From contig OZ219791.1 in the NCBI GenBank assembly GCA_964291215.2, positions 2,400,001 through 2,464,000 of the forward strand: a stretch of 64,000 bases of DNA, given 5' to 3'. Under the pieces are notes generated by a model. It searched no databases, was not told the origin of the DNA, and worked only from the letters and a program-made list of their open reading frames with translations. The DNA is from Alphaproteobacteria bacterium. GTDB taxonomy: Bacteria; Pseudomonadota; Alphaproteobacteria; MPNO01; UBA830. Shown piece after piece: positions 1 through 64,000 of this stretch. The position numbers were made by a program, and so were the translations under genes. Each line of letters opens with the position of its first letter. Within the stretch, counting starts at the first letter, position 1.

Positions 1-594
1 CTGCGGGCCTTCCAGGTTCCCAACAGAGCCATCCTGTTCGGCGAAGATGCCGACCTCGCAACCGCGACCTCGACCGCATGGGGGCCTTGGCCGAGGAACA
101 GCCCTTCGGGGCGAAAGCCGAATTTCGCCCCCGGCGACCACGGACGCCTTGTCTTGCCGTCGAGGAATCCTGCTTCGGCTGCCACAGTACCTCCTCTATA
201 TTCCCGTCGCCAACCCTGCTTCCCGGATAAGGCTGTCACCGGATCTGAAAGAGCGCGCGCGCTGCGGGCGAGATCGGCAATATTGCCGTTGGACGGAGAT
301 CACCTGCAGGTGCGCAATGCCCACGGTAATTCCCCAGCCTCCCAAAGTCGAGAACACGGTGGTGCGTAGCTCACTGTCGACCGGTGCGTGGGGTCAGACC
401 GGCTTGGAGCGATATCCCGGCGGCGGCAATGGTGCACACGTAAAGAGAAATCGGACGAGTGCCGGAAGCAGCGGTGCCGATGCGCTCGGTACAGAATGGC
501 CGTGCAGACGGGCCGGAGAAGGTCCCGCACGCAAGCAAAATCCGTAGAGATGGACCCCGGCATGTAGCCGACCGCGCTGGATGCAGGGGCTATT

Positions 595-996
595 TCAGGC
601 GAATGTCGTCACACCTTCGGCGGCCGCGGCCTCGTTCAGGCGCCGGTCGAGGCTCGCCAACGCATAGTCCTCGCGAACCGCAAGCGCCAGATAGCTCGCA
701 TCGTAGGCGCTCAACCGATGGGCGCGCGCCAGCGCCATGACTGCACTATCGTCGGTTTCGCCCGGGCAGACGATGGGAAGACGGCGCAGCCGCGCCATGG
801 AAGCGTCGGCGTGGCGTCCGGTGATCCGCCCCCGGCGTTCCGCGCTCAGCAGCAGGTTACGCAACTCGTGCCAGAACACGCCCGGCACCTTCGCCGTCTC
901 CGCGCCCAGCCGGTCCAGCGCAATGTCGGCCGCCGCCGCGTCCTCGTCCGGCAGAACCCAGGCCGCGGCGACCGAAGCGTCGGGAACGAACGCCAT
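595..996 (-). CDS. vapC: VapC-type PIN-domain toxin
   Basis: 133 aa with N-terminal FVPDASV, E in HELRN and LSAYDASYLALA...LASLDRRL PIN motifs; start overlaps the antitoxin stop. Confidence 0.9.
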   Translation of the reverse strand: MAFVPDASVAAAWVLPDEDAAAADIALDRLGAETAKVPGVFWHELRNLLLSAERRGRITGRHADASMARLRRLPIVCPGETDDSAVMALARAHRLSAYDASYLALAVREDYALASLDRRLNEAAAAEGVTTFA

Positions 997-1238
997 CAGA
1001 GCGCGTGTCCCTCGTGACGCCAGGCCAGAATCTCCGCCGTCGTCACCATCTGCTGCTTCGCGCGTTCCCGACGCAGCGTCGCGCTGAGCGTGGCGTGTTC
1101 GTCCTCGCCGGCGATCCGCGTCACATGGGCGACCGGCGTCGTGCCGCGGCAGATCACCAGATCCTCACCCGCCTCCACCGCTGCCAGCAGCGCGGAAAGG
1201 TGGGTCTTGGCCTCCCCGATCTTCACATGCCGCGTCAT
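996..1238 (-). CDS. Phd/YefM-family antitoxin
   Basis: 80 aa with VKIGEAKTHLSALLAAVEAGEDLVICRGTTPVA Phd signature, directly upstream of the PIN toxin. Confidence 0.9.
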   Translation of the reverse strand: MTRHVKIGEAKTHLSALLAAVEAGEDLVICRGTTPVAHVTRIAGEDEHATLSATLRRERAKQQMVTTAEILAWRHEGHAL

Positions 1239-1355
1239 CGCCTTCCCGCTCCTCGCGCTATCCCCACCGAAAAATTCACCTTGGGGGCAAGGATAACGCC
1301 GCCACCGGCTTGATCAAGCACCTGGGCCGATGCTCGGTTCGCCGGGTCTCCGACC

Positions 1356-1564
1356 CAAACGTCCATTGCCGGGCGGGTCGGCCACCCCGTATCATGAAAA
1401 CAGGTGCCAGCCGCGCGGGCGGGACTTCGGGCTTTTACGGGGTTGCCTACCGGTCACGATCCGCAAGACGGGCGCCGCAGATGGCGAGTATCGGACGCCT
1501 CGGGAGCAGTGCTTTGGCGGGGAGGGGTTTTTGTGCGCCCGATCCCCAACCATTTTCACGGCAA
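1356..1564. repeat. 206-bp structured repeat, copy 1 (MITE-like)
   Basis: Near-identical to 11302-11507 and 11508-11711; begins CAAACGTCCATTGCCG and ends TTTTCACGGCAA. Confidence 0.9.
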
Positions 1565-1566
1565 GC

Positions 1567-1908
1567 TCAGCCTTCGGTGTCCGCCTCCGTCCCGTCGAGA
1601 ATCTCGGCCAGCGCGCTTCGCGCGGCTTCGGCGGCGGCTTCGAGGTCGCTCTCTCGGCCCTGGGCTGCAAGTTCCCGGTCCCTGAGCCACGCCAGAAAGT
1701 GCATGCCCCGGAAAGTTCGCCTGATGACCTCGGCCAATTCCGGCGTCAGGCCGCCGCCATGGAGATGGAGATCGTCGGCCGCAGCGCGCGCCGCAGCCCT
1801 GCGCACGAACGAGCCGGGAGTGATTCCGGCCTTCTCGGCGGCCTCGACCACGGCATCCCACTCGTTTTGCGTGAACCGAATCGAGCGCTGGAAGCTCCTG
1901 ATCGCCAT
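1567..1908 (-). CDS. Ribbon-helix-helix relaxosome accessory (MobC-like) protein
   Basis: ATG 1908 with GGAGGT RBS; QRSIRFTQNEWDAVVEAAEKAGITPGSFVRRAA fits the RHH pattern; mobile-element context. Confidence 0.65.
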   Translation of the reverse strand: MAIRSFQRSIRFTQNEWDAVVEAAEKAGITPGSFVRRAAARAAADDLHLHGGGLTPELAEVIRRTFRGMHFLAWLRDRELAAQGRESDLEAAAEAARSALAEILDGTEADTEG

Positions 1909-2099
1909 CGTCACCTCCCATGTTCGAGCCCGAACCTGCGTCGCCGCGTGCTCCGTTGTCGGCCGGTTTCGGGCGGCCACGAAGCTGTTTCCCGGTCCAT
2001 TGGCCTACCTGCCCGTGGGCGGCAATCCCGTGTTTCCTCCGTCCCTGGCCGCAATGCGCACGCAATGTGGACGGTACTCTATGAGCATACATGGCGAAC

Positions 2100-2230
2100 A
2101 CGACTAAAACACATTCAATGATTCCAGAGGTTTATCCGTAACACAAAGCGCACTACAGATTCCCGTCATACTGTAGGCCCTGTTTGTCGCCTTGTGGCAC
2201 CGGGAGGGTTTTACAGGCCACGCATGCGCC
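2100..2230. other. Candidate origin of transfer (oriT)
   Basis: AT-richer non-coding stretch upstream of the RHH gene; inverted repeat CTACAG(2153-2158)/CTGTAG(2171-2176) next to minus-strand TAGTGCGC, which resembles MOBQ-type nic cores. Confidence 0.3.
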
Positions 2231-2692
2231 GACTGCGCCCCTGGCGCGTCGGGTGTATTGAATCTGCGGCTTCGCCGTAGAGACAGAGCCGAACGGTGCA
2301 GCATTCACGATGGGGAAATCGACGCCGGGGAACCCGGCGGAGGGGAGCCGCCGCGGCGTGTGAGCGGACGGCCTCGCCGGCGCGAGCGCGGGCACTGGTG
2401 CGAAGCACCGTGCCGAGCGGACGGGCGGCAGCGCCGGCAGTGCCGTCGACAGTCACGCCGGCGGAAGTGCGGCGGGCGGTGCGCCGGGATCGGCGCGGAC
2501 GGCGATGCACCCGGGCGAAGCATGGTGCAGCGGCGCGTGACGCGGACGCGGAACGCAAGCGCGATCGGCGAAGCCGGAGCACGAGTGCGGCGCGAAGCGC
2601 GCGAGGTTGGCGTTGCCGCGTCATCGATGTGCGAAAGAGGAAACGGACCGTGCCGCCGCCGGAGCGACGACACGGCCCGCGATGCGTTGCGG

Positions 2693-3619
2693 TCAGGCTG
2701 CGACCTTCATCACCGGGATGCCGAGCTGCTTCGCCTTGTCGACGAGGTTTTCGGTGATGCCGGAGCCGGGGAAGGCGATGACGCCCCTGGGCAGGAGGTT
2801 GAGCAGTTCGTCGTTGCGGCGGAAGGGTGCGGCGCGACCGTGGCGGTCCCAGTCGGGCTTGCAGACGACCTGGTGGACGCCGTTGCGCTCTGCCCAGCTT
2901 GCGGCGATCTTCTCGACGCCGGGGCCGCCGCCGTGGACGAGGACGAGGTCGGCATACCTGGCGCGGGCCTGGTCGAGCCTGGCGATCACCGCGGCCGGGT
3001 CGGCGACGTCCTTGCCGCCGGCGATGGCGACGAGGGTGCCCTGCGGCAGGTGCGCCATGGTCGCGCGGTCCTTGCGGGCACGGACGAAGTCGCGGGCGTC
3101 GATGGCGGCGCTGGTGAGCGTGCCGGTCTGGCTGGCGTGGCTGCCGTGCCGGGGCCGCCACATGTCGCCGGTCTCTTCGCGGTAGGCGTGCGCGGCGGTG
3201 TTGCGCATCTTCTCGAAGGCGTCGCGCCGGTCTCCGAGGTTCTGCGCGCGGTCGGTGACGAGCTCCAGGTCGCGGGACCTGATCTCGGTGCCGTCCTGCT
3301 CGCGCTGGAGGTCGCGCAGGTCCGGGCTGAGCCGGTCGACGCTGCGGTCGAGGCGGCGGCTCTGGGCGTGGAGCATGTTGACGAAGCCCCACAGCAGGCT
3401 CTCGCGTTCGTCGGCGAGCTGGGTGCCGTCGGGGCAGGCGCCTTCGGCGAGGATGCGGAAGGCCTCGCCGATTGCGGTCAGCGCATCGTCCTCGTCCCAG
3501 ACCTCGCGGGGGTCGAGCTCGTCGCGCTCGGGGGTGGCGCCGTAGAGGGCGGCGTGTTTGCAGACGGTTGCGGTTGCGGACTGTCCGGCGGTCTCTCGGG
3601 TGTCGGTATCGAAGGTCAT
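2693..3619 (-). CDS. DUF2493 (YspA/SLOG-like) domain protein of conjugative elements
   Basis: LLWGFVN motif in the N-terminal half; C-terminal VAIAGG...LVHGGGPGVEKIAASWA...AAPFRRND...FPGSGITENL SLOG domain; AGGAGA RBS. Confidence 0.85.
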   Translation of the reverse strand: MTFDTDTRETAGQSATATVCKHAALYGATPERDELDPREVWDEDDALTAIGEAFRILAEGACPDGTQLADERESLLWGFVNMLHAQSRRLDRSVDRLSPDLRDLQREQDGTEIRSRDLELVTDRAQNLGDRRDAFEKMRNTAAHAYREETGDMWRPRHGSHASQTGTLTSAAIDARDFVRARKDRATMAHLPQGTLVAIAGGKDVADPAAVIARLDQARARYADLVLVHGGGPGVEKIAASWAERNGVHQVVCKPDWDRHGRAAPFRRNDELLNLLPRGVIAFPGSGITENLVDKAKQLGIPVMKVAA

Positions 3620-4013
3620 GACGATCTCCTTGCGATCGGGTTGCACGTTCGGGGCCGATCCCCGACGTGATGTCCTGTTGGGTCACGCGCGCGCAACGGA
3701 AGCACCTGGGCTTAGAAGCTCTTGGGGCGGAGTGGTGCGGAAGATCGCGTTCGCACCGCCGATGCCAGGCGTGCTCGGCCTCTGACACGCGATCTTCACG
3801 GTCGCCGGCTTTCACGGTCCGCCCCTAGAGCTTCTTGCCCGGGCCGCAGGGAGCGCAGCGACCGGAGGACCCCGAAGGGGTTGCTGGAGAGAGCACGTGT
3901 GGCACAATGGGACAGCACAGCGGGGTGGCGTATTTCTCTGGCCCTGCACGGACCCCATCGGCGGTTCGGCCGGCATGGCGCCGGGAAGGATTTCCGGCCC
4001 TGCCGTCTTTGCG

Positions 4014-4241
4014 TCAGTTCCACAGGGGATGGGAGTCGACCCGCTGCCGGGCGGTCTCGCGGATGCGGGTGCGGTCGTGGAGATACATCGGCCCGCGCGG
4101 GTCCTCGTCGAGATGTATGGCGAACACCCTGCGCCCCGGCCGGATGCTGTCGTCGAAGGCGTGGACGTCTCCGACATGGTCGCCGTCCCGGTAGGTGCGG
4201 GATTCGTCGGGGGCGATGCGGCGGAAGGAGATGGTGCTCAT
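4014..4241 (-). CDS. Small hypothetical protein (75 aa)
   Basis: MSTISFRRIAPDESRTYRDGDHVGDV... with GGAGA RBS; protein-like composition. Confidence 0.6.
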   Translation of the reverse strand: MSTISFRRIAPDESRTYRDGDHVGDVHAFDDSIRPGRRVFAIHLDEDPRGPMYLHDRTRIRETARQRVDSHPLWN

Positions 4242-4422
4242 CGGGTTCTCCGGGTAGCGTGACGGGTGCGCGAGCGGACTCCCTCTCCTCCTCGCGCGGT
4301 TCACCCGCTTTCCAGCCTCGCTCCCACTCCGTATGCGCCGCGGCGAGACTCGAACCTGCCCGCATGAGAAAAGGGCCGACGCACGAGGCGCCGACCCTGT
4401 GGGGAAGGAAGAACGGGAAGCT

Positions 4423-4865
4423 CTAGAACGGGATATAGTCCCCATCCATCGGGTCGCCGCCGGCCGGCACGGGGCCGGCGTCGCTCGTCGCGTCCGGACC
4501 GGGCTGCGCAGCATTGCCGTTCGCCTTGTCGAGGAACTGGACGCGCCCGCCGGGCACGAGCAGGATCTCGGTCGAGAAGCGGTCGCCGTCCTCGCCCAGC
4601 GCCGGGTCTGGAGCTTGCCATCGATGTAGACCAGCCGGCCTTTCGTGGCGTGCCTGGCGAGCATGTCGATCAGCCCGTCCTGGAAGGTCACGACCCGGTG
4701 CCACTCGGTCCTGTCGATCCGCTCGCCGCTGCCGTTCCGGTCGATGTAGCTCTCGTCGGTGGCAACGCTCAGATTGGCGACGCGCCCGCCCGATGCGAGG
4801 TGGTTGATGGTGACGTCCGCGCCGAGGCGGCCGATGATCTGCGCCTTGTTCAGTCCGAAGCTCAT
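4423..4865 (-). pseudogene. ssb: Single-stranded DNA-binding protein, frameshifted near 4598
   Basis: NKAQIIGRLGAD...TEWHRVV...GKLQTRRW in one frame, continuing as DRFSTEI...DGDYIPF (SSB acidic tip) in another. Confidence 0.9.
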
Positions 4866-5345
4866 TGCGATACTCCTTCAGGTTCGCGTTGATGACGATG
4901 GGTTGCGAACGACCGGGGCCGGGGTCACTCCCCCGAACCCTCGCCCGTTCAATCTCTTCAGGCCCTCCTCTACCCCTGACCGCCCGGAGAGAACGACGAC
5001 GCCGGTTCCGGGAAGAGGCTTGCGAAGCCGTGCACCGGACAGGCCGCGCCCCTGTCGGGGCAGCGGATGGCGCGCTCGTCCTCGGCGATCTCGCGGACGG
5101 TGCGACGCCGAGTTCGGCGAGCAGGTCGCAGCCGAGCGGAAGGTCGAGGGACATGTCGGGATGGAACATGGGCGGAAACTCCTCTGCCGTTGCCCTGCCC
5201 GGTATCGGCGGGGAGTTCCTCTCCTCCGCCCTGCCGGACACTCGCCCGGCAGGCGCTTCACTCCTCTCCACGACACAGGGACGGCGCGGCGGATCGCGGC
5301 CAGGCGAACGCCGCCATCGCCGCCATCGCCGCCCGGGACAGGATG

Positions 5346-6328
5346 TCAGGTCCAGGCGGTGAAGGAGGCGGTGACGGGGGCGTCGGCGACGATCTCGACG
5401 CGGTTGCGGTCGAGCTTCCCGAAGGCGAGGCAGAGGGCGACATCGGCCGGATCGTCGAACGGACCGTGCTCGCGGCCGGTCTCCAGTTCGATCACGGTCC
5501 AGACCGGCTCGTGGACCGGGATGCCCCTGAAATGCGCCGAGCCTTGATACGACCTCTCGGCACAGGGCGCACAGCGCGCCGCCCCCTGTGACGGCGCCCC
5601 GCAGGCCGTGCACAGGCCGGCGGCCCGGCGCCGGGCGTACAACTGCCGGGAGCGCGCGTTCTTGCGCTCCGGGTTGTGGCTGGCCTCCTCGATGGCGGCG
5701 CAGGGGCCGCAGCGCGAGAGGCCGTCGAAGGCCGGCTGCCCGCAGCGTGTGCAGCGGCCCCCGGTCCTGCGTTCGTCATATTGCCGCCGTTCCGCCGCCT
5801 GCCTCCTGTCCCGGCAGGGCTGGCAGGTGGTTCCGCACTCGACGGGGGGACGCTTGCCGCAGCGGATGCAGAGGCCGGCCCCGGCCCTTGCCTTCTGGCG
5901 GCGCCTGCTCTTGAGGCGGGCGGCCTTGCGTTTCGCCTCCGCATTGGCGCCGCCATAGGGCAGCCCGGCGGCCTTGCCGGCGGCGTAGCGGGCGCGGTCG
6001 TCGGCGCGACGTTTCTCCAGGCACGGCTCGCACGACGCGCGGCCCTCCACGGCCGGCGCCTGGCCGCAGCGAATACAGAGGCCTTTGGCGGCCCTTTGTT
6101 CCCTCTTGCTGCGGGTGCGCTGGCGCTCGGACTGCCGGACGGTTTCGGGGTCTCTTCGCGGCATGCCCGCGGCGCGCAGACGGGCATCGCGGGCGCGGCC
6201 GGCGCGGCTGCGTTTCGCGGCGCACCCGGCGCGGGCGGGACCTTGCCGCAGCGGGGACACAGGCCTTGGGCGATACGCTCGCGGTCGCGGGCCTTGCGGA
6301 CTTCCGGGTCCCGGCAAGCCATGGCCAT
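5346..6328 (-). pseudogene. Cys-rich tandem zinc-ribbon-like repeat protein, frameshift near 6225
   Basis: Five GxCxxCG-x(7-10)-CxxC units separated by Arg-rich helices; ATG 6328 with GAGGAGA RBS; first unit damaged. Confidence 0.7.
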
Positions 6329-6408
6329 TCTCCTCGTCGATGATGCGGGGTCGGGCGGGAGACGCCCGGCCGGCGGCGGGCCGGCCGGACGTCCGGCGAG
6401 GCGGGCGG

Positions 6409-6683
6409 TCAGCCGCGCTGGCGGCGGTCGATGCCGAAGCCCATGGCGTGGACGCCCCAGTACTGCACCCCGCCGCGGGAGCGCAGGCCGGTACACACGA
6501 TGATCTCGTTGCGCGCCGGGCGCCCTTCGGGGCGGTGTCGTCATGGCAACAGCGAATGTCGCCGTCCACCATGGCGCGAAAGCGTTCGACGGCGTAGCGT
6601 TCGCCGTCTTTCAGGCCGCCGTTGAAGAAGTGGATGAGGAAGGTTGTGTCCGTGTTCCCGGGCCTCGGGATTGCGGATGTCAT
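6409..6683 (-). pseudogene. Unknown small protein, paralog A (internal deletion)
   Basis: PGNTDTTFLIHFF...VERFRAMVDGDIR then EIIVCTGLRSRGG...QRG* in a shifted frame; colinear with 7363-7692. Confidence 0.65.
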
Positions 6684-6867
6684 GGGGAGCGCCTCCGTCG
6701 TGTCGGGACTTCAGGACGGCGGCGGAGACCCTCTCCCGGACCCTCCCCCGCCCGCCGCCCCGCTCACGGCCACACCCGGCCTCCCGGCGGTGCGCCGCGT
6801 GCGGACGCCAGCGGCTTCAACCGCACCGCACAATCCGGCCACGCGCCGCCTCGGAGACCGGACCCCC

Positions 6868-7330
6868 GCCCTGCCCATTGCCCACAAATGCCGTCTGGCT
6901 AGCTGATGTGTTGCCGCACGGCGCTGTCGTCCTCGGCACCTACACACTATGGCCAAGCATCCACGCCGTGAACGACAACGCAGCCTGGCCGTTCCAGGTG
7001 ATCTCCGCGCCGGGCGGGCCGTCGTTGCTGCGGTTCAGGTATCCGCCCATCGCCGCCACGAGGCGGAATGCCTGCCCGAGATCCTCGGGCGGCGGCAGCT
7101 TGCGAACGTGTGCGAAGTCCTTCAGCAGCGCCAGGTCGGTGAACGCGGTCGTGGACGGAAGCTCCGGTTCCGTTCGCGCCAGGTGGGTGAGGGCGGCGAT
7201 GCGCCAGGCGATCACCGCGTTGATGGCCACGGCCCGTTCGATGCGCGCCCCGGCGCGACCGTCTCCACCTTGCACTTGAGGATCCTGTGCCAGTCCTCGA
7301 TCCGCCACCTCAACCCGCCGCACTACCTCG
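6868..7330 (-). mobile_element. IS4-family (IS50/Tn5-like) transposase C-terminal remnant with right end
   Basis: WRIEDWHRILK (YREK-like), VIAWRI and MGGYLNRSNDGPPG motifs; end sequence GTGGGCAATGGGCAGGG. Confidence 0.8.
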
Positions 7331-7362
7331 CGGGCCTGGTGCAGGCTCCCTCGGGAAAGCGC

Positions 7363-7692
7363 TCAGCCGCGCTGCTTGCGGTCACACAGGAGGCCCGCCG
7401 CAACCGAACCCCAGGCCTGTTTCCCCCCGCGGGTGCGAAGGCCGGTGCACACGATGATCTCGGTGCGCTCCGGGCGCATTGCCTCGGCTTCCTTGCGCGA
7501 GACCACGGTGCGCCTGACCTTGCGCCGTCCCTTCGCGTTCTCCTCGCCGTCCCGGACCGGACGAATGTCGCCGCAGGCCAGGGCGCGGAACCGCTCGACC
7601 ACGAAGCGGTCGTCGCCGTCGAGGCCGCCGAAATAGTGGACCAGGAACGTGCTCGCCGTATTGCCGGGCATCGCCATCCTTGCTGCCGTCAT
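7363..7692 (-). CDS. Unknown small protein, paralog B (109 aa)
   Basis: PGNTASTFLVHYF...VERFRALACGDIR...EIIVCTGLRTRGG...QRG*; homologous to paralog A. Confidence 0.7.
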   Translation of the reverse strand: MTAARMAMPGNTASTFLVHYFGGLDGDDRFVVERFRALACGDIRPVRDGEENAKGRRKVRRTVVSRKEAEAMRPERTEIIVCTGLRTRGGKQAWGSVAAGLLCDRKQRG

Positions 7693-8398
7693 GCTGCCGT
7701 CTCCATCGTGCCGTGGTGGAACCCGGCGGCAGCGCCCCGCCCTCCGGTGCGCCGACCGCCGCCCCGCTCACGGCCAGACCTTCCCTCCTGTCGGCGCGGA
7801 GCGGGGGAGGCGGTGTTCCCGACGGCGGGCGGCGGGCCGGCGGCACGGGTGACCGGTAGCTGGAGAGCACCCCGGCCATGGCCACACCGGCACGTTCGGG
7901 CTGTAATCGACCGGCGCACACGCGGCGCGCCAACGATGACAGGAAGGACCGCGAAGATGGGACAATGCGCGGTAAGGACGGCACGCTCAGGCGGCGGAAC
8001 GGGAAAGCGCGGCGGGAGCCTCGACCGTTTGCTCCGCCATCTCGACGACGCGGACCAGTCAGGGAGGCGCGGCAGTCTCGTCGCACTTGTCGTTGTGGAA
8101 GAAGTCCACGCAGATGCTGGCAGCGACCCGCGCCGCGCCCGCCTTGATCGAACCGTGCGCATGGCGCGCGATCATGTCGATCCTGGCGTGACCCTGCAGC
8201 CTGGAGGAGACGGCAACACATGGCGGCCCGGTTGGCGGCGATCAGATCCAGGCACGTAACTACTTGCCCCTTGGTTTCGGCTTGCTTTGGTCGTTATTTC
8301 CCGAGCACCTTCCCGAGCGGGCCACGGTTTCGTGACAGCGGGTTGACACCGCAGACCGCCCCGGCTACGTAGGTCCGTCGTTTCAGACGGGGCTTCGG

Positions 8399-9053
8399 TT
8401 GGGATATTTCGGATCAAAGGCGACGAACGGTCTTTGCCAGATGCTTCTGGGCCTCCAGCCTCCGCATTGTGCCTATGTCGAAACGCACTTGGGAGGCGGG
8501 GCTCTGATGAAGCGCAAGGCCGCTGCGGCGCGCAGCATCGGGATCGACCGCGACCGGCGTGTGCTTGACGGGTTCGAGTGCGGCTACCCTGTGGAGCTTG
8601 TTCACGGCTGCGCCCACGCGTTTCTGGCCGGCTTCCCGTTCCAGGGCGCGGACCTGGTCTACAGCGACCCATCTGCGCGCGACCCGCCGATCGCGACGGC
8701 GGTACCGCCACGACTACACCGAGGCCGACCATGTCGCTCTCCTCGACCTGCTCAAGGTCCTGCCGTGCCAGGTGATGGTCTCGGGACACCCCTCGGCGCT
8801 GTATGACGACATGCTGCGGGACTGGCGCCGGATCGCGCTTCAGGTGACGACCCGGGGCTAGGTCCGCACCGAGATGGTCTGGTTCAACTTCGCGCCCGAC
8901 CGGATGCACTGGGCCGGCCATGCCGGGCGGGACAGGACCGACCGCCAGCGCATCAAGCGCAAGGCCGCCCGCTGGGCGGAGGGCTACAAGAAGATGCCGC
9001 CGGGCGAGCGCCTCGCGGTGGTCTCTGCGATCATGGCGGCGGAGGCGGAGTGA
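8399..9053 (+). pseudogene. D12-class N6-adenine DNA methyltransferase (disrupted)
   Basis: GYFGSK, YVETHLGGGA (SAM motif), IGID, LVYSDP[PY] with the catalytic motif partly deleted near 8670, VMVSG, RTEMVWFNF; further break near 8860; TGA overlaps the transposase ATG. Confidence 0.85.
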
Positions 9054-10488
9054 TGCCGACGGTGAACGGGGCATCGCTGCGCGCGGAACTCGATGACGCG
9101 AAGGCCCGGATCACCACGCTGCGCGCGGACGGCAAGGTGTCCGAAGAGGTCGACGCCGTGATCGGGGTCCTGCTGCCGGGCATCCTGGTGGCGGTGTTCC
9201 TCGAGAAGGCCACGCCGAAGACCTCGCGCAACTCCGGCCTCCCGCCGTCGCAGACGGACCAGACCGCGCGGCGCGCCGGCAAAGGCTCCCGCGGCAAGGG
9301 ACCGAAGGCGAGGGAGACGGCATCGGGCAACCTGCGCACGGTCACCGTCATCGGATCCAGCCCGGTCACCGAGTGCCGGCAATGCGGCCATGACCTGTCC
9401 GCAACCGTGTGCGCCGGACACGAGGAGCGTGTCGAGATCGACATCGTCTTCGAGACCGTCGAGCGCCGGGTCGAGGCCGAGATCAAGGACTGCCCGCGCT
9501 GCCGCGCCCGGAACAAGGGCGCGTTCCCCGACACCATGCCGGGGCCGCTCCAGTATGGACCCGGCATCGTTGCCTATGCCGTGCACCTGCTCTGCGCGCA
9601 GATGGTCCCGCTCAAGCGCACCGCAGCCATGATCCGGGCGATGACCGGACGGCTGCTCTCCGAGGCCACGCTTCTCGGCTTCGTCTCGCGCCTGCATCAG
9701 GCGCTGGAACCATGGGAGGCCGCCGCGACCGGGAAGCTCCTCGCCATGCCCGTGCTGAACGTCGACGAAACCTCGCTGCGGGTGGACGGAAAGAACCACT
9801 GGATCCACGTCTGCTCCGGCGGACAGGTCACCGTCAAGCGGCTGCACCGCAAGCGCGGATGCGAGGCCATCGACGACATCGGCATCATCCCACGCTACCC
9901 AGGCGTCATCGTCCACGACTGCTGGAACTCACCTACGCACACTGCAAGCATCAGCTGTGCGGCGCCCATCTGTTGCGCGAGCTTCAGGCCGTGACCGACA
10001 GCAACGGCTGGCCGTGGGCGCAGAGAATGCGCAGGCTTATCGCGCGCCGGCAGGTCATGCGACGGCCGGACAGGCGCCTCTCCATGCGCCAGTACAGGCG
10101 AATCGCACGATGCTACAGGGAGATCCTGGAGCAGGGCCGAAAGGAAATGCCCGAGATCCCGAAAAGAGAAAAAGGCCGCCGGGGACCGGTCGCCAAGTCC
10201 GATGCCCACAACCTTCTCGAACGCCTCGCCGCCCAGAGACGGAACGTCCTGCGCTTCTCAAGGCGGGCCGACACACCGTTCTTCAACAATCGCGCTGAAC
10301 GAGACTTCCGGATGGCCAAGGTCAAGCAGAAGGTCTCCGGCTGCTTCCGAACCATCGCCTGCGCAAACGCCTGGTGCCGCATATCAAGCTACATCCGGAA
10401 AATGGCGGCACTCGGATACAACCCGCTCGTCGCCATTAACATCGCACTGCAGGAAAAGGCCGTCGAATGTCTCAATCAACTCGAATGA
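9053..10488 (+). pseudogene. tnpC: IS66 (ISBst12-like single-ORF) DDE transposase, frameshift near 9925
   Basis: TSRNSGLPPS, CxxC zinc finger, YGPGI, VDETSLRV, VHDCW, HQLCGAHLLREL, FNNRAERDFRMAKVKQKVSGCFR. Confidence 0.92.
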
Positions 10489-10551
10489 TATCGGGGCAAG
10501 TAGTTACCCAGGCACTTGATATTCGTAGGCCATTGGCCTATATGTGCAGGG

Positions 10552-10833
10552 ATGGAGTTTGAATGGGACGAGGCCAAGAACAGTGCCTGTTTCGAGCGTC
10601 GCGGTTTCGACTTCGCCTATGCCGTCCGGGCCTTCCTCGATCCGCACCGGATCGTCGCCTAGGACCGCCGGCGGAACTATGGCGAGGACCGCTACCGGCT
10701 GCTCGGCACAGTCGACGGGCGAGCCTATGTCGTCGTCTACACGGTGCGGGGTTCGGCCGTTCGCATCATTTCGGCCCGCAAGGCCAATCGTAAGGAGGTC
10801 GCGAACCATGAGCACAACACGCATCAGGATTGA
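10552..10833 (+). pseudogene. brnT: BrnT-family toxin with in-frame TAG at 10660-10662
   Basis: MEFEWDEAKN...GFDF...YGEDRY...VVVYT...RIISARKANRKE translated manually. Confidence 0.85.
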
Positions 10834-11143
10834 TCCCGACGATCCGTCCACCCTGCCCGAAGGGCGGTTCGATCCCGCCAGGGTGGACGCCACGACCGAG
10901 GCAGAGATCGCGGCCCAGGAGCGGGAGGCCGAGGCCGAGGCCTTGCAGGACATGGCGCGGTATGCCCGCCGGGTCCGGCGGCGGCTGGGGCTTTCCCAGA
11001 CCGAGCTGGCGCGGCGCATCGACGTGCCGCACGCGACTATCCGCAACTGGGAGCAGGGGAAGCGTTGCCCGACCGGAGCGGCGCGCGCCCTGTTGCGGGT
11101 GCTTGACAAGGTGCCGGAAACCGCACTCCGCGTGCTGACCTGA
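10808..11143 (+). CDS. XRE-type HTH antitoxin
   Basis: RRRLGLSQTELARRIDVPHATIRNWEQGKRCPTGAARALL; AAGGAGG RBS; overlaps the toxin end. Confidence 0.85.
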   Translation: MSTTRIRIDPDDPSTLPEGRFDPARVDATTEAEIAAQEREAEAEALQDMARYARRVRRRLGLSQTELARRIDVPHATIRNWEQGKRCPTGAARALLRVLDKVPETALRVLT

Positions 11144-11301
11144 AGGGATGGCAGCGATGCCGCCCGGCGATTTTCTTCGATCATACGCCAGGCGCGGCGT
11201 GCCCCCCCTTGCGTCCTCCTAGCTACTCAAGTATATGATTCTATGCAGGAAATACCCTACCGGTGCCGTTTGACATGGCCCAATTACCGGCCCAAAACCT
11301 T

Positions 11302-11711
11302 CATTGCCGGGCGGGTCGGCCACCCCGTATCATGAAAACAGGTGCCGGCCGCGCGGGCGGGACTTCGGGCTTTTACGGGGTTGCCTACCGGTCACGGTCC
11401 GCAAGACGGGCACCGAAGATGGCGAGTATCGGACGCCTCGGGAGCAGTGCTCTGGCGGGGAGGGGTTTTTGTGCGCCCGATCCCCAACAATTTTCACGGC
11501 AAACGTCCATTGCCGGGCGGGTCGGCCACCCCGTATCATGAAAACAGGTGCCGGCCGCGCGGGCGGGACTTCGGGCTTTTACGGGGTTGCCTACCGGTCA
11601 CGGTCCGCAAGACGGGCGCCGCAGATGGCGAGTATCGGACGCCTCGGGAGCAGTGCTTTGGCGGGGAGTGATTTTTGTGCGCCCGATCCCCAACAATTTT
11701 CACGGCAAACG
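11302..11711. repeat. 206-bp repeat, tandem copies 2 and 3
   Basis: CATTGCCGGG at 11302 and 11508 (period 206); same unit as 1356-1564. Confidence 0.92.
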
Positions 11712-11832
11712 CCGTCCAACTTTGCTACCCCGAGCGCTCAATTCGCATCCGCTCGTGTTGCCCATAGCTCTTTCTGCGACATTGGCTTCGCTAGTTCAGG
11801 CCAGCACGGGCGCGAGCAGACGCATCGCCTTA

Positions 11833-13383
11833 TCACGCCGCCTGCTTCGTATCGGTCAACGGATGCTTGAAGTAATGCTCATCGAGCGTGTCAAGAATGG
11901 CCTTGCGCGAAGCCTGCCTCGCATACTCCCGCACCTGGGCGCCATCGCGCCAGCCGATCTCTATCCACGTACGTTTGGCCTTTTCCGTTTCAAGGAGTGC
12001 CAGCGCCTCGTCATCAAACAGGCCGGTCGTCCAGATCTCGAAGCCGAGCCGGCAACCCTGGAACCGTTCCTCGGCGCGGTGAAACCGCCAGATGCGGTTG
12101 ACTTTCTCAATCCAGGCCGCGATTTCATCCGGTCCGATCCGGGCGTCCGGCTGGCGGGCACGGCATTCGTAGAACCAGCATTCCTGCTGCTCCTTGATGC
12201 GCCGGACATCGATTTCGGCGGGCTTGCCGGACTTGGGGTCATAGACGATCTCACCGATATCGATGGTGTTGCCGTCAACTTCCCTGACAAGATAGCCGAC
12301 AATCATCTCGAACAAGGCGCCGCGCAGGTTGCCGGCGGCGCCTTCGATCGCCTTGAGGTCGGAGAGTAAACCAATGACACGGTCCGGGTTGGCGGCGGCG
12401 ACCGCGGCGGCACGGGTCAGCGTATCAATCAGTGAACCGATGGCCTTGGCGACGGTGTCACCGAACAGATTGCGGGTTGTGGCCATGACCACGCCGGCCG
12501 ATCGGCCAGCTCGCAGGGCTTCGCGGGTGTAACCGTCGGCAAGCAGGACCGGCATGAAAGGCACAACGCGGCGCATGGCCTTGAGCATGCGGACCTTGCG
12601 CAGGAAGTACTGAATGTGGGGCACATCGAGCGTGCCGCCGCAAAACACATCGGCGACAAAGAACCCCGGCTTGCGGTCATCGCTGCCGCCGGACGCCAAG
12701 GGCAACAAATAGCTGGGGCCGGTGAGGTCCCAGTGGAAGGTGCTGAACTTGGGGGCATGATGGGCATCGCGGATATCGATGGCGTTGTAGCTGGCCATGC
12801 CCAGCTTGCGCGCCCATTCGCGCAGGCCGTCCATGAGCACATCCTCGGCGATCTTGCGGGCGCGGAACGCGTGCGGGCCGGGGCCATCGAAAATATGACG
12901 GCTAAGAGCGATGCATTCGCCCATCTCGCCGATCTCGAACCGCTCAACAAGGCCGGCACTTACGAGGTTGTCCAACACACCGGATAGAGGTACCTGCTTC
13001 TTCTGTGCCTCGGGCGAGCCGGCCACGACATTGAATCTGGTGCGCTGAGCCAGCCCGCCCCGAGTCATCAACCCGTCCAGGGCCAAGCCGTAGATTGAGC
13101 CGGATTCACGCAGGTCGCGGACGAGAGCGTCCCAGAATTTCTCCGAGTTCCGGTCGTCCTCGTGGTAAAGAAAGGCCTCGTTTTTCGGAAGCAGGCGGAT
13201 GGGAAATTTGCGGACCGGCGGCGAAACGCGCGAGACGCGCTTCTTGGCGGCATCAGCCGTCAGGCCATGCCCGTCAGCGAGCGCGCCGGCGAGCCGCGAA
13301 GCGCGCATCGGGCCGTGTGCGGCCAGGATCGTTCGTATCGGGTCAGCGGATGTCACGCTGCTTAATATATATTTCGTTGCCAA
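11833..13383 (-). CDS. Uncharacterised protein with PD-(D/E)xK-like nuclease domain(s), candidate defence gene
   Basis: Intact 516-aa ORF (start uncertain); GALFEMIV...AEIDVRR...WFYECRA restriction-fold motif, plus an upstream WDLTGP...FFVADV...PVLLADGYTREA degenerate unit. Confidence 0.7.
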   Translation of the reverse strand: MATKYILSSVTSADPIRTILAAHGPMRASRLAGALADGHGLTADAAKKRVSRVSPPVRKFPIRLLPKNEAFLYHEDDRNSEKFWDALVRDLRESGSIYGLALDGLMTRGGLAQRTRFNVVAGSPEAQKKQVPLSGVLDNLVSAGLVERFEIGEMGECIALSRHIFDGPGPHAFRARKIAEDVLMDGLREWARKLGMASYNAIDIRDAHHAPKFSTFHWDLTGPSYLLPLASGGSDDRKPGFFVADVFCGGTLDVPHIQYFLRKVRMLKAMRRVVPFMPVLLADGYTREALRAGRSAGVVMATTRNLFGDTVAKAIGSLIDTLTRAAAVAAANPDRVIGLLSDLKAIEGAAGNLRGALFEMIVGYLVREVDGNTIDIGEIVYDPKSGKPAEIDVRRIKEQQECWFYECRARQPDARIGPDEIAAWIEKVNRIWRFHRAEERFQGCRLGFEIWTTGLFDDEALALLETEKAKRTWIEIGWRDGAQVREYARQASRKAILDTLDEHYFKHPLTDTKQAA

Positions 13384-13476
13384 CGCTGAAGGCTTGAAAT
13401 TTTTCTTTTTTTATAATCAATGTCTTACAGAAGTATACGGTCACCGTACCGTCACCGTGCCCGCGGAATCCAACGG

Positions 13477-13590
13477 TCAGGCAAGCCGGGGTAGCGGGCT
13501 GGGGTCCTGGCGCGGCAGCACCAGCGTGAGCGAGCGGCGCGCCCGGCTCAGGGCCACATACAGCTTGCATCGCGCATAGTTGGAGCGAAC
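13477..13590 (-). pseudogene. C-terminal remnant of a UvrD-type helicase
   Basis: CKLYVALSRARRSLTLV matches SF1 helicase motif VI. Confidence 0.55.
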
Positions 13591-13639
13591 CCAGCTTTGC
13601 CCAGCTTTGCACACCGTGCAACTGATCGGGGGACCGCAG

Positions 13640-14137
13640 TCATGGCAGCCATTCGCCTCACCCAGCACCGGGTCGACAGCCGCCAGCCGATTCGGTAGTC
13701 CCGCGCGCCCGTGATCCCGAACCCGACGTTCGGCGTCTCGGTGAAGCGGTCGCCGAACAGCGCCATGCCGTAGCGGAGCTCACTCGCCAGCCGGCTCTCC
13801 GGCTCGAACGTCCCGCCGTCGGGCGCAAGCCCCCGCGCATCCCGCGCCTACCACAGCCGGTCGACACCGCTCCCCCGGCGCGCCGTATGTGGGCGCCAGG
13901 CTGAACGAGAGGCCGCGACCGCGCTCCCCGGGCGCCAGACGCACCGCGCCCCATTCGCGGTAGTTCGAGTCCTCGTGGGCAATGAGCGCGCGGACGCTGG
14001 CCTCCATGCTGAGCCCCGTCTCCGGGTCCGCGTACGACAATCGCCCGCCGAGCTCGACGCCCGTGCCGGTCTCGGCATCGCCGCCGTCATGGCGCAACCC
14101 GAGCTCCAGGCCCGGCGTGAAGACGCCGCCATCGCCC
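13640..14137 (-). pseudogene. Autotransporter beta-barrel C-terminal fragment
   Basis: TPGLELGLRHDGGDAETGTGVELGG, VRLAPGERGRGLSFSLAP, GVDRLW, TPNVGFG, RDYRIGWRL spread over several frames. Confidence 0.75.
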
Positions 14138-14430
14138 ATCCTCCAGGCGCCGCGAGGCGCCGTATGCCGATTCGGATGCAGACTGGCACGAAGCGGCGCG
14201 GATGCGCGCGCAGACCGGCGGGATCGATGTCCGGCGGTACCAGCCAGCATGCATGCCGCGCGAAATTTTTTTCATCATGCCACAGGGGGCGCATGCGGGG
14301 CCTGCCGTATCCTGGAGGGGACAGGCTGTTGATTCCGCACAGGAAATCCCCTTGCTGCACCGTTTGACAATGCCATTTCGCAGGGACAAATCTGCTCCCG
14401 GAGACGCGGTTATGCGGGGGAGCGGCAGGC

Positions 14431-14641
14431 ATGGAGACAGGCAGCGACGACGGCGCGCGCGGGGACCTTCGCCGCGCCGCCGCCAACGACAATCCCGCCC
14501 CGGACAGTGGGCCGGAAGCCCGGATCGAGGCCGCAGCGCTACGCCTCGCCCGCTTGCTGGGCCGGCAGATCGCGCGCGCGCTTCGAGGCGGGCCGCGCCG
14601 CCAACGACAACGCGCTGGCGGACGAGGCCGGCGACGGATAG
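14431..14641 (+). pseudogene. Small AANDN-motif protein typical of serine-recombinase islands
   Basis: Two AANDN motifs and LARLLGRQIAR; one frameshift near 14580. Confidence 0.5.
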
Positions 14642-14677
14642 GTGACCCGGACCCCCGCGCGCGGCGTCCTGGGCCCG

Positions 14678-15187
14678 CTACAGCCCGAGCCGTTCGAACG
14701 TCCGAAGCGGCAGGTACAGGCGCAGCGGCCGCGACGGGAACGGCACGAAGCCGTACCGCTCGTAGAAGGCGCTGGCGCGGTCGTGCAGCGCATCGACCAC
14801 GACGGCATAGACGCCGATGGTGTCGCCCGCGCGGACGACCCGATGGATCGCATCGAGCAGCAGGGTCTCGCCGAGCCCGCTTTCCTGACTGCGAAGATCG
14901 ACGGCCAGCCGCCCGATGACGGCCGCCGGCACGGGATAGTGCGGCAGCCGCCGGGCGAGGTCCGCCGGCAGGTTGTCCTTCTCGAAGCTCGCCGCGCTCA
15001 GCGTGTAGTAGCCGGCGATCCGTTCCGACGGGTCGCCCGGTGCGACTAACACCCGCGCGACGCGCCGCCGGGCGTCCTGGGAAGCTTGCCGGCGGATGTA
15101 GCGGTCGAGCGACGGCTCCCCGCAGGAGAAGGTCGCGCGGTCGTGATGCGGGCCGAGCGGCTCGACCGTCAGCGGCGCTTCATCCAC
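14678..15187 (-). CDS. GNAT acetyltransferase toxin (TacT/AtaT family)
   Basis: HDRATFSCGEPSLDRY, IAGYYTLSA, PVPAAVIGRLAVD, VVDAL...FYERYGF. Confidence 0.92.
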   Translation of the reverse strand: MDEAPLTVEPLGPHHDRATFSCGEPSLDRYIRRQASQDARRRVARVLVAPGDPSERIAGYYTLSAASFEKDNLPADLARRLPHYPVPAAVIGRLAVDLRSQESGLGETLLLDAIHRVVRAGDTIGVYAVVVDALHDRASAFYERYGFVPFPSRPLRLYLPLRTFERLGL

Positions 15188-15464
15188 CGATGCGCTCGCG
15201 GTAACGGCGCGCGGCGCGGCGCAGCGCCGCGTTCGGCGCGGGCGGGTTGAGCAGCGCGTCGTGGAAGGCGTCCCAGTCCGTCGCCGGGAGGACGATCCGC
15301 TCGCGCGCCTCGATCACCCGCTCGGCCTCGGCTACGGCGCTGCGCAGCACGAAACGGCTGACCGTGGTTTCCTCGTAGGCCGCCGCGCGTTCGAGCTTGC
15401 GCTTGCTCCTGGCGTCGAGGCGCAGGTGGACCCGCTCGTGCTTCGTCTCGGCTGTTTCGGCCAT
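15180..15464 (-). CDS. DUF1778 RHH antitoxin (TacA/AtaR family)
   Basis: ERVHLRL...LERAAA...VSRFVL...FHDALLNPPAPNAAL; overlaps the GNAT start. Confidence 0.9.
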   Translation of the reverse strand: MAETAETKHERVHLRLDARSKRKLERAAAYEETTVSRFVLRSAVAEAERVIEARERIVLPATDWDAFHDALLNPPAPNAALRRAARRYRERIGG

Positions 15465-15518
15465 TACGATGTCTCCCGCGTGAGTTGACGATAGACATAT
15501 GCACCAAATTGGCGCACA

Positions 15519-17222
15519 TTGCAACAGTGTCGGCGGAGGACGCCGACGAGAGACAGGAGAACCGAGACCCTTCGCTGTGCGCTTTACGCCCGCTATTCGT
15601 CCGACCAGCAGCGGCCGGCCTCCATCGAGGACCAGTTCCGGGTCTGCCGCGAGCACGCGGAGCGCGAGGGCTGGAAGATCGTCGGCACGTACAGGGACTC
15701 CGCCATCTCGGGAGACAGCGTGATCCTCCGGCCCGGCGTCCAGGCGCTTCTGGAGGACGCGCGGCGGGGCGCGTTCGAGACCGTCGTCGCCCTCGACCGG
15801 ATCAGCCGCGACCAGGCCGATGTTGCGACCCTCTACAAGCATCTGCGCTTCGCCGGCGTGACGATCTTCACGCTCGCGGCGGGCGAAGGCGAGATCAACG
15901 AGCTTCACGTCGGCCTCAAGGGGACCATGAACGCGCTCTTCCTGAAGGACCTCGCGGCGAAGACGCACCGGGGGCTCCGGGGCCGCGTCGAGGCCGGCAA
16001 GTCGGGTGGCGGCATCTGCTACGGCTACGATGTGGTGAAGCTGCACGACGAGGCCGGCGAGCGCATCCGGGGCGAGCGGGAGATCAACGAGGCCGAGGCG
16101 GAGATCGTCCGGCGCATCTTCCGCGAGTTCGCCGCCGGCGCCAGCCCGCGCGCCATCGCGCGGCGCCTCAACGACGAGGGCATCCCCGGCGCCAAGGGCA
16201 GGCTCTGGAGCGACTCCGTCCTGCGCGGCCACGCCAGGCGCGGCACCGGGCTGCTCAACAACGAGCTCTATATCGGCCGGCTGGTGTGGAACCGCCAGCG
16301 CTTCCTGAAGAACCCGGACACCGGCAAGCGGGTCGCGCGCGTCAACCCGCCCGAGGAATGGATAATCGCCGAGGTTCCGGAGCTCCGCATCGTCGACGAC
16401 GCGCTGTGGCAGGACGCCAAGACCCGGCAGGGAGAGCTTGCCGAGAAATACGCCATCGCGGCGACGCGGAACGCCCACGCCAACCCCATGAACGCCGCCC
16501 ACCGGCCGCGTTACCTGCTCTCCGGGCTGCTCGAATGCGGCGTCTGCGGCGGCCCCTATTCCATGCGCGGACAGGGCCGCTACGGCTGCTCTAACCACGT
16601 CATGACGGGCTCGTGCGCCAACAGCCATCCGGCGCGTCGAGATCGAGGAGCGGGTGCTGGCGGGGCTGAAGGACAAGCTGATGGAGCCCGAGGCCGCCGC
16701 CGAAGCGATGAAAGCGTATGCCGAGGAGACCAACCGGCTCAACCGCGAGCGTCGGGCGCGAGCGACCGCGCGGAGCTGGCCGGGATCGAGAAGAAAATCG
16801 CGTCGATGCTCGACGCCATTGAGGAGGGTGGCTACGTGCGGGGTATGTCCGACCGGCTCCGCGAGCTGGAGGCCCGCCAGGACGAGATCAACGAACGGCT
16901 GTCAGCCGCTCCGGTCGACATCCCGGACGTTCACCCCAACATTGCCGGCGTCTACCGCCGCAAGGTGGAGCGACTCGCGGAGGCGCTGGCCGATCCCCGC
17001 GACCAGGCGGCGGAAGCCATAAGGGGGCTGATCGAGCGGATCGTGCTGACCCCCGGCGCGAAGCATGGCGAGTTGCACGCCGCGCTCCATGGCGACCTCG
17101 GCACCATCCTCGAATGGGCCGGGAGCGGCAGGGCGAAGGGAGCGACCGACATCCTGCGAGGCAGAATGTCGGTCTCGGTGGTAGCGGGGGCAGGATTTGA
17201 ACCTGCAACCTTTAGGTTATGA
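15519..17222 (+). CDS. Large serine recombinase/integrase (compensating frameshifts about 16630-16760; true start probably near 15570)
   Basis: ALYARYSS catalytic Ser, ALDRISRD, recombinase domain NELYIG, zinc ribbon CGVCGG...YGC; a homolog-like segment sits in the alternative frame 16654-16760. Confidence 0.9.
   Translation: MQQCRRRTPTRDRRTETLRCALYARYSSDQQRPASIEDQFRVCREHAEREGWKIVGTYRDSAISGDSVILRPGVQALLEDARRGAFETVVALDRISRDQADVATLYKHLRFAGVTIFTLAAGEGEINELHVGLKGTMNALFLKDLAAKTHRGLRGRVEAGKSGGGICYGYDVVKLHDEAGERIRGEREINEAEAEIVRRIFREFAAGASPRAIARRLNDEGIPGAKGRLWSDSVLRGHARRGTGLLNNELYIGRLVWNRQRFLKNPDTGKRVARVNPPEEWIIAEVPELRIVDDALWQDAKTRQGELAEKYAIAATRNAHANPMNAAHRPRYLLSGLLECGVCGGPYSMRGQGRYGCSNHVMTGSCANSHPARRDRGAGAGGAEGQADGARGRRRSDESVCRGDQPAQPRASGASDRAELAGIEKKIASMLDAIEEGGYVRGMSDRLRELEARQDEINERLSAAPVDIPDVHPNIAGVYRRKVERLAEALADPRDQAAEAIRGLIERIVLTPGAKHGELHAALHGDLGTILEWAGSGRAKGATDILRGRMSVSVVAGAGFEPATFRL
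17179..17222 (-). other. att site: 3' half of tRNA-fMet(CAT)
   Basis: Reverse complement TCATAACCTAAAGGTTGCAGGTTCAAATCCTGCCCCCGCTACCA has the anticodon loop, T-arm and CCA; the 5' half is absent. Confidence 0.85.
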
Positions 17223-17293
17223 ACCAGACATCCTTAAGCTGACAAGTTTCGGACTTGGTGTCTTGCAAGAGCACCCAACGAGTTAGGAAATAT

Positions 17294-17305
17294 AGCTTGC
17301 AAGCT
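17294..17305. promoter_or_regulatory. Palindromic operator upstream of the higBA-like TA pair
   Basis: Perfect 12-bp palindrome AGCTTGCAAGCT containing a TTGCAA -35-like hexamer. Confidence 0.4.
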
Positions 17306-17331
17306 GTATAGCCTCTGTACTATTTTTGGCC

Positions 17332-17676
17332 ATGGAATGGATCGTTGCGTTCTTCGACGCCTTCGAGACCGAGTTCAATGCCTATCCAGAGACTGTCCAA
17401 GATGCCATCTTGGCCAAGGCGGGGCTTCTTGAGCGGGAAGGTTCCCGGTTCGGTCGCCCGCATGTTGACGTGCTCACAGGCTCAAGACATGCCAACATGA
17501 AGGAGTTGTGGTGCAATGTCGGTGACGGCATCCGGCGCGGGCGTTCTCTTCGCCTTCAGCCCCGACCGCCAGGCAATCCTTCTGGCGACCGACAACAAGT
17601 CGGACGTCAGCGAGAAACGGCTTTATCGCCAGTTCCAAGGCTGATGAACATTTCGATCCTTATCTCGATACGATAA
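17332..17676 (+). pseudogene. HigB/RelE (phage gp49-like) toxin, frameshift near 17540
   Basis: GRPHVDVLTGSRHANMKEL, then FAFSPDRQAILL...KSDVSEKRLY in a shifted frame. Confidence 0.8.
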
Positions 17677-17688
17677 AGGGATAAACCA

Positions 17689-18042
17689 ATGCCAACAACC
17701 TTGAAGACCAAGATGGCCGGGCTCCCCCCTAACCGTCTAGAGCGGATCGAGGCAGAAACCGAGCGACTGCATCAGGAGTATCTAACTCTCCAGCAGTTGC
17801 GAAAAGCCAAGGCGTTGACGCAGGCTCAGCTTGCTGAAACGCTAGGTATCCGCCAAGCAACCATTGCCAAGATGGAAAAGCGCAGCGACCTGATGATCTC
17901 CACCCTTCAGAGCTATGTCGAAGCCATGGGCGGTCGTCTTGATTTGGTCGTCGAGTTTCCCGGCCACTCGCCCATCCATCTCGCCGGACTCGGCGACATA
18001 GAACAGCCGACATCATCTAGCGAAGCCGCACGCCGTTCCTGA
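17689..18042 (+). CDS. HigA-type XRE antitoxin
   Basis: LQQLRKAKALTQAQLAETLGIRQATIAKMEKRSDLMISTLQSYVEAMGG. Confidence 0.88.
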   Translation: MPTTLKTKMAGLPPNRLERIEAETERLHQEYLTLQQLRKAKALTQAQLAETLGIRQATIAKMEKRSDLMISTLQSYVEAMGGRLDLVVEFPGHSPIHLAGLGDIEQPTSSSEAARRS

Positions 18043-18313
18043 TGCTCCGCGAAACGCCCATCGTCAATCTTGCACTATACAATTATAGCACCTATTGTAG
18101 ACGTCAAAAAATTGACACAGTATTGACCTCAAATTGGGACAAGAGACGAATATACGCACCTTACGACTATACAGCGAGCTTGATTTACATCGAAACGGAT
18201 ACCGAAAGCGGTGCACCGACGAGACCAGACCTCGAACCTCTCTCCGGGACAGCCGCACCGGGTTCGGTTCAGCCTGAACCCTTCGGCAACGCGCCGGCGT
18301 ACAGGCCGATTGC

Positions 18314-19513
18314 ATGACACGCAGCAAATACGTGCTTCTCGCAGCGATTCTGGGTCTGCTTCCCATGTTGCTGCCGATGTCGGTCGATGGATCCCTTGCC
18401 ATTCTGCCGGCACTCGGGGATCATTTCGGCGCGGGATCGTCAGTCGTGCAGCTGAGCCTGAGCGCCGTCGTGGCCGGAATAGCTGCAGGCCAGCTGGTGT
18501 ACGGTCCCCTGTCGGACAAATTCGGGCGCAAGCCGGTCATTGTCGGAGGCCTTCTGGCTTATCTTACCGTCGCCGTGGCATGCTCGGCGGCCACCAGCAT
18601 CGAGATGCTCACGGGATTCAGGTTTCTGCAGGGATTCTTCGCCTGCTCGGGCGTTATCGTGGCCCGCGCCGTTATCCGAGATCTGTTCAACGACGAGGCT
18701 GGCGCACGGCTCTTTGCGCTGATGATGGGCATCCACGGCATCATGCCGGCGGTCGCTCCCGGGCTTAGCAGTTGGATCGATCAGGAATGGGGTTGGCAGA
18801 CCGTCTTCGTGGCGATGGCAGGTTTTACCCTCATCGTTGTCGTCACGGTCGTCGTCGGTCTTCCCGAGACCCTGCAGAACCGCAACCCGGGCAGCATCCG
18901 CGTGCGCACCATGCTGCTCAACTACCGCCAGATTCTTGGCAACCGGACATTCAGGGCGAACACCGCGTGCGCCTGTTTACTGTACGGTTCGCTGTTCGCC
19001 TATTTTGCCGGCGCGCCAACGGTTTTCCTACGGTATCTCGAACTCGGTCCCCTCGAATTCGGCGTGGCGCTGGCGATACCGATGATCTCCTATGTCGTCA
19101 TCCAGGTCGTGGTCGCGCGATTCGTCTACAGACTCGGGCTCGACCGGATGATCCGGATCGGAAGCGGAATCGCCATCCTCGCAGGCACCGGCATGATCCT
19201 TTTCGTCGTTTCCGGGCTGGCCAATGTCTATACCCTGACCGGTCCGATTACTCTTGTCTTGGTGGCCCATGCCTTCATAAATCCCGCGATCGCGACGGGT
19301 GCGATTTCCCCTTTCGCGCACGCGGCAGGAACGGCTTCCTCCGTGCTCGGTTTCATCCAGTTTCTTGCCGCAGCGGCGATGACGGCCATCGTGGGCATAG
19401 TGGATGACGGGACGCCGCTGCCGATGGCGGCAGGAATCTGCGTGTCCTCTTTCGGCGTGCTGGCCGCCTATCTCTTCCTCGTCCGGCCGTTGCCCCGCAG
19501 ACCGCAATCATGA
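18314..19513 (+). CDS. Bcr/CflA-family MFS efflux transporter
   Basis: GQLVYGPLSDKFGRKPV MFS motif A, ARAVIRD, LPETL; hydrophobic pattern consistent with 12 TM segments. Confidence 0.92.
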   Translation: MTRSKYVLLAAILGLLPMLLPMSVDGSLAILPALGDHFGAGSSVVQLSLSAVVAGIAAGQLVYGPLSDKFGRKPVIVGGLLAYLTVAVACSAATSIEMLTGFRFLQGFFACSGVIVARAVIRDLFNDEAGARLFALMMGIHGIMPAVAPGLSSWIDQEWGWQTVFVAMAGFTLIVVVTVVVGLPETLQNRNPGSIRVRTMLLNYRQILGNRTFRANTACACLLYGSLFAYFAGAPTVFLRYLELGPLEFGVALAIPMISYVVIQVVVARFVYRLGLDRMIRIGSGIAILAGTGMILFVVSGLANVYTLTGPITLVLVAHAFINPAIATGAISPFAHAAGTASSVLGFIQFLAAAAMTAIVGIVDDGTPLPMAAGICVSSFGVLAAYLFLVRPLPRRPQS

Positions 19514-20703
19514 GGATTCCGGCACATGTCGGTTTCGCGGCGCTCCTTGCCACCACGACATCGGGGACAGCGATCGGAATCGACGGCACCTTGCCTGCCA
19601 TGCCGGCGATGGCGGAAGCGTTCGGCACCGACCAGACATCGATTCAACTCACGCTCAGCCTCTTCATGCTGGGCGTCGCCATCGGCCAGCTCGTCTACGG
19701 TCCGCTGTCCGATCGCTTCGGTCGCAAGCCCATCATTCTCGTAAGCCTGCTGATCAACATCGTCGCCACTGTCGGCTGCGCCGCCGCTCTTTCGGTGGAA
19801 ATGCTGATGGCATTCAGGTTCATGCACGGCATGGCGGCGTCAGGCGGTTTCATAGTCGCACGGGCCACGATCCGGGACCGCTACGACCGGTCAGACGCGG
19901 TGCGGGTCATCGCGGTGATGCTGTTCTTCCACACGATCGCCCCGCTGGTGGCCCCGGTCGTCGGCGCCGAACTAATCACCGCGTTCGGGTGGAATGCGAT
20001 CTTCGTCTTCATAACGATCTACACCACCACGGTGACGCTGCTCTTCTGGCTGGTCTTCCGCGAGACCCTTGCGGATCCGGATCGAAATGCGCTCCGCATC
20101 CTGCCGATGCTGCGCAATTTCGGGGCGATCTCGCGCAGCCTTCCGTTCTGGGCTTACACCGCTTGCGCATCGGCCTCGTACGGAATGCTGTTCTCGTTCC
20201 TTGCCGCATCCGCCCATGTGATCATCACATCGTTCGGCGAAACGACGAGAACCTACGGCTTCGCGCTCGGCGCAACCATGCTCGGAACCATGCTCGGGAT
20301 GCTGGGAACCGCCCAACTGGTCCACCGCTACGGCCCCGACCGGCTTCTGTGTTTTGGCGTGTCGGGCGCATCGGCCACCGGGCTGGCACTGGCCGCGCTC
20401 ACCTGGGCTGGGATACATCACTGGCTGGCGATAATCGGTCCCATGTTCTTCTGCCTGATCGCGTTTTCCTTCATTCTTCCGCAGGCGACAGCCGGCGCAT
20501 TGCAACCCTTCCCCCGCATGGCCGGAGCAGCCTCTTCCTTGGTGGGCTTCGTCCAGCAACTCATCGGCGCAATCACGGGAATGGTCGTTGCCACCTTTTC
20601 CGACGACGGCACCCAGACCGCGCTTGCCCACGGTGTTCTGTTCTGGGCGTTGTTGGCGCTGGCGACATATGCCTTCGTGATCCGTCGGCGCCGAACCCTT
20701 TGA
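19510..20703 (+). CDS. Bcr/CflA-family MFS efflux transporter (tandem paralog)
   Basis: GQLVYGPLSDRFGRKPI, ARATIRD; ATGA overlap with the previous gene. Confidence 0.92.
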   Translation: MRIPAHVGFAALLATTTSGTAIGIDGTLPAMPAMAEAFGTDQTSIQLTLSLFMLGVAIGQLVYGPLSDRFGRKPIILVSLLINIVATVGCAAALSVEMLMAFRFMHGMAASGGFIVARATIRDRYDRSDAVRVIAVMLFFHTIAPLVAPVVGAELITAFGWNAIFVFITIYTTTVTLLFWLVFRETLADPDRNALRILPMLRNFGAISRSLPFWAYTACASASYGMLFSFLAASAHVIITSFGETTRTYGFALGATMLGTMLGMLGTAQLVHRYGPDRLLCFGVSGASATGLALAALTWAGIHHWLAIIGPMFFCLIAFSFILPQATAGALQPFPRMAGAASSLVGFVQQLIGAITGMVVATFSDDGTQTALAHGVLFWALLALATYAFVIRRRRTL

Positions 20704-20798
20704 ACGTGCGACGCGGCCGATCGCGCCTGGCAACGGCCCACTGACACACGCAGCCATCACGCTTCGGTTCCTTTCCGGCAAGCACGGCTACACCCAAT

Positions 20799-20910
20799 TT
20801 CAGACGTCCTGACTTCGGCTTTGATTTCTTCCAATCAGAGTGATACTTCTGGGTCGAGTTTGCGTGCGTTGTCTGGCAGTTCGTAGATCATGCGGAGGCC
20901 GGTTCCGGAG
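20799..20910 (-). mobile_element. Right-end remnant of an unclassified IS
   Basis: Encodes ...LRMIYELP and ends GTCAGGACGTCTGAA; homologous (inverted) to 27390-27494. Confidence 0.55.
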
Positions 20911-21353
20911 CTTCTTCACCGCCCGCTGCACGGTCGCGCGGCTCACGCCGAACCCCGTCTGCACCCAAGTTGCACTTTTTGCGGTCTGGAATTTTTATCA
21001 CGTTGCGCGATTTTTTTGTCGGCCGATTTCAACATGGCACTACATCCTGTTGAATTCTGTCAGGTTGTGAGGCGGCTCCTCGTGCGGCGGGTTCGACACC
21101 AGCCGCCGAGGAGATTTCGGCGACCTCGGCGGTGCGTGTCCTGTCGGTTGACGATCAATGTGCGCAGGCGCGTGGTGACCTTGGTTCCGCATGCTCTCGC
21201 GGATTGATGTCCGGCACTTGTCGATGCCCCGCGCGGGGATCAGATGCACCGCGGCGAGCACGGCGATCAACAGGTGGGCGGCGATGCGATGGCCGGGCGC
21301 AATCCGGGCTCGGATTTCAATGAACGGAAGGTGGCCTCGATATCCGTGTCCCG

Positions 21354-22771
21354 AGCATCCATGTTTCCTGGCAAGGTTTTTGCGGGTGTCTGCGGTGATG
21401 TTTTCTGTGGTTGTCCACAAGCGGTGTGGGATTTGCCCTGCGAGCGAGGCGACATGAAGCTTGTGGTCCCGGCGGCGGGTTGCCGTCCATTGGTCACGTG
21501 AACGCGGCTACCTTGCCGCCCCCGGGCACGTGACCGTCCGGGTTCCAGGTGTCCCAAGGCGGTTCGATCTCCTCGATGTCGGCCTCGACGATGATCTGCA
21601 GACATTCTCCCCAAGTCGTGTCGTAGTAGGGAGACTGTCGATACAGTCCCGATCGCGCTCTCGGCAGGGGTGAGGGCCGTGTCTCCTTCGCTCACTCACC
21701 GGTGCTTCGGTCGACCAGCAACGCTGCTGTCGCAGCAAGGTGTTCGCCAGAGCTTGCGCATCACGGCGACAATGGCGACTTTGTGGGCCTTGCCGGCGGT
21801 CTTGTGGCGTTCGAACACCAGATCCGCGTTGAAGCGTGCTGCCGAGGTCGCGGCCAGGAGATCACGTGGCCTCCGGCGCCCGCCTCGGATATGCCGAGCA
21901 CCGTGGCCACTGTCGTTGGCCATCGGCGCCACCCCGATCAAGGCTGCCGACGCTGCCGAGTTCGGGCATCCAACAAAGAAGGGCTGCGGCGGTCACTGGA
22001 CCGGGGATCGAGGTCAGGGTACCTCTGCTCGGGATCACCGGCGATCACCGCTTTGATCGCCGCGCCGGCAATGCGGTCATCGAGATCGGCCGCCGAAGCC
22101 CTTGTGACGGTCTCGCCATCCACCTCATCTGCCACTTGCCTCAACTTGGTCCGCACGTCGACAAGCGCGGCGCCAGGAGATCCCCCAGGCAGTTGAGGAA
22201 GGCTTCCTGAGGAGCCACAGGCTCGAGATCGCACCGTGCCGATCTTGGCGTCAACGCGGTTGGCCAGATGGCCCAAAGCCTCGGCGAAGCCCTCAACGGG
22301 CAGGACAACCTCGAAGCCCCGGTCATGAAGACACTGGTGAACCTTGCGGTGATAGCGGCCTGTCGCCCACCACACGGGTTACCTCGAGGCTGCGAAGCCA
22401 CGTGCCCGTGGCGTCGTTCGTAAAACGACGCCCCAGATGTCCAGACTGGCCTTGCTGACCCCTGCTACTACCTTAACCATCGTCCCTTGTTCCTCGCCTT
22501 ATGATGATACGGTTCAAACCCAAGCATCCATTCAGGACGCAAGGGACGCCAAAGGAGGTTGCCACGCTCGGGAACGGCTCTATAAAGCCAAGGACGGAAC
22601 GGCAACCTCCGCGGAGATCGTTTGATCCCCGCTCCCCTGTACGTTCTCACACAGGGGAGCGGAATCTCTTTGCAACCATAGCTCTCCCATAGTCGAGGTT
22701 ATCCACATTTTCCCGCCCCCAACTGCTGTGGATGATTTCATCATCAAGGGGACAAAACCTAGTCATATAAG
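21354..22771 (-). mobile_element. IS110-family element (recombinase pseudogene 21696-22480)
   Basis: MVKVVAG..SKASLDI, ATGRYH, NRVDAK and GVAPMANDSG...RHIRGGR...KVAIVAVMRKL; bounded by a duplicated 2-bp core (plus-strand AG at 21354-21355 and 22770-22771); removing it restores IS1634 sequence. Confidence 0.88.
22481..22665 (-). ncRNA. Predicted IS110 bridge RNA
   Basis: 5' hairpin (22629-22662), target loop closed by GGAGGTTGCC/GGCAACCTCC (22554-22610) and donor loop closed by CGTCCCTTG/CAAGGGACG (22481-22548); loop strands match the target flanks and element ends. Confidence 0.8.
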
Positions 22772-24157
22772 GACGGTCTCGATATCCCGGTCGCTGGTGC
22801 GCAGGCGCCCGCGTTGTCTTGTCGTCTGTGGCAGAAGCGCACGGCCGTTGCCCGGCCTTCTCGACGGTGATCTCGTAGTGCCGGGCGACGGTGGAGAAGC
22901 GCTGCTCGATACCGCTCTCCGACACCTTGTCGTGGCGCCGGCCCTTGGAGGTGGAGCTTTGCCGCCTCGAAGCCCTGCGGTCAGGAATGGCGTCCTCGGC
23001 CCTCTTACTGCTCTCCACGCCGCGCCATCCTCGCTGGCAAGGCGCCTGCACCTCGTGGTCGGTGATCAGCCTCGGGCCCACCATCGGGCGGCGCCGCCCG
23101 CGATCCAGCCGTGCTCGCCACGCGATGTTCGCCTCGGTACCGGCGTCCATGACTACCGTCGGCTTCGCCGCCCGCCTCCAGCCTCAGCAGCGCATCCGTG
23201 CCCGGCCACGTTGCCCCGCAAGACCTCGCAACTGCGCCGAAAGCCCACACCGTCGAGCGCAAGCGTGGGGCAATCATTGCGCTTCGAGCGCCCGAAGCGG
23301 GGGAGCTTGCCGTCGGCGCGGCCGTGAACAGGTCGTAAAAGGCGATGGTGTCGGGGATGCAGCGCGCGCTCGCGGTTGAACAGCTCTTTCCGGATGGCGG
23401 CCCGGTGACGCAGGTCGCCGATGCGGTACGGCGTCTTGCGCGACTTGCCCTCCAGATCCGGAAGCTCCGCGCTGTCATCGCGCAGCCAGCGCTCGCTGGC
23501 GGATCATCCTGGCGACAATCAGCGCACTCGCGATGCCGAGGTCGTGAAGCCGAGATCGCGCCTCAAGGCACAGGCAGCCGACCGAGCGCGGGTGCTCGAG
23601 GCTGTCGAGGTTGACGGTCGCAATTTGCGTGCGTCTTCCTCCAGAGCGTCGGCGCGGAACCTCCGGGCCCCTGTTGACGATGTCCTCGGCTGCGGCCTGC
23701 ACGCGGCTTCGAACAGCGGCGGGTGGCCAGCGCTTCAGCGGCAACCTCCTTCCAGTTCTTGCGCGCCACCGAATGGTCGGTACCGAAGCAGGGTGCGCTG
23801 CCTGACCTTGTCGCCGATGCGTTGAGAAAGTACGAGCCGGTGGACGGGTTTGTCGTCTGCGGTGCTGCGGGTTTTGGTTGCCCTGATGAACATGTTGTCT
23901 GGAGCCTTTCGTGTTGACGAGGCCCCGGATATACCGGGTTTGGCGGCGGGGCGAATCGGCAATATCCCGGCACTACATTGGCCATCCCGGACAGGAAATC
24001 ACAAATATAGTAGGTAATGTCACAAAAATGCCAACATATAGCATATCGAGCGAGTCTGCCGTATAAATTTTGGCTTCAACTGACGCAAAAAATGCCAACT
24101 TGGGGTAAGATTATCCTGCTGTGGAATCAGATCCGGGCGTAGTGGCCCGCGGCGAAA

Positions 24158-25138
24158 TCAGGATCCGGAGCTTTCAGCGCCGCCGCTTTCGTGATTGCGC
24201 TGGTCCCAGCGCACGCCCAGATCACGGGAGCGGTTGCCGCCGAGGCTGGCAATGGCCTGTGCGACATAATCGATGCCAGCTGCCTCCGAGAAGGCTTGCA
24301 TGAGGCGAAGGGTATCTGGACCGGGGAGGTTGCCCGAATCTCCGATCGCGGCACCGTTGAGGCGGCACACGGGCACGATGCTCGGCGATGTTCCGGAGAC
24401 AAATGCCTCGTCGGCATTGTAGATGTCATAGGCCGTGTAATCGCCCTTGACGATGTCGATGCCGAGATCTTCGGCTAGTTCGAGAACGACGCTTTGCGTT
24501 ACCCCGGCCAGTACATTGCTTCCCTTCGATGTGTGCAGGCGCCCTTCGGAAAGGAAGAAAAAATTCCCGGTGTTGGTCTCGGCGATGTTGCCGTTCGTGT
24601 CGAGGAGGAGCGGAACCGCGCCGGGATCCACACGGCCGACTTCGAGTGCCGCCTGCACCTGATTCATGCGGCTTGTGACCTTGCCCTTGGGATCAATGCT
24701 CTGTGGCGGGGTGCGGCGTACGCCTGGAGTAATCAGTCGTAGTCCCTCGAGATAGGCTTCGGCGTAGCGATCGAAATCCATGTCGACACAGAACATGGCG
24801 ACAACCGGCGGCCCGGCGCGGCCGCCTGCATGTTCGCCTCGGGTGATCACATGCCACAATGCAAAGTCGTCCCCGTCGTCGAGCCGCGCCAGATTGCGGG
24901 CCAGCGTCTCCTCGGTTGCTGCCTTGATCTCGTCGCGTGTGAGGTCGCAATCGAGACGGATATAGGCAAGAGAGCGGCAGAGCCGGGTGATATGATCGTC
25001 GAGCCGGAACAGCTTGTGGCGAAAGGTCCGCGTCACCTCGTAGACGCCGTCGCCTCCGAAAAACCCGCGTGTCGTGACCGGTACGACAGCCTCCCCCTCG
25101 GGAAGGAACCTGCCATTGAGGTATACGATTGCCTCCAT
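24158..25138 (-). CDS. PLP fold-type IV aminotransferase (IlvE/Dat-like)
   Basis: GDGVYEVTR, FRLDDHITRL, IDPKGKVTSR (PLP Lys), IAETNTGNFF, LAGVT, ADEAFVSGTS. Confidence 0.9.
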   Translation of the reverse strand: MEAIVYLNGRFLPEGEAVVPVTTRGFFGGDGVYEVTRTFRHKLFRLDDHITRLCRSLAYIRLDCDLTRDEIKAATEETLARNLARLDDGDDFALWHVITRGEHAGGRAGPPVVAMFCVDMDFDRYAEAYLEGLRLITPGVRRTPPQSIDPKGKVTSRMNQVQAALEVGRVDPGAVPLLLDTNGNIAETNTGNFFFLSEGRLHTSKGSNVLAGVTQSVVLELAEDLGIDIVKGDYTAYDIYNADEAFVSGTSPSIVPVCRLNGAAIGDSGNLPGPDTLRLMQAFSEAAGIDYVAQAIASLGGNRSRDLGVRWDQRNHESGGAESSGS

Positions 25139-25145
25139 CGTTCCG

Positions 25146-26144
25146 TTATCTCCCCGTTGTTCTGCTGGCGGCGTGCCGCGTCCGTCGCGCTGTCATCTTC
25201 TCGGCCATGCGCGGCGCTCGTCCGGGTGCCGACCATGGACAGGCCGCTATACATATTCCGCATCCTTGGGTGTCGTTGAAATAGGGGATGCACTTGTCGA
25301 AATCGACATACCATTTCCGCATGCCGCGAACCTGCTGCTTTTCGCCGTGAATCGCATCCGGCGGACAGGCGTCGCTGCAGACGCGGCAGTTGGTGCAGAA
25401 GTCGTCGGCGCCGAAGATGTCGGGGACGTCAGCGGCAAGCGGGAGGTCGGTCATCACGCCCGCGAGCCGCAATGACGAGCCGTAGGAGCGGTTGATCAGG
25501 GAGCCGTGCTTGCCGAGCTCGCCCATGCCGCATGCGATAGCTGGCGGAATCAGCAGGAGCGGACCCGCCATCGGCCCTCCGTGCGGACGGGCGTTGTAAC
25601 CCTGCCGCTGGATGAAGTTGGCCACGGACCGCGCCGCACGCGTGCCCCGGTTGTACTGGCGCATGACCTCGACCGGCGATTCGATGGACGGCGCCTTCGC
25701 GAGTTCGGCATGGTCCATGGCCACGCCGATGACGACGACCCAAGGCTCGTCCACGGCGTAGCCCTCGAAGATCCAGTCGGGATCGATCGCGGCAATGCCG
25801 ACAAGATCACCTTCGTTGGCGAGGACATGCGCCTTGATCCGGCGCGTCCAGTTTTCCGACGTGTCTGTTGCCGCGGCTTCGGGTTTCGCGGACGGTCGCG
25901 AATCGCCGCGCCCGCCATATTTGAGGTGAAAATCCTGAAGTTCGGGCTTGTCGTCGAACTGGCGCAGGTAGTAGTCCTGCAGCGGCTTGTGGGGGAGATC
26001 GGTCTTGCCGTAATGCCAGAATACCGGCGTGGGCCGCCGCTGTTCGGTTTCGTCGAGGCCGTTGATCGTGTTTCCTGACACTTCGGGGAACAGGGCGAGC
26101 TGTGCCGCCGGCGGATGATAGATGGGCTTCGGTTTGCGGGCCAT
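25146..26144 (-). CDS. Reductive dehalogenase/QueG-superfamily cobalamin and 2x[4Fe-4S] protein
   Basis: DLVGIA, AIACGMGELGKHGSLI, LRLAGVMTDLPL, FCTNCRVCSDACP, VDFDKC...CGICIAACPW; no Tat leader. Confidence 0.8.
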   Translation of the reverse strand: MARKPKPIYHPPAAQLALFPEVSGNTINGLDETEQRRPTPVFWHYGKTDLPHKPLQDYYLRQFDDKPELQDFHLKYGGRGDSRPSAKPEAAATDTSENWTRRIKAHVLANEGDLVGIAAIDPDWIFEGYAVDEPWVVVIGVAMDHAELAKAPSIESPVEVMRQYNRGTRAARSVANFIQRQGYNARPHGGPMAGPLLLIPPAIACGMGELGKHGSLINRSYGSSLRLAGVMTDLPLAADVPDIFGADDFCTNCRVCSDACPPDAIHGEKQQVRGMRKWYVDFDKCIPYFNDTQGCGICIAACPWSAPGRAPRMAEKMTARRTRHAASRTTGR

Positions 26145-26911
26145 CACACCGCAATCGGCGTGCCGCCGCGCGACGACAGGTAATTGTCGAGTTCCTGCCG
26201 CGACATCGGCATCGAGAACATTTCGTTCCGCATGTGGAGGCGCTGCATCGAAACTTCGAGCAGCGCCGTTTTCGCGGCCTTGAAATCCTCTTCGGTCGCG
26301 ATGATCCCGGCGAGATCCCCGGCCGCGTGATCGACATGGCCGTCCTCGTCATCGGCGATGACCTTGAATGCCGCCGCCAGTTTTGTCTCGAATGTGCCGC
26401 CGGTCAGCGCCGCGCCTTCGCGGAAGGTCGCAGTGCCGCCGCCTTCCGTCAGTTCCATTGCCGCGCCGACTGCCGGATTTCCCGAATGCCTGTATTCGCG
26501 GCGCATGCAGTTGAGCTTGTCGTCCTCGGGGAGCTGTTTTGGATCATCCGGTGTCAGCTTGCGCCCGAGCAGGTCCTCGAGCACCTCGGCAAGGACCACG
26601 TAATGCATGAACTCCTCTGTCATCTGGGACAGCCGGGCATGGAATTCGCGGCGGTCCAGACCGTCATTCACGCGTTCAAACCGGTCGACGAGTTCGCGGA
26701 ACTCCATGTGGAGCCCGCAGGCGTAGCCGTCGGTGGAACCGTAACCGATGACCGGGTTGAGTTCCTTGTAGACAGCGGCCCTGAGATAGCGGATCCAGCA
26801 GTCTCGCGATGGTCGCGAAGCAAAGAAGCGCCGCGTGAGCTCTGCCTCGGTTTCCCAGTATGGCGTCGCAATCTTGACCAGCTTGCGGGCATATGTCTCG
26901 GCTGTCACCAT
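26144..26911 (-). CDS. Ferritin-like (di-iron) protein of unknown function
   Basis: ATG 26911 with GGAGG RBS; KELN, EEFMH, TEGGG and DEDGH carboxylate/His spacing. Confidence 0.65.
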   Translation of the reverse strand: MVTAETYARKLVKIATPYWETEAELTRRFFASRPSRDCWIRYLRAAVYKELNPVIGYGSTDGYACGLHMEFRELVDRFERVNDGLDRREFHARLSQMTEEFMHYVVLAEVLEDLLGRKLTPDDPKQLPEDDKLNCMRREYRHSGNPAVGAAMELTEGGGTATFREGAALTGGTFETKLAAAFKVIADDEDGHVDHAAGDLAGIIATEEDFKAAKTALLEVSMQRLHMRNEMFSMPMSRQELDNYLSSRGGTPIAV

Positions 26912-27042
26912 CTGCCTCCGTGCGTCGATCTTCCGTCGGCGGAGATGCCGACAACAGGATAATGCCCGTGCGGCATTGTTCTGTCGACCGTGTCGCGCCG
27001 CGTCTTTGGCCTGCCGGGGTGCGCCGCTGTCGACGAGTGATC

Positions 27043-27735
27043 GTAACTGCTCGCCCCTGCTGATCATTGGCCGCCTTTCCTGACGACGTTCGCATCCGGG
27101 AACTCGCTGCCGATCCGGCCCTCGATGCTCTTCCGTTCCGGGAGAAGCACCGGCTCGACATCCTGCGCATGATCGCCTACCGCGCCGAAACCCGGACGAT
27201 GGCGGCCGTGGCGAAGGAGCAGGGCAGGAAACCGCGCCCGCGAAAACCCCTCCGCACCCTCCTGCAGGCCGACGCCGACATCCTCCCCGAACCTGAACCG
27301 GGGATCCTCCGGGTGCGCATCCCCGGATCCGCCTGCAACGCCGCCATCGCAGGGCTGCTGAAGGAACTCAACGAAACCGGCACCTGCTTTCCCGGAACCG
27401 AGCTCCGCATGATCTACGAACTGCCTCCGAAGCCCGCCTGAACGGCCGCCGGAGGGCCTTGCCTGCCAATTCTCCAGAGGTCAGGATATCTGAAGCTGCA
27501 CCGCCGGATTCCTCAGCCGGCACGATGGAACCCGCACCGCGGGCTCGGTACCGCATTGCAGACCCGGCGCCACCGGCCGGAAAGCAAGACCGGCCGAAGA
27601 CCGGAACGGTTCTTGCCCATCGGAACCCGCACCTCCGGTTTCCGGCAATCAGCGAGGGAAGGGGACGAGAAAAGATGCTTGACCCCGAACGCCGTCAGGA
27701 GCGGCAATCCATGACCAGCAGGGGTGAGCAGTTAC
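27043..27735. mobile_element. Non-autonomous IS66-type element containing a foreign transposase 3' fragment (27075-27494)
   Basis: 25-bp TIR with 23/25 match (GTAACTGCTCGCCCCTGCTGATCAT); 8-bp TSD GAGTGATC (27035-27042 / 27736-27743). Confidence 0.88.
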
Positions 27736-27865
27736 GAGTGATCGATGTTGATCGGCCTGCTGTTCCCGTGCCGTTTGCGGCAGACAGCAAGGCATGCGCC
27801 AGTACTGTGGGGACCGATTTGGCAGGCTTTGCGTGGACTGCGTGGGACCGGCGGTATTGTCGGGT

Positions 27866-28510
27866 TCAGTTCCGGATGATGGAACCGCGCTCGATCACGA
27901 AGGTGCGGTCCAGCAGGTCCCGTATGTGCTTGTCGTTCGATTCGGCAACGAATACCGATTCTCCCTCGTCCTTCAGGCTTGCCATGATCTCGACCATGCG
28001 GTGCGCGAATACCGGTGCGATGCCTTCCGACGGTTCGTCGAGCATCAGCATTTTCGTGCCCGCCATCAGTGCGCGCGCGAAAGCAACGAACTTCTGCTGC
28101 CCGCCGGACAGTTCCGTGGCGCTGCGGTTGCGGAATTCCGCCACCTCGGGCATCAGCCCGTAGATCCAGTCCAGGCGCTTGGCTGCGCCCTTGGCCTTGG
28201 TTGTCCAGGTCGGGAGGAGGATGTTTTCCTCCGCGGTTAGCTGCGGCACCAGCCGCCTGTCTTCGGGCATGAAGCCCATGCCGAGATGCGCGCGCCGATG
28301 CGGCGGGGTTTCGCAAAGGTCGTCGTCGTCGAACTGCATCTCTCCGGCCTGGACCTTCAGGGCCCCCATCGCGGCGCGCATCAGGGTGGTTTTGCCGGCG
28401 CCGTTGCGGCCGATCAGGCCGCACATCGATCCCGAGGGCACCTCCAGCGTCACGCCGCGCAGAATCGGAGTCGCGCCGATATTGACGTCGATCGATCTGA
28501 TACTAAGCAT
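27866..28510 (-). CDS. Liv-type ABC transporter ATPase (LivF-like)
   Basis: GRNGAGKTT, LSGGQQ, LDEPSEG. Confidence 0.92.
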   Translation of the reverse strand: MLSIRSIDVNIGATPILRGVTLEVPSGSMCGLIGRNGAGKTTLMRAAMGALKVQAGEMQFDDDDLCETPPHRRAHLGMGFMPEDRRLVPQLTAEENILLPTWTTKAKGAAKRLDWIYGLMPEVAEFRNRSATELSGGQQKFVAFARALMAGTKMLMLDEPSEGIAPVFAHRMVEIMASLKDEGESVFVAESNDKHIRDLLDRTFVIERGSIIRN

Positions 28511-29285
28511 CGGTCTCTCCGTCAGCGTGCGCCGGATGGTATTCTTGGCCGATCACGAACTCGCGGACGCCAGCATCGTTCATTGCATCGGCGGTAGGCG
28601 CGTCGCAGATGATCTCGCCCTGATAGAACGCCCACACGCGATCAACAAAGCGCTCGACGATCTCCATGTCGTGCTCGATGAACATCACTGTGCAATCCTC
28701 TTCCCGCATTGCCTGCATGATGACGTCCATGAGCCCGAACTTTTCTTCAACGCTGATGCCGCTGGTCGGTTCGTCAAGCATGACGAGCTTCGGATTGCCG
28801 ACCGTGGCCATGGCGATGTCGAGCAGCTTGCGGACGCCTTGTGGCAGTGCCTCGGCCGCGACATCGCGGTAATCCGCGATCTGGAAACGCTCCAGATGCG
28901 TCTGGACTCGGTCTGCGCGCTCGTGGGTATGGATCGGGGCAAAGAGGCGCCAACCGCGGTCCTCGGCGATGCCGTAGGCCATGAGCATGTTGTCGAACAC
29001 GGTTTCGGAAAGAAATACCTGCGGAACCTGGAACGAGCGGCAGACGCCCAGTCTGGTGACATCCCGGGGATGGAGGCCGAGCAGGCTCCGCCCCATGAAG
29101 TCGATGGTACCTCCGGATGGCGACAGGTAGCCGGTCACCATGTTGACGAACGTGGTCTTGCCGGCGCCGTTGGCGCCGATGATGCCGATCGTCTCGCCTT
29201 CCTTGACGGTCACGTTAATGTTGTGCGCCGCGACCACGCCGCCGAAGTGCTTTTCGAGATCGTGGACTTCAAGGACAGTAGCCAT
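28503..29285 (-). CDS. Liv-type ABC transporter ATPase (LivG-like)
   Basis: GANGAGKTT, RSFQ, LDEPTSG, IEHDM. Confidence 0.92.
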   Translation of the reverse strand: MATVLEVHDLEKHFGGVVAAHNINVTVKEGETIGIIGANGAGKTTFVNMVTGYLSPSGGTIDFMGRSLLGLHPRDVTRLGVCRSFQVPQVFLSETVFDNMLMAYGIAEDRGWRLFAPIHTHERADRVQTHLERFQIADYRDVAAEALPQGVRKLLDIAMATVGNPKLVMLDEPTSGISVEEKFGLMDVIMQAMREEDCTVMFIEHDMEIVERFVDRVWAFYQGEIICDAPTADAMNDAGVREFVIGQEYHPAHADGETDA

Positions 29286-29289
29286 TGCC

Positions 29290-30270
29290 TTACTCCGCCG
29301 CCTCCATCCGCGCTGCCTGGGCAGCCTCTCTTCGCTTCCGCCATTCCGAACGCAGGGACCACAGCCCGTCGGGAAGGAACATGATTATCAGAAGCAGGAC
29401 GCCGCCGACGATTAGCTGCCAGACATGCGGCGCATATTCGAAGGCGTAGGTCCGCAGGAGCTCATAGACCAGCGCGCCGATGAACGTCGCGCTGACATTG
29501 CCGGTGCCAGCGAGAATGGTGATGAACACGAAGTCCCCGGAGACCGGCCAGTAGACCATCGAATCCGGATCGACATGGCCGACCGTCGCCGCCATGATTA
29601 CGCCGCCCATGCCGGCGAGCAGTCCCGATATTACGTATTTGACGTGAATCGCCCGCTCGGCCGAGTAGCCGAGATATTCGACGCGGATTTCATTCTCGCG
29701 GACAGCCATCGTCATCGTCCCCAGCGTCGACTTCAGGTACCAGTGCGCGCCGATGGCGGCGAGGTAGGTGAACACCAAGCCGAAAACGAACAGCGTCGTC
29801 CGGTAGCTCTCGCCGTCCGGCAAGAAACCGGCGAAGCTCAGTTGACGGATTCCGATGCCGTCGGTCGAGCCCAGTGATTCCAGCTTGGTCAGCACGCCGT
29901 AGAGAATCATGGAAAACGCCATGTTGAGAAGCGCGAAGAATATCGCCCTGTACTGGCGGAGGAGAAAACCGAGCAGGAAGGCGAGGAGGCCGGCGACGGC
30001 TGTTCCCGCGGTCACGAGGACGAAGGCGTCGCCGATGCCGGCGATCTGCAACAGGGCCACCGTGTAGGCACCGAAACCGAAGAAAAGCGCATGGCCGAAG
30101 GAGATCAGTCCTGCGCGCCACAAGATCAGGAGTCCGATGGCGACGCAGCCGCGAGCCATCGTCTGCAACCCGATCGTGCGCATCCATTCCTCGAGCCCGA
30201 AATTGAGGGCGAACAAGGCGGCTAGGCCAATGGTCAGGCCCCAGAAGGTCTTGTCCAGCAAACGGGTCAT
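29290..30270 (-). CDS. Liv-type ABC permease (LivM-like)
   Basis: GLISFGHALFFGFGAY, AVRENE, hydrophobic. Confidence 0.9.
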   Translation of the reverse strand: MTRLLDKTFWGLTIGLAALFALNFGLEEWMRTIGLQTMARGCVAIGLLILWRAGLISFGHALFFGFGAYTVALLQIAGIGDAFVLVTAGTAVAGLLAFLLGFLLRQYRAIFFALLNMAFSMILYGVLTKLESLGSTDGIGIRQLSFAGFLPDGESYRTTLFVFGLVFTYLAAIGAHWYLKSTLGTMTMAVRENEIRVEYLGYSAERAIHVKYVISGLLAGMGGVIMAATVGHVDPDSMVYWPVSGDFVFITILAGTGNVSATFIGALVYELLRTYAFEYAPHVWQLIVGGVLLLIIMFLPDGLWSLRSEWRKRREAAQAARMEAAE

Positions 30271-31169
30271 ATCTTCCTCGCCGTGATCGGGGCGAAAAGC
30301 CCTTGGGGACGGACGATCAGAACGATTGCCATGATCGCGTAGATCACAAAGAGTTCCACCTGCGGGAACTGGTGCACCGCGGTTGCGCGCGCGATGCCGA
30401 CGACCACCGCGCCGATCAGCGCGCCGGGAATCGACCCCATGCCGCCTATGACGACCACGGCGAACGCGAGCACGATCACTTCGACGCCGATTCCCGGCTG
30501 CACCGAGATCGTTGGCGCCTGGTAGGCGCCGCCGAGGGCACCGAGGAACGTGCCGAGAATGAAGGTCACGAGGAACACGCCGGTCACGTTGATGCCCATC
30601 GCCATGCTGATCTCGCGGTCGAAGATGACGGCGAGCAGCATCTTGCCTTGGCGAGTGCGGTTGAGCGCATACCAGGAAACGAAAGCGACGATGAACGACA
30701 GCGCGATCATCGAAAGGTTATAGTTGTCGAAGATGAGATCTGCGATTTCGCTGTTGCCCAGCATCTCCATGGGCTGGAATGCGAGATAGGGGTTGGTGCC
30801 CCAGATCAGGATGATGATGTCCTCCAGCACCAGGAAGGCGGCGAAAGTCGCGAGCACGACAATGTGCTCGTCGCGGTCGTAGAGGAACTTCAGAAGTCCG
30901 CGCTCGATGACGATGCCGAACACGATCCCCAGCACCACGGCGGAGAGGAAGATGATCGCAAAACCGCCGATATCGGGGAGATCAGCGGTGTACCAGATGC
31001 CCATGAAGTAGGCCGCCAGATAGGCGCCAAAGGCGTAGAATGAGCCGTGGGTGACGTTGAGGACCTTCTGGACCCCGAAGATTACCGTAAGTCCGACGGC
31101 TACCATGAACAGGTACGACGAATAGATCAGGCCGTCGACCAAGATGATGGCGATGAGTTGGAAATCCAA
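30267..31169 (-). CDS. Liv-type ABC permease (LivH-like)
   Basis: AVGLTVIFGVQKVLNVTHG, AFAVVVIGGMGSIPGA. Confidence 0.9.
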   Translation of the reverse strand: MDFQLIAIILVDGLIYSSYLFMVAVGLTVIFGVQKVLNVTHGSFYAFGAYLAAYFMGIWYTADLPDIGGFAIIFLSAVVLGIVFGIVIERGLLKFLYDRDEHIVVLATFAAFLVLEDIIILIWGTNPYLAFQPMEMLGNSEIADLIFDNYNLSMIALSFIVAFVSWYALNRTRQGKMLLAVIFDREISMAMGINVTGVFLVTFILGTFLGALGGAYQAPTISVQPGIGVEVIVLAFAVVVIGGMGSIPGALIGAVVVGIARATAVHQFPQVELFVIYAIMAIVLIVRPQGLFAPITARKI

Positions 31170-31292
31170 GGCGGGACTCCCCCCAGAGGCGCGCCTCCCT
31201 CGGGGGACGCGATTCAGTGTGGTTTATTTTCGAATCGCGTACCGGGAGCGCACTGCGCTCCCGGTACGGTTGCCGTTACCGTCAGTGTTCGG

Positions 31293-32627
31293 TCAGCACT
31301 TGGCGCCTTTCATGCCGCCTTCGAGCCATGGAACCGAGTTGACGCCGTTGGGCGGAAGAATGCACTCGGGCTGGAATATCTCGACATCCTTGACCACCGG
31401 CTCGTTTCTCTCCGAATCCCAGGCCGTGATCCCCCAACGGTCGTCGGTTACGCCCTGATGGCCCTTCGAGTGTGCCATCCTGACATCGCCGACGAAGGTT
31501 GGGAAAGTGGCGCCGGCGAGCGTGGCGATCACCTGTTCGGTGGTCGGGAACTTGCCGGCTGCCTTGGCCGCCTTGTCGTAGGCGTACTTGGCGGCGAGGA
31601 AGCCCTGCGCGTACTGGTAGGAGGGCTGCGATGGCGGTTCGCCATAGGCCTTGCGGTATTCCTTCTGGAACCACTGGTTCAATGGCGACGGATCATCGAC
31701 AACGTACATGCCGTACGGACCACGGGTACCGACCATGATTCCCAGCGGGAATTTCTTGCCCAGGCGATAGCCGACCGTTTCGCCGACGGTGAAGATGAAA
31801 AATTTCTTCTTGAACAGGCCGCGCGCGGTGGCCTGACCGATGAAGGACTCGAGATCACCGCCCCAGAAGCTGGAGTGCACGATGTTTTCCTTGGCCCGCG
31901 AAAGAGCCGATATCTCGGTGCCGTACTGGCCGGCGAACAGCTTCGGGAACTGCTGCTTGCTTGCTGGCTTGATTTCGGGAGCCAGCGTCTTCATCGTGAG
32001 GGAAAAGTCACGCCAAGCGTCTTGGCCCCAGGCATAGTTCTGGTTGATGCCGACGAAACCCTTGATGTCCTTCCCCATATTCTTGACCAAGTAACGGGCT
32101 GCCGAGACATTGTTGGCGGTTCCGTTGTTGATCGTGCGAAACACGTATTTCGGGTTCTGGTTGATTTCCTCGAAAATCCGGGGTGTTCCGCACACGGTCT
32201 GGATGGTCAGTGCCTTGAGTTCCTCGGAAACCGGCGCAGTTGCTGCACAGTTGCCCGACGAAACGTAACCGATGATCAGCGCAACCTTGTCCTTCTGCAC
32301 CTTGTTCCGCAGCTCGGTCACCTGCTTGGTGCCGCCACCAGCCTCGTCATAGAGCAGGAGTTCGATCTGACGTCCAGCGAGTCCCTTGGCGTTGTAAGGC
32401 GCAGGCAGTTCGCCGTTGTTGATCCCGCGCACGATCAACTCCGAGCCGTTCTTCGCCGGAATGCCGAATGCCGGAGCGCCGGCTCCGGTAAGGAATGTCG
32501 GCGTGCCGATCTTGACCGTCTGGGCAAGCACAGCGCTGCTGCCGAGCGCGACCACTCCGACAAGTGCGGCGCCGATAAGGTGCGCCGCGCGGGGGCGGCG
32601 GGCCGCCCCCACTGTAACTTCAATCAT
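31293..32627 (-). CDS. Periplasmic substrate-binding protein (Leu/Ile/Val/amide family)
   Basis: Signal peptide ending AVLAQ; IIGYVSSG, YVFR, NYAWGQD; start uncertain. Confidence 0.9.
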   Translation of the reverse strand: MIEVTVGAARRPRAAHLIGAALVGVVALGSSAVLAQTVKIGTPTFLTGAGAPAFGIPAKNGSELIVRGINNGELPAPYNAKGLAGRQIELLLYDEAGGGTKQVTELRNKVQKDKVALIIGYVSSGNCAATAPVSEELKALTIQTVCGTPRIFEEINQNPKYVFRTINNGTANNVSAARYLVKNMGKDIKGFVGINQNYAWGQDAWRDFSLTMKTLAPEIKPASKQQFPKLFAGQYGTEISALSRAKENIVHSSFWGGDLESFIGQATARGLFKKKFFIFTVGETVGYRLGKKFPLGIMVGTRGPYGMYVVDDPSPLNQWFQKEYRKAYGEPPSQPSYQYAQGFLAAKYAYDKAAKAAGKFPTTEQVIATLAGATFPTFVGDVRMAHSKGHQGVTDDRWGITAWDSERNEPVVKDVEIFQPECILPPNGVNSVPWLEGGMKGAKC

Positions 32628-32769
32628 GTCATGTCTCCCAATGTGGTTGTCCACATCATCAAACTACTACGACCCGGAATTCGGGTCACGGCGGCGGAAC
32701 TCTACATAATTCGTGGACCCGGTCCAATACGCAAACGGAATTTTTGGATTTGGTGTTCGAAGGGCGGTA

Positions 32770-34152
32770 TCAGCGCCACATCGCTTCGCAGAGGGGCTCC
32801 AGATTTTCCTGTTGGTCGAGCGCCGCAACCAGCGCCGGGATCATGGCCGTCTTTTCCGGGGGGTGGCCGCCGTGGGCTGCGCAGGCGCCGAACTTTGCCA
32901 TCGCGTCGTCAATCGTGAACGGCGCAAGGGTGCTGCCGCGGGCGCCGTCTATGCGCCCTTCGAGCCGCCGCCCGTCCTTCGTGTCGACAGAGACGAAGGT
33001 CGTGACATTCGTAAAGCCGGCGACCTCGCGATCGAAGGCGGTGTGCTCGACCCGGGCCATCATGGCGCGGACATCGGCACGGCGCAGGACAGAGTCGGTG
33101 AACTCGGCCAGTCCGGCGCGGCCCTCGATCGCGATGACCGCGAGGATGAAGGCCATCGAGAATCTTGCCTCGGTCGGGTTTCGGGGCAGTCCGGCAAGCA
33201 GCGTGTTCACGATGCGGTGGTTGGTTCGCGCCCGTATCGTGGCGATATCGGCCGCCGAGATGCCCGCAGTGTTCATCAGATCGACCAAGCAGGCGGCGGC
33301 GGGATGGGCAAGGGCGCCGCTCGGGTGGGGCTTGATCCATACGCCGGGGTCCTCGAATACCCACGGCGCCGCAAGCTTGTCGACGATGGCTGTCCTGTCT
33401 GCGCCGCCGCCGGCTGCGGCGACATAGCCGCCCGGTCCGTCGAGCGCGTCCGGCGCGGCGGTGACGCCACGACGGGCCAGTTCGGCAGCGGCGATGCCGT
33501 CCTCGGCGGCGTGGGCGGGGTGAAGGATCTCGGTCATGGTTCCAAAGTTCCGCCGCACGCCACCGCCGCGACTGGCGGCGATTCCAAGTGCATGCGTGGT
33601 AGTGTCCGAGTCGAGGCCCATCAGCCGACTGGCCGCTGCCGCGGCGCCGAAGATGCCGAGTGTGCCGGTGACGTGAAAGCCGTCGGCATAGTGCCGCGGC
33701 GCCATGGCATGATTGAGGCGCGACGCGACTTCGACACCAACGAGATAGGCCATGACGACATCGGCACCGGAGCATCGGCGAGTTTCTCCGACGGCAAGGG
33801 CAACCGGGAGGACAGCCGCGCTCGCATGGATGCCACCCGTTCGCCCGGGATCGGCCTGCGGCGAAGTGTCATCGTAATTGTCGGCATGGATGGAGGCGGC
33901 ATTGGCATGGGCGGCAAAACGCGGCGGGGCACGCAGCCGGGTTCCGAATATCGTGCTTCCACGCCCGGTGACCTCCTGGTCAGCAAGCCAGTCTCGGACA
34001 ATCCCCGCGACCGGCGAAACGGCGCCCGCAAGCGCGAGCCCGAGCGAGTCGAGGATGTGGATTTCGGCGCGCTGGCGGACCGTAGCGGGCACGCCATCAT
34101 ATGTTGCCGAAGCGGTGAATGCCGAGATCGCCGCCGTTATCCCGCCGGTCAT
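32770..34152 (-). CDS. MmgE/PrpD family protein
   Basis: ILDSLG, HADNYDD, GIHASA, GFHVTG, IKPHPSG, ARFSM. Confidence 0.9.
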   Translation of the reverse strand: MTGGITAAISAFTASATYDGVPATVRQRAEIHILDSLGLALAGAVSPVAGIVRDWLADQEVTGRGSTIFGTRLRAPPRFAAHANAASIHADNYDDTSPQADPGRTGGIHASAAVLPVALAVGETRRCSGADVVMAYLVGVEVASRLNHAMAPRHYADGFHVTGTLGIFGAAAAASRLMGLDSDTTTHALGIAASRGGGVRRNFGTMTEILHPAHAAEDGIAAAELARRGVTAAPDALDGPGGYVAAAGGGADRTAIVDKLAAPWVFEDPGVWIKPHPSGALAHPAAACLVDLMNTAGISAADIATIRARTNHRIVNTLLAGLPRNPTEARFSMAFILAVIAIEGRAGLAEFTDSVLRRADVRAMMARVEHTAFDREVAGFTNVTTFVSVDTKDGRRLEGRIDGARGSTLAPFTIDDAMAKFGACAAHGGHPPEKTAMIPALVAALDQQENLEPLCEAMWR

Positions 34153-34241
34153 GAAGCGATCCGTTCGCGCTCCGGGGGGTGGGGGAACCGTGCGCCGCGT
34201 TCCGGGAATGACGTGCTGACGATCTTCCGGAGCTCCGTCTC

Positions 34242-35120
34242 TCAGCCTCGGGTGGCTTCCCTGAACCGTTCCGACGCCGCTGCGGCAAAGCCCCAGGAGT
34301 CGCCGTGGAACTCGGGCGGCCGCTCCCAGTCCTCGGGCATTCCGGTCCTGTAGCTGTCATCCACCTGCTCGACCTCTGCCGTGTACTCGATCACGTACCC
34401 GGTCGGGTCGATGAAGTAGGCGAATATGTTGTTGCCGGGGCCGTGGCGGCCGACGCCCCATTCCACGGGGTGGCCGGCGCGTTTCATCCGTCCCGAGGCG
34501 CGCATCAGCGCGTCGTGGTTCGGCACCTCGAAGGCGCAATGGTTGAGGGTGGGCGCATCGATAGTGGTGATGGCGATCGCGTGATGGTCGCTGCTGCAGC
34601 GGACGAAATCCATGTAGCCGGTGCGGTCGCTCAGCTTGAAGCCGAGCAAATCGATGAACTGGGCGCTCTGCGCCTGGCGCTGCGGCGAATTTTGCACGAC
34701 ATGGCTCAGCTTGACCGGGCGATCAATTGTCGGCGGCTGCGCTTCGTGTTTCGCCAGCCCGGCCGATACCATGTATTCGCGGTCGTGCAGGTCCCGGAAG
34801 ATAAAGCCGTACCCGCCGCCCGGCTCGTCAATCTCGGCCGGCGGGTCGAGCGACGCGCCCAGTCCGGCAGCCCTGTCGTGGAGTGCATCGACGGCGCTCT
34901 TGTCGTCGGCTGCAAGATTGACCCTGAGCAGCCTGCGTTCCGCTCCCGGCCTGAGCACGAGTATGTGATGCTCCGCTCCGGTTCCGCGAAGAAAGACTGC
35001 TCCAGCGGTGTCGGCGACGGTTTCCAGTCCCCAACAGTCTTCGTAGAACCGCCGTGACGCGGCGAGGTCGGGCACCGCGAATTCTGCGCTGCGCAAACCG
35101 GTTACCCCTGGTTCTCCCAT
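34242..35120 (-). CDS. VOC-fold extradiol dioxygenase/glyoxalase-like protein
   Basis: LSHVV, SDHHAIA, LNHCAF, WGVGRHGPGNNIFAYFIDPTGYVIEY (His/His/Glu metal set). Confidence 0.88.
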   Translation of the reverse strand: MGEPGVTGLRSAEFAVPDLAASRRFYEDCWGLETVADTAGAVFLRGTGAEHHILVLRPGAERRLLRVNLAADDKSAVDALHDRAAGLGASLDPPAEIDEPGGGYGFIFRDLHDREYMVSAGLAKHEAQPPTIDRPVKLSHVVQNSPQRQAQSAQFIDLLGFKLSDRTGYMDFVRCSSDHHAIAITTIDAPTLNHCAFEVPNHDALMRASGRMKRAGHPVEWGVGRHGPGNNIFAYFIDPTGYVIEYTAEVEQVDDSYRTGMPEDWERPPEFHGDSWGFAAAASERFREATRG

Positions 35121-35632
35121 GTTCCTCTCCCTTCGAGCCTGGCAAGCGTCACAGGTCAGACGGGAACGGCGTCCGACAGTCGCCGCTTCCCGGACATCCT
35201 GCCAAGGGTGTCGGAGGTTGCAGGATATCGCAGGCCGGTGATCGGTCAACGGTGATGCCGCAGGACCATTCTGTTGTCGCGATCGGCGGCGGACAACCGT
35301 GTCAGAGTGGCCGTTATTGAAGTTGGTGGCACCGTCTCAAGTTCGGAACCGGCATATCGACAACGAAATCCGCCCCCGAATGGACCTCCAGATCTGCCTA
35401 CAACGCCCCCTCGTCGGACGGAACCGGACAAAAGAAGAGCCCTGGGTGATGCCGCGGTTCATCCACAGTCTCGAGGAGACGTCAGGCAAAGGACTATTGG
35501 ATGGCGGCGGCGCATGCTCTCCGGCGCCAGGTTCTCATTCGCGAGAAACGTCAACCTGCCGCTTGATCGCTGACGGGATGGACCGGATCATCCCGCTAGG
35601 GTTCTTCTGCACGGGAAAGGTCGGGCGCGGCG

Positions 35633-36517
35633 CTACCCCTGCTTTGGCGGCGGAAAATACTTGTCCAGCCAGTCACGAAGGATATGCATCACCCGTATGT
35701 TGGTCTCGGCGAACATGAAATGGTCCGTGTCCGAGGTCAGATGCAGGTCGGTGGGCTGTCCGGCGCGCTTGAACATCTCGACCGACTGCTCGGTCGGCGT
35801 CACCGAATCGGCTGAACTGTGGAGCAGCAGCAGCGGGCGCGGGGCGATATCCGAGATCACGTCTTCGGCCCTGAAATCGAACATGCTCTGCGCGGTCTCG
35901 GCAGGGAATTGGGCCACCGAGCCGGGCGCCAGATTGCCGCGCAGATGTTCGGGGATCGGCACGATCGCGTGGCGGTCCACCATCAGGAACTCCCCGGTCT
36001 CCTCCCGGTGGCGCCGCCCGTCCTCAAGCATATTGGTAAACGCCGCCCATGATTCGGGCGTCGGGTGCTGTCCCCGGAACTTGCGTTCGCCGTGGCCCCA
36101 GCCACCCGACGACACTGCTGCCGCGACCCGTTTGTCGACTGCTGCCGTGTATACGGCGACCGCGGCGCCGAAACTCGATCCGACAAGCGCGATGCGGCTA
36201 CCGTCGATTTCGGGCCTGGATTGGAGGAAGCTTACCGCCGCCCTGGTGTCCTCGACCTGGTCCTCGCAAAGGATGTGCCCGAACTCGCCGTCGCTTTCTC
36301 CGCAGCTGCGCATGTCGAAACGAAAGACGGCATAGCCCCATTTCAAGAATATTCCGGTGGGGCCGAGGACATTGCCCGCATTCTTGTTGCTGCCAAATCC
36401 GTGGAGAACGATGATGACGGGCCGCGGCTCCGGCGCTTCGGCGCCGTCGGGAAGGTGAAGCACTCCCGAGAGGTTGAGGGAACCCGATCTGAAGGTAACT
36501 CTGTCTTCCATGACCAT
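35633..36517 (-). CDS. Alpha/beta hydrolase
   Basis: LHGFGS, FDMRSCGESDG, GSSFGA nucleophile, DSVTP, DHF. Confidence 0.88.
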   Translation of the reverse strand: MVMEDRVTFRSGSLNLSGVLHLPDGAEAPEPRPVIIVLHGFGSNKNAGNVLGPTGIFLKWGYAVFRFDMRSCGESDGEFGHILCEDQVEDTRAAVSFLQSRPEIDGSRIALVGSSFGAAVAVYTAAVDKRVAAAVSSGGWGHGERKFRGQHPTPESWAAFTNMLEDGRRHREETGEFLMVDRHAIVPIPEHLRGNLAPGSVAQFPAETAQSMFDFRAEDVISDIAPRPLLLLHSSADSVTPTEQSVEMFKRAGQPTDLHLTSDTDHFMFAETNIRVMHILRDWLDKYFPPPKQG

Positions 36518-36732
36518 TCCGGTTTGCGGTTACGCTGATCCTGAAGGATCGTCTGTCGGAGCCGAGTGATACACGGTTATGGTGTGAAGTGAAACCGTGC
36601 GAAGGCCCGGGATCCGGTTCGGTCCCCGGCGCAGCGGTGTGGACTGATGCTGGACGGATTTGGAATGATGCAGCACTATGGCCGCAGCGCTGGCTTCAAC
36701 GGGTTTTGGGAATGCAGGATTCGAGCGGTGAG

Positions 36733-37776
36733 ATGATTGTTGATGCTGCGGGGTTGCAAGCCTTTGCAATGCAGTTGTTTACGGCGCGGGGCTTGCCGCA
36801 GGACGATGCCGAGCTGATAGCGGAGGTGCTGGTGTGGGCCAATCTGCGCGGTGTCGATTCCCATGGCGTGTTGCGCATCCCGGGCTATCTGGCGCGCGTG
36901 GGCAACGGCCAGAACAATCCCCGGCCTGACATCAGGGTGGTTGTCGACGCCCCGGCCGCGGCGGTACTGGAAGCTGACCGCGCCTTCGGACAGGTGGCGC
37001 TCGGGCGGGCAATTGCGATTGTCATTGCCAAGGCCTCGAATGCCGGTGTTGGGGCCTGTTTCATTCGGGAAACGACGCATATGGGCGCGATCGGTTTCTT
37101 CGCCCTTCAGGCTGCGGCCGCCGGAATGGCGGGCATCGTAATCGGCGCTTCGCGCCCCAACATGATCTATCCGGGCGCCCGCCGGCCGGGGCTTGCCACG
37201 AGCCCGATCGCAGTCGCTGTTCCGGGCGCGGTTCATGCGCCGCTGATGCTCGATATGGCTTCCGCGACCGCCTCCGTGGGCAAGATCGCCCTGGCGCGAG
37301 ACGCGGGCTTGTCCCTTGGCGAAGGCTGGGCCGTCGACGCGGACGGTCAGCCGACCACCGATGCGTCGCGGGCGGCGATTCCGACGCCGCTCGGCGGTCA
37401 CAAGGGTGGCGGCCTTGCGCTGATGTTCGAGTGCCTTACCAGCCTGGTGGTCGGCAATCCGCTGATCGCGCCGTTCATCGAGGGCGCGCCGGGCGGTACC
37501 CGGCACATGCAGAACGGCCTCGCGATTGCTGTCGACATCTCCCGGTTCGGTGACGTGGAGGCCTATGCCAGCGAGGTCGACCGTCTGGCGGAGACGCTGA
37601 AGACCCTGCCGCGGGCAGAGGGGGTGGACGAGATCCTGGTGCCCGGCGAACGCGGCGACAGGATCCTCGAAGCGCGGACCGAAAGCGGCATTCCGCTTGC
37701 GTCTGGCACCTGGAAGCGTCTCCGCGAAGTCGCCGAACTGCTGGGGATCGCAATGCCTCAGGTGCGGAGAGCCTGA
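36733..37776 (+). CDS. Type 2 malate/L-lactate dehydrogenase family (AllD/ComC-like) oxidoreductase
   Basis: LRGVDSHG, THMGAIG, LDMASA, GGHKGGGL, LVPGE. Confidence 0.9.
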   Translation: MIVDAAGLQAFAMQLFTARGLPQDDAELIAEVLVWANLRGVDSHGVLRIPGYLARVGNGQNNPRPDIRVVVDAPAAAVLEADRAFGQVALGRAIAIVIAKASNAGVGACFIRETTHMGAIGFFALQAAAAGMAGIVIGASRPNMIYPGARRPGLATSPIAVAVPGAVHAPLMLDMASATASVGKIALARDAGLSLGEGWAVDADGQPTTDASRAAIPTPLGGHKGGGLALMFECLTSLVVGNPLIAPFIEGAPGGTRHMQNGLAIAVDISRFGDVEAYASEVDRLAETLKTLPRAEGVDEILVPGERGDRILEARTESGIPLASGTWKRLREVAELLGIAMPQVRRA

Positions 37777-37842
37777 GGGGCGGCGCCCCTGGCTTTGCGC
37801 CGCCGCTGCCCGTTCCGCAGCCGCGGCGGGCACGCCACCCGC

Positions 37843-39513
37843 CTATCTCTTGCGCCAGGTGATCTCGTCTTCCCAGCCTTCCTCGACATCGCGGACCGAG
37901 CTTTCCGGCGGCACATCGGCGGATTTCTGTCGCTGCAGGGTTCGCCGGCCGTTCTCAAGCCAGTCGCCGGCCGCCGCCCGGGCGGCGGCGTCTTTCCAAT
38001 GCTGTGACCAGTCGCCGAGAGAATAGCCGTACCACGGCGTTTCAGGCCGAAGTTCGGGCAGTCCGAGCCGGTCCCATAGGGCCTTGCCCGCCTCCATGTA
38101 GGGGCGCGTCGGCAGGGCGAGCGGCGGCATGGCGGATTTCATGGTGGCGTCGATGAGGAGGGTCGAGTCCTCCTCGCCCTTGTGTTCGCGGCGGGGCCCA
38201 TGCCCTTGGCCGCGATGCCTCAGCACCTCGACATCCTCGGCGGGGTTGAGGCGGTATCCCATCGCCCACAGGATCGAATCGGCGTTGTCCGGGTCGATGT
38301 CCTCGTTGACCGCGATGGTGATCTTGCCGCAGTCGCCCTTGAAGCTCGCCGCGCCGTAGAGTGCCCGCCACACCTCGGTACGCGGGGTTTCCGGATCGAG
38401 CGTGACAACAGTAACCCGCAGCAGGCCCGTGAGCGGTTCATGCAGCGACACCCGCCGGACACCCTTGATGCCGAGATGATCCCGGAGGTGGGCAAGGAAC
38501 AGGGGCTCATAGGCCACCCGCTTGATGACCGAACTTTCGGACGGCGCCACCTGGGAGATATAGGAGGGGAGGATCGCACCTCGGCGGTGGGTGATGGCGG
38601 TCACGCGCATCGGAAGGTTCATCTCCTCGAGCGCGACATGGCCGTGGCTTTCGCCGAACGGACCCTCGGGCTCGAGCATTTCGGTATCGACGAACCCCTC
38701 GATGACCAGCTCTGCCTCGGCCGGCACGACGAGGTCGACCGTGCGCGCGCGTACCACGTTGATCGGCTCGCCGGCCAGCCCTCCGGCGACGGCTATTTCC
38801 TCGGTACCGACCGGGAGCTTTTGCGGACCGGTGAACGCGACATAAGGCGGACAGCCAAGAACGATCGCGCACGGCATTTTCTCGCCCTGTTTCCGGTACG
38901 TCTTCCAGTGCAGGAAGCCCTCGGCGCCGCCGACCCTGGTCGCCATGCGGACCACCAACCGGTCCGGCGCCTTCAGGGCGGCGCGGTAGGTTCCCATGTT
39001 CTGCGTTCCGGTGTCGGGATTGCGGGTGATCACGTTGGTCGCGGCCAGCGTGGGGGCAGAATCGAACCCCGGTGTCGAGAGCGGTATGGGGAGTGCGGCG
39101 AGGCCGCCATCCTCCTGCAGCAGGTCGCCGCCGTTGATGACCACGTCTTGACAGGTCGCCGCATCGAGCATGCGTGGCGCGATCGGCGCCGCTATCGCCC
39201 TTTCCCATTTTGCCGAGATCTCGTCGATCTCGGCATCCATGCCGGTCGCGTAGATCGCCGGATTGGCAGCGAGGGCGCCGATCACAACGGGAAAGCCATA
39301 GCTCCGCCCCTTGGGGTCGACGATGTTCCTGAACAGGAATGCCTTGCGGTCGCTTTCGCGCAGCCCGCCCCTGAACTGCCAGCGCACGAGCGGTGACATT
39401 TCGGTGTCCTTGTCGACCTGCTCGTCGATTGCATGAAGAAGGCCGCGCTTTTCGAGTTCTGCGACATGCTGCTGTAGATCGCGGTAGGTGCGGGTTCCGG
39501 TCGATGCAACCAT
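37843..39513 (-). CDS. UbiD-family (prFMN) decarboxylase 1
   Basis: QNMGTYR, VPAEAELVIEG, EGPFGE, IDATMK. Confidence 0.9.
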   Translation of the reverse strand: MVASTGTRTYRDLQQHVAELEKRGLLHAIDEQVDKDTEMSPLVRWQFRGGLRESDRKAFLFRNIVDPKGRSYGFPVVIGALAANPAIYATGMDAEIDEISAKWERAIAAPIAPRMLDAATCQDVVINGGDLLQEDGGLAALPIPLSTPGFDSAPTLAATNVITRNPDTGTQNMGTYRAALKAPDRLVVRMATRVGGAEGFLHWKTYRKQGEKMPCAIVLGCPPYVAFTGPQKLPVGTEEIAVAGGLAGEPINVVRARTVDLVVPAEAELVIEGFVDTEMLEPEGPFGESHGHVALEEMNLPMRVTAITHRRGAILPSYISQVAPSESSVIKRVAYEPLFLAHLRDHLGIKGVRRVSLHEPLTGLLRVTVVTLDPETPRTEVWRALYGAASFKGDCGKITIAVNEDIDPDNADSILWAMGYRLNPAEDVEVLRHRGQGHGPRREHKGEEDSTLLIDATMKSAMPPLALPTRPYMEAGKALWDRLGLPELRPETPWYGYSLGDWSQHWKDAAARAAAGDWLENGRRTLQRQKSADVPPESSVRDVEEGWEDEITWRKR

Positions 39514-39736
39514 GTTCCTGTCTCCGAGGGTTCCTCGAACCTTATGACATGGCGGGAGCGAAAAGGAAAAAAGCGGCGCTCTCGCTTCGCGGCTGATGGC
39601 GACCGCGTGTGCAGCCGGTTCGATATAGGCGCCCTCAGTCATGTAAGGGTTTGTCCATTTCGGACCGGGGAATAGGGCTATGTCGGCGTCGGGCGAATGG
39701 GGTGGGGCCCACGGCGATCCCACGCTAGGTTTGTTG

Positions 39737-41726
39737 GAAGGGTCGGTTTTGCTTGTTCAGGATGATTCGCATTTTCGCTGGCTTTTTGTGAAGCGGCCTA
39801 GTATCCGTTGTCGTGATGGAAGGGGCAGCGGATTTTTTTGAGACGACTCCGGAGGGTTTTGAGCTCCGGGATGTGGTTGTGCGCCTTGCGCGGCCTGATG
39901 TCGCTGGAACCGTGTTGTTGACCGTATCTTGGTTTCAAGCAGTTTGCCGGTCGAGGTCTGCGTGTTCACCTGGCGCGGGCGGTGGATTGGTGCTGCGGGC
40001 TGGCAGACGGGCGCCCTCAGCTGCGCACCCGTTGGATTGACTGGCGCCGCGAGGAACAGTTCAGGCGATTGCACCTGATCGGGAACAACACGAGGTTTGT
40101 TGTTCTTGGTGGTCGCCGGGTGTTTCCGAGCCTTGCCTCGTTTGCGTTGTCGCGGATGGTGCGGCGTCTCGGTGGCGACTGGGAGGCTGCGTACGGCCAT
40201 CCGTTGCTTGTTGCGGAGTCGTTTGTCTCGCCGACGAAGTTCAGCGGCACCATGTACAAGGCGGCGAACTGGGAGTGCGTTGGCAGGAGCTATGCGCGCG
40301 CCAGCGGGCGCTATACCGACCGGCACGGGGAGGCGAAGGATCTTTACGTTTTTCCGCTGCGTCGCGATGCCTGTCGTCGGCTGCGGGATCGTTCACCGCT
40401 TCCTGTGGCGTGGGAGTTGCGGGCGCCGCAGAGCGACTTGTCGGCGCAGGAGTTGCGCTCGATTTATCAGCATTTTGCGGCGCTTTCCGACTTCCGGCGC
40501 GCGCAGGGGCGCAAGCACCGCATCGCCTCGGTGCTGTGCGTGATTTTGCTGGCGCGACTTGCGAACCGGCACGGTGCGGTTGCGGCGGCGCACTACGCGA
40601 AGACGATGACGCAGAAGGAGCTGGAGCAGCATGGAAGAACAGGGGCACCGGCAAGCCGGTCTCCAAATCGACCGTGCACCGGGTGCTGCAGAACACCGAC
40701 CCGGGATGGATCGAGGATGCTCTGCGGCGCGCAGCCGCGCCTGGAGGTCGGCAACGCGATCGCGGTCGACGGCAAGCGCATCCGCGGCGCCAACCGCACC
40801 GGCGAGGATCATTACGAGACGGTCTCGCTGGCACGGGACCGGTATGCCGGTTTCGATCCTCAACTATCACGACGGGGAGATCGCTGCCGTCCACGCCGCG
40901 CTCGAGACGGCACCGGTTGCCGGCCGTCTGCTCACCCTCGACGCGCTCCACACCACCCGCGAGGCTGATCATCGAGACCCATCGCGCGGACTGGATGATG
41001 ATGGTCAAGGGCAACGCGCCCGAGACCTTCGAGACCTTCGAGAGCATCAACTGGAAGACCGCCAGTACGGGACGCTACAACGAAAAGCCCGCGCATGGCC
41101 GCATCGAACAGCGCACCATCGAGGTCTTCACCCCGCTGGCGAAGATGATCAACTAGTCAAGTAGATCTTCCGCGTCACCCGGCGCGTCGAATTCAAGAAA
41201 TCCGGAAAACGGACAACCGAATACGCCTACGGCATGACCTCGGTCAAGCGCGCCTCGCCGCAACAGCTGCTCGCATGGAATCGTGGACACTGGGTAGTCG
41301 AGAGCCACCATCATGTCCGCGATGCCACCTTCCGCGAAGACGACTCCATGCTCCGAACGCGCCCGCAAACAACGCGATCATCAACACCCTCGCAATCGCC
41401 GTCATCATCCGCAACAAACGCAAGCTGCCCAAACCCTTCAACAGCTTCGTCGACGCCCGCCACCACTATGCCAACAAGCGCAAGCAGGTCCTGCACGCAA
41501 TCACAAGACCAGGCTGACCGCGCCTCTCTTCCCGACAGAAACTGCAAGCTTTCAAGCCCGGCAACCAAGGCCTCTCGCTCGCCCCGGATACGCCGACCAA
41601 TCGCGCCCCGCGCCGTAACAGCGCGTCAGACGTCAGCAAATCTCAAAATCGCAGCCTCGAACGCGTCGACCCGCGCCACGATCAGGACTCCGATCACATC
41701 ACATCAACAAGCATGGGATCACCTTG
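39737..41726 (+). mobile_element. Decayed ISAs1-family element with N-terminal DUF4338 (DruA-like) domain
   Basis: LIGNNTRF...ESFV...GTMYKAANW then DFRRAQGRKH, IAVDGKRIRG, LDALHT, VKGN, HGRIEQR, RGHWVVES, RDATFRED; weak TIR. Confidence 0.8.
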
Positions 41727-43694
41727 GGGTGGGGCCTGATGCTCGATCGCCAGAGCGGCGGCAAGGTGGGTGTCCGTCGTCAGGTTGCCGGCAGCGCCAA
41801 CTGCTTCACCCAAGTTGGCACTTTTCGCGGCCTGGAATTTTTATCGCGTTGCGCGATTTTTTGTCGGCCGATTTCAACATGGCACTACATCCTGTTGAAT
41901 TCTGTCAGCTTGTGAGGCGGCTCCTCGTGCGGCGGGTTCGACACCAGCCGCCGAGGAGATTTCGGCGACCTCGGCGGTCGGGCGCGTGTCCTGTCGGTTG
42001 ACGATCAATGCGCCTGGCGCAGGCGCGTGGTGACCCTGATCCAGCTCCGCATGCTCTCGCGGATCGATGTCCAGCACTTGTCGATGCCCCGCGCGGCCAG
42101 CGGATCAGATGCACCGCGTGGAGCACGGCGATCAACAGGTGGGAGGTGATGCGCTGGTCGAGCTGGATCGGGCGCAATCCGAGCTCGGATTTCAATGAAC
42201 GGAAGGTGGCCTCGATATCCGTGATCCGCCAATATGCCCCGAGGACGGTCTCGATATCCCGGTCGCTGGTGCGCAGTACACAGGCGCCCGCGTTGTCTTG
42301 TCGTCTGTGGCTGAAGCGCACGGCAGTTGCGTTGGCGCCGGCCTTCTCGACGGTGATCTCGTAGTGCTGGGCGACGGTGGAGAAACGCTGCTCGAGACCG
42401 CTCTCCAGCACCTTGTCGTAGCGCTTGAGCCGGCCCTTGGCCGAGAGGCCGTCGTGGAGCTTTGCCGCCTCGAAGCTGTGCCGCCTGCGGTCAGGAATGT
42501 CGTCCTCGGCCCTCTTCCTGCTCTCGCTGACCACGTAGAGCCTCGCCTCGCCATCCTCGCTGGCAAGGCGCCAAGCCTGCACCTCGTGGTTGGTGCTGGT
42601 GATCAGCAGGGCCTCGGGCTCACCCTCGGGCGGCGCCGGCCTGGCGCCGCGGCTGACCGCGATCCAGCCGTAGCCGTGCTCGCCACGCGATGTTCGCCTC
42701 GGTGGCGATGCCGGCGTCCATGACTACCGTCGGCTTCGCCGCCGGGCCCGCCTCCAGCCTCGACAGCGCATCACCCAGCGTGTCCGGTTCGCTCACGTTG
42801 CCCGGCAAGACCTCGCAACTGCGCGGAAAGCCCGCGCCGCGCCAGCGCAAGCGTGGGGCAATCATTGCGCTTCTGCTTCGAGCGCCCGAAGCGGGGGAGC
42901 TTGCCGTCGGCGCGGCCGTGAACATTGGTGAGATCGTAAAAGGCGATGGTGTCGGGGATGTCGAGCAGCGCGCGCTCGCGGTTGAACAGTTCTTTCTGGA
43001 TGGCGGCCCGGTGACGCAGGTCGCCGATGCGGTACAGTGTCTTGCGCGCCTTGCCCTCCAGATCCAGAAGCTCCGCGGCCGCGCTGTCATCGCGCAGCCA
43101 GCGCTCGCGCTCGCTGGCCGGATGAATCATCCTGGCGACGATCAACGCACTCGCGATACGCCCTTCGCGGCCCGTGATGCCGAGGTCGTGGAGGATATCG
43201 GCGAAGCCGAGATCGCGGAGCGCCTCGAAGCACAGGCGCTCGCAGCCGACCGAGCGCGGGTTCTCGAGACTGTCGAGGTTGACGGTCGCAATTTGCGTGC
43301 GTCTTCCTCCAGAGCGTCGGCGCGGAACCTCCGGGCCCTGAGCTTGTTGACGATGTCCTCGGCTGCGGCCTGCACGCGGCTTCGAACAGCGGCGGGTGGC
43401 CGTGGAGCAGCGCTTCGGCGAGCGCGGCAACCTCCTTCCAGTTCTTGCGCGCCACCGGATAGTCGGTACCGAGATTGAGCAGCGTGCGCTGCCTGACCTT
43501 GTCGCCGATGCGCTGAGAAAGCACGAGCCGGTAGCTGTCGACGGGTTTGCCGTCTGCGGTGCTGTGGGTTTTGGTTGCCCTGATGAACATGTTGGCTGGA
43601 GGCTTTTGTGTTGACGAGGCTCCGAATATACCGGGTTTGGCGGCGGGGCGAATCGGCAATATTCTGGCACCACAGCGGCCATCCCGGACAGGAA

Positions 43695-44979
43695 GCGGAA
43701 TCATTGGATTGAAGGGTATGGTGACTTCAGTTTCATCCGGGCGTTTGCGGTGGTGAAGCGCCAATCCGCCGGCCGCATTGCGGCGCTCGACCCACGCCAC
43801 GGTCTCCCGCAGTATGGTGTCGCGGTCGGGAATGCGTCGTCGAAGGCTCTGCCGCGACAGCGCACCGATCTCGATTTCGGCCATGTTGAGCCAACTTCCG
43901 TGCTTCGGCGTATAGCGAAACTCGAACCGCACCCGCATCGCCTCCTTGAGAGGAAAGGATTCGTACAAGGATGCGGGACCGTGCGTGTTCAGGTTGTCCA
44001 GTACGATCTTCTTGCCGGGAAAATGGTCATCCGCGAGTTCCCGGATGAACTGTGCCCGGTCCCGGGCCGTGTGACGGTCGGTGACTTTCACCGTGCGCCA
44101 GTTTTGGTTCGGCGCGAAAGCCAGGAAGAGGTTAGCCGTGCCGTCATACTCGTAATCGACGATTTGCCTGGGGGACGGGGAAGGCGGGTTTCCTTCGTCT
44201 GCTGTCGGCTGGTCTCGCAAACCAGAACCTCGTCTTCGACAAAGTCATGTTGACAGATGTTTAGCACCTCCTCCATGGCCGCCACGAACGGCGCATTTCG
44301 GCTCGGTGGAATGCACCAATACTGCTTCAACCACCGCTTGATCTCTTTTTTTCAGTGTTTTCCGTACCGTTTCCTTTGAAATGCTCTCGACGATCTCCAT
44401 CTCCACCAGACGACCAGCCAGCAGCTTCAGCGTCCACAGCCCTCGGGCAGAGAAGAGCGAGCCAGGGCGACCGGTTTCGCCTCCTTCGCCCCGTCCGGAA
44501 GCTTCGGCCGGCGGTTCTCCTGTTCCCGGCGGCGGAGGGCGGCCTCCAGAACGCAGCGCAGGCACTCGACTGTCGAGGCGCCGATGCCCGGACTACGCGC
44601 AATGTCGACATCCCGGAGCTTGCCGCCGTCGCGCCCCTCGTCCGCCATCAGCAGAATCTGCGCCCGACGGCTCCGGTACCGTCGACGATCGCCCGCAGCT
44701 CCCGGCGCCGAAAGTGTCACTCGACAGAGCTTCCTGCCCTGAGAGTTGGCCATGATCCGCTCCGATCCCTGTGCCGAACACCTGCAGGCAGGCTCGGTTC
44801 CCGGGGATCGGATCCGTCCCGATCCTCAGAAGAGCGCGGGTGCCTGTACCTTCGGCATCAGGTCTGTGGGGATGAACAAGCAAGATCCGTACCGAACGGG
44901 TGCGCACGGGTGCCGGCACGGACCGACACGGAAATCCTGCCAGAATACTGTCGTCAATTCAACATTTCCGCACTACTAG
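43695..44979 (-). mobile_element. IS630-family element (decayed)
   Basis: RRAQILL, WTLKLLA, SKETVRKTLKK with a poly-A slippery site near 44345, DYEY, VLDNLNTH, YTPKHGSWLNMAEIE; imperfect TIR GCGGAA...TTG.ATTGA. Confidence 0.85.
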
Positions 44980-45179
44980 TGTTGTGTCCCGCAAATACCA
45001 GCAGATAATCGTTCAAGCCTGTCGAAGATTGCGTCTGCGGTTGCGACTCACACGAAAGGGGATGTGGATTTTCGGTGGGTACCAGAGGGGAAGTTGGCGG
45101 CCGCGGAGCATATCGAAAGGCCTCCTATTGCGAGAAAGACCGAGAATATATCATACTTATTTATGGGACACTACACTAG
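44976..45179. mobile_element. MITE of about 200 bp with CTAG at both ends
   Basis: TIR TAGTGTTGTGTCCCGCAAAT vs TAGTGTAGTGTCCCATAAAT; no coding capacity. Confidence 0.75.
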
Positions 45180-45204
45180 GCAATGTCACAAAAATGCCAA
45201 CATA

Positions 45205-46771
45205 GTAACTGCTCACCCCCTGGTTCCGGCTTGATGTCGGGGTAGAGCAACGAACGGGTTTTCGTGGAGATTTGACACTGCATGCCGATTCGCTTAGTGG
45301 TGGTCATCGAGAACGACGGGGACCGCCAGTGGGCTACTTTGGATCGAAGGCGACGAGCGGGCTGTGCCAGCTGCTTCCGGGGCTCCAGCCTCCGCATGAT
45401 CTGTATGTGGAAACGCATCTCGGAGGCGGCGCGCTGATGAAGCGCAAGGCCGGGTGATGGCGACGGGCGGCGCGCGAGGAGTTCGAAGCGGCCAAGACCG
45501 CGGCGCTGCCGGCAAGGTGGCGGAAGAGGCCGTGATCCGCGTCCTCGTCATCCTGCTCGACATCATCATCGTCGTCCTTCTGGAGAAGACTACGCACGAG
45601 CCGGAACTCCGGTCTGCCGCCGTCACAGACGGACAAGAGCGTGCCGGAAGCAACGGCCCGAAGCCGAACCGGCAGATGGGCGACAACCTGCCATCGTCGA
45701 GGAAACGGTCGCGGCCTGCGACGCCTGCGGCGCTGACATCGACGGCCCCGTCGATCGGGAGCGCCGCACGACATCGTGTTCGAGGTCGTCGAGCGCCGCG
45801 CCGAGATCAAGGAATGCCCGAAGTGCAAGGCCCGGACCAAGGGCCGGTTCCCCGACAACATCCCGTGCAGTACGGCATCGGCATCCAAGCCCTCGTCATC
45901 AACCTGCTGGTCGCCCAGATGCTGTCCCTGCGCCGTGCCGTCGCGCTCGTGCAGGCGATCTCCGGCATCAAGCTCTCCGAGGCAACCTGCCTCAGCTATG
46001 CTTTCACGATGCGCTCGCGTCATGGGAGGAGGCTGCCGTGGCGCACCTCCTGCAACGCCCGATGTCGACGATTTCGGATCAACAGTAAGTGGCTCCATGT
46101 CGTGGGACCCTGACGTGCAAGTTCCCGCACCGCAAGCGCGGCCGAGAGGCAAGAGATCGGCATCATCCCGTGCTACAGGGGCGTCCTGGTCCACGACTGC
46201 TGGGCCTCGTACATGGGCCAGTGTAGCCACCAGCTGTGCGGCAGCCACCTGCTGCGCGAACTGACCTTTGTCGTCGAGGCTACCGCTGGGCGCGACTGAT
46301 GAAGAGCCTGCTCCGCGAGGTCTGCCACAAGGTCAACAAGAGCGCATCCAAGACCCTGAACGACGCCGGGCCGTGCGCAAGCGCTACCGCACCATCCTCA
46401 CGCAGGGCGCTAGGGAACTGCCCGATATCCCGCCGCCGCCGAAAGGAAAACGCATAGCAAAGTCCGACGCGCACAACCTGCACGAACGTCTCGTGAAACA
46501 CGAAAAGTCAGTCCTGCGCTTCACAGACGACCCCAACGTCAGCTTCACCAACAATGCCGGAGAACAGAAGATCAGGATGGCAAAGGTCAAGCTCAAGGTG
46601 TCCGGATGCTTCCGCTCCACGCAAAAGCATGGTGCCAAGCTACCTCACCTCCATGGCCGCACTTGGCTACAATCATCACGTCGCCACCCAGATCGCCCTC
46701 GACGGAAAAGCCGCAGACATCATCAACGAGCACTACGACCAATCAGAACCCAACTAGGGGTGAGTAGATAC
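45205..46771 (+). mobile_element. Second IS66-family element with a methyltransferase remnant (45329-45457) and decayed transposase
   Basis: TIR GTAACTGCTCACCCC / GGGGTGAGTAGATAC; 8-bp TSD CCAACATA (45197-45204 / 46772-46779); GYFGSKATSGLCQ...YVETHLGGGALMKRKA then TGATG into TnpC motifs. Confidence 0.88.
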
Positions 46772-46915
46772 CCAACATATAGTATATCGAGTGAGATTGC
46801 TGCATAAATTTTGCCTTCAACTGACGCAAAAAGTGCCAACTTGGGTTCAAGGAGAGCGAACAGAATGTCCGTGTGGCGGTCTTCCGGGTGGGTGCGCCAG
46901 GCTAACTGGTAGTAA

Positions 46916-48038
46916 GGTCCCGCGCCAAAATAGATTGTTTTTTGGTGTGGATCTGCCATTGATGATGTCATGGATGCTATGGTCGATACGCTGCGATCCA
47001 AATTTGTGGTGTTGCGTCCGGTTCTGGACGAACGCGCGCGGCGCCTGTGGGCGGCGGCCCGTGCCATCGGGCGAGTGGCCGAGGCGACGGGGATGGGCAC
47101 CGTTCGCGCCGGAGGAGCTTGATTCGGAGTCTTCGAGTGAGATTCCTTCAGGATGTTTGCGTCGCCCCGGCGGCGGGCGCAACGGATCCGGGTTTGGTGG
47201 CGGCGCGCGAGCTTGAACCGATGACGCGCGGCGATCCGGAGAGTTCGCTGCGGTGTCACAGTGCCGCTGGCGGACCGTCTTGCGGTCGAGGGCGTCAGCG
47301 AGCGCACGGTGAACCGGCTGCTCCACGATCTGGGGTACAGCCTCCAGGCCAATCGCAAGACGCTGGAAGGTCGCCAGCACCGGGATGCGCAATTCCGACG
47401 CGCCGGGTGCGCGCGTTCCAGAGGCCAGCCTGTGGTGACACGAAGAAGAAGGAAATCCAGTACCGCAATGGCGGCCGGGAAGGGCGACCCTGAAGCCGTC
47501 AATGTGCATGACTTCCCCGATCCGGAGCTCGGATCCCCTGCGGGGTCTACGACCTCACCGCCAACGCCGGCTGGGTCAGCGTCGGGCACGACACGGCGGC
47601 GTTCGCGGTCGAGGCCGCTGGTGGCGGCAGATGGGCCAGCTGGTCTATCCCGATGCCTGCTGATCACCGCGACGGCAGCAGCCGCAACCGGCTGTGGAAG
47701 CTGCAGCACCTCGCCGACGAACTCGGGTTGAAGGTGTCGGTGGCCCACTTCCCGCCCGGAAAGTGGAACAAGATCGAGCACCGGATGTTCTGCCATATCA
47801 CCCGGAACTGGCGCGGCCGGCCCCTCGTCAGCTACCAGGTGATCGTCAAGCTGATCGCCGCGACCACCACCGGGCTCACCATACGCTCGCACCTCGACGA
47901 GAACAGCTATCCGCTCGGGGTCAAGGTCAGCGACGATCAGATGGATGGCCTCGCCATCCGCAGAGACCCGTTCCACGGCGAGTGGAACTACACCCTCACA
48001 CCACGGACATAACGAACATATTATTTTGGCGATATCCC
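46916..48038 (+). mobile_element. ISAzo13-family element (decayed)
   Basis: GYSLQANRKTLEG, HRDAQF, HDFPD, HFPPG-KWNKIEHRMFCHITRNWRGRPL, FHGEWNYT; GCCAAAATA sub-terminal IR; TAA duplication. Confidence 0.88.
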
Positions 48039-48700
48039 TAAGCGTTCGTTCGTGCGGTGAGGTGTTGTTGTTTTCGTCCGTTTGACGGGCTTTTGTCAGG
48101 GAGTTCCAGCGTTATCCGGAGCGGTTTCGTGCACCGGGATGCGCGGTGAGGGGCACTGGCGTCATGCCGTGTTTTCCGCATTGGTTGCTGTTTTGTCCCG
48201 GCGCTGCGGAGGAGGAGCTGAGCGCCATCCTGTGCCGGTTGCAGGGTCCAGCGATTGAGGGTCCGCTCCTTGCGGAGCGGGCCAGATGTCCTTCTTCGGC
48301 TTCTGTCATGTCGGTCGTAGCGGTCGCTGGTTGTTTCGACGCGGCCGGCAAACGCCGCGGCGCGGGACCAGGGTTTCGCAGGGCACGGGCGCGGTGTTGC
48401 AGCGCGCGGTCCATGCGGTGGTCGAGAAGCAGCGGCTCGCCGCATGGTAGCGCATCTGCGCGCCGACCAGGCGCGTGTATCCGAGGCAGTGTCAGCGAGC
48501 GACGAACTCGTTCCACAACCAGCCTTCCCGGGTGCCCACGATCCGGAAGTCGGCGGGCGGAGCTCGTCGAGGGTCTTCGGGGCGGCGGTGTGATCAGCTT
48601 CGGGGCTGGCGGCGGCAGAAGGCGCGGGCGATGGGGTCCGCTCCGCGACCATGAAGTCGCGCCCATGCTAGCGGCACTCGACCTCGTCGCTCACGGCGGC
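48039..48700 (-). mobile_element. IS66-like end remnant
   Basis: Removing ISAzo13 restores GTAAGCGTTC (IS66-type terminus); 48143-48237 is an inverted homolog of 63903-63998. Confidence 0.5.
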
Positions 48701-48724
48701 GCTGCGAAGTGGTCGTATGTGTGT

Positions 48725-49672
48725 TCACACGCTGGCTGAAGCCGCAGCCAGCGTGTCGGTCTCCATGTCGTCGTCGCGCACCGCCCCGATGAGGTCGCTT
48801 ACGCGCTCGATGCCGCGGTTCTCGCACCAGGCTTCGAGATCATCGATGATCGTCGTCAGCGCCGTCGGGTTGCGGAAACCCGCATAGCCGATTCCGACTG
48901 CCGATGCGCCCGCGAGCATGTATTCGACGACATCTTCCGCCTTGGTTACGCCGCCGATTCCGACGATCGGGACCTTTACGGTCTTCGCGACCTGGTAGAC
49001 CATGCGAAGGACGATGGGCTTGAGGGCGGGCGAGACCATGCCACCGAACTTGTTGCCGAGCGCCGGCCGGAAATTGTCGGTGCGGATCTTGAGCGAGAGA
49101 AACGTGTTGGCAATGGCGAGCGCATCTGCACCTGCTTCTTCCGCCGCCAGTGCGATCGACACGATATCGCCCGCGTTGGGCGACAACTTCGCCCATACCG
49201 GCTTGTCGGTGGCGGCGCGAATGGCCGACATCACCTCTTTGGTGTGTTCCTCCTGGAGGGCGAAGTTTCCGCCTGTGGTGTTCCTTGTCGGGCACGAGAT
49301 GTTGCATTCGATGACATCGACATCCGGCACGCTGAGTTCTGTCGCCAGGGCTGCAAAATCCTCGATGGATTCGGAGGACACGCTGACGACAAGCGGCGGT
49401 TCGAACTTGGCGTATTCGGGCACGATGTTGTCGAGAAAATACTGGATTCCCTTTCCCGGAAGACCGATCGACTGGATGATTCCGGCTTCGGTCTCGGCCA
49501 TGCGCGGGGTGGGATTGCCGACACGGGGTTCGCGGCAGATGGTCTTTGCCACGAGCGCGCCGAGCCGGTTGAGGTCGATGACGTCCGCATATTCCCACGA
49601 GAATGCGCCGGACGCCGGCTGTATCGGATTCTGGAGGGTGATGTCGCCGATCTGGACCGAGAGGTCTACCAT
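48725..49672 (-). CDS. pyrD: Class 1B dihydroorotate dehydrogenase-like catalytic subunit
   Basis: NPIQPASG, GNPTPR, NISCP, KLSPN, IANT, IVGIGG, LAGASAVGIG. Confidence 0.85.
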   Translation of the reverse strand: MVDLSVQIGDITLQNPIQPASGAFSWEYADVIDLNRLGALVAKTICREPRVGNPTPRMAETEAGIIQSIGLPGKGIQYFLDNIVPEYAKFEPPLVVSVSSESIEDFAALATELSVPDVDVIECNISCPTRNTTGGNFALQEEHTKEVMSAIRAATDKPVWAKLSPNAGDIVSIALAAEEAGADALAIANTFLSLKIRTDNFRPALGNKFGGMVSPALKPIVLRMVYQVAKTVKVPIVGIGGVTKAEDVVEYMLAGASAVGIGYAGFRNPTALTTIIDDLEAWCENRGIERVSDLIGAVRDDDMETDTLAAASASV

Positions 49673-50538
49673 CCCACGGCCTCCTGCATGTTGAAGACGG
49701 GACCCTCGCGGCAGATGCGCCGCAGGATCCGTTGTCCGTCGACTTCAAAGGTGCGCACGCAAACATAGCAGGCGCCAAATCCACAGACCATGATCTGCTC
49801 CATGGCCACCTGTCCGGGTATGCAGTGGGTCCGGCCAAGGCGCTGCATCAGCTTCAGCAGCCGATTGGAGCCGCATGTGAAGAAGGCGTCGGCCCTGCCG
49901 GCGGCGATCAGGCCGTCGAGGATCCGTTCCACATTGGCGACACCGCTCGTCCCGTCCGTATCAAGAACAGTGGTCACATCCGCTCCGAGGCCGGAAAAGA
50001 GCTCTTCGGACATCACCACATCGGGATTGCGGGCACTGAGAATCGCTGCGATGCCGACATCGTTGTCGGCAGCCAGCTGCGACAGGGGGGCAAGGGTAGC
50101 CAGGCCGACCCCGCGACCGAGCACGACGATGTTCCTCCATTCGGTTTCGAGACTGAAGCCGATGCCGAGCGGGCCGGTGACGTTGAACTCGTCGCCCGGC
50201 TCAAGCATGCTCATGCCGCGGGTTCCCCGTCCCTCGCTCTTGTACAGGAATTCCAGCCGGCCGGATTCGCGGTCGACGCGGTAGATGCTCATCGGGCGCC
50301 GCATCCATACCTCGGCTCCGTCTGGAGAGGGGCACAGGAGATGGAAGAACTGGCCGGCTCGGGTGTTCATCGCGCGTTCGTGGACATCGACGACGAGGCG
50401 CCAGTATTCCCCGGCAACCGGATGGTTGGCAGCTACGATCGAGAGGAATTCGGCCGTCGGGCGCTCGGGAAACGGATCGGGATCGCCGATCCTGAGCGCC
50501 GCGTGCGTGTAGTTCAGATTGGGGTCCGGTATTGTCAT
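49666..50538 (-). CDS. pyrK: DHOD electron-transfer subunit (FAD, 2Fe-2S)
   Basis: GQFFHL, RRPMSI, GPLGIGF, GRGVGLA, EQIMVCGFGACYVC...RICREGPVF. Confidence 0.88.
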   Translation of the reverse strand: MTIPDPNLNYTHAALRIGDPDPFPERPTAEFLSIVAANHPVAGEYWRLVVDVHERAMNTRAGQFFHLLCPSPDGAEVWMRRPMSIYRVDRESGRLEFLYKSEGRGTRGMSMLEPGDEFNVTGPLGIGFSLETEWRNIVVLGRGVGLATLAPLSQLAADNDVGIAAILSARNPDVVMSEELFSGLGADVTTVLDTDGTSGVANVERILDGLIAAGRADAFFTCGSNRLLKLMQRLGRTHCIPGQVAMEQIMVCGFGACYVCVRTFEVDGQRILRRICREGPVFNMQEAVGW

Positions 50539-50628
50539 GGCCTTCGGCTGCCAGTGGCTTTGGGTGTCGGCTGCGGCCGTAGCATATCACATCGATTTGT
50601 AACAAAAAAGAGAAAATTATTATTTTTA

Positions 50629-51963
50629 TTACGGCGAACCATGCCCTCCGAACAACATGGTGATGTTGATGCGATGGTTCCCGTAGCCGGGCGCAAAATC
50701 GGGCGCGTCGGATCCATGCACGAGGCGCGAATCGAACAGTACGGCGCGGTTCTCGCGGTACGGGACGGTCTCTCTTGCATGTTCGTGAGCCGCCGCGAAA
50801 GCCTGAATTGCTGCCGATCCGGTCCGGTAGTCTGTGCCGGACAGGCCTGCGGGGGGGACCGTGTATATTGCCAGTCCGCCGCGGTCCGGAGCGCGGTTGG
50901 CGGTGTTGGGCGTCAGCCAGAAGTTGAGACTCACGGCTCCGTCGTCGACATGCAGGTCGACAGCCCTGCGGCCCTCTAGAGCCTTGAACGCCCAGGCTTG
51001 CGACAGCGGGTGGTTGCCGAGGATTGCCGGAAAGGATGTTCGGATCTCGTCGGCGATTTGCAGGATGAGCGGACAGGCGAGGCCGTCCTCGAGATAGGCG
51101 GCGACGAAGCCGTCGATATGGCCGAAATCGAACCAGATCGTGCTCTCGAGAAGGTATTTTCTCAGCGACCGGAGCGCGGGCTGCGACAGGAGCCCGTCGA
51201 ACCACGCCAGCCCTGCGTCCCGCGCCTGAAATTCGGCGGTGACGGCGTCGATGTCGATGTCCGGGCCGAGGGCGTTGCTGGCCACGGCCGGGGCGTCGAC
51301 CGTGTGATAGGCGGTGTTGTAGATACCGGTGAGATCCTCAAGTTGTTCGTCGTCGAGCGTGACGATGTCGTCTCCCAGCGTCGCCGCGACCAACTCGTAG
51401 GCGCGGGCAAGGAGGACGAACGGCTTGCGCGGTCGCACGCCCGCTGCCAGATGGCTAAACTGCTGCGCGTCGTGAAAAAGCTTGGCACTGGTCGTGCGCC
51501 GGAGCGACTCGTCGGCAATCCCGGTTCGCTCCTCGCCGCGGCGCAACTCAAGCGTTCGTGCGAAGTGATCAAGCGCCCGGTCACGGTTTCCGGCCGCTTG
51601 CCACAGGAAGCCCAGGGTCCGGTGCGCCTCGTAGAATTCGGGATCGGCGGCCACCGCCAGCATGTAGCTGGCGCGGGCTTCGTCGGCGCGTCCGAGCGCG
51701 CACAGCGCGCCGCCGCGGTTGAAGTGCGCCGACGCATAGGCCGGGTCACCGGCAAGCGCCTTGTCGAAGCAGTCGACGGCGCCGTCATGGTCGCCGGTTT
51801 CGGCAAGCAGGACTCCGAGATTGTGCCAGATCCCCGGATGTCCGGGGGCGAGAGCAAGCGCTGCCCGGTAGGCGCCTTCCGCGGCGGCGGCATCGCCGGC
51901 CCGGTGATGCGCCGCCGCTTTGCCGGCTAGGGACGCCAGGCGGCTGTCCGGAACAGCGCTCAT
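50629..51963 (-). CDS. TPR repeat plus putative 2OG-Fe(II) oxygenase domain protein
   Basis: About four TPR units (WHNLGVLL, AHFNRGGAL); C-terminal QAWAFK, HVD...SLNFWLTP, NRAVLFDSRLVH, RINITMLFG. Confidence 0.75.
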   Translation of the reverse strand: MSAVPDSRLASLAGKAAAHHRAGDAAAAEGAYRAALALAPGHPGIWHNLGVLLAETGDHDGAVDCFDKALAGDPAYASAHFNRGGALCALGRADEARASYMLAVAADPEFYEAHRTLGFLWQAAGNRDRALDHFARTLELRRGEERTGIADESLRRTTSAKLFHDAQQFSHLAAGVRPRKPFVLLARAYELVAATLGDDIVTLDDEQLEDLTGIYNTAYHTVDAPAVASNALGPDIDIDAVTAEFQARDAGLAWFDGLLSQPALRSLRKYLLESTIWFDFGHIDGFVAAYLEDGLACPLILQIADEIRTSFPAILGNHPLSQAWAFKALEGRRAVDLHVDDGAVSLNFWLTPNTANRAPDRGGLAIYTVPPAGLSGTDYRTGSAAIQAFAAAHEHARETVPYRENRAVLFDSRLVHGSDAPDFAPGYGNHRINITMLFGGHGSP

Positions 51964-52841
51964 CCCGGCAGTTTGGCGATCAGTTCGCGGAGGAACCGGG
52001 CTGCCTCCGGCCCCTTGTGTGCGCGGCGCCACATGTCCTCGACAACACGCTCGTGAAGTTCGAGAGCTTCTGGCGCCGAGGTGATCATCGCGATGCCGCC
52101 GAGCACGTTCGGCTGTTCGCCGAGGCGGTAGGGGCTCAGCGCGAGGATCTTGCGATCCGATTGCCGGAATATCTGGAAGCTGGTGTGGGGAAGCGTTCCC
52201 GGTACGATCCCGATCTGGATGCCGATCGGCTCGCTGTTCATCATGGCCGCGAGGTGTTCGACCTCGGTGCGCGCCTGCTCTCGCCGTTCCCGAAGGACCT
52301 GCTCCGGAAGGTCAAGCCGGCCGAGGAGGCCGTTGCGCAGAAAGCGGTCGATCTCCGCGCCCGAGATCAGGTTGAGCATGCCGGGCCGGCGCTTCCGCCA
52401 TGTCGCTTTGCGCTGGCGCAGGATGGGCAGGATTTCCCGGATCCGGGCGAGGGCGCGTTCGCGGTCGGCGCCGTCCGGCACGCTCTCGACCAGCATCTCC
52501 TCGACAGCGTCGGCAAATCCGTGCGATGACAGGAGAAAGGATACGGGGCCGGCGAGAACGACAATGTGTTCGGCGGATTCCTCAATCTGCCGAAGCCGCT
52601 CGAAATAGGCAACCGCCGACGGAACGTACTCGACGCCCACCCCCAACAGCGTCGGAACCGAAACCTGAAGCAGGTCCGACAGGCGTTCGAGCGTCTCGAT
52701 CTTGGCAAGTTCGCCCTTCTCGAACCGGTAAAGAGCCGTGCGCGAAATCCCGAGACGGCCTGCGATGTCATCGGCGCTCAAACCGGTTGCGAGCCGGAAC
52801 GCCTTGAGCCTGTTGCCGATATCATCGAATCTGATGGCCAT
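51960..52841 (-). CDS. XRE-family transcriptional regulator
   Basis: IGNRLKAFRLATGLSADDIAGRLGISRTALYRFEKG HTH plus a long C-terminal domain. Confidence 0.85.
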   Translation of the reverse strand: MAIRFDDIGNRLKAFRLATGLSADDIAGRLGISRTALYRFEKGELAKIETLERLSDLLQVSVPTLLGVGVEYVPSAVAYFERLRQIEESAEHIVVLAGPVSFLLSSHGFADAVEEMLVESVPDGADRERALARIREILPILRQRKATWRKRRPGMLNLISGAEIDRFLRNGLLGRLDLPEQVLRERREQARTEVEHLAAMMNSEPIGIQIGIVPGTLPHTSFQIFRQSDRKILALSPYRLGEQPNVLGGIAMITSAPEALELHERVVEDMWRRAHKGPEAARFLRELIAKLPG

Positions 52842-52981
52842 CTGCGGAACCGCATCGTTGGCGGAAACAAGGGCATTCTGACAGCGGCGCCGTGGCAGGC
52901 AAGGGCCGCCGCCGCGCCATCGTCCAGGACGCCGGCCGCCATTTTGGCGCCGAAGGGGCGGCCTCCGGCGCCGTCCGGCCC

Positions 52982-54292
52982 CTATCTGCCGTGGTGGTTA
53001 GCCGCCAGTCTCGAGACCGCGCTCGACGCCGCGATCTTGCCGTCGACGGCAAAGGCTTCATGATTGGAGACGATCCTGCCGGGATCATACAGGTAGTTCA
53101 CCATGATTCCGAAGGACTGTTCGATCCCCCGGGCCGACAGATCGGCCTCCCAGTTGATCCGCTCGATGCTGGCGCCGTTGCCGAGGTGGAAACGCGCAAC
53201 AGGGTCCGCGGGACGATTGCTGCGTTTCGCCGTGAGCAGATAGGTTGCGCACAGCCGCGTCAGGATCGGCCGCAGCCGCTCCCGGGCAGCGTCGTCGCCG
53301 CACCAGTCGCTGCCGCCCGGGATCTTGTGCGCGTCCTCCAGAATCTGGTGCGGAAGATCCTCGCCGGCCAGCCAGTTGCGAAAGCCCGGCACCGGAGACA
53401 GGGTCGCGAACTGCGCGACACGGGGAAGTTCGGTCTGCAGGGCGTCGACGACCTGCTTGATCAGGAAGTTGCCGAAACTGATGCCGGCGAGCCCCTCCTG
53501 GCAGTTGCTGATCGAATAGAAGATTGCGGCGTCGGGTCGGTGGTCCGTGGTACCGTCGAACGGCGCCTCGATGAGATCGCGTATTCGAACCGCGAGGCCG
53601 TGCGTCAGCGCCACCTCGACGAAGATCAGCGGCTCGTCGGGTAGGGCCGGGTGGAAGAACGCGAAGCATCGCCGGTCCTCGGCGAGGCGCCGGCGCAGAT
53701 CGTCCCATCCTCCGATTTCGTGAACAGCCTCGTAGGCGATCAGCTTTTCGAGAACGATTGCGGGTGTCCGCCAGTCGATACGTTCGAACTGGAGAAATCC
53801 GCGGTTAAACCAGGAGGAAAGCAGATGCCTGAGATCGTATTCCAGCCCCTGCAGCTCTGGCGTACCCAGGATTTGCGGCAGGAGCAGGCGGCGCATGTCG
53901 ACGATCGCCGCTGTGCCGCCCGGTGCCATGTTCAGGCGCCGGAACAGCTCGAGGCGCGGCGTTTCCATGGCGATTGCGAGATCCCTGTAGGATTCCTGGG
54001 TTGGCGAGGAAAGGAACTTGCGCGCGGCATCGGAGATCTCGGCGGCATCCGGCGCGAAGTCGCGATCGAGCCTTGCAAGGGCCTCAACTCTTCGATCGGA
54101 AGGAAGGTCGAAGTAGCGGTCGACTATCTCGCTTGCAAGCGCGGTTCCCGACGCCTCGCCAAGCAGCGAGACAAGATCGCGACATCTCGATGCGAACTTT
54201 TCTATATCGCTGCCAGCGGTCGGCCGCTCGAGATACTGGCGGCCCAGTTCCACCAGCGCCTGCAGGGCCTGGCTGAAGCTGACACTGACCAT
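52982..54292 (-). CDS. Malonyl-CoA decarboxylase
   Basis: SWFNRGFL, YEAVHEI, DRRCFAFFHP, FYSISNCQ, GISFGNFLIK, TLSPVPGF, DPVARFHLGNGA, MVNYLY. Confidence 0.93.
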   Translation of the reverse strand: MVSVSFSQALQALVELGRQYLERPTAGSDIEKFASRCRDLVSLLGEASGTALASEIVDRYFDLPSDRRVEALARLDRDFAPDAAEISDAARKFLSSPTQESYRDLAIAMETPRLELFRRLNMAPGGTAAIVDMRRLLLPQILGTPELQGLEYDLRHLLSSWFNRGFLQFERIDWRTPAIVLEKLIAYEAVHEIGGWDDLRRRLAEDRRCFAFFHPALPDEPLIFVEVALTHGLAVRIRDLIEAPFDGTTDHRPDAAIFYSISNCQEGLAGISFGNFLIKQVVDALQTELPRVAQFATLSPVPGFRNWLAGEDLPHQILEDAHKIPGGSDWCGDDAARERLRPILTRLCATYLLTAKRSNRPADPVARFHLGNGASIERINWEADLSARGIEQSFGIMVNYLYDPGRIVSNHEAFAVDGKIAASSAVSRLAANHHGR

Positions 54293-54682
54293 TGCTCTCG
54301 CCCTCTTGCGATCCGCCCGAAAAGGAATGGCGAGATGTCACGGCCGGGGAATCCTGGCGGGAAGAAGCCGATTCCGGCAGCAAGGCGCAGCGTGCCGGGG
54401 CGTCAGCATGCTGTCCCGAAGCCCCGATCGGCGCCGACGACATCCGCGCACGAGGCATCATATCCGCCTTCCCCGCGTGCAGCAATTTCCGCGGACGGCA
54501 GAATCGCCCGCCATACTTGGCGCCGGAAACCGGGAAATCGCGAGCGCCTTTGTGGTTCTGCGGCATGCCCCGGGTTTCTGCCTTGATCCGGTTGCAGGCG
54601 GTTTGTAGGCTCTCTGCCGGCGCCGGAAGCGGCGCCGGCCCCGGACGGCCGGCAAGTGAACCGAAGGGAGAAGACCCGACCG

Positions 54683-56110
54683 ATGAACCGTATTTCGAAC
54701 CGGCCGGGCGGGACCGACCTTCGCAGCTTCCTCTCGTTTCTCGAAAACAATCATCCCGAGCAGGTGCTTCGTGTCTCCAGGGAGGTGGATCCCGACTTTG
54801 GCGTTTCGGGCATCCTGCACCGCCTCGAGCGCGACGGCCATTTCAGGGTTGTGATCTTCGAGAAGGTGAGGGGATCGGGGATTCCCCTGGTTTCCAACAT
54901 GCATGCGGACTTCGAGCGCCTCCGCCTGGCGCTTGGCATGGACGAGGGAGACGAGAAGGCATTCCTTGCCGAATACGGCGCCCGCGAATCGGCGCCGCTG
55001 GCGCCCGTTGTCGTCGATGACGGTCCGGTGCAGGAAGTCGTCAGGATCGGCGACGAGGTGGACCTTGGAGAGCTCCCGATCTGCACTTATCACGAGCTTG
55101 ATGCCGGAAAGTACGTGACTGCAGGCCTCGGTCTCATGCGCGATCCCGAAACCGGAATCGAGAATATCGGGATCTACCGCCACATGGTCCACGGTCGCAA
55201 CGAGCTCGGCATCCAGCTCTCCGAGACCGCCCATGGCAACATCATCTGGCAGAAGTACGAGGCCCGCAGCGAGCCCTGCCCGATCGCTATCGTCATCGGC
55301 CACCATCCGGCGTTCTTTCTCGGCGCGCTCAGTTTTTCGCCGATGGAGGCCAACGAACTGCATATCGCGGGTGGCGTCCGCCAGTCCCCGGTCGAACTCG
55401 TGCCCTGCCGGACGATACCTCTTGCCGTTCCCGCCGATGCCGAAATCGTCCTCGAGTGCGAGATCCGGCCTACCGAGAGGCGACCCGAAGCACCGTTCGG
55501 GGAATATCCGGGAACCTACGGGCCACTGCGCCTCAATCCGGTGCTTGAGGTCAAGGCTATCACGCATCGCCGCGATCCGCTCTATCAGGACGCTTTTGTC
55601 GGACATGCCGATCACCTGTTGCTCGCCGGCATCATTCGCGCGTCCGCGATCGAGAAGACCGTGCGCATCGCGTGCCCGACCGTGACGCGCGTACGGGTGT
55701 CGCGTGCGGGCTCCTACCGCTTCGTGTGCTACATCGCGATCGATCGCAAGATTGAGGGCGAGGCCAAGCAGGCGGCGATGGCGGCATTTGTCGCCGATCC
55801 CTTTCTCAAGTTTGCGGTCGTCGTCGACAGCGATGTCGATATCGCTAGCGATACCGAAGTCATGCACGCGATCGGCACCCGTGTCCGTGCCGACCGGGAT
55901 GTCTTCATGGTGCCGTACGCCAAGGGCTCACCGCTCGATCCCGCCTCCTACGATCCCGAGGGAGGATCGCATCTGGTTACCAAGATGGGCATCGATGCCA
56001 CCCGCAAGGATGATTATCCGGCGGAGATCTCGGTGCCCGGCGCCGACGGAATCGATCTCGCCGAGTTCATCGACGAATATGTCGGGCCAGGAGGGAACGG
56101 GATCTCATGA
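54683..56110 (+). CDS. UbiD-family (prFMN) decarboxylase 2
   Basis: DAGKYVTAG, NIGIYR, VPADAEIVLE, EAPFGEYPG, VVVDSDVD, KMGIDAT. Confidence 0.92.
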   Translation: MNRISNRPGGTDLRSFLSFLENNHPEQVLRVSREVDPDFGVSGILHRLERDGHFRVVIFEKVRGSGIPLVSNMHADFERLRLALGMDEGDEKAFLAEYGARESAPLAPVVVDDGPVQEVVRIGDEVDLGELPICTYHELDAGKYVTAGLGLMRDPETGIENIGIYRHMVHGRNELGIQLSETAHGNIIWQKYEARSEPCPIAIVIGHHPAFFLGALSFSPMEANELHIAGGVRQSPVELVPCRTIPLAVPADAEIVLECEIRPTERRPEAPFGEYPGTYGPLRLNPVLEVKAITHRRDPLYQDAFVGHADHLLLAGIIRASAIEKTVRIACPTVTRVRVSRAGSYRFVCYIAIDRKIEGEAKQAAMAAFVADPFLKFAVVVDSDVDIASDTEVMHAIGTRVRADRDVFMVPYAKGSPLDPASYDPEGGSHLVTKMGIDATRKDDYPAEISVPGADGIDLAEFIDEYVGPGGNGIS

Positions 56111-57075
56111 CCGAATGCCATCGCATTGACGTCCATCACCACATTCTGCCACCCGACTATGTCGACATCGTCGGCGACGACCGCATCGGACCGCTGATCC
56201 TCGCGGGCAAGACCCCCGAATGGACGGCGGAGATGTCGATCGAGGCCATGGACCGCAACGGCATCGACACGGCCGTGACATCGATTTCCGCGCCGGGGCT
56301 GTGGTTCGGCGACACCGGGGAGACAGTGCGCCTCTGCCGGCACTGCAACGAATATGCCGCCGAGATCAGGCGCACGCATCCCGGCCGGTTCGGCATGTTC
56401 GCAAGCCTGCCGCTTCCCGATGTAGACGCGAGTCTCGCGGAGATCGCCTATGCCCTCGACGATCTCGGGGCCGACGGCATAGGGCTGCTGACCAGCTACG
56501 GCGATCGCTATCCGGGCGATCCCGCATTCGCACCGGTCTTCGACGAGCTGAACCGCCGCCGTGCCGTCGTGTATTTCCACCCGACCAATGCACCGTGCAG
56601 CCAGTGCCAGCCGGAAATTCCGGCGGCCACGCTCGACTTTCCGTTCGACACGACGCGGGCGGTGGTCAGCCTCCTGTTCGGCGGAACCTTCATGCGCTGC
56701 CGCGACATCCGCTTCATCTTCTCGCATGCCGGCGGCACGGTGCCGTTCCTTGCCGAGCGCATCGGGCGCTTGGCCAACTTGCCGCGGTTCGGCGAAAAGG
56801 TTCCGGACGGAGTCTTGGCGGAGCTGGAAAGGCTCTATTTCGATACCGCGCTTTCCGCCAACCGACTTGCCTTCGCGAGCCTCCTCGAACTGGTTGCCGC
56901 CGACCATGTCCTCTTTGGCAGCGACTACCCCTTCGCACCGGAAGCCACGATGACCGGGTCCGTCAAGGCCTTGCAGAATCTGGGCCTCGACGGCGGGACG
57001 CTGCGTGGAATCGAACGCGACAATGCGCTGTCCCTCATGCCCGGACTGGCACGCACACCAACCGGGTCGGGCTGA
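56107..57075 (+). CDS. Amidohydrolase_2 (ACMSD/IDCase-like) non-oxidative decarboxylase
   Basis: IDVHHH, VYFHP, SHAGGTVPFL, YFDTA, LFGSDYPF. Confidence 0.88.
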   Translation: MTECHRIDVHHHILPPDYVDIVGDDRIGPLILAGKTPEWTAEMSIEAMDRNGIDTAVTSISAPGLWFGDTGETVRLCRHCNEYAAEIRRTHPGRFGMFASLPLPDVDASLAEIAYALDDLGADGIGLLTSYGDRYPGDPAFAPVFDELNRRRAVVYFHPTNAPCSQCQPEIPAATLDFPFDTTRAVVSLLFGGTFMRCRDIRFIFSHAGGTVPFLAERIGRLANLPRFGEKVPDGVLAELERLYFDTALSANRLAFASLLELVAADHVLFGSDYPFAPEATMTGSVKALQNLGLDGGTLRGIERDNALSLMPGLARTPTGSG

Positions 57076-57240
57076 ATCCGGCGCTGCGACCGCGCGCGAT
57101 CCGGAGCGCCGGACCTTTCTGGCGATCTGTTGCATGCGAGGCGGAAAGCCTGCATTTTCGGCGTCCCGGACGCCGATCACCGGAAGGGTGCCTTTCGGTC
57201 GTCGGGTTGTTCGCACCAGTGCGGGGGACTTTTTCGACCG

Positions 57241-57711
57241 ATGGCGGTTCTGGTTCTTTGCGTCAACGGGGAGCGGCGGGAAACGGCCGTCGACCCGTCG
57301 ACGCCGCTCATCTTCGTGCTTCGCAACGAGTTCGGTCTGACTGGCGCCAAGCTCGGCTGTGGTCTGGAACAGTGTGGCGCCTGCGCCGTGCTGGCGGATG
57401 GCGAGCGTGTGCTCAGCTGCAACCGACCGGTGGCCGAGTTCGCGGAAACCGAGATCGTCACTGCCGAGGCCCTTGAGCGCGATCGCATCGGGGAGCGGGT
57501 GCAGTCCGCCTTCGTTGCCGAGACCGCAGCCCAGTGCGGCTATTGCACGCCCGGGCTCGTGGTGGCGGCGACGGCCCTGCTTAAGGCCAACCCGTTGCCG
57601 GAGGAGGACGAGATCCGGGCCGCACTCAACGACCATCTCTGCCGCTGCGGTTCGCACGCATCGGTGCTTGCCGCGGTGCGGCGCGCGGCCGCGGGGACGG
57701 CAGATGGCTAG
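57241..57711 (+). CDS. 2x[2Fe-2S] small subunit of a Mo-hydroxylase (NicA/IorA/CoxS-like)
   Basis: GAKLGCGLEQCGACAV...SC, QCGYCTPG, LCRCGS. Confidence 0.92.
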   Translation: MAVLVLCVNGERRETAVDPSTPLIFVLRNEFGLTGAKLGCGLEQCGACAVLADGERVLSCNRPVAEFAETEIVTAEALERDRIGERVQSAFVAETAAQCGYCTPGLVVAATALLKANPLPEEDEIRAALNDHLCRCGSHASVLAAVRRAAAGTADG

Positions 57712-59851
57712 TGCCAGCCTCGAGAGGCATCCCTGGCTCGATTCATGGATCAAGATCGGCACGGACGGCAGTATCCTGTTGCGAACCGGAAAGGTCGATA
57801 TCGGCCAGCGAATCTCCACAGCGCTTGTGCTGATCGCTGCTGAAGAACTCGATGTGGATCCGTCCATGATCGATGTCGTGCGCACCGAGACCGGACGAGA
57901 CCCCGACGAGGGCATCACCTCCGGCAGCTATTCGATGGAGCAGTCAGGCAATGCACTCCGCCATGCCGCAGCAACGGCGCGGCGCCATATGGTCGCGCGT
58001 GCCGCCGAAGCTCTCGGCGTGGACTGCGCGGACCTTGAGATCGATGACGGTGTTATCCGCGCCCGAGACACCAACCGCAGCGTCAGCTATGCCGAGCTTC
58101 AGGGCGGGCAGCCGTTTGGAATTGCCGTCGACCCCGATGCCGCGGTCAAGGCGCCGTCGTCGCATCGTTTGATTGGCACGGCGGCGACGCCGCGCGGAAT
58201 GGCGGATATCGTGTCGGGACGGTACGAGTTCCTGCACGATCTGAAGTTGCCGGACATGCTTCATGCCCGGGTTGTCCGCCCGCCTCACTACCACGCAAGA
58301 CTGATGGCGTTGAACGACAGCGTCGCGGAATGCCTTGCGGGTCGCGACATCAGCCTCGTCCGTGACGGAAGCTTCCTCGCGGTCGCAGGACGCGACGAAT
58401 ACGCGGTGATCCGCGCCGCTGACACGGTCGCCGCCGCCGCCGAATGGGACCTCGGCGAAGGGCTGGAAGCACAGGATGTCTATGAACGGTTGTGGACCAA
58501 TCCGCGTGTGAGCCTGCCGGTTGTCGACGGCGCTCCCGTCGAGGAACCGGTGCCGGCGCTGACACCGCCGCCCGAAGGCGCGATGGTCACGCTGTCAGCG
58601 CGCTACGAGAAGCCCTACCACATGCATGGCTCGATCGGCCCATCGGCGGCGATGGCGTGGTGGCGCGACAGCGGGCTGGAGATCCGTTCGCACAGCCAGG
58701 GCGTTTACATCCTGCGCGATGCGATTTCCGAAACGTTCGGAATAGCGGCGGAGGACATCCGTATCCGGCATGCGCCGGGTGCCGGTTGCTATGGCCACAA
58801 CGGCGCCGACGATGCGGCGCTCGACGCGGCTCTGGTCGCGCGCGCCTTGCCCGGTTCGCCGGTGCTGCTCAAATGGACCCGCGAGGAAGAACATGGCTGG
58901 GAGCCCTATGGCACCTGCACGTCGATGGACCTGCAGGCAAGTCTCGATACCGGCGGCAGAGTCGTGCAATGGTCGCACGACAGCTGCGGCGACAGCTACG
59001 CGCTGAGGCCGCGATCGGGTCCGGGCAGGGCCGGTGCGGCGCGGCTGCTGTCGAGCCGTTATCTGCCCGATCCTCCGCCGGCCTTCGTGCCGGGCCCGGC
59101 TATGGGAAAGCACGTGGGAATCCACCGTAACCTCGACCCGCTTTACGATTTCGCCGGACGCCGCCTCGTGAAGCACCTCGTGCGCGGCCTGCCGCTGAGG
59201 ACATCGGCCCTGAGATCGCTCGGCGGCTACCCCAACGTCTTTGCCATCGAATGCTTCATCGACGAGCTGGCGGCGATGGCCGGCATCGATCCGATTGCGT
59301 TCCGCCTTGGTCATCTCCGGGACGAGCGGGCCCGCCGGACGATCAGCGAAGCCGCGGGATTGATGGCTGGTTGGCCAGCGGCGGAGGGCCGGGGCAGGGG
59401 GTTTGGCTTCGCGCGCTACAAGAACGTTCAGGCCTATGCCGCTGTGGCCGTTGAGCTCGAGGTTACCGACGACGCCGAGGTGAAACTGCACCGCATGGCG
59501 CTTGCGGCCGATGCTGGCGAAGTCGTCGACCGTGCGGGCCTCGCGGCGCAGATCGAGGGTGGCGCGCTTCAGGCCGCAAGCTGGACCCTCTATGAGGAGG
59601 TCACGTTCGATGGCGGCGGAATCACGAGCAGGGACTGGGAGACCTATCCGATCCTGCGCTTCGACAACGTACCGGCGATCACCACCGTTCTCGTCGATCG
59701 GCCCGGCGACTTGTTTCTCGGCGCTGGCGAAACGGTGTGTGGTCCGACGGCTGCGGCGATCGGCAATGCGATCTTCAATGCGACAGGCTTGCGGCTCCGG
59801 CGGATCCCGTTCGTACCGGATGCGATCCGCACTGCGGCAATGGCTGGCTGA
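57704..59851 (+). CDS. Molybdopterin-binding large subunit (NicB/IorB-like N-heterocycle hydroxylase)
   Basis: GKVDIGQ, AEELDV, TSGSYS, GAGCYGHNGADD, WTREEE, QIEGG, GAGE, GNAIFNATGLRLR. Confidence 0.9.
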   Translation: MASASLERHPWLDSWIKIGTDGSILLRTGKVDIGQRISTALVLIAAEELDVDPSMIDVVRTETGRDPDEGITSGSYSMEQSGNALRHAAATARRHMVARAAEALGVDCADLEIDDGVIRARDTNRSVSYAELQGGQPFGIAVDPDAAVKAPSSHRLIGTAATPRGMADIVSGRYEFLHDLKLPDMLHARVVRPPHYHARLMALNDSVAECLAGRDISLVRDGSFLAVAGRDEYAVIRAADTVAAAAEWDLGEGLEAQDVYERLWTNPRVSLPVVDGAPVEEPVPALTPPPEGAMVTLSARYEKPYHMHGSIGPSAAMAWWRDSGLEIRSHSQGVYILRDAISETFGIAAEDIRIRHAPGAGCYGHNGADDAALDAALVARALPGSPVLLKWTREEEHGWEPYGTCTSMDLQASLDTGGRVVQWSHDSCGDSYALRPRSGPGRAGAARLLSSRYLPDPPPAFVPGPAMGKHVGIHRNLDPLYDFAGRRLVKHLVRGLPLRTSALRSLGGYPNVFAIECFIDELAAMAGIDPIAFRLGHLRDERARRTISEAAGLMAGWPAAEGRGRGFGFARYKNVQAYAAVAVELEVTDDAEVKLHRMALAADAGEVVDRAGLAAQIEGGALQAASWTLYEEVTFDGGGITSRDWETYPILRFDNVPAITTVLVDRPGDLFLGAGETVCGPTAAAIGNAIFNATGLRLRRIPFVPDAIRTAAMAG

Positions 59852-59898
59852 GGGCATGGGCGTTGGGAACACACTCTGGAAGAAAGGACAGGCGAGGA

Positions 59899-61197
59899 AT
59901 GTCTGAGCAGATTCACGAATTGACGGCGCTTGACGCCGCGGCGCGCATTCGTGCTGGCGAAATCTCCTCCGAAGATCTGATTCGGGCATGCCTCGACCGT
60001 ATCGCGGCTCGCGAGGACGAAGTCCGGGCCTGGCAGCACATCGACCATGCCTACGCGATCGCGGAGGCGCGCAAGGCTGATGCGTCAGAGCCGCGAAGCC
60101 TGCTGCACGGTGTTCCCTTCGGGGTCAAGGACGTCATCGATACGGAGGATATTCCGACCGAATGCGGTTCGGCGATCTACAGGGATCGGCAGCCTGCGGC
60201 CGACGCCGCGTGCGTGGCGGCGATGCGCGCTGCCGGAGCGGTCCTCATGGGAAAGACGGTAACCACCGAATTCGCGACCTTTACTCCCGGAAAGACACGG
60301 AATCCGCACAACGCCGGGCACACTCCGGGAGGGTCGTCGAGCGGGTCCGCGGCCGCGGTTGGCGCTGCGATGGTGCCGCTTGCTTTCGGCAACCAGACGG
60401 CCGGCTCCCTGATCCGCCCGGCAGCGTATTGCGGCATCTCCGGCTTCAAGCCGACCCATGGCACCGTGGACCTGTCTGGAATATTCGAACTGGTGCCGCG
60501 ACTGGATACGCTCGGCTACATGGCCCGGTCGGTAGATGACCTTGCGGCGTTCTACGGGATCGTTCTCGGACGCCCGGTGTCGGCTCCACCGGAGGACGGG
60601 CCGGGACGCGCGCCGCGCATCGGATTGTGCCGCACGTTCCACTGGCGCGAAGCTGCGCCGGAGACCGTCGAGGCGGTCGAGTCGGCGGCCGCCTTCTGTG
60701 CCGGGATGGGCGCAGAGGTGGACGAGGTCGAGATGCCACCGCATTTCGCCGGTCTGGCTGAGACGCACACGACCATACTGAATGCCGGGCTGGGCAAGAG
60801 CATGAACGAGTTTTTTCACGCTGACGGAGACCGTCTGAGCGAGCGGCTCCGGCAGATGATCCGCGACGGTCTGGAGACTTCGGACGAAGCGCTTCAGGAG
60901 GCGACCGGTCATGCCGACCGCTGCGTTGCCGAGTTCAGCGGCGTGATGGGTGACCATGATGTGTTTCTCGCGCCGAGCGCGCCTGGCGAGGCGCCGGCCG
61001 GAACGGCGTCGACCGGCAATCCTGTCTTTCAGGTCGTGTGGACGCTTCTGCAGGTGCCGTGCATAACCCTTCCCTGGTCTTCCGGGCCCAACGGTCTTCC
61101 CGTCGGCGTGCAACTCATCGGCCGGCGTGGCGACGACGACATGGTGCTCAGGGTTGCCAAATGGCTCGAAACACGCCATCGCGCCGCGGCCCCGTAG
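59899..61197 (+). CDS. Amidase-signature family enzyme
   Basis: GVKD, GKTVTTEFA, PGGSSSGSAAAV, GNQTAGSLIRPAAYCG. Confidence 0.92.
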   Translation: MSEQIHELTALDAAARIRAGEISSEDLIRACLDRIAAREDEVRAWQHIDHAYAIAEARKADASEPRSLLHGVPFGVKDVIDTEDIPTECGSAIYRDRQPAADAACVAAMRAAGAVLMGKTVTTEFATFTPGKTRNPHNAGHTPGGSSSGSAAAVGAAMVPLAFGNQTAGSLIRPAAYCGISGFKPTHGTVDLSGIFELVPRLDTLGYMARSVDDLAAFYGIVLGRPVSAPPEDGPGRAPRIGLCRTFHWREAAPETVEAVESAAAFCAGMGAEVDEVEMPPHFAGLAETHTTILNAGLGKSMNEFFHADGDRLSERLRQMIRDGLETSDEALQEATGHADRCVAEFSGVMGDHDVFLAPSAPGEAPAGTASTGNPVFQVVWTLLQVPCITLPWSSGPNGLPVGVQLIGRRGDDDMVLRVAKWLETRHRAAAP

Positions 61198-61323
61198 GTC
61201 CGCCGGACCCGGGGCAGGCGCCGGGCCGTCAGCGGTTCCGCCCGTGTTCCCGGTGAGGGGTTGCCGAAGGCGCGTCAGCTTCTATTTCGGCAATGGCGCA
61301 TCGCAAGACAGGGAGGACGCAGC

Positions 61324-61677
61324 ATGGGTTATGTGGACGGAGCGGTTATCGCCGTGCCTACCGCGAACAGGGAGGCCTATCGCAGCCACTCCAGGGAGGT
61401 GGCAAAGGTCTTCAAGGAGCACGGTGCGCTCAATGTCGTGGAGTGCTGGGGTGATAACGTTCCCGATGGCGAGGTCACCTCGTTTCCGATGGCCGTCCGG
61501 TGCAAACCGGACGAGACGGTGGTGTTTTGCTGGATCATGTGGCCGTCGCGTGACGTGCGCGACGAGGCTATGCCGAAGGCGATGGCCGACCGTCGCCTCC
61601 AATCCGACGGCAACGCCATGCCTTTCGACGGCAAACGCATGATTTACGGGAGCTTCGAGGTCATCATCGACGAGTAG
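61324..61677 (+). CDS. DUF1428 (YbaA-like) protein
   Basis: MGYVDG..AVP, VECWGDNVPDGEVTSF, MPFDGKRMIYG. Confidence 0.9.
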   Translation: MGYVDGAVIAVPTANREAYRSHSREVAKVFKEHGALNVVECWGDNVPDGEVTSFPMAVRCKPDETVVFCWIMWPSRDVRDEAMPKAMADRRLQSDGNAMPFDGKRMIYGSFEVIIDE

Positions 61678-61867
61678 CTCCGATTCTCGATGCTGGCGTC
61701 TTGCCGGAGTTGCGCGGTGCAGGGTACTGCCTGTCGATCCAGTTACGCTGAGAATGGGCGCATAACTGCGGTTCTTCTCTGACAGAGCGCTGGCAACCGG
61801 GAGCATTGCCACGCTTGCGCGGCCGGTTGCCGCTCGATTCTACTGCGGAGATTTCCGGAGGCGACAA

Positions 61868-63025
61868 ATGACGAAGGACGGGTTGGCCCGCATCCCGAAC
61901 CAGCGCCATCTCTTCGACGTTCCTGCAGAGGTGGCATACTTCAATTGCGCCTACATGGCGCCGCTCATGCACCGCGTGCTTGAGGCAGGCGACCGGGGCG
62001 TGCGGTCGAAAGCCCGGCCATGGACGATCGCATCCGACGATTTCTTCGCCGGCATGGAGCGGGCTCGAGACCTCTTCTCGCAGATCATCGGTGCGGATGC
62101 CGAAGGCGTAGCGCTGGTTCCGTCGGCGAGCTACGGACTTTCGTGTGCGGCACGTAATATCGTTGTCACGCCCGGAGACAGGATTCTGGTTCTCGCGGAA
62201 CAGTTCCCGTCCAACGTCTACACCTGGCGGGAGACGGCGCGGATGCATGGCGCGACGCTTGTCGCGGTGGACCGGCCTCCCGATGATGACTGGTCGCGGG
62301 CGGTGCTCGCGGCGATCGACGAACGTGTGTCGGTGGTCGCGCTTCCGCAGTGCCACTGGACTGACGGCGGCCTGCTCGACCTCGTGCGCATCGGCGCCCG
62401 CTGCAGGGAGGTCGGAGCAACGCTGGTGCTCGACCTTACCCAGTCTGCGGGCGCGCTCAGATTCAATGCTGTGGAGGTGCAGCCGGACTACCTCGTGTCC
62501 GCGGGCTACAAGTGGCTGCTCGGACCCTATTCGCTCGGTTTCCTCTGGGTGGCGCCGGAACATCGGGATGGGCGGCCAATAGAGTACAACTGGATGGGCC
62601 GCGCGGGCGCGGACAACTTCGCCCGCCTCGTGGACTATCGAGACGACTACCGGCCGGGGGCCCGCCGCTTCGATGTCGGAGAGGGAGCGAATTTCGTTCT
62701 GGTTCCGATGATCACTGCCGCCCTCGAGCAGATACTGAGTTGGGGCGTCAAGGGAATCGAGACTGCAATCGGTGCTCGGACCGGCCGGATTGCCGAACGT
62801 GCGGCCAGCCTCGGCCTTCGTTCGGCGCCGGCTGCACTCCGCGCCGCGCACTTTCTCGGGCTCCAGTTTCCAGGCGGCCTTCCTGACGAACTGCCTGCAG
62901 CCCTTGCCGCGGAGAATATCCATGTGAGCGCCCGCGGAACCTCATTGCGGGTAACGCCACATCTCTACAATACCGATGAAGACATCGATCGGCTCCTTGC
63001 AGTGCTTGAACAGCTCCTGGACTGA
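61868..63025 (+). CDS. PLP class V aminotransferase/desulfurase-like enzyme
   Basis: YFNCA, FPSN, LDLTQSAG, AGYKWLLGP, LRVTPHLYN. Confidence 0.9.
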   Translation: MTKDGLARIPNQRHLFDVPAEVAYFNCAYMAPLMHRVLEAGDRGVRSKARPWTIASDDFFAGMERARDLFSQIIGADAEGVALVPSASYGLSCAARNIVVTPGDRILVLAEQFPSNVYTWRETARMHGATLVAVDRPPDDDWSRAVLAAIDERVSVVALPQCHWTDGGLLDLVRIGARCREVGATLVLDLTQSAGALRFNAVEVQPDYLVSAGYKWLLGPYSLGFLWVAPEHRDGRPIEYNWMGRAGADNFARLVDYRDDYRPGARRFDVGEGANFVLVPMITAALEQILSWGVKGIETAIGARTGRIAERAASLGLRSAPAALRAAHFLGLQFPGGLPDELPAALAAENIHVSARGTSLRVTPHLYNTDEDIDRLLAVLEQLLD

Positions 63026-63539
63026 TCATTCTGTCGGCAGACTCGGCGGCTGCCACGCCGGCCGTCCTTTGTATTCCGCCGTCGAATCAACCCCCTGGAT
63101 TGCCGCATTGCCAGTGTTCACACGGTAAGCGTTTGTTCGCGCGGTGATGACGATCTGCGCCGAGGTTTGTTTGATGATTCGGAGAAGGGGGCTGATAAAC
63201 TTTTTTTGGCGGTGCTATCCGGTCGTGCATGGTCATGTGCATCGAAGATTTCGTGTCATCATCGGGTGCGGACGCCGCTGGCGACGTGCCGCAGTCGTCG
63301 TGTTGTGATTCGGTCACCTAGTCACGTGACACTGAAGTAAGGTTCATTGTAAAGTTGTGTCCCGAGTCGGACAATGGAGGTTATCTCGATGGGGCGCGGT
63401 ACGGGACGGCCGCTGGCGGCCTTGACCACTCAAGACCAGCACCGCCAAGGGCCGTCCCATACCGCGTGGCATCGCCATGACCTCCGTGTTCACACTCCAA
63501 CCGCCATCATACAATCATGCTTACTTCAGTTCCAGATGA

Positions 63540-64000
63540 CTAGAAGTCCATGTACGATCGCGAGCGTATTCGAGCCGAGGTGGCGGAAGCCCCCGCGGCG
63601 GCTGCGGAGGGTCGCTGTGAAAAGCTGCGCTTGCGGCGAAGCGGTCTCTTGCGCTGGAGCAGGAGGTTGCGTGTCCGGGCCAGCTTCTTGCCGAGGCTGG
63701 TGTTGATGCGCGAAAGCGGTCGACGGTGGTGTCGCTGCGCATGGAGAAAGCCGGCCTGATGACCAAGGTGAAGATGCTGAAGGAGCGGGTCAGGGCGCTT
63801 GAGGCGAAGGGCGACAAGCTTCGTTCGAACAGGTCGTCGAAGTCGATGTACGGGCGCAAGAGCGAGAAGGGGTAGCGGATATCATCGAAGCGCCGCCGTG
63901 GCCAGCACAGGATGGCGCTCAGCTCCTCCTCCGCAGCGCCGGGACAAAACCGCAACCAATGCGGAAAACACGGCATGGCGCCAGTGCCCCTCACCGCGTA
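63540..64000 (+). mobile_element. IS66-like remnant running off the window
   Basis: Coiled-coil fragment ending MYGRKSEK; 63903-63998 is an inverted homolog of 48143-48237. Confidence 0.45.

Follow-up and report, generated by a model that had tools for sequence, protein, structure and literature searches.

A methylase-like gene and its promoter palindrome form a likely autorepressing cassette in two-gene IS66-family insertion sequences

Introduction

Insertion sequences (IS) of the IS66 family have short terminal inverted repeats starting with GTAA and an 8-bp target duplication. IS with passenger genes are called transporter IS (tIS). Most known controls of bacterial IS are exerted by the host, through Dam or histone-like proteins, or rely on RNA or translation tricks. 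The ISBst12 group, exemplified by ISDge4, is described as having one ORF (accessible part of PMC12898284). The transposase promoters of IS10, IS50 and IS903 are under Dam control, according to the accessible part of PMC9296519.

Upf31 and its promoter upf31p are known from IncP-1beta plasmids (pBP136). In the accessible sections of PMC11997246, Upf31 gave no methylation by DpnI/MboI digests or by SMRT sequencing, the latter with an expression vector in E. coli ER2796. The same sections report that Upf31 lowers the output of its own promoter from 4.76 to 0.09 XylE units and that this repression requires the C-terminal aromatic residues Y180, F185, and W198. A second phenotype is linked there to KorB, and a protein contact with KorB is proposed. 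The words "insertion sequence" and "transposase" are absent from PMC11997246. Here we describe IS that carry a relative of Upf31 in front of their transposase.

Results and Discussion

Two broken elements in the window

The window, which is the whole 64,000-nucleotide stretch of alphaproteobacterial DNA that was analysed, contains two such elements. Element 1 (8256-10507, or 8248-10515 with the target duplications) is a damaged IS66-family insertion sequence with the following parts:

8248-8255, no strand: left target duplication, 8 bp, CCAGGCAC
8256-8270, plus strand: left terminal inverted repeat, GTAACTACTTGCCCC, 15/15 complementary to 10493-10507
8343-8371, plus strand: degenerate promoter-operator of the module, placed by TTGAC-anchored alignment, enrichment and spacing; putative function taken from Upf31
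8399-9053, plus strand: gene 1, pseudogene of an Upf31-like Dam-fold "methylase" (intact form ~219 aa)
9050-10488, plus strand: IS66 transposase (TnpC) of the ISBst12-like single-transposase type, frameshifted near 9930
10493-10507, minus strand: right terminal inverted repeat, exact reverse complement of the left
10508-10515, no strand: right target duplication, CCAGGCAC

The empty target of element 1 is found in the same genome (G000:C2:2357883-2358088, 99.5% over 206 nt), and the empty-site joint is also present on contigs of two of the four runs (X1 and X2). Together with the 15/15 repeats, the empty site confirms the perfect 15-bp inverted repeats and 8-bp duplication around two genes that a preliminary description of this DNA had reported. 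In gene 1, a 5-nt deletion behind position 8670 turns the DPPY motif into DP and shifts the frame. This deletion is common to a second copy of the same lineage, and short-read contigs without gaps carry it in runs X1 and X3, which rules out an assembly artefact. Gene 1 also contains a TAG at 8859-8861; as position 8859 is C in all four runs, this TAG is either unique to this copy or a mistake of the assembly. The transposase matches PF03050 in two frames, both above the cut-off (E 9e-20 and 1e-14), as well as NF033517, and matches the transposase of an intact locus (L168) at 52-57%. At the junction of the two genes, a GTG at 9050 and an ATG at 9053 overlap the stop of gene 1, and the TGATG lies at 9051-9055 as first described.

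Element 2 (45197-46779 with the target duplications) contains the following parts:

45197-45204, no strand: left target duplication, CCAACATA
45205-45219, plus strand: left inverted repeat, GTAACTGCTCACCCC, lineage A
45272-45300, plus strand: TTGACA box and degenerate operator
45329-45457, plus strand: what is left of the methylase-like gene, ~41 codons from the N-terminus fused to the stop through an internal deletion
45454-46757, plus strand: IS66 transposase with several short deletions (PF03050; blastx pieces in three frames)
46757-46771, minus strand: right inverted repeat, 13/15
46772-46779, no strand: right target duplication, CCAACATA

Elements 1 and 2 share a 123-nt stretch of gene 1 at 83% identity, so the common N-terminus originally noticed is real; the TGATG of element 2 (45455-45459), which had been taken as the same junction, is a product of deletion and survives because the rest of gene 1 is deleted, as in ~120 sister copies. 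Both copies had been called disrupted with partial loss of DPPY, which agrees with the 5-nt deletion in element 1 and the ~41-codon remnant in element 2. Both are dead or non-autonomous derivatives.

In an intact relative (L131), TnpC is of the IS66 type, with 246 bits where the cut-off is 180, and the window elements have the inverted repeats and 8-bp duplications of the IS66 family. They depart from the canonical tnpA-tnpB-tnpC order, as the methylase-like gene occupies the space of tnpA and tnpB; PF05717 has five matches in the genome, none of them within element 1 or 2. A lone IS66 transposase without tnpA and tnpB and an 8-bp duplication are shared with the ISBst12 group and ISDge4, and the ends start with GTAACT in both ISDge4 (GTAACTGCTCAGCA) and lineage A (accessible part of PMC12898284). 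Whereas the accessible wording of PMC12898284 gives a single ORF to the ISBst12 group, the elements described here have two genes, with the extra gene and its own promoter-operator between the left end and the transposase. Judged by sequence, the window elements appear best filed as a two-gene variant of the ISBst12 group. The nearest annotated transposases of the lineage are IS66 proteins of Bacillus and Planococcus (~35%).

A conserved and portable pairing

Of 80 genome loci, 78 have an IS66 transposase directly behind the methylase-like gene, as do 69 of 80 loci from metagenomes, and the gene is under purifying selection (median dN/dS 0.17). These observations support the earlier proposal, for which a dN/dS check had been suggested, that the pairing is a conserved architecture and not a one-off capture. 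Metagenomes and 17 other genomes also contain intact two-gene elements. When genomes were drawn at random in samples of 400 at the phylum and class levels, two matches were obtained for the small protein (44-45%, both outside IS) and six for the transposase, suggesting that the two-gene element is patchy in distribution. No account of this layout was found in searches of published papers.

The transposase starts between -4 and +46 nt from the stop of the gene in 63 of 69 metagenome loci, an operon-like layout. Its start overlaps the stop in six and lies 2-46 nt downstream in 57, which does not fit the idea that the TGATG overlap is a conserved coupling. The pairing is also not specific to IS66. 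The module precedes six IS66 TnpC lineages, in which TnpC is 21-37% identical and the small proteins are 67-79% identical, and the same module stands before ISAs1-like (L128) and IS4 (L203) transposases, within the inverted repeats of those elements. The protein tree clusters by transposase lineage with five changes, the minimum, and monophyly of the largest protein group is only marginally rejected (p-AU 0.044, quick tree), so that the tree gives neither the order nor the direction of cassette transfers; the 73-protein tree is a quick tree as well. As in tIS, a non-transposition gene lies inside the IS ends, but its fixed position, its own operator, and its presence before several transposase families suggest a regulatory part rather than interchangeable cargo.

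The cassette is dispensable for transposition. Cassette-free relatives of 1553-1583 bp with duplications exist (L291, L292, and L297), and in one genome (G729) the gene is decayed in 41 copies or more, and the three transposases scored there are stop-free. One may ask, then, whether the cassette was captured mainly for its promoter, with a protein that regulates only itself or serves elsewhere and has no real effect on transposition. That such elements transpose is in line with this reading, as are a member of the IS clade (L163) that precedes an Ogg-like glycosylase gene instead of a transposase, and the KorB-linked second phenotype of Upf31 (accessible part of PMC11997246). However, the gene is intact under selection before transposases of many lineages, and repression of a shared promoter would also reach the transposase, as it lies within 46 nt downstream. 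We therefore regard a mere passenger or promoter donor as improbable.

A Dam fold without a target-recognition domain

For comparisons of the gene 1 protein, an intact sister copy (P0001) served as the reference. The preliminary label of a D12-class methylase holds for the fold and is weak in Pfam: the intact copy matches PF02086 with E 0.035 and 14.3 bits, below the 22-bit cut-off, and TIGR00571 with 24.4 bits, below the cut-off of 114.85. A sequence search of the PDB gave DpnM as the sole match (E 0.5), and an Atlas search returned only automatic "DNA methylase" names. The structure model best matches DpnM, T4 Dam, and E. coli Dam (Z 17.7-16.8, rmsd 1.8-3.0 Å), with 141-154 of 241-258 residues aligned. 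The modelled protein shares the catalytic fold, the motif order, and DPPY with the Dam/DpnM alpha-group (E. coli Dam, T4 Dam, DpnM, M.CbeI), and SAM-binding motif I followed by DPPY is found in intact members and broken in element 1. Where DpnM has F-V-G-G-G, the IS protein has H-L-G-G-G. The distance from motif I to DPPY is ~55 residues compared with ~150 in DpnM, ~100 residues of the Dam recognition domain are without counterpart in the model, and two extra helices are present at the C-terminus. As modelled, then, the small protein is a Dam fold without the target-recognition domain. Both E-x-H-L-G-(G/S)-G and DPPY are kept in 46/46 non-redundant IS proteins, and DPP is invariant in an 84-protein alignment that reaches 38% identity.

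Compared with Upf31, the intact IS protein is identical at 95 of 219 residues (43%) over the full length, including the C-terminal domain (E 4e-63). Among the 46 non-redundant IS proteins, the counterpart of Y180 is aromatic in 38, that of F185 is F in 41, and that of W198 is W in all; in the protein of element 1, the positions of Y180 and F185 are occupied by H and R. Upf31 is encoded in a plasmid backbone, whereas the IS gene precedes a transposase inside an IS and has no KorB partner. An active DNA methylase, as first proposed, is disfavoured by the missing target-recognition domain and by the lack of methylation by Upf31 in the accessible part of PMC11997246. The function that we infer for the IS-borne protein is carried over wholly from this 43%-identical plasmid protein.

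A palindrome at the module promoter

The family promoter is TTGACA-N17-TATGCT, and it is overlapped by an ATAG-N10-CTAT palindrome that spans the promoter spacer and the -10 box (promoter-operator consensus TTGACA(A/G)CATAG-N10-CTATGCT). Of 97 distinct IS upstream regions, 95 have TTGAC 40-100 nt upstream of the gene. The palindrome was found in 56 of the 67 upstream regions from metagenomes, compared with 0.15 expected, and its spacing is 10 nt in 62 loci compared with at most one at spacings of 6-9 and 11-14, with the caveat that the right arm is partly constrained by the -10 box. The palindrome also precedes phage homologues (12 of 69, commonly as 2-4 tandem copies) and occurs twice before a Xanthomonas plasmid homologue, which suggests that it follows the protein and not merely the -10 box. 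An inverted repeat at its own promoter is a trait of the Upf31 family that the IS family shares, in the same register as upf31p (TTGAC AGC ATCG N10 CGAG); the half-site is ATCG in upf31p and ATAG in the IS operator.

In both window elements the operator is degenerate. Element 1, of lineage C, contains TTGACA at 8343-8348, a left arm GCAG at 8351-8354, a 10-nt spacer, a right arm CTAC at 8365-8368, and a -10-like TACGTA at 8366-8371; a plain sigma-70 scan gave no passing promoter in this element. The arms in lineage A, to which element 2 belongs, are GCAG and TTAG. Given these arms and the H and R of element 1, repression may be lost or altered in the window lineages. It had been suggested to look for the methylase motif at the promoter and the inverted repeats. 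Among six intact elements, the palindrome is present once, at the promoter, in five and is absent from the sixth, with no operator at the ends of any. Within 60 nt of either end, these six have no more than one GATC.

Taken together, the Upf31-like gene and its promoter palindrome probably form an autorepressing cassette that limits transcription of the transposase, so that self-control of transposition, one of the roles initially considered, is the likeliest. In a newly arrived element, both genes would be transcribed from the module promoter. As the small protein builds up, its dimer would attach to the palindrome by the C-terminal helices and shut the promoter. The transposase would thus be produced in one short burst after arrival and kept at a low level from then on, an effect that would extend in trans to sister copies sharing the operator. 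With its SAM-binding and DPPY motifs retained, the old active site may serve to bind or flip an operator adenine.

The invariance of DPPY and the motif I region in 46/46 proteins is a counterpoint to this autorepressor, as it would be expected of an active enzyme. Alternatively, the protein might be a functional methylase whose target is very long and gapped, methylating an adenine of its own operator, with the mark, and not occupancy by itself, setting the state of the promoter. The candidate target would be the invariant A at the -11 promoter position, giving a self-contained version of the Dam control of IS10 and IS50. The kept motifs and the closeness of the model to DpnM, T4 Dam, and E. 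coli Dam fit such an enzyme, and none of the 67 non-redundant upstream regions lacks either operator adenine (positions 11 and 25). We reason that SMRT sequencing of Upf31 from a vector in ER2796 could have missed a rare 18-bp gapped site. On the other hand, two assays detected no methylation by Upf31, which shares this DPPY, the repression by Upf31 hangs on C-terminal aromatics (accessible part of PMC11997246), and the recognition domain of Dam is missing. We consider a live methylase unlikely.

An autorepressor would resemble IS10, IS50, and IS903 in placing a Dam-fold protein at a transposase promoter, which for the IS-borne case is a proposal; there a host methylase acts on GATC (accessible part of PMC9296519), whereas here the protein is element-borne and the site is a 10-nt-gapped palindrome. 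A bolder version, which we consider unlikely, is a portable epigenetic switch. A Dam-fold dimer lacking the recognition domain would sit on the palindrome and flip or methylate the -11 adenine of the transposase promoter, acting as a replication-sensitive brake, independent of host Dam, that silences sister copies in trans. IS66, IS4, and ISAs1-like elements would each have recruited it from plasmids or phages, and elements that lose it would run away to tens or hundreds of copies per genome; the suggested tie of high copy number to cassette loss comes from two genomes with no control. If the autorepressor reading is true, a methylase-fold repressor inside IS ends, swapped among transposase families, would be a further form of IS self-limitation. 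It would also give a function to a family of thousands of proteins (3689 homologues at E<=1e-10) now annotated "DNA adenine methylase" and would caution against treating them as methylases when methylomes or defence systems are surveyed. Direct tests of binding, of repression, and of self-methylation are all feasible with an operator this short and clearly defined.

Decay of the element in the genome

The genome contains 206 such loci in three lineages, 182 of them in lineage A, and a perfect 8-bp duplication flanks 106 of the 147 delimited loci. Gene 1 is intact in 12 loci and lost in 194, so the host does not keep the gene per copy. This bears on another reading, in which the element or its host's DNA is shielded from restriction, or the host methylome altered, by a broadly acting adenine methylase. 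Orphan methylases of plasmids and phages often counter restriction. Homologues of the small protein occur in conjugative plasmids (134 of 196 plasmid records with a match) and temperate phages, and Type II MTase models match it (PADLOC, E 1e-21; phrog_56, E 1e-20). However, the gene loss is at odds with such a role, a strictly spaced palindrome travels with the gene, and chromosomal IS are already protected by host methylases. Upf31 is also without genome-wide methylation in the accessible part of PMC11997246. Genome-wide methylation by the IS-borne protein is thus unlikely, and we found no positive evidence for restriction shielding or methylome reshaping, both raised at the outset; a broad methylase seems very improbable.

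In lineage B, gene 1 is undeleted and the transposase has about ten deletions, and among the longer copies of lineage A gene 1 is deleted in 11 of 13. Selective retention of gene 1 during transposase decay is not claimed for this genome, as the intact copies were chosen as intact. With ~200 copies, most of them without gene 1, the genome shows the decay end of these elements.

Element 1 is a true IS66-type insertion

Element 1 belongs to lineage C, one of three groups (A, B and C) of such elements in the source genome. It consists of the following features.

8256-10507, element 1, bounded by a perfect 15-bp inverted repeat
Both flanks of element 1, target duplication CCAGGCAC
8399-9053, gene 1, a Upf31-like, Dam-fold "methylase" gene with a 5-nt deletion in the codons of the catalytic DPPY motif and a TAG at 8859
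9051-9055, TGATG
9050-10488, gene 2, IS66 transposase (TnpC) with a frameshift near 9930

The same genome has a paralogous site without the insertion, ~50 kb from element 1 (99.5% over 206 nt). Two of four sequencing runs checked (X1 and X2) also contain the empty target as a joint, so element 1 is a true insertion. The element is a real feature, and the perfect inverted repeat, the 8-bp duplication and the two genes meeting at TGATG are confirmed as the preliminary description had them. The DPPY deletion is real, given that it is common to a second lineage-C copy and present in gap-free short-read contigs of X1 and X3. A contig of X4, a sponge metagenome from another study, keeps the five bases and differs in 33 other letters over ~415 nt. 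Position 8859 is C in all four runs, so the TAG may be private to this copy, or an error.

Directly downstream, at 10560-11143, a small gene that is broken and presumably BrnT-like is followed by an HTH_3/MqsA-like antitoxin, the two resembling a toxin-antitoxin pair. An apparently intact 516-aa frame without a Pfam match follows at 11836-13383 (-); its C-terminus may be nuclease-like.

The gene pair is widespread

ISBst12-like IS66 elements, as described in PMC12898284, have a single transposase, GTAACT ends and an 8-bp duplication. Our element shares all of these and differs by one extra gene. Literature searches turned up no description of IS66 combined with a Upf31-like gene, and the element may already be catalogued as a passenger-gene IS.

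P0001, an intact 219-aa sister of the gene 1 product, has 3689 homologues at E<=1e-10. Of 311 genome loci, the best 80 were examined; they are spread over 17 genomes, labelled as Alphaproteobacteria, Dehalococcoidia and Ca. Binatia, and are biased to close kin. In 78 of the 80 an IS66 transposase lies immediately 3' of the gene, and 51 of the 80 have matching ends and a perfect 8-bp duplication. Among metagenome loci (best 80 of 565), an IS66 transposase starts within ~320 nt in 69; none of 80 viral loci contains one. The proposed conserved pairing with TnpC thus holds in both genomes and metagenomes. The TGATG overlap, proposed as part of that architecture, does not: of the 69 loci, 6 have a transposase start that overlaps the gene 1 stop; in 57 it follows the stop by 2-46 nt, and in the remaining 6 no start was located, so close spacing is what is conserved. 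The other 11 metagenome loci are as follows.

L128, ISAs1-like transposase, 2136-bp element with 16-bp ends
L203, IS4 transposase, 2334-bp element with 26-bp ends
L165:165-2767, 532-aa frame behind the cassette (gene 1 with its promoter-palindrome), no Pfam/NCBIfam match, possibly an unclassified transposase, 14-bp inverted repeats
L138, weak match to IS66 leucine-zipper
L167, IS701
L163:2995-4521, Upf31-like gene, then an Ogg-like (8-oxoguanine glycosylase-like, PF22175) gene, then a PfkB/nucleoside deoxyribosyltransferase gene
L129 and L130, opposite-strand IstB piece, or little sequence
Remaining three loci, near contig ends

At L114 and L115 a Upf31-like gene also immediately precedes a PF22175 gene, as in L163. 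This layout, found inside and outside the IS clade, resembles that of nucleotide-based defence operons.

In one genome, G036, the small gene is present in 22 full-length copies. The four copies read are 3212-bp elements with the gene 5' of a canonical TnpC, and the one scanned (L106:661-3872, GTAAGCGG ends) has tnpA and tnpB at its right end on the opposite strand. There the cassette would drive tnpC.

From 165 pairs with an open gene 1, 129 were kept, giving 46 non-redundant intact pairs with six transposase lineages. Between lineages, transposases are 21-37% identical and small proteins 67-79%; inside a lineage the divergence of the two is more alike (e.g. 88/80, 86/86, 76/66). This suggests that several transposase lineages recruited one cassette. 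In a quick tree, 51 IS-linked proteins and that of L163 form a single branch among phage and plasmid homologues (SH-aLRT 97).

The small protein resembles the repressor Upf31

P0001 scores below the cut-offs of Pfam and NCBIfam. Residues 1-168 of its AlphaFold model (pLDDT 88.8) match DpnM, M.CbeI, T4 Dam and E. coli Dam (Z 17.7-16.8; next 14.2), in agreement with Foldseek. These enzymes have ~100 residues without a counterpart in the model, which has two further helices at 181-217. Upf31, a protein of IncP-1beta plasmids, shares 95/219 identities with it, including the C-terminal domain. Gene 1, previously read as a D12-class DNA adenine methyltransferase, is by domain content not a bona fide Dam-class methylase and belongs with Upf31. 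According to PMC11997246, Upf31 lowers output of its own promoter, upf31p, from 4.76 to 0.09 units, and Y180A, F185A and W198A each abolish repression. In the 46 IS proteins, the residue equivalent to Y180 is aromatic in 38, that equivalent to F185 is F in 41, and that equivalent to W198 is W in all 46; the corresponding residues of element 1 are H, R and W.

Gene 1 is under purifying selection (median dN/dS 0.17 over 766 of 1035 pairs, 269 saturated pairs dropped). DPPY is present in all 46 proteins, and this invariant active site keeps alive a second, rather unlikely explanation, in which the switch is methylation of the element's own operator adenine. Against it, Upf31 gave neither GATC methylation nor a SMRT signal in that paper, although a rare gapped site may have been missed. 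Broad methylation against restriction is very improbable.

A promoter-palindrome precedes the gene

Of 97 distinct upstream regions from IS, 95 have TTGAC at 40-100 nt before the gene, versus 4 of 70 viral ones. Alignment of 67 non-redundant regions on TTGAC gave TTGACA(A/G)CATAG-N10-CTATGCT, that is, a -35 box, 17 nt and a TATGCT -10 box, with the left palindrome arm within the spacer and the central ten bases variable. ATAG-N10-CTAT, at spacing 10 only, is found in 56 of 67 metagenome upstream regions (0.15 expected); in three loci both arms have changed together, to GTAG/CTAC. The Upf31 promoter has a homologous site: upf31p reads TTGAC AGC ATCG N10 CGAG, and the likely Upf31 operator is given as CAGCATCG repeats in PMC11997246. 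Both window copies and most of lineage A have degenerate arms. In the source genome, all 12 instances of the consensus site are at lineage-B ends.

Among 69 phage homologues, 12 have the motif upstream, where 0.16 would be expected, and it is often repeated in tandem; this suggests that phage promoters may be regulated by the same protein. The motif is found twice before a Xanthomonas plasmid homologue and is absent before two other plasmid homologues viewed. Viral contigs L208, L215, L219, L221, L232, L233, L242 and L255 have 2-4 tandem sites of this type upstream of the phage homologue.

We consider it probable that these parts act as an autorepressor. A single transcript from the cassette promoter would cover both genes, and a dimer of the small protein would bind the palindrome and close the promoter, giving a burst when the element reaches a new cell and holding it back thereafter.

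The cassette is dispensable for jumping

L291, L292 and L297 are 1553-1583-bp elements with similar GTAACT ends, perfect duplications and no cassette. Their transposases are 47-52% identical to that of lineage B, L291 and L297 carry the lineage-B end, and a search of their genomes for the small protein gave no match. In another genome, G729, an element with a decayed gene 1 has matches at 41 or more places (40 of 293 candidates scored), and the three transposases scored are all stop-free. Jumping thus does not need the cassette. That the cassette is a passenger or promoter donor is nonetheless improbable in our view. The G729 copies and lineage A only suggest that cassette loss raises copy number.

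Copies in the source genome are decaying

Element 2 is a lineage-A copy.

45205-46771, element 2, inverted repeats 13/15, duplication CCAACATA

Its duplication and gene 1 N-terminus are as first described; its TGATG, taken for a kept junction, is the leftover of an internal deletion in gene 1, of which only ~41 codons remain. Both window copies are indeed disrupted, with part of DPPY lost in element 1.

The source genome (6.15 Mb, 2 contigs) has 206 loci matching the gene 1 N-terminus (182 lineage-A ends, 12 B, 2 C, 10 unassigned). A right end, the best candidate chosen per locus by script, was located at 147, with a perfect 8-bp duplication at 106 of them. Gene 1 is intact at 12 of the 206 (10 B, 2 A), and at 120 the transposase starts ~125 nt past the gene 1 start. 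No stop-free frame of at least 330 aa spanning the whole lineage A or C transposase was found in this genome, and the lineage-B transposase is frameshifted in its N-terminal part. Therefore, these copies are mostly non-autonomous or dead. Lineage A includes ~165 copies of 1.4-1.7 kb without most of the small gene or an intact transposase; the 108 aligned are all distinct (median 3% substitutions), and the assembly yielded no autonomous parent.

Of the 131 distinct gap events seen across these 108 copies, 61 are deletions of 5-7 nt. Alleles with and without such deletions are seen in short-read contigs of other runs, so this erosion appears to be real and still under way. Sixteen deletions in lineage-A gene 1 have a mean microhomology of 2.06 nt versus 0.84 for random ones (0/2000); the mechanism is possibly microhomology-mediated repair. 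Elements of all three lineages carry 5-7-nt deletions, for example at 8670, 9172 and 10034.

Element 2 lies in a nest of broken IS (42620-48012) with a DDE_3 (IS630-like) fragment and an ISAzo13 fragment. A 22-bp inverted repeat nearby (44976-44997/45158-45179) is part of a repeat that has dozens of matches in the genome, probably a MITE.

Follow-up and report, generated by a model that had tools for sequence, protein, structure and literature searches.

What interrupts the transposase gene of an IS1634-like element in this alphaproteobacterial genome, and was it led there by an RNA guide? The window, i.e. the whole stretch of 64,000 nucleotides that was analysed, had been described in a first-pass annotation as holding an IS110 element with a bridge RNA directed against that gene, and the strings and coordinates on which the description was built are all present in the minus strand of the sequence. 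We consider it probable (roughly 0.8) that the element is a dead IS110 of the IS621 type, and that its family spread under the direction of its guides, by insertion at a 12-base site in the transposase gene of multicopy IS1634-like elements, with the matching copies nearly all filled. The element and the host copy that it splits have the following parts.

20964..24104, minus: host IS1634-like copy 1, from terminal inverted repeat to terminal inverted repeat, split by the IS110 (repeats, inverted repeats)
21349..21355, minus: right core CT (21355-21354) and right target CGGGA (sequence)
21354..22771, minus: IS110 element, 1418 bp, both CT cores included (ends, repeats, alignment to an intact relative)
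21369..21374, minus: -35-like hexamer TTGCCA, 13 nt inside the core (read by eye)
21700..22480, minus: DEDD recombinase pseudogene, end approximate (19 deletions, 9 of them frameshifting; first catalytic Asp codon lost)
22481..22548, minus: predicted donor-binding loop, with LDG at 22531-22523 and RDG at 22507-22498 (folding, covariation)
22554..22610, minus: predicted target-binding loop, its stem arms shortened by 6 and 5 nt relative to homologs from other genomes (folding, homologs)
22567..22574, minus: predicted right target guide (RTG) TTCCCGAG (covaries with the flanks)
22591..22599, minus: predicted left target guide (LTG) TTCCGTCCT (varies with the flanks across copies and homologs)
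22629..22662, minus: 5' hairpin of the predicted bridge RNA (folding, homolog alignment)
22762..22767, minus: candidate -10 hexamer TATGAC, 4/6, without the last T (putative, by eye)
22770..22778, minus: left target GACCGTC (22778-22772) and left core CT (22771-22770) (sequence)

The focal copy matches the IS110 model NF033542 as a fragment (E 2.6e-7), and 1300 of 1417 aligned bases (92% nucleotide identity) are shared with an intact element of another genome, L025, the 315-residue protein of which carries PF01548 and PF02371. Together these two matches confirm the assignment to IS110; a Pfam scan of the focal ORF pieces matched nothing. The intact relatives retain D-E-D-D and Ser, and a distant intact relative matches IS621 (E 4e-27) and ISCro4 (E 3e-25) in the PDB. 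The recombinase had been called decayed, in line with the 19 deletions in the focal gene and the loss of its first catalytic Asp codon. Judged from sequence, the element is a dead, IS621-like member of the IS110 family. Membership of the IS1111 group was excluded, the guides lying upstream of the gene and not downstream, and subterminal repeats of 7-17 bp being lacking. No intact copy of the focal family was found in the genome of the window, in which two intact IS110 elements are only 24% identical to it.

The extent first proposed, 21354 to 22778, places the element correctly but takes in the left target; its true end is 22771. The core CT is doubled at the ends of the element as annotated (22771-22770 and 21355-21354) and occurs once in the empty site. 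The left junction is identical in all 11 IS1634-site copies that have an intact left end, and the right junction in all 14 IS1634-site copies. Upstream of the recombinase ATG (22480) lies a non-coding left end of 291 nt, and the right end is long too (about 345 nt in the focal copy, about 700 in L025). The subterminal repeat is short, CAT/ATG around the junction, and long terminal repeats are absent. The TTGCCA hexamer was found where it had been reported, 13 nt inside the right end (21374-21369); by eye it stands 17 nt from TATGAC, in the circular form only. A promoter scan of the linear form gave 0 sites, the scan demanding the final T that TATGAC lacks. In Alphaproteobacteria -10 boxes without a final T are tolerated. 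A circle (tandem) junction was found neither in the genome nor among the joints listed from contigs, which show presence and not absence.

When folded, the 190 nt preceding the ATG form a 5' hairpin, a target loop and a donor loop (z = -5.43; 0 of 200 shuffles as good), in agreement with the IS621 order that had been read from the left end, although no Rfam family reaches its gathering threshold within the window. LTG TTCCGTCCT matches the left flank at 7 of 9 positions, the mismatches being the two 5' positions, and RTG TCCCGAG (22573-22567) matches the right flank at 7 of 7. For the donor, LDG ATGGATGCT (22531-22523) matches at 9 of 9 and RDG ATAAG at 5 of 5, a match that extends with a one-base bulge, TCATcATAAG against CTTATATGA.

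The guide model proposed for this element is borne out by these matches and by the covariation of guides and flanks across copies and homologs. Among eight distinct guide pairs (the focal one and seven found in other genomes), guides and their own flanks agree at 70 of 80 scored positions, and of the 40,320 possible pairings one reaches this score, the true one; in this test the reading of the left guide of locus L028 was shifted upstream by one base, and a separate right end of that genome, L066, supplied its right flank. A 13-row version gave 114 of 130, but since its six rows from the genome of the window were hand-picked we rely on the 8-row test. The fit is poor on the left for homologs L026 and L031 and on the right for L033. 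Across the homologs the RNA scaffold is conserved and the guides are hypervariable; two-sided changes occur in 6 of 32 predicted stem pairs. The donor loop covaries with the left end: in the genome of the window all four copies that start with CTTGT have the RDG ACAAG, and all 16 copies with ATAAG start with CTTAT, as do two ACAAG copies. At the presumed handshake, 40 of 41 copies of that genome have C at target position 7, and the donor-loop handshake base across 13 homolog rows is G in 8 and A in 5. The focal bridge RNA may itself be impaired, because 6 and 5 nt are gone from the arms of its target stem, and with them a motif that six homologs share without change; the two deletions together leave a perfect 10-bp stem.

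The host of the insertion is present in a second, uninterrupted copy.

41809..46845, minus: host IS1634-like copy 2 (repeat and profile matches)
42237..42250, minus: empty site GACCGTC-CT-CGGGG in copy 2, core 42243-42242 (one mismatch to the right guide)

Between the left end of copy 2 and its body lie about 3 kb of other DNA, in which there is a fragment of a DDE_3 transposase. Its fragments match NF033559 (E 6e-15, 3e-13 and 2e-7), each under the 100-bit cut-off because the host gene is frameshifted, and the host transposase is 26% identical to that of an intact IS1634 (E 3e-6). Since the profile matches are below cut-off and the intact match is only 26%, "IS1634-like" is the safe name. Terminal inverted repeats are present; no matching target duplication flanks copy 1, and by eye one of 4 bp flanks another copy. 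A plasmid search for a named host transposase gave one match, which is unannotated. The window does contain an empty target allele, as the first-pass annotation had stated, but it is not a perfect target, its CGGGG being one mismatch away from the CGGGA of the guide.

The core CT falls within a Leu codon, 10 codons upstream of the predicted catalytic Glu in Y-x2-R-x3-E-x6-K, which we take, by name and role, to be the catalytic motif of the host transposase. It had also been suggested that the insertion inactivates the IS1634. The transposase is split before that Glu, yet empty hosts are as eroded as occupied ones; the insertion may have come before or after the decay of its host, and inactivation by insertion is a possibility rather than a result.

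The genome of the window contains 64 left-end and 69 right-end matches to the element, and 62 copies were tabulated after removal of two split left ends. About 23% of the genome is repeated (sampled 21-mers occurring three times or more), and 56 of the 62 copies lie at repeated sites inside five multicopy IS families, which were named from representative empty alleles.

IS1634-like element: 14 IS110 copies
DruA-ISAs1 fusion: 17 IS110 copies, at three sites
Second DruA-ISAs1 fusion: 19 IS110 copies
ISNCY element: 2 IS110 copies
DruA + IS4 element: 4 IS110 copies, at two sites

The target loop varies between subfamilies, and the left donor guide is near constant. Of 58 copies, 36 match the right target at 5 of 5 positions (mean 14.7 and maximum 27 over 10,000 shuffles), and the last four left-target bases are matched in 25 of 41 (mean 7.9, maximum 18), counts from copies that are not independent of one another. 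At least one right-target base is missed in 22 of the 58, and one copy matches at only 1 of 5 on the right. Since altered guides in relatives mostly fit sites in four further IS families, it is likely that the family was re-aimed repeatedly at other mobile DNA. The proposed specificity for IS1634 does not hold: four other IS families harbour sister guides, and the focal guide occurs in DruA-ISAs1 too. Elsewhere, 1 of 60 related genomes gave a DNA match to the element, and 1 of 25 genomes of the family a protein match at 1e-60.

The focal guide, referred to here as guide A, is carried by 18 copies, 14 of which occupy the IS1634-like site. The remainder comprise one copy in DruA-ISAs1, one in DruA-IS4 and two elsewhere; in two of the four the left guide matches poorly, at 2/7 and 3/7. 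The guide-A copies at unrelated sites differ from the focal copy by merely 0.5-1.3%. The expected enrichment in another multicopy IS is upheld by the 14 of 18, and tabulation of the copies bears out the guide model: guide A was not found as a rule at non-matching sites elsewhere, and its copies do not lie mostly outside the IS1634-like hosts.

The empty alleles agree with this picture. Among 13 empty IS1634-like alleles 12 mismatch guide A, with four mismatch types in all (seven CAGGA, three CCATC, one CGGGG, one CGGAA), and a single one matches the guide perfectly. A sliding comparison along some 600 bp of host (9 occupied and 11 empty alleles, four long-branch rows excluded) gave the 12-base target as the best separator, differing in 10 of 11 empty and 0 of 9 occupied alleles, and the largest difference in any non-overlapping segment was 5. 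The commonest mismatch type in the empty alleles may be ancestral and not an escape change. Single-copy DNA contains three perfect guide-A 12-mers, all empty, as would be expected if insertions in host genes were purged. In DruA-ISAs1, 25 of 31 copies retain, intact and unoccupied, a site that differs by one base, and guide A was found there once. Two other sites follow the same pattern of mismatch in the empties, the exact site being kept in 2 of 21 and 1 of 9; at three more it is weak or absent, the 12-mer being intact in 20 of 36 (T2d), 7 of 12 (T5) and 7 of 21 (T3) empties.

Relatives in other genomes extend the range of targets. A scan with the donor-loop pattern gave nine loci in Alphaproteobacteria or Paracoccaceae MAGs, and three metagenome loci that represent a single insertion. 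The L025 genome has four identical intact copies, with a target loop unlike the focal one. Three of them lie within a group II intron, seven bases from its predicted 5' end, with the right guide matching at 9 of 9; RF02005 in two and an RT/maturase ORF support the presence of the intron, and GUGYG is presumably its start. The fourth lies in a dam-like gene, at a near-match to the guide. Two further relatives are located in an rve/Mu transposase gene (L034) and in an IS6 transposase gene (G063). With its intact 315-residue protein, the L025 relative offers itself as a candidate new bridge recombinase, one only distantly related to IS621.

Did the guide-A copies enter their hosts one by one? In a tree of the hosts, occupied and empty alleles are interspersed, with five changes, and 0% of 200 bootstrap trees have a single change. 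For eight occupied hosts the divergence of the host (5.8%) exceeds that of the IS110 (2.2%), and neither tracks the other (Mantel r -0.11, p 0.65). By the AU test, the occupied hosts could still form one clade (p 0.09); the tree and the test comprise 19 of 27 rows, and the host trees are poorly resolved. Repeated independent insertion into the IS1634-like hosts is favoured but not proven. Alternatively, one guide-directed insertion in one IS1634-like copy could have been multiplied as a passenger, by host transposition in trans or by gene conversion. The AU result is in line with such a history, and so are the mosaic copies, in which all four combinations occur for 45-82% of the deletion pairs that lie over 25 nt apart. 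We nevertheless regard it as unlikely, given the interspersed alleles, the lack of co-divergence and three right-flank deletion variants common to occupied and empty alleles; it also leaves unaccounted for that 12 of 13 empties differ exactly at the guide site, and that closely similar guide-A copies sit at unrelated sites. That the mosaic copies and deletions are artefacts of assembling or polishing repeats, and the copy table untrustworthy, is very improbable. Although the repeat content is high and contigs rather than raw reads were compared, contigs assembled independently from three runs cross the focal deletions gap-free (22523-22627 and 22175-22300), 134 host orthologs have 6 gaps on the side of this genome in 49,210 aligned residues, assembly completeness is 99.3%, and the four identical intact copies are found in another genome.

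A further alternative bears on timing and does not conflict with guide-directed insertion: the recombinase may have died early, the guide-A copies then spreading non-autonomously, moved in trans by a relative now absent from the assembly. Nineteen deletions are fixed or nearly so across the 18 guide-A copies, even in those that occupy unrelated sites; 17 of the 18 retain an intact donor loop, whereas it is damaged in 30 of 33 copies of an older group; and the target-stem deletions preserve a perfect stem. Pieces identical to L025 (up to 255 nt, 0 differences) occur in three runs that also hold the window, so intact-type sequence is present in those communities, in which cell not being indicated; they may come from another organism of the same community. 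Other IS families share deletions likewise, the shared deletions need no activity in trans because gene conversion explains them, and the genome has no intact copy of the family. Early death followed by movement in trans is conceivable, with the odds against it. Far less plausible is that the cell has turned the element into an RNA-guided defence which would disable other transposons. The 56 of 62 copies inside other ISs and the largely dead state of all targeted families examined would suit it, yet the recombinase is destroyed in every copy, hosts without an insertion are equally dead, and selfish use of safe sites accounts for the same pattern.

In all 57 full-length copies of the genome the recombinase is destroyed, by 12-26 deletions of which 5-18 shift the frame, and several deletions are present in every copy. 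The shared deletions, together with violations of the four-gamete test, indicate gene conversion or the spread of dead copies in trans. Relative to a less eroded reference, the IS110, the IS1634-like and both DruA-ISAs1 families have 18-23 deletions per kb. The ISNCY family has 5 per kb, against a reference already eroded; in low-copy repeats 2.7 gaps per kb were counted, and host genes are clean. Sizes are mostly 5-8 nt, with a sharp peak at 5-7 nt, and deletions of 1-4 nt are rare. The deletions are widely shared, are also carried by independent contigs, show mild enrichment of microhomology and are spaced more evenly than random (CV 0.77 vs 1.0). MutS is intact in this genome. Cutting by NucS/EndoMS with end-joining by Ku was rejected as their source because neither family was found there, and no strong 4-mer motif was found at the deletions (the best, GCGC, occurs 64 times vs 40 expected, uncorrected p 3e-4). 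We tentatively suggest, at rather less than even odds, that MutS overlooks loops of five or more bases, and that the resulting deletions were then spread among copies by deletion-biased conversion. A search of the literature on the loop-size limit of bacterial MutS gave nothing suitable. Deleted segments overlap polymorphic sites in 74% of cases vs 58% background, which fits conversion but may be an alignment effect.

Dense 5-7 nt deletions in multicopy elements may mean an undescribed bacterial route of repeat erosion. Gene conversion among the ISs of Wolbachia was reportedly described by Cordaux in 2009. The record of degraded ISs in Wolbachia is alike in that many dead, nested ISs are kept in one genome, but the available part of its account reports no 5-7 nt deletion peak (PMC3205602). 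In the portion available on bacterial pseudogenes, deletions are described as having power-law sizes and a 3n bias (PMC6054270).

How the family would have worked is suggested by IS621, for which two accounts describe a circle, a promoter at its junction, pairing of the guides and recombination at CT (PMC11208160, PMC11208158). By analogy, the excised circle would join the right and left ends and so create a promoter for the bridge RNA. Its target loop would read CCGTC-CT-CGGGA and its donor loop ATGGATG-CT-TAT, and the DEDD/serine recombinase would recombine target and donor at CT. Copies would last mainly in other mobile elements, as safe sites, because selection would remove insertions in host genes. 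Stepwise point changes in the guides may have re-aimed the family several times, while mismatched empty alleles would have been protected from insertion. Later, short deletions probably eroded all copies and gene conversion partly homogenised them, which would explain the blurred pairing of guide and site in the older subfamily. A bolder possibility, which we think rather doubtful, is a generalist hyperparasite of mobile DNA, with at least five re-aimings of the target loop at different transposase genes within one genome, matching copies filled, mainly mismatched ones free and recombinase-less cassettes spread in trans. As a record from one genome, with guide-site pairs on one scaffold and both filled and empty alleles counted, the family provides natural data on mismatch tolerance and reveals directly how bridge RNAs switch target.

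Among known systems, IS4321 and IS5075 of the IS1111 group reportedly insert into the terminal repeats of Tn21. They share with the focal element the IS110 family and specific insertion into another mobile element, but have a downstream RNA, long subterminal repeats and a transposon end as target. IS621 and ISCro4 (IS622), of the IS110 group, are a second parallel. As far as the accessible text of their descriptions goes (PMC11208160, PMC11208158), all have in common a long left end that is non-coding and comprises a 5' hairpin, a target loop and a donor loop; LTG and LDG that read as the top strand, with RTG and RDG complementary; a CT core, a bulged RDG and a short subterminal repeat (CAT/ATG in the focal family); and a DEDD and Ser recombinase, of 315 aa in the focal relatives. 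On the same sources, the focal family differs in its distant sequence and in its target, a transposase gene and not REP; it further differs in having many guide variants in one genome, every local copy being dead. Flexible recognition of half-matches has been reported, in the available sections of two preprints (10.64898/2026.08.14.744561, 10.64898/2026.08.31.748434).

Literature searches, taken at the level of their listings, gave no report of an IS110 with guides for IS1634 or for group II introns, although the supplementary target tables of PMC11208160 and PMC11187229 could include such cases. A further parallel is the seekRNA element ISEc21 (PMC11187229, on the portion available), which likewise has an upstream non-coding RNA and a target in the catalytic region of transposases of other ISs, namely the codons that surround the second Asp in IS3 transposases; natural redirection is described there for ISMch6 and ISXne4. 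ISEc21 belongs to a cluster of 345-385 aa without core duplication according to its authors, whereas the focal relatives have about 315 aa and a CT core. Moreover, ISEc21 targets IS3, whereas the focal family and its relatives target IS1634-like, ISAs1, IS4, ISNCY, IS6 and rve/Mu elements and a group II intron. The mechanism is already known, and so, from ISEc21 and IS3, is the targeting of one IS by another; what is new here is a richer natural record.

An intact sister of the focal IS110 is found in another genome (L025:2807-4625, and also at loci L029 and L030). In three of its four copies, the guide of this sister targets a group II intron, at the intron's 5' end, and we consider the sister a candidate new bridge recombinase. 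In a further genome, G063, a relative (L028:2639-4021) is broken directly after the donor loop by a different IS110.

Several IS110 copies and sites in G000, the genome that holds the window, are irregular. One target (G000:C2:3297487-3297910) is empty but for CT-CATATGA-CT, the 9-base leftover of which resembles the IS110 left end; it looks as if a loss running from an internal CT to the right core had removed the element. The copy at G000:C2:3385611-3387052 has its left flank from one DruA-ISAs1 site and its right flank from another, and these mixed flanks suggest recombination between two copies. At several left ends (e.g. G000:C2:178906, C2:686703 and C1:1705009) an unrelated repeated sequence takes the place of the first 8-9 bases, immediately ahead of CTAG, which, judged from sequence, suggests the insertion of other ISs there. 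In several copies at T3 sites, one class of insertion site, the left junction has been lost to a short deletion.

The window carries further mobile DNA and repeats:

15519-17222, gene for a large serine recombinase with Resolvase, Recombinase and zinc ribbon domains
9409-10488, 43087-44220 and 45330-46208, IS66 pieces at two places (repeats D4, D12 and D17) together with part of a DDE_3 transposase; the second IS1634-like copy contains the last two intervals
1356-1564 and 11294-11708, three copies of a 209-nt repeat, including one tandem pair
near 41152-41553, copy of one DruA-transposase family

The DruA elements are multicopy and combine the DruA domain (PF14236) with an ISAs1 transposase in a single ORF, or have DruA adjoining an IS4 transposase (L002:289-2298, L003:224-1981 and L006:423-2436). 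Among the papers listed by a literature search, none dealt with fusions of this kind.

Genome-wide in G000, deletions in four multicopy IS families reach a density of some 20 per kb, and their sizes peak sharply at 5-7(8) nt. The deletions are common to different copies and evenly spaced; examples lie in the window (21354-22771 and 41809-43700) and at loci L002 and L003. The host genes and low-copy repeats of G000 are mostly free of such deletions. MutS was found in this genome; neither Ku nor NucS was detected there. This 5-7(8) nt deletion pattern could possibly exceed the guide-RNA finding for IS110 in novelty.
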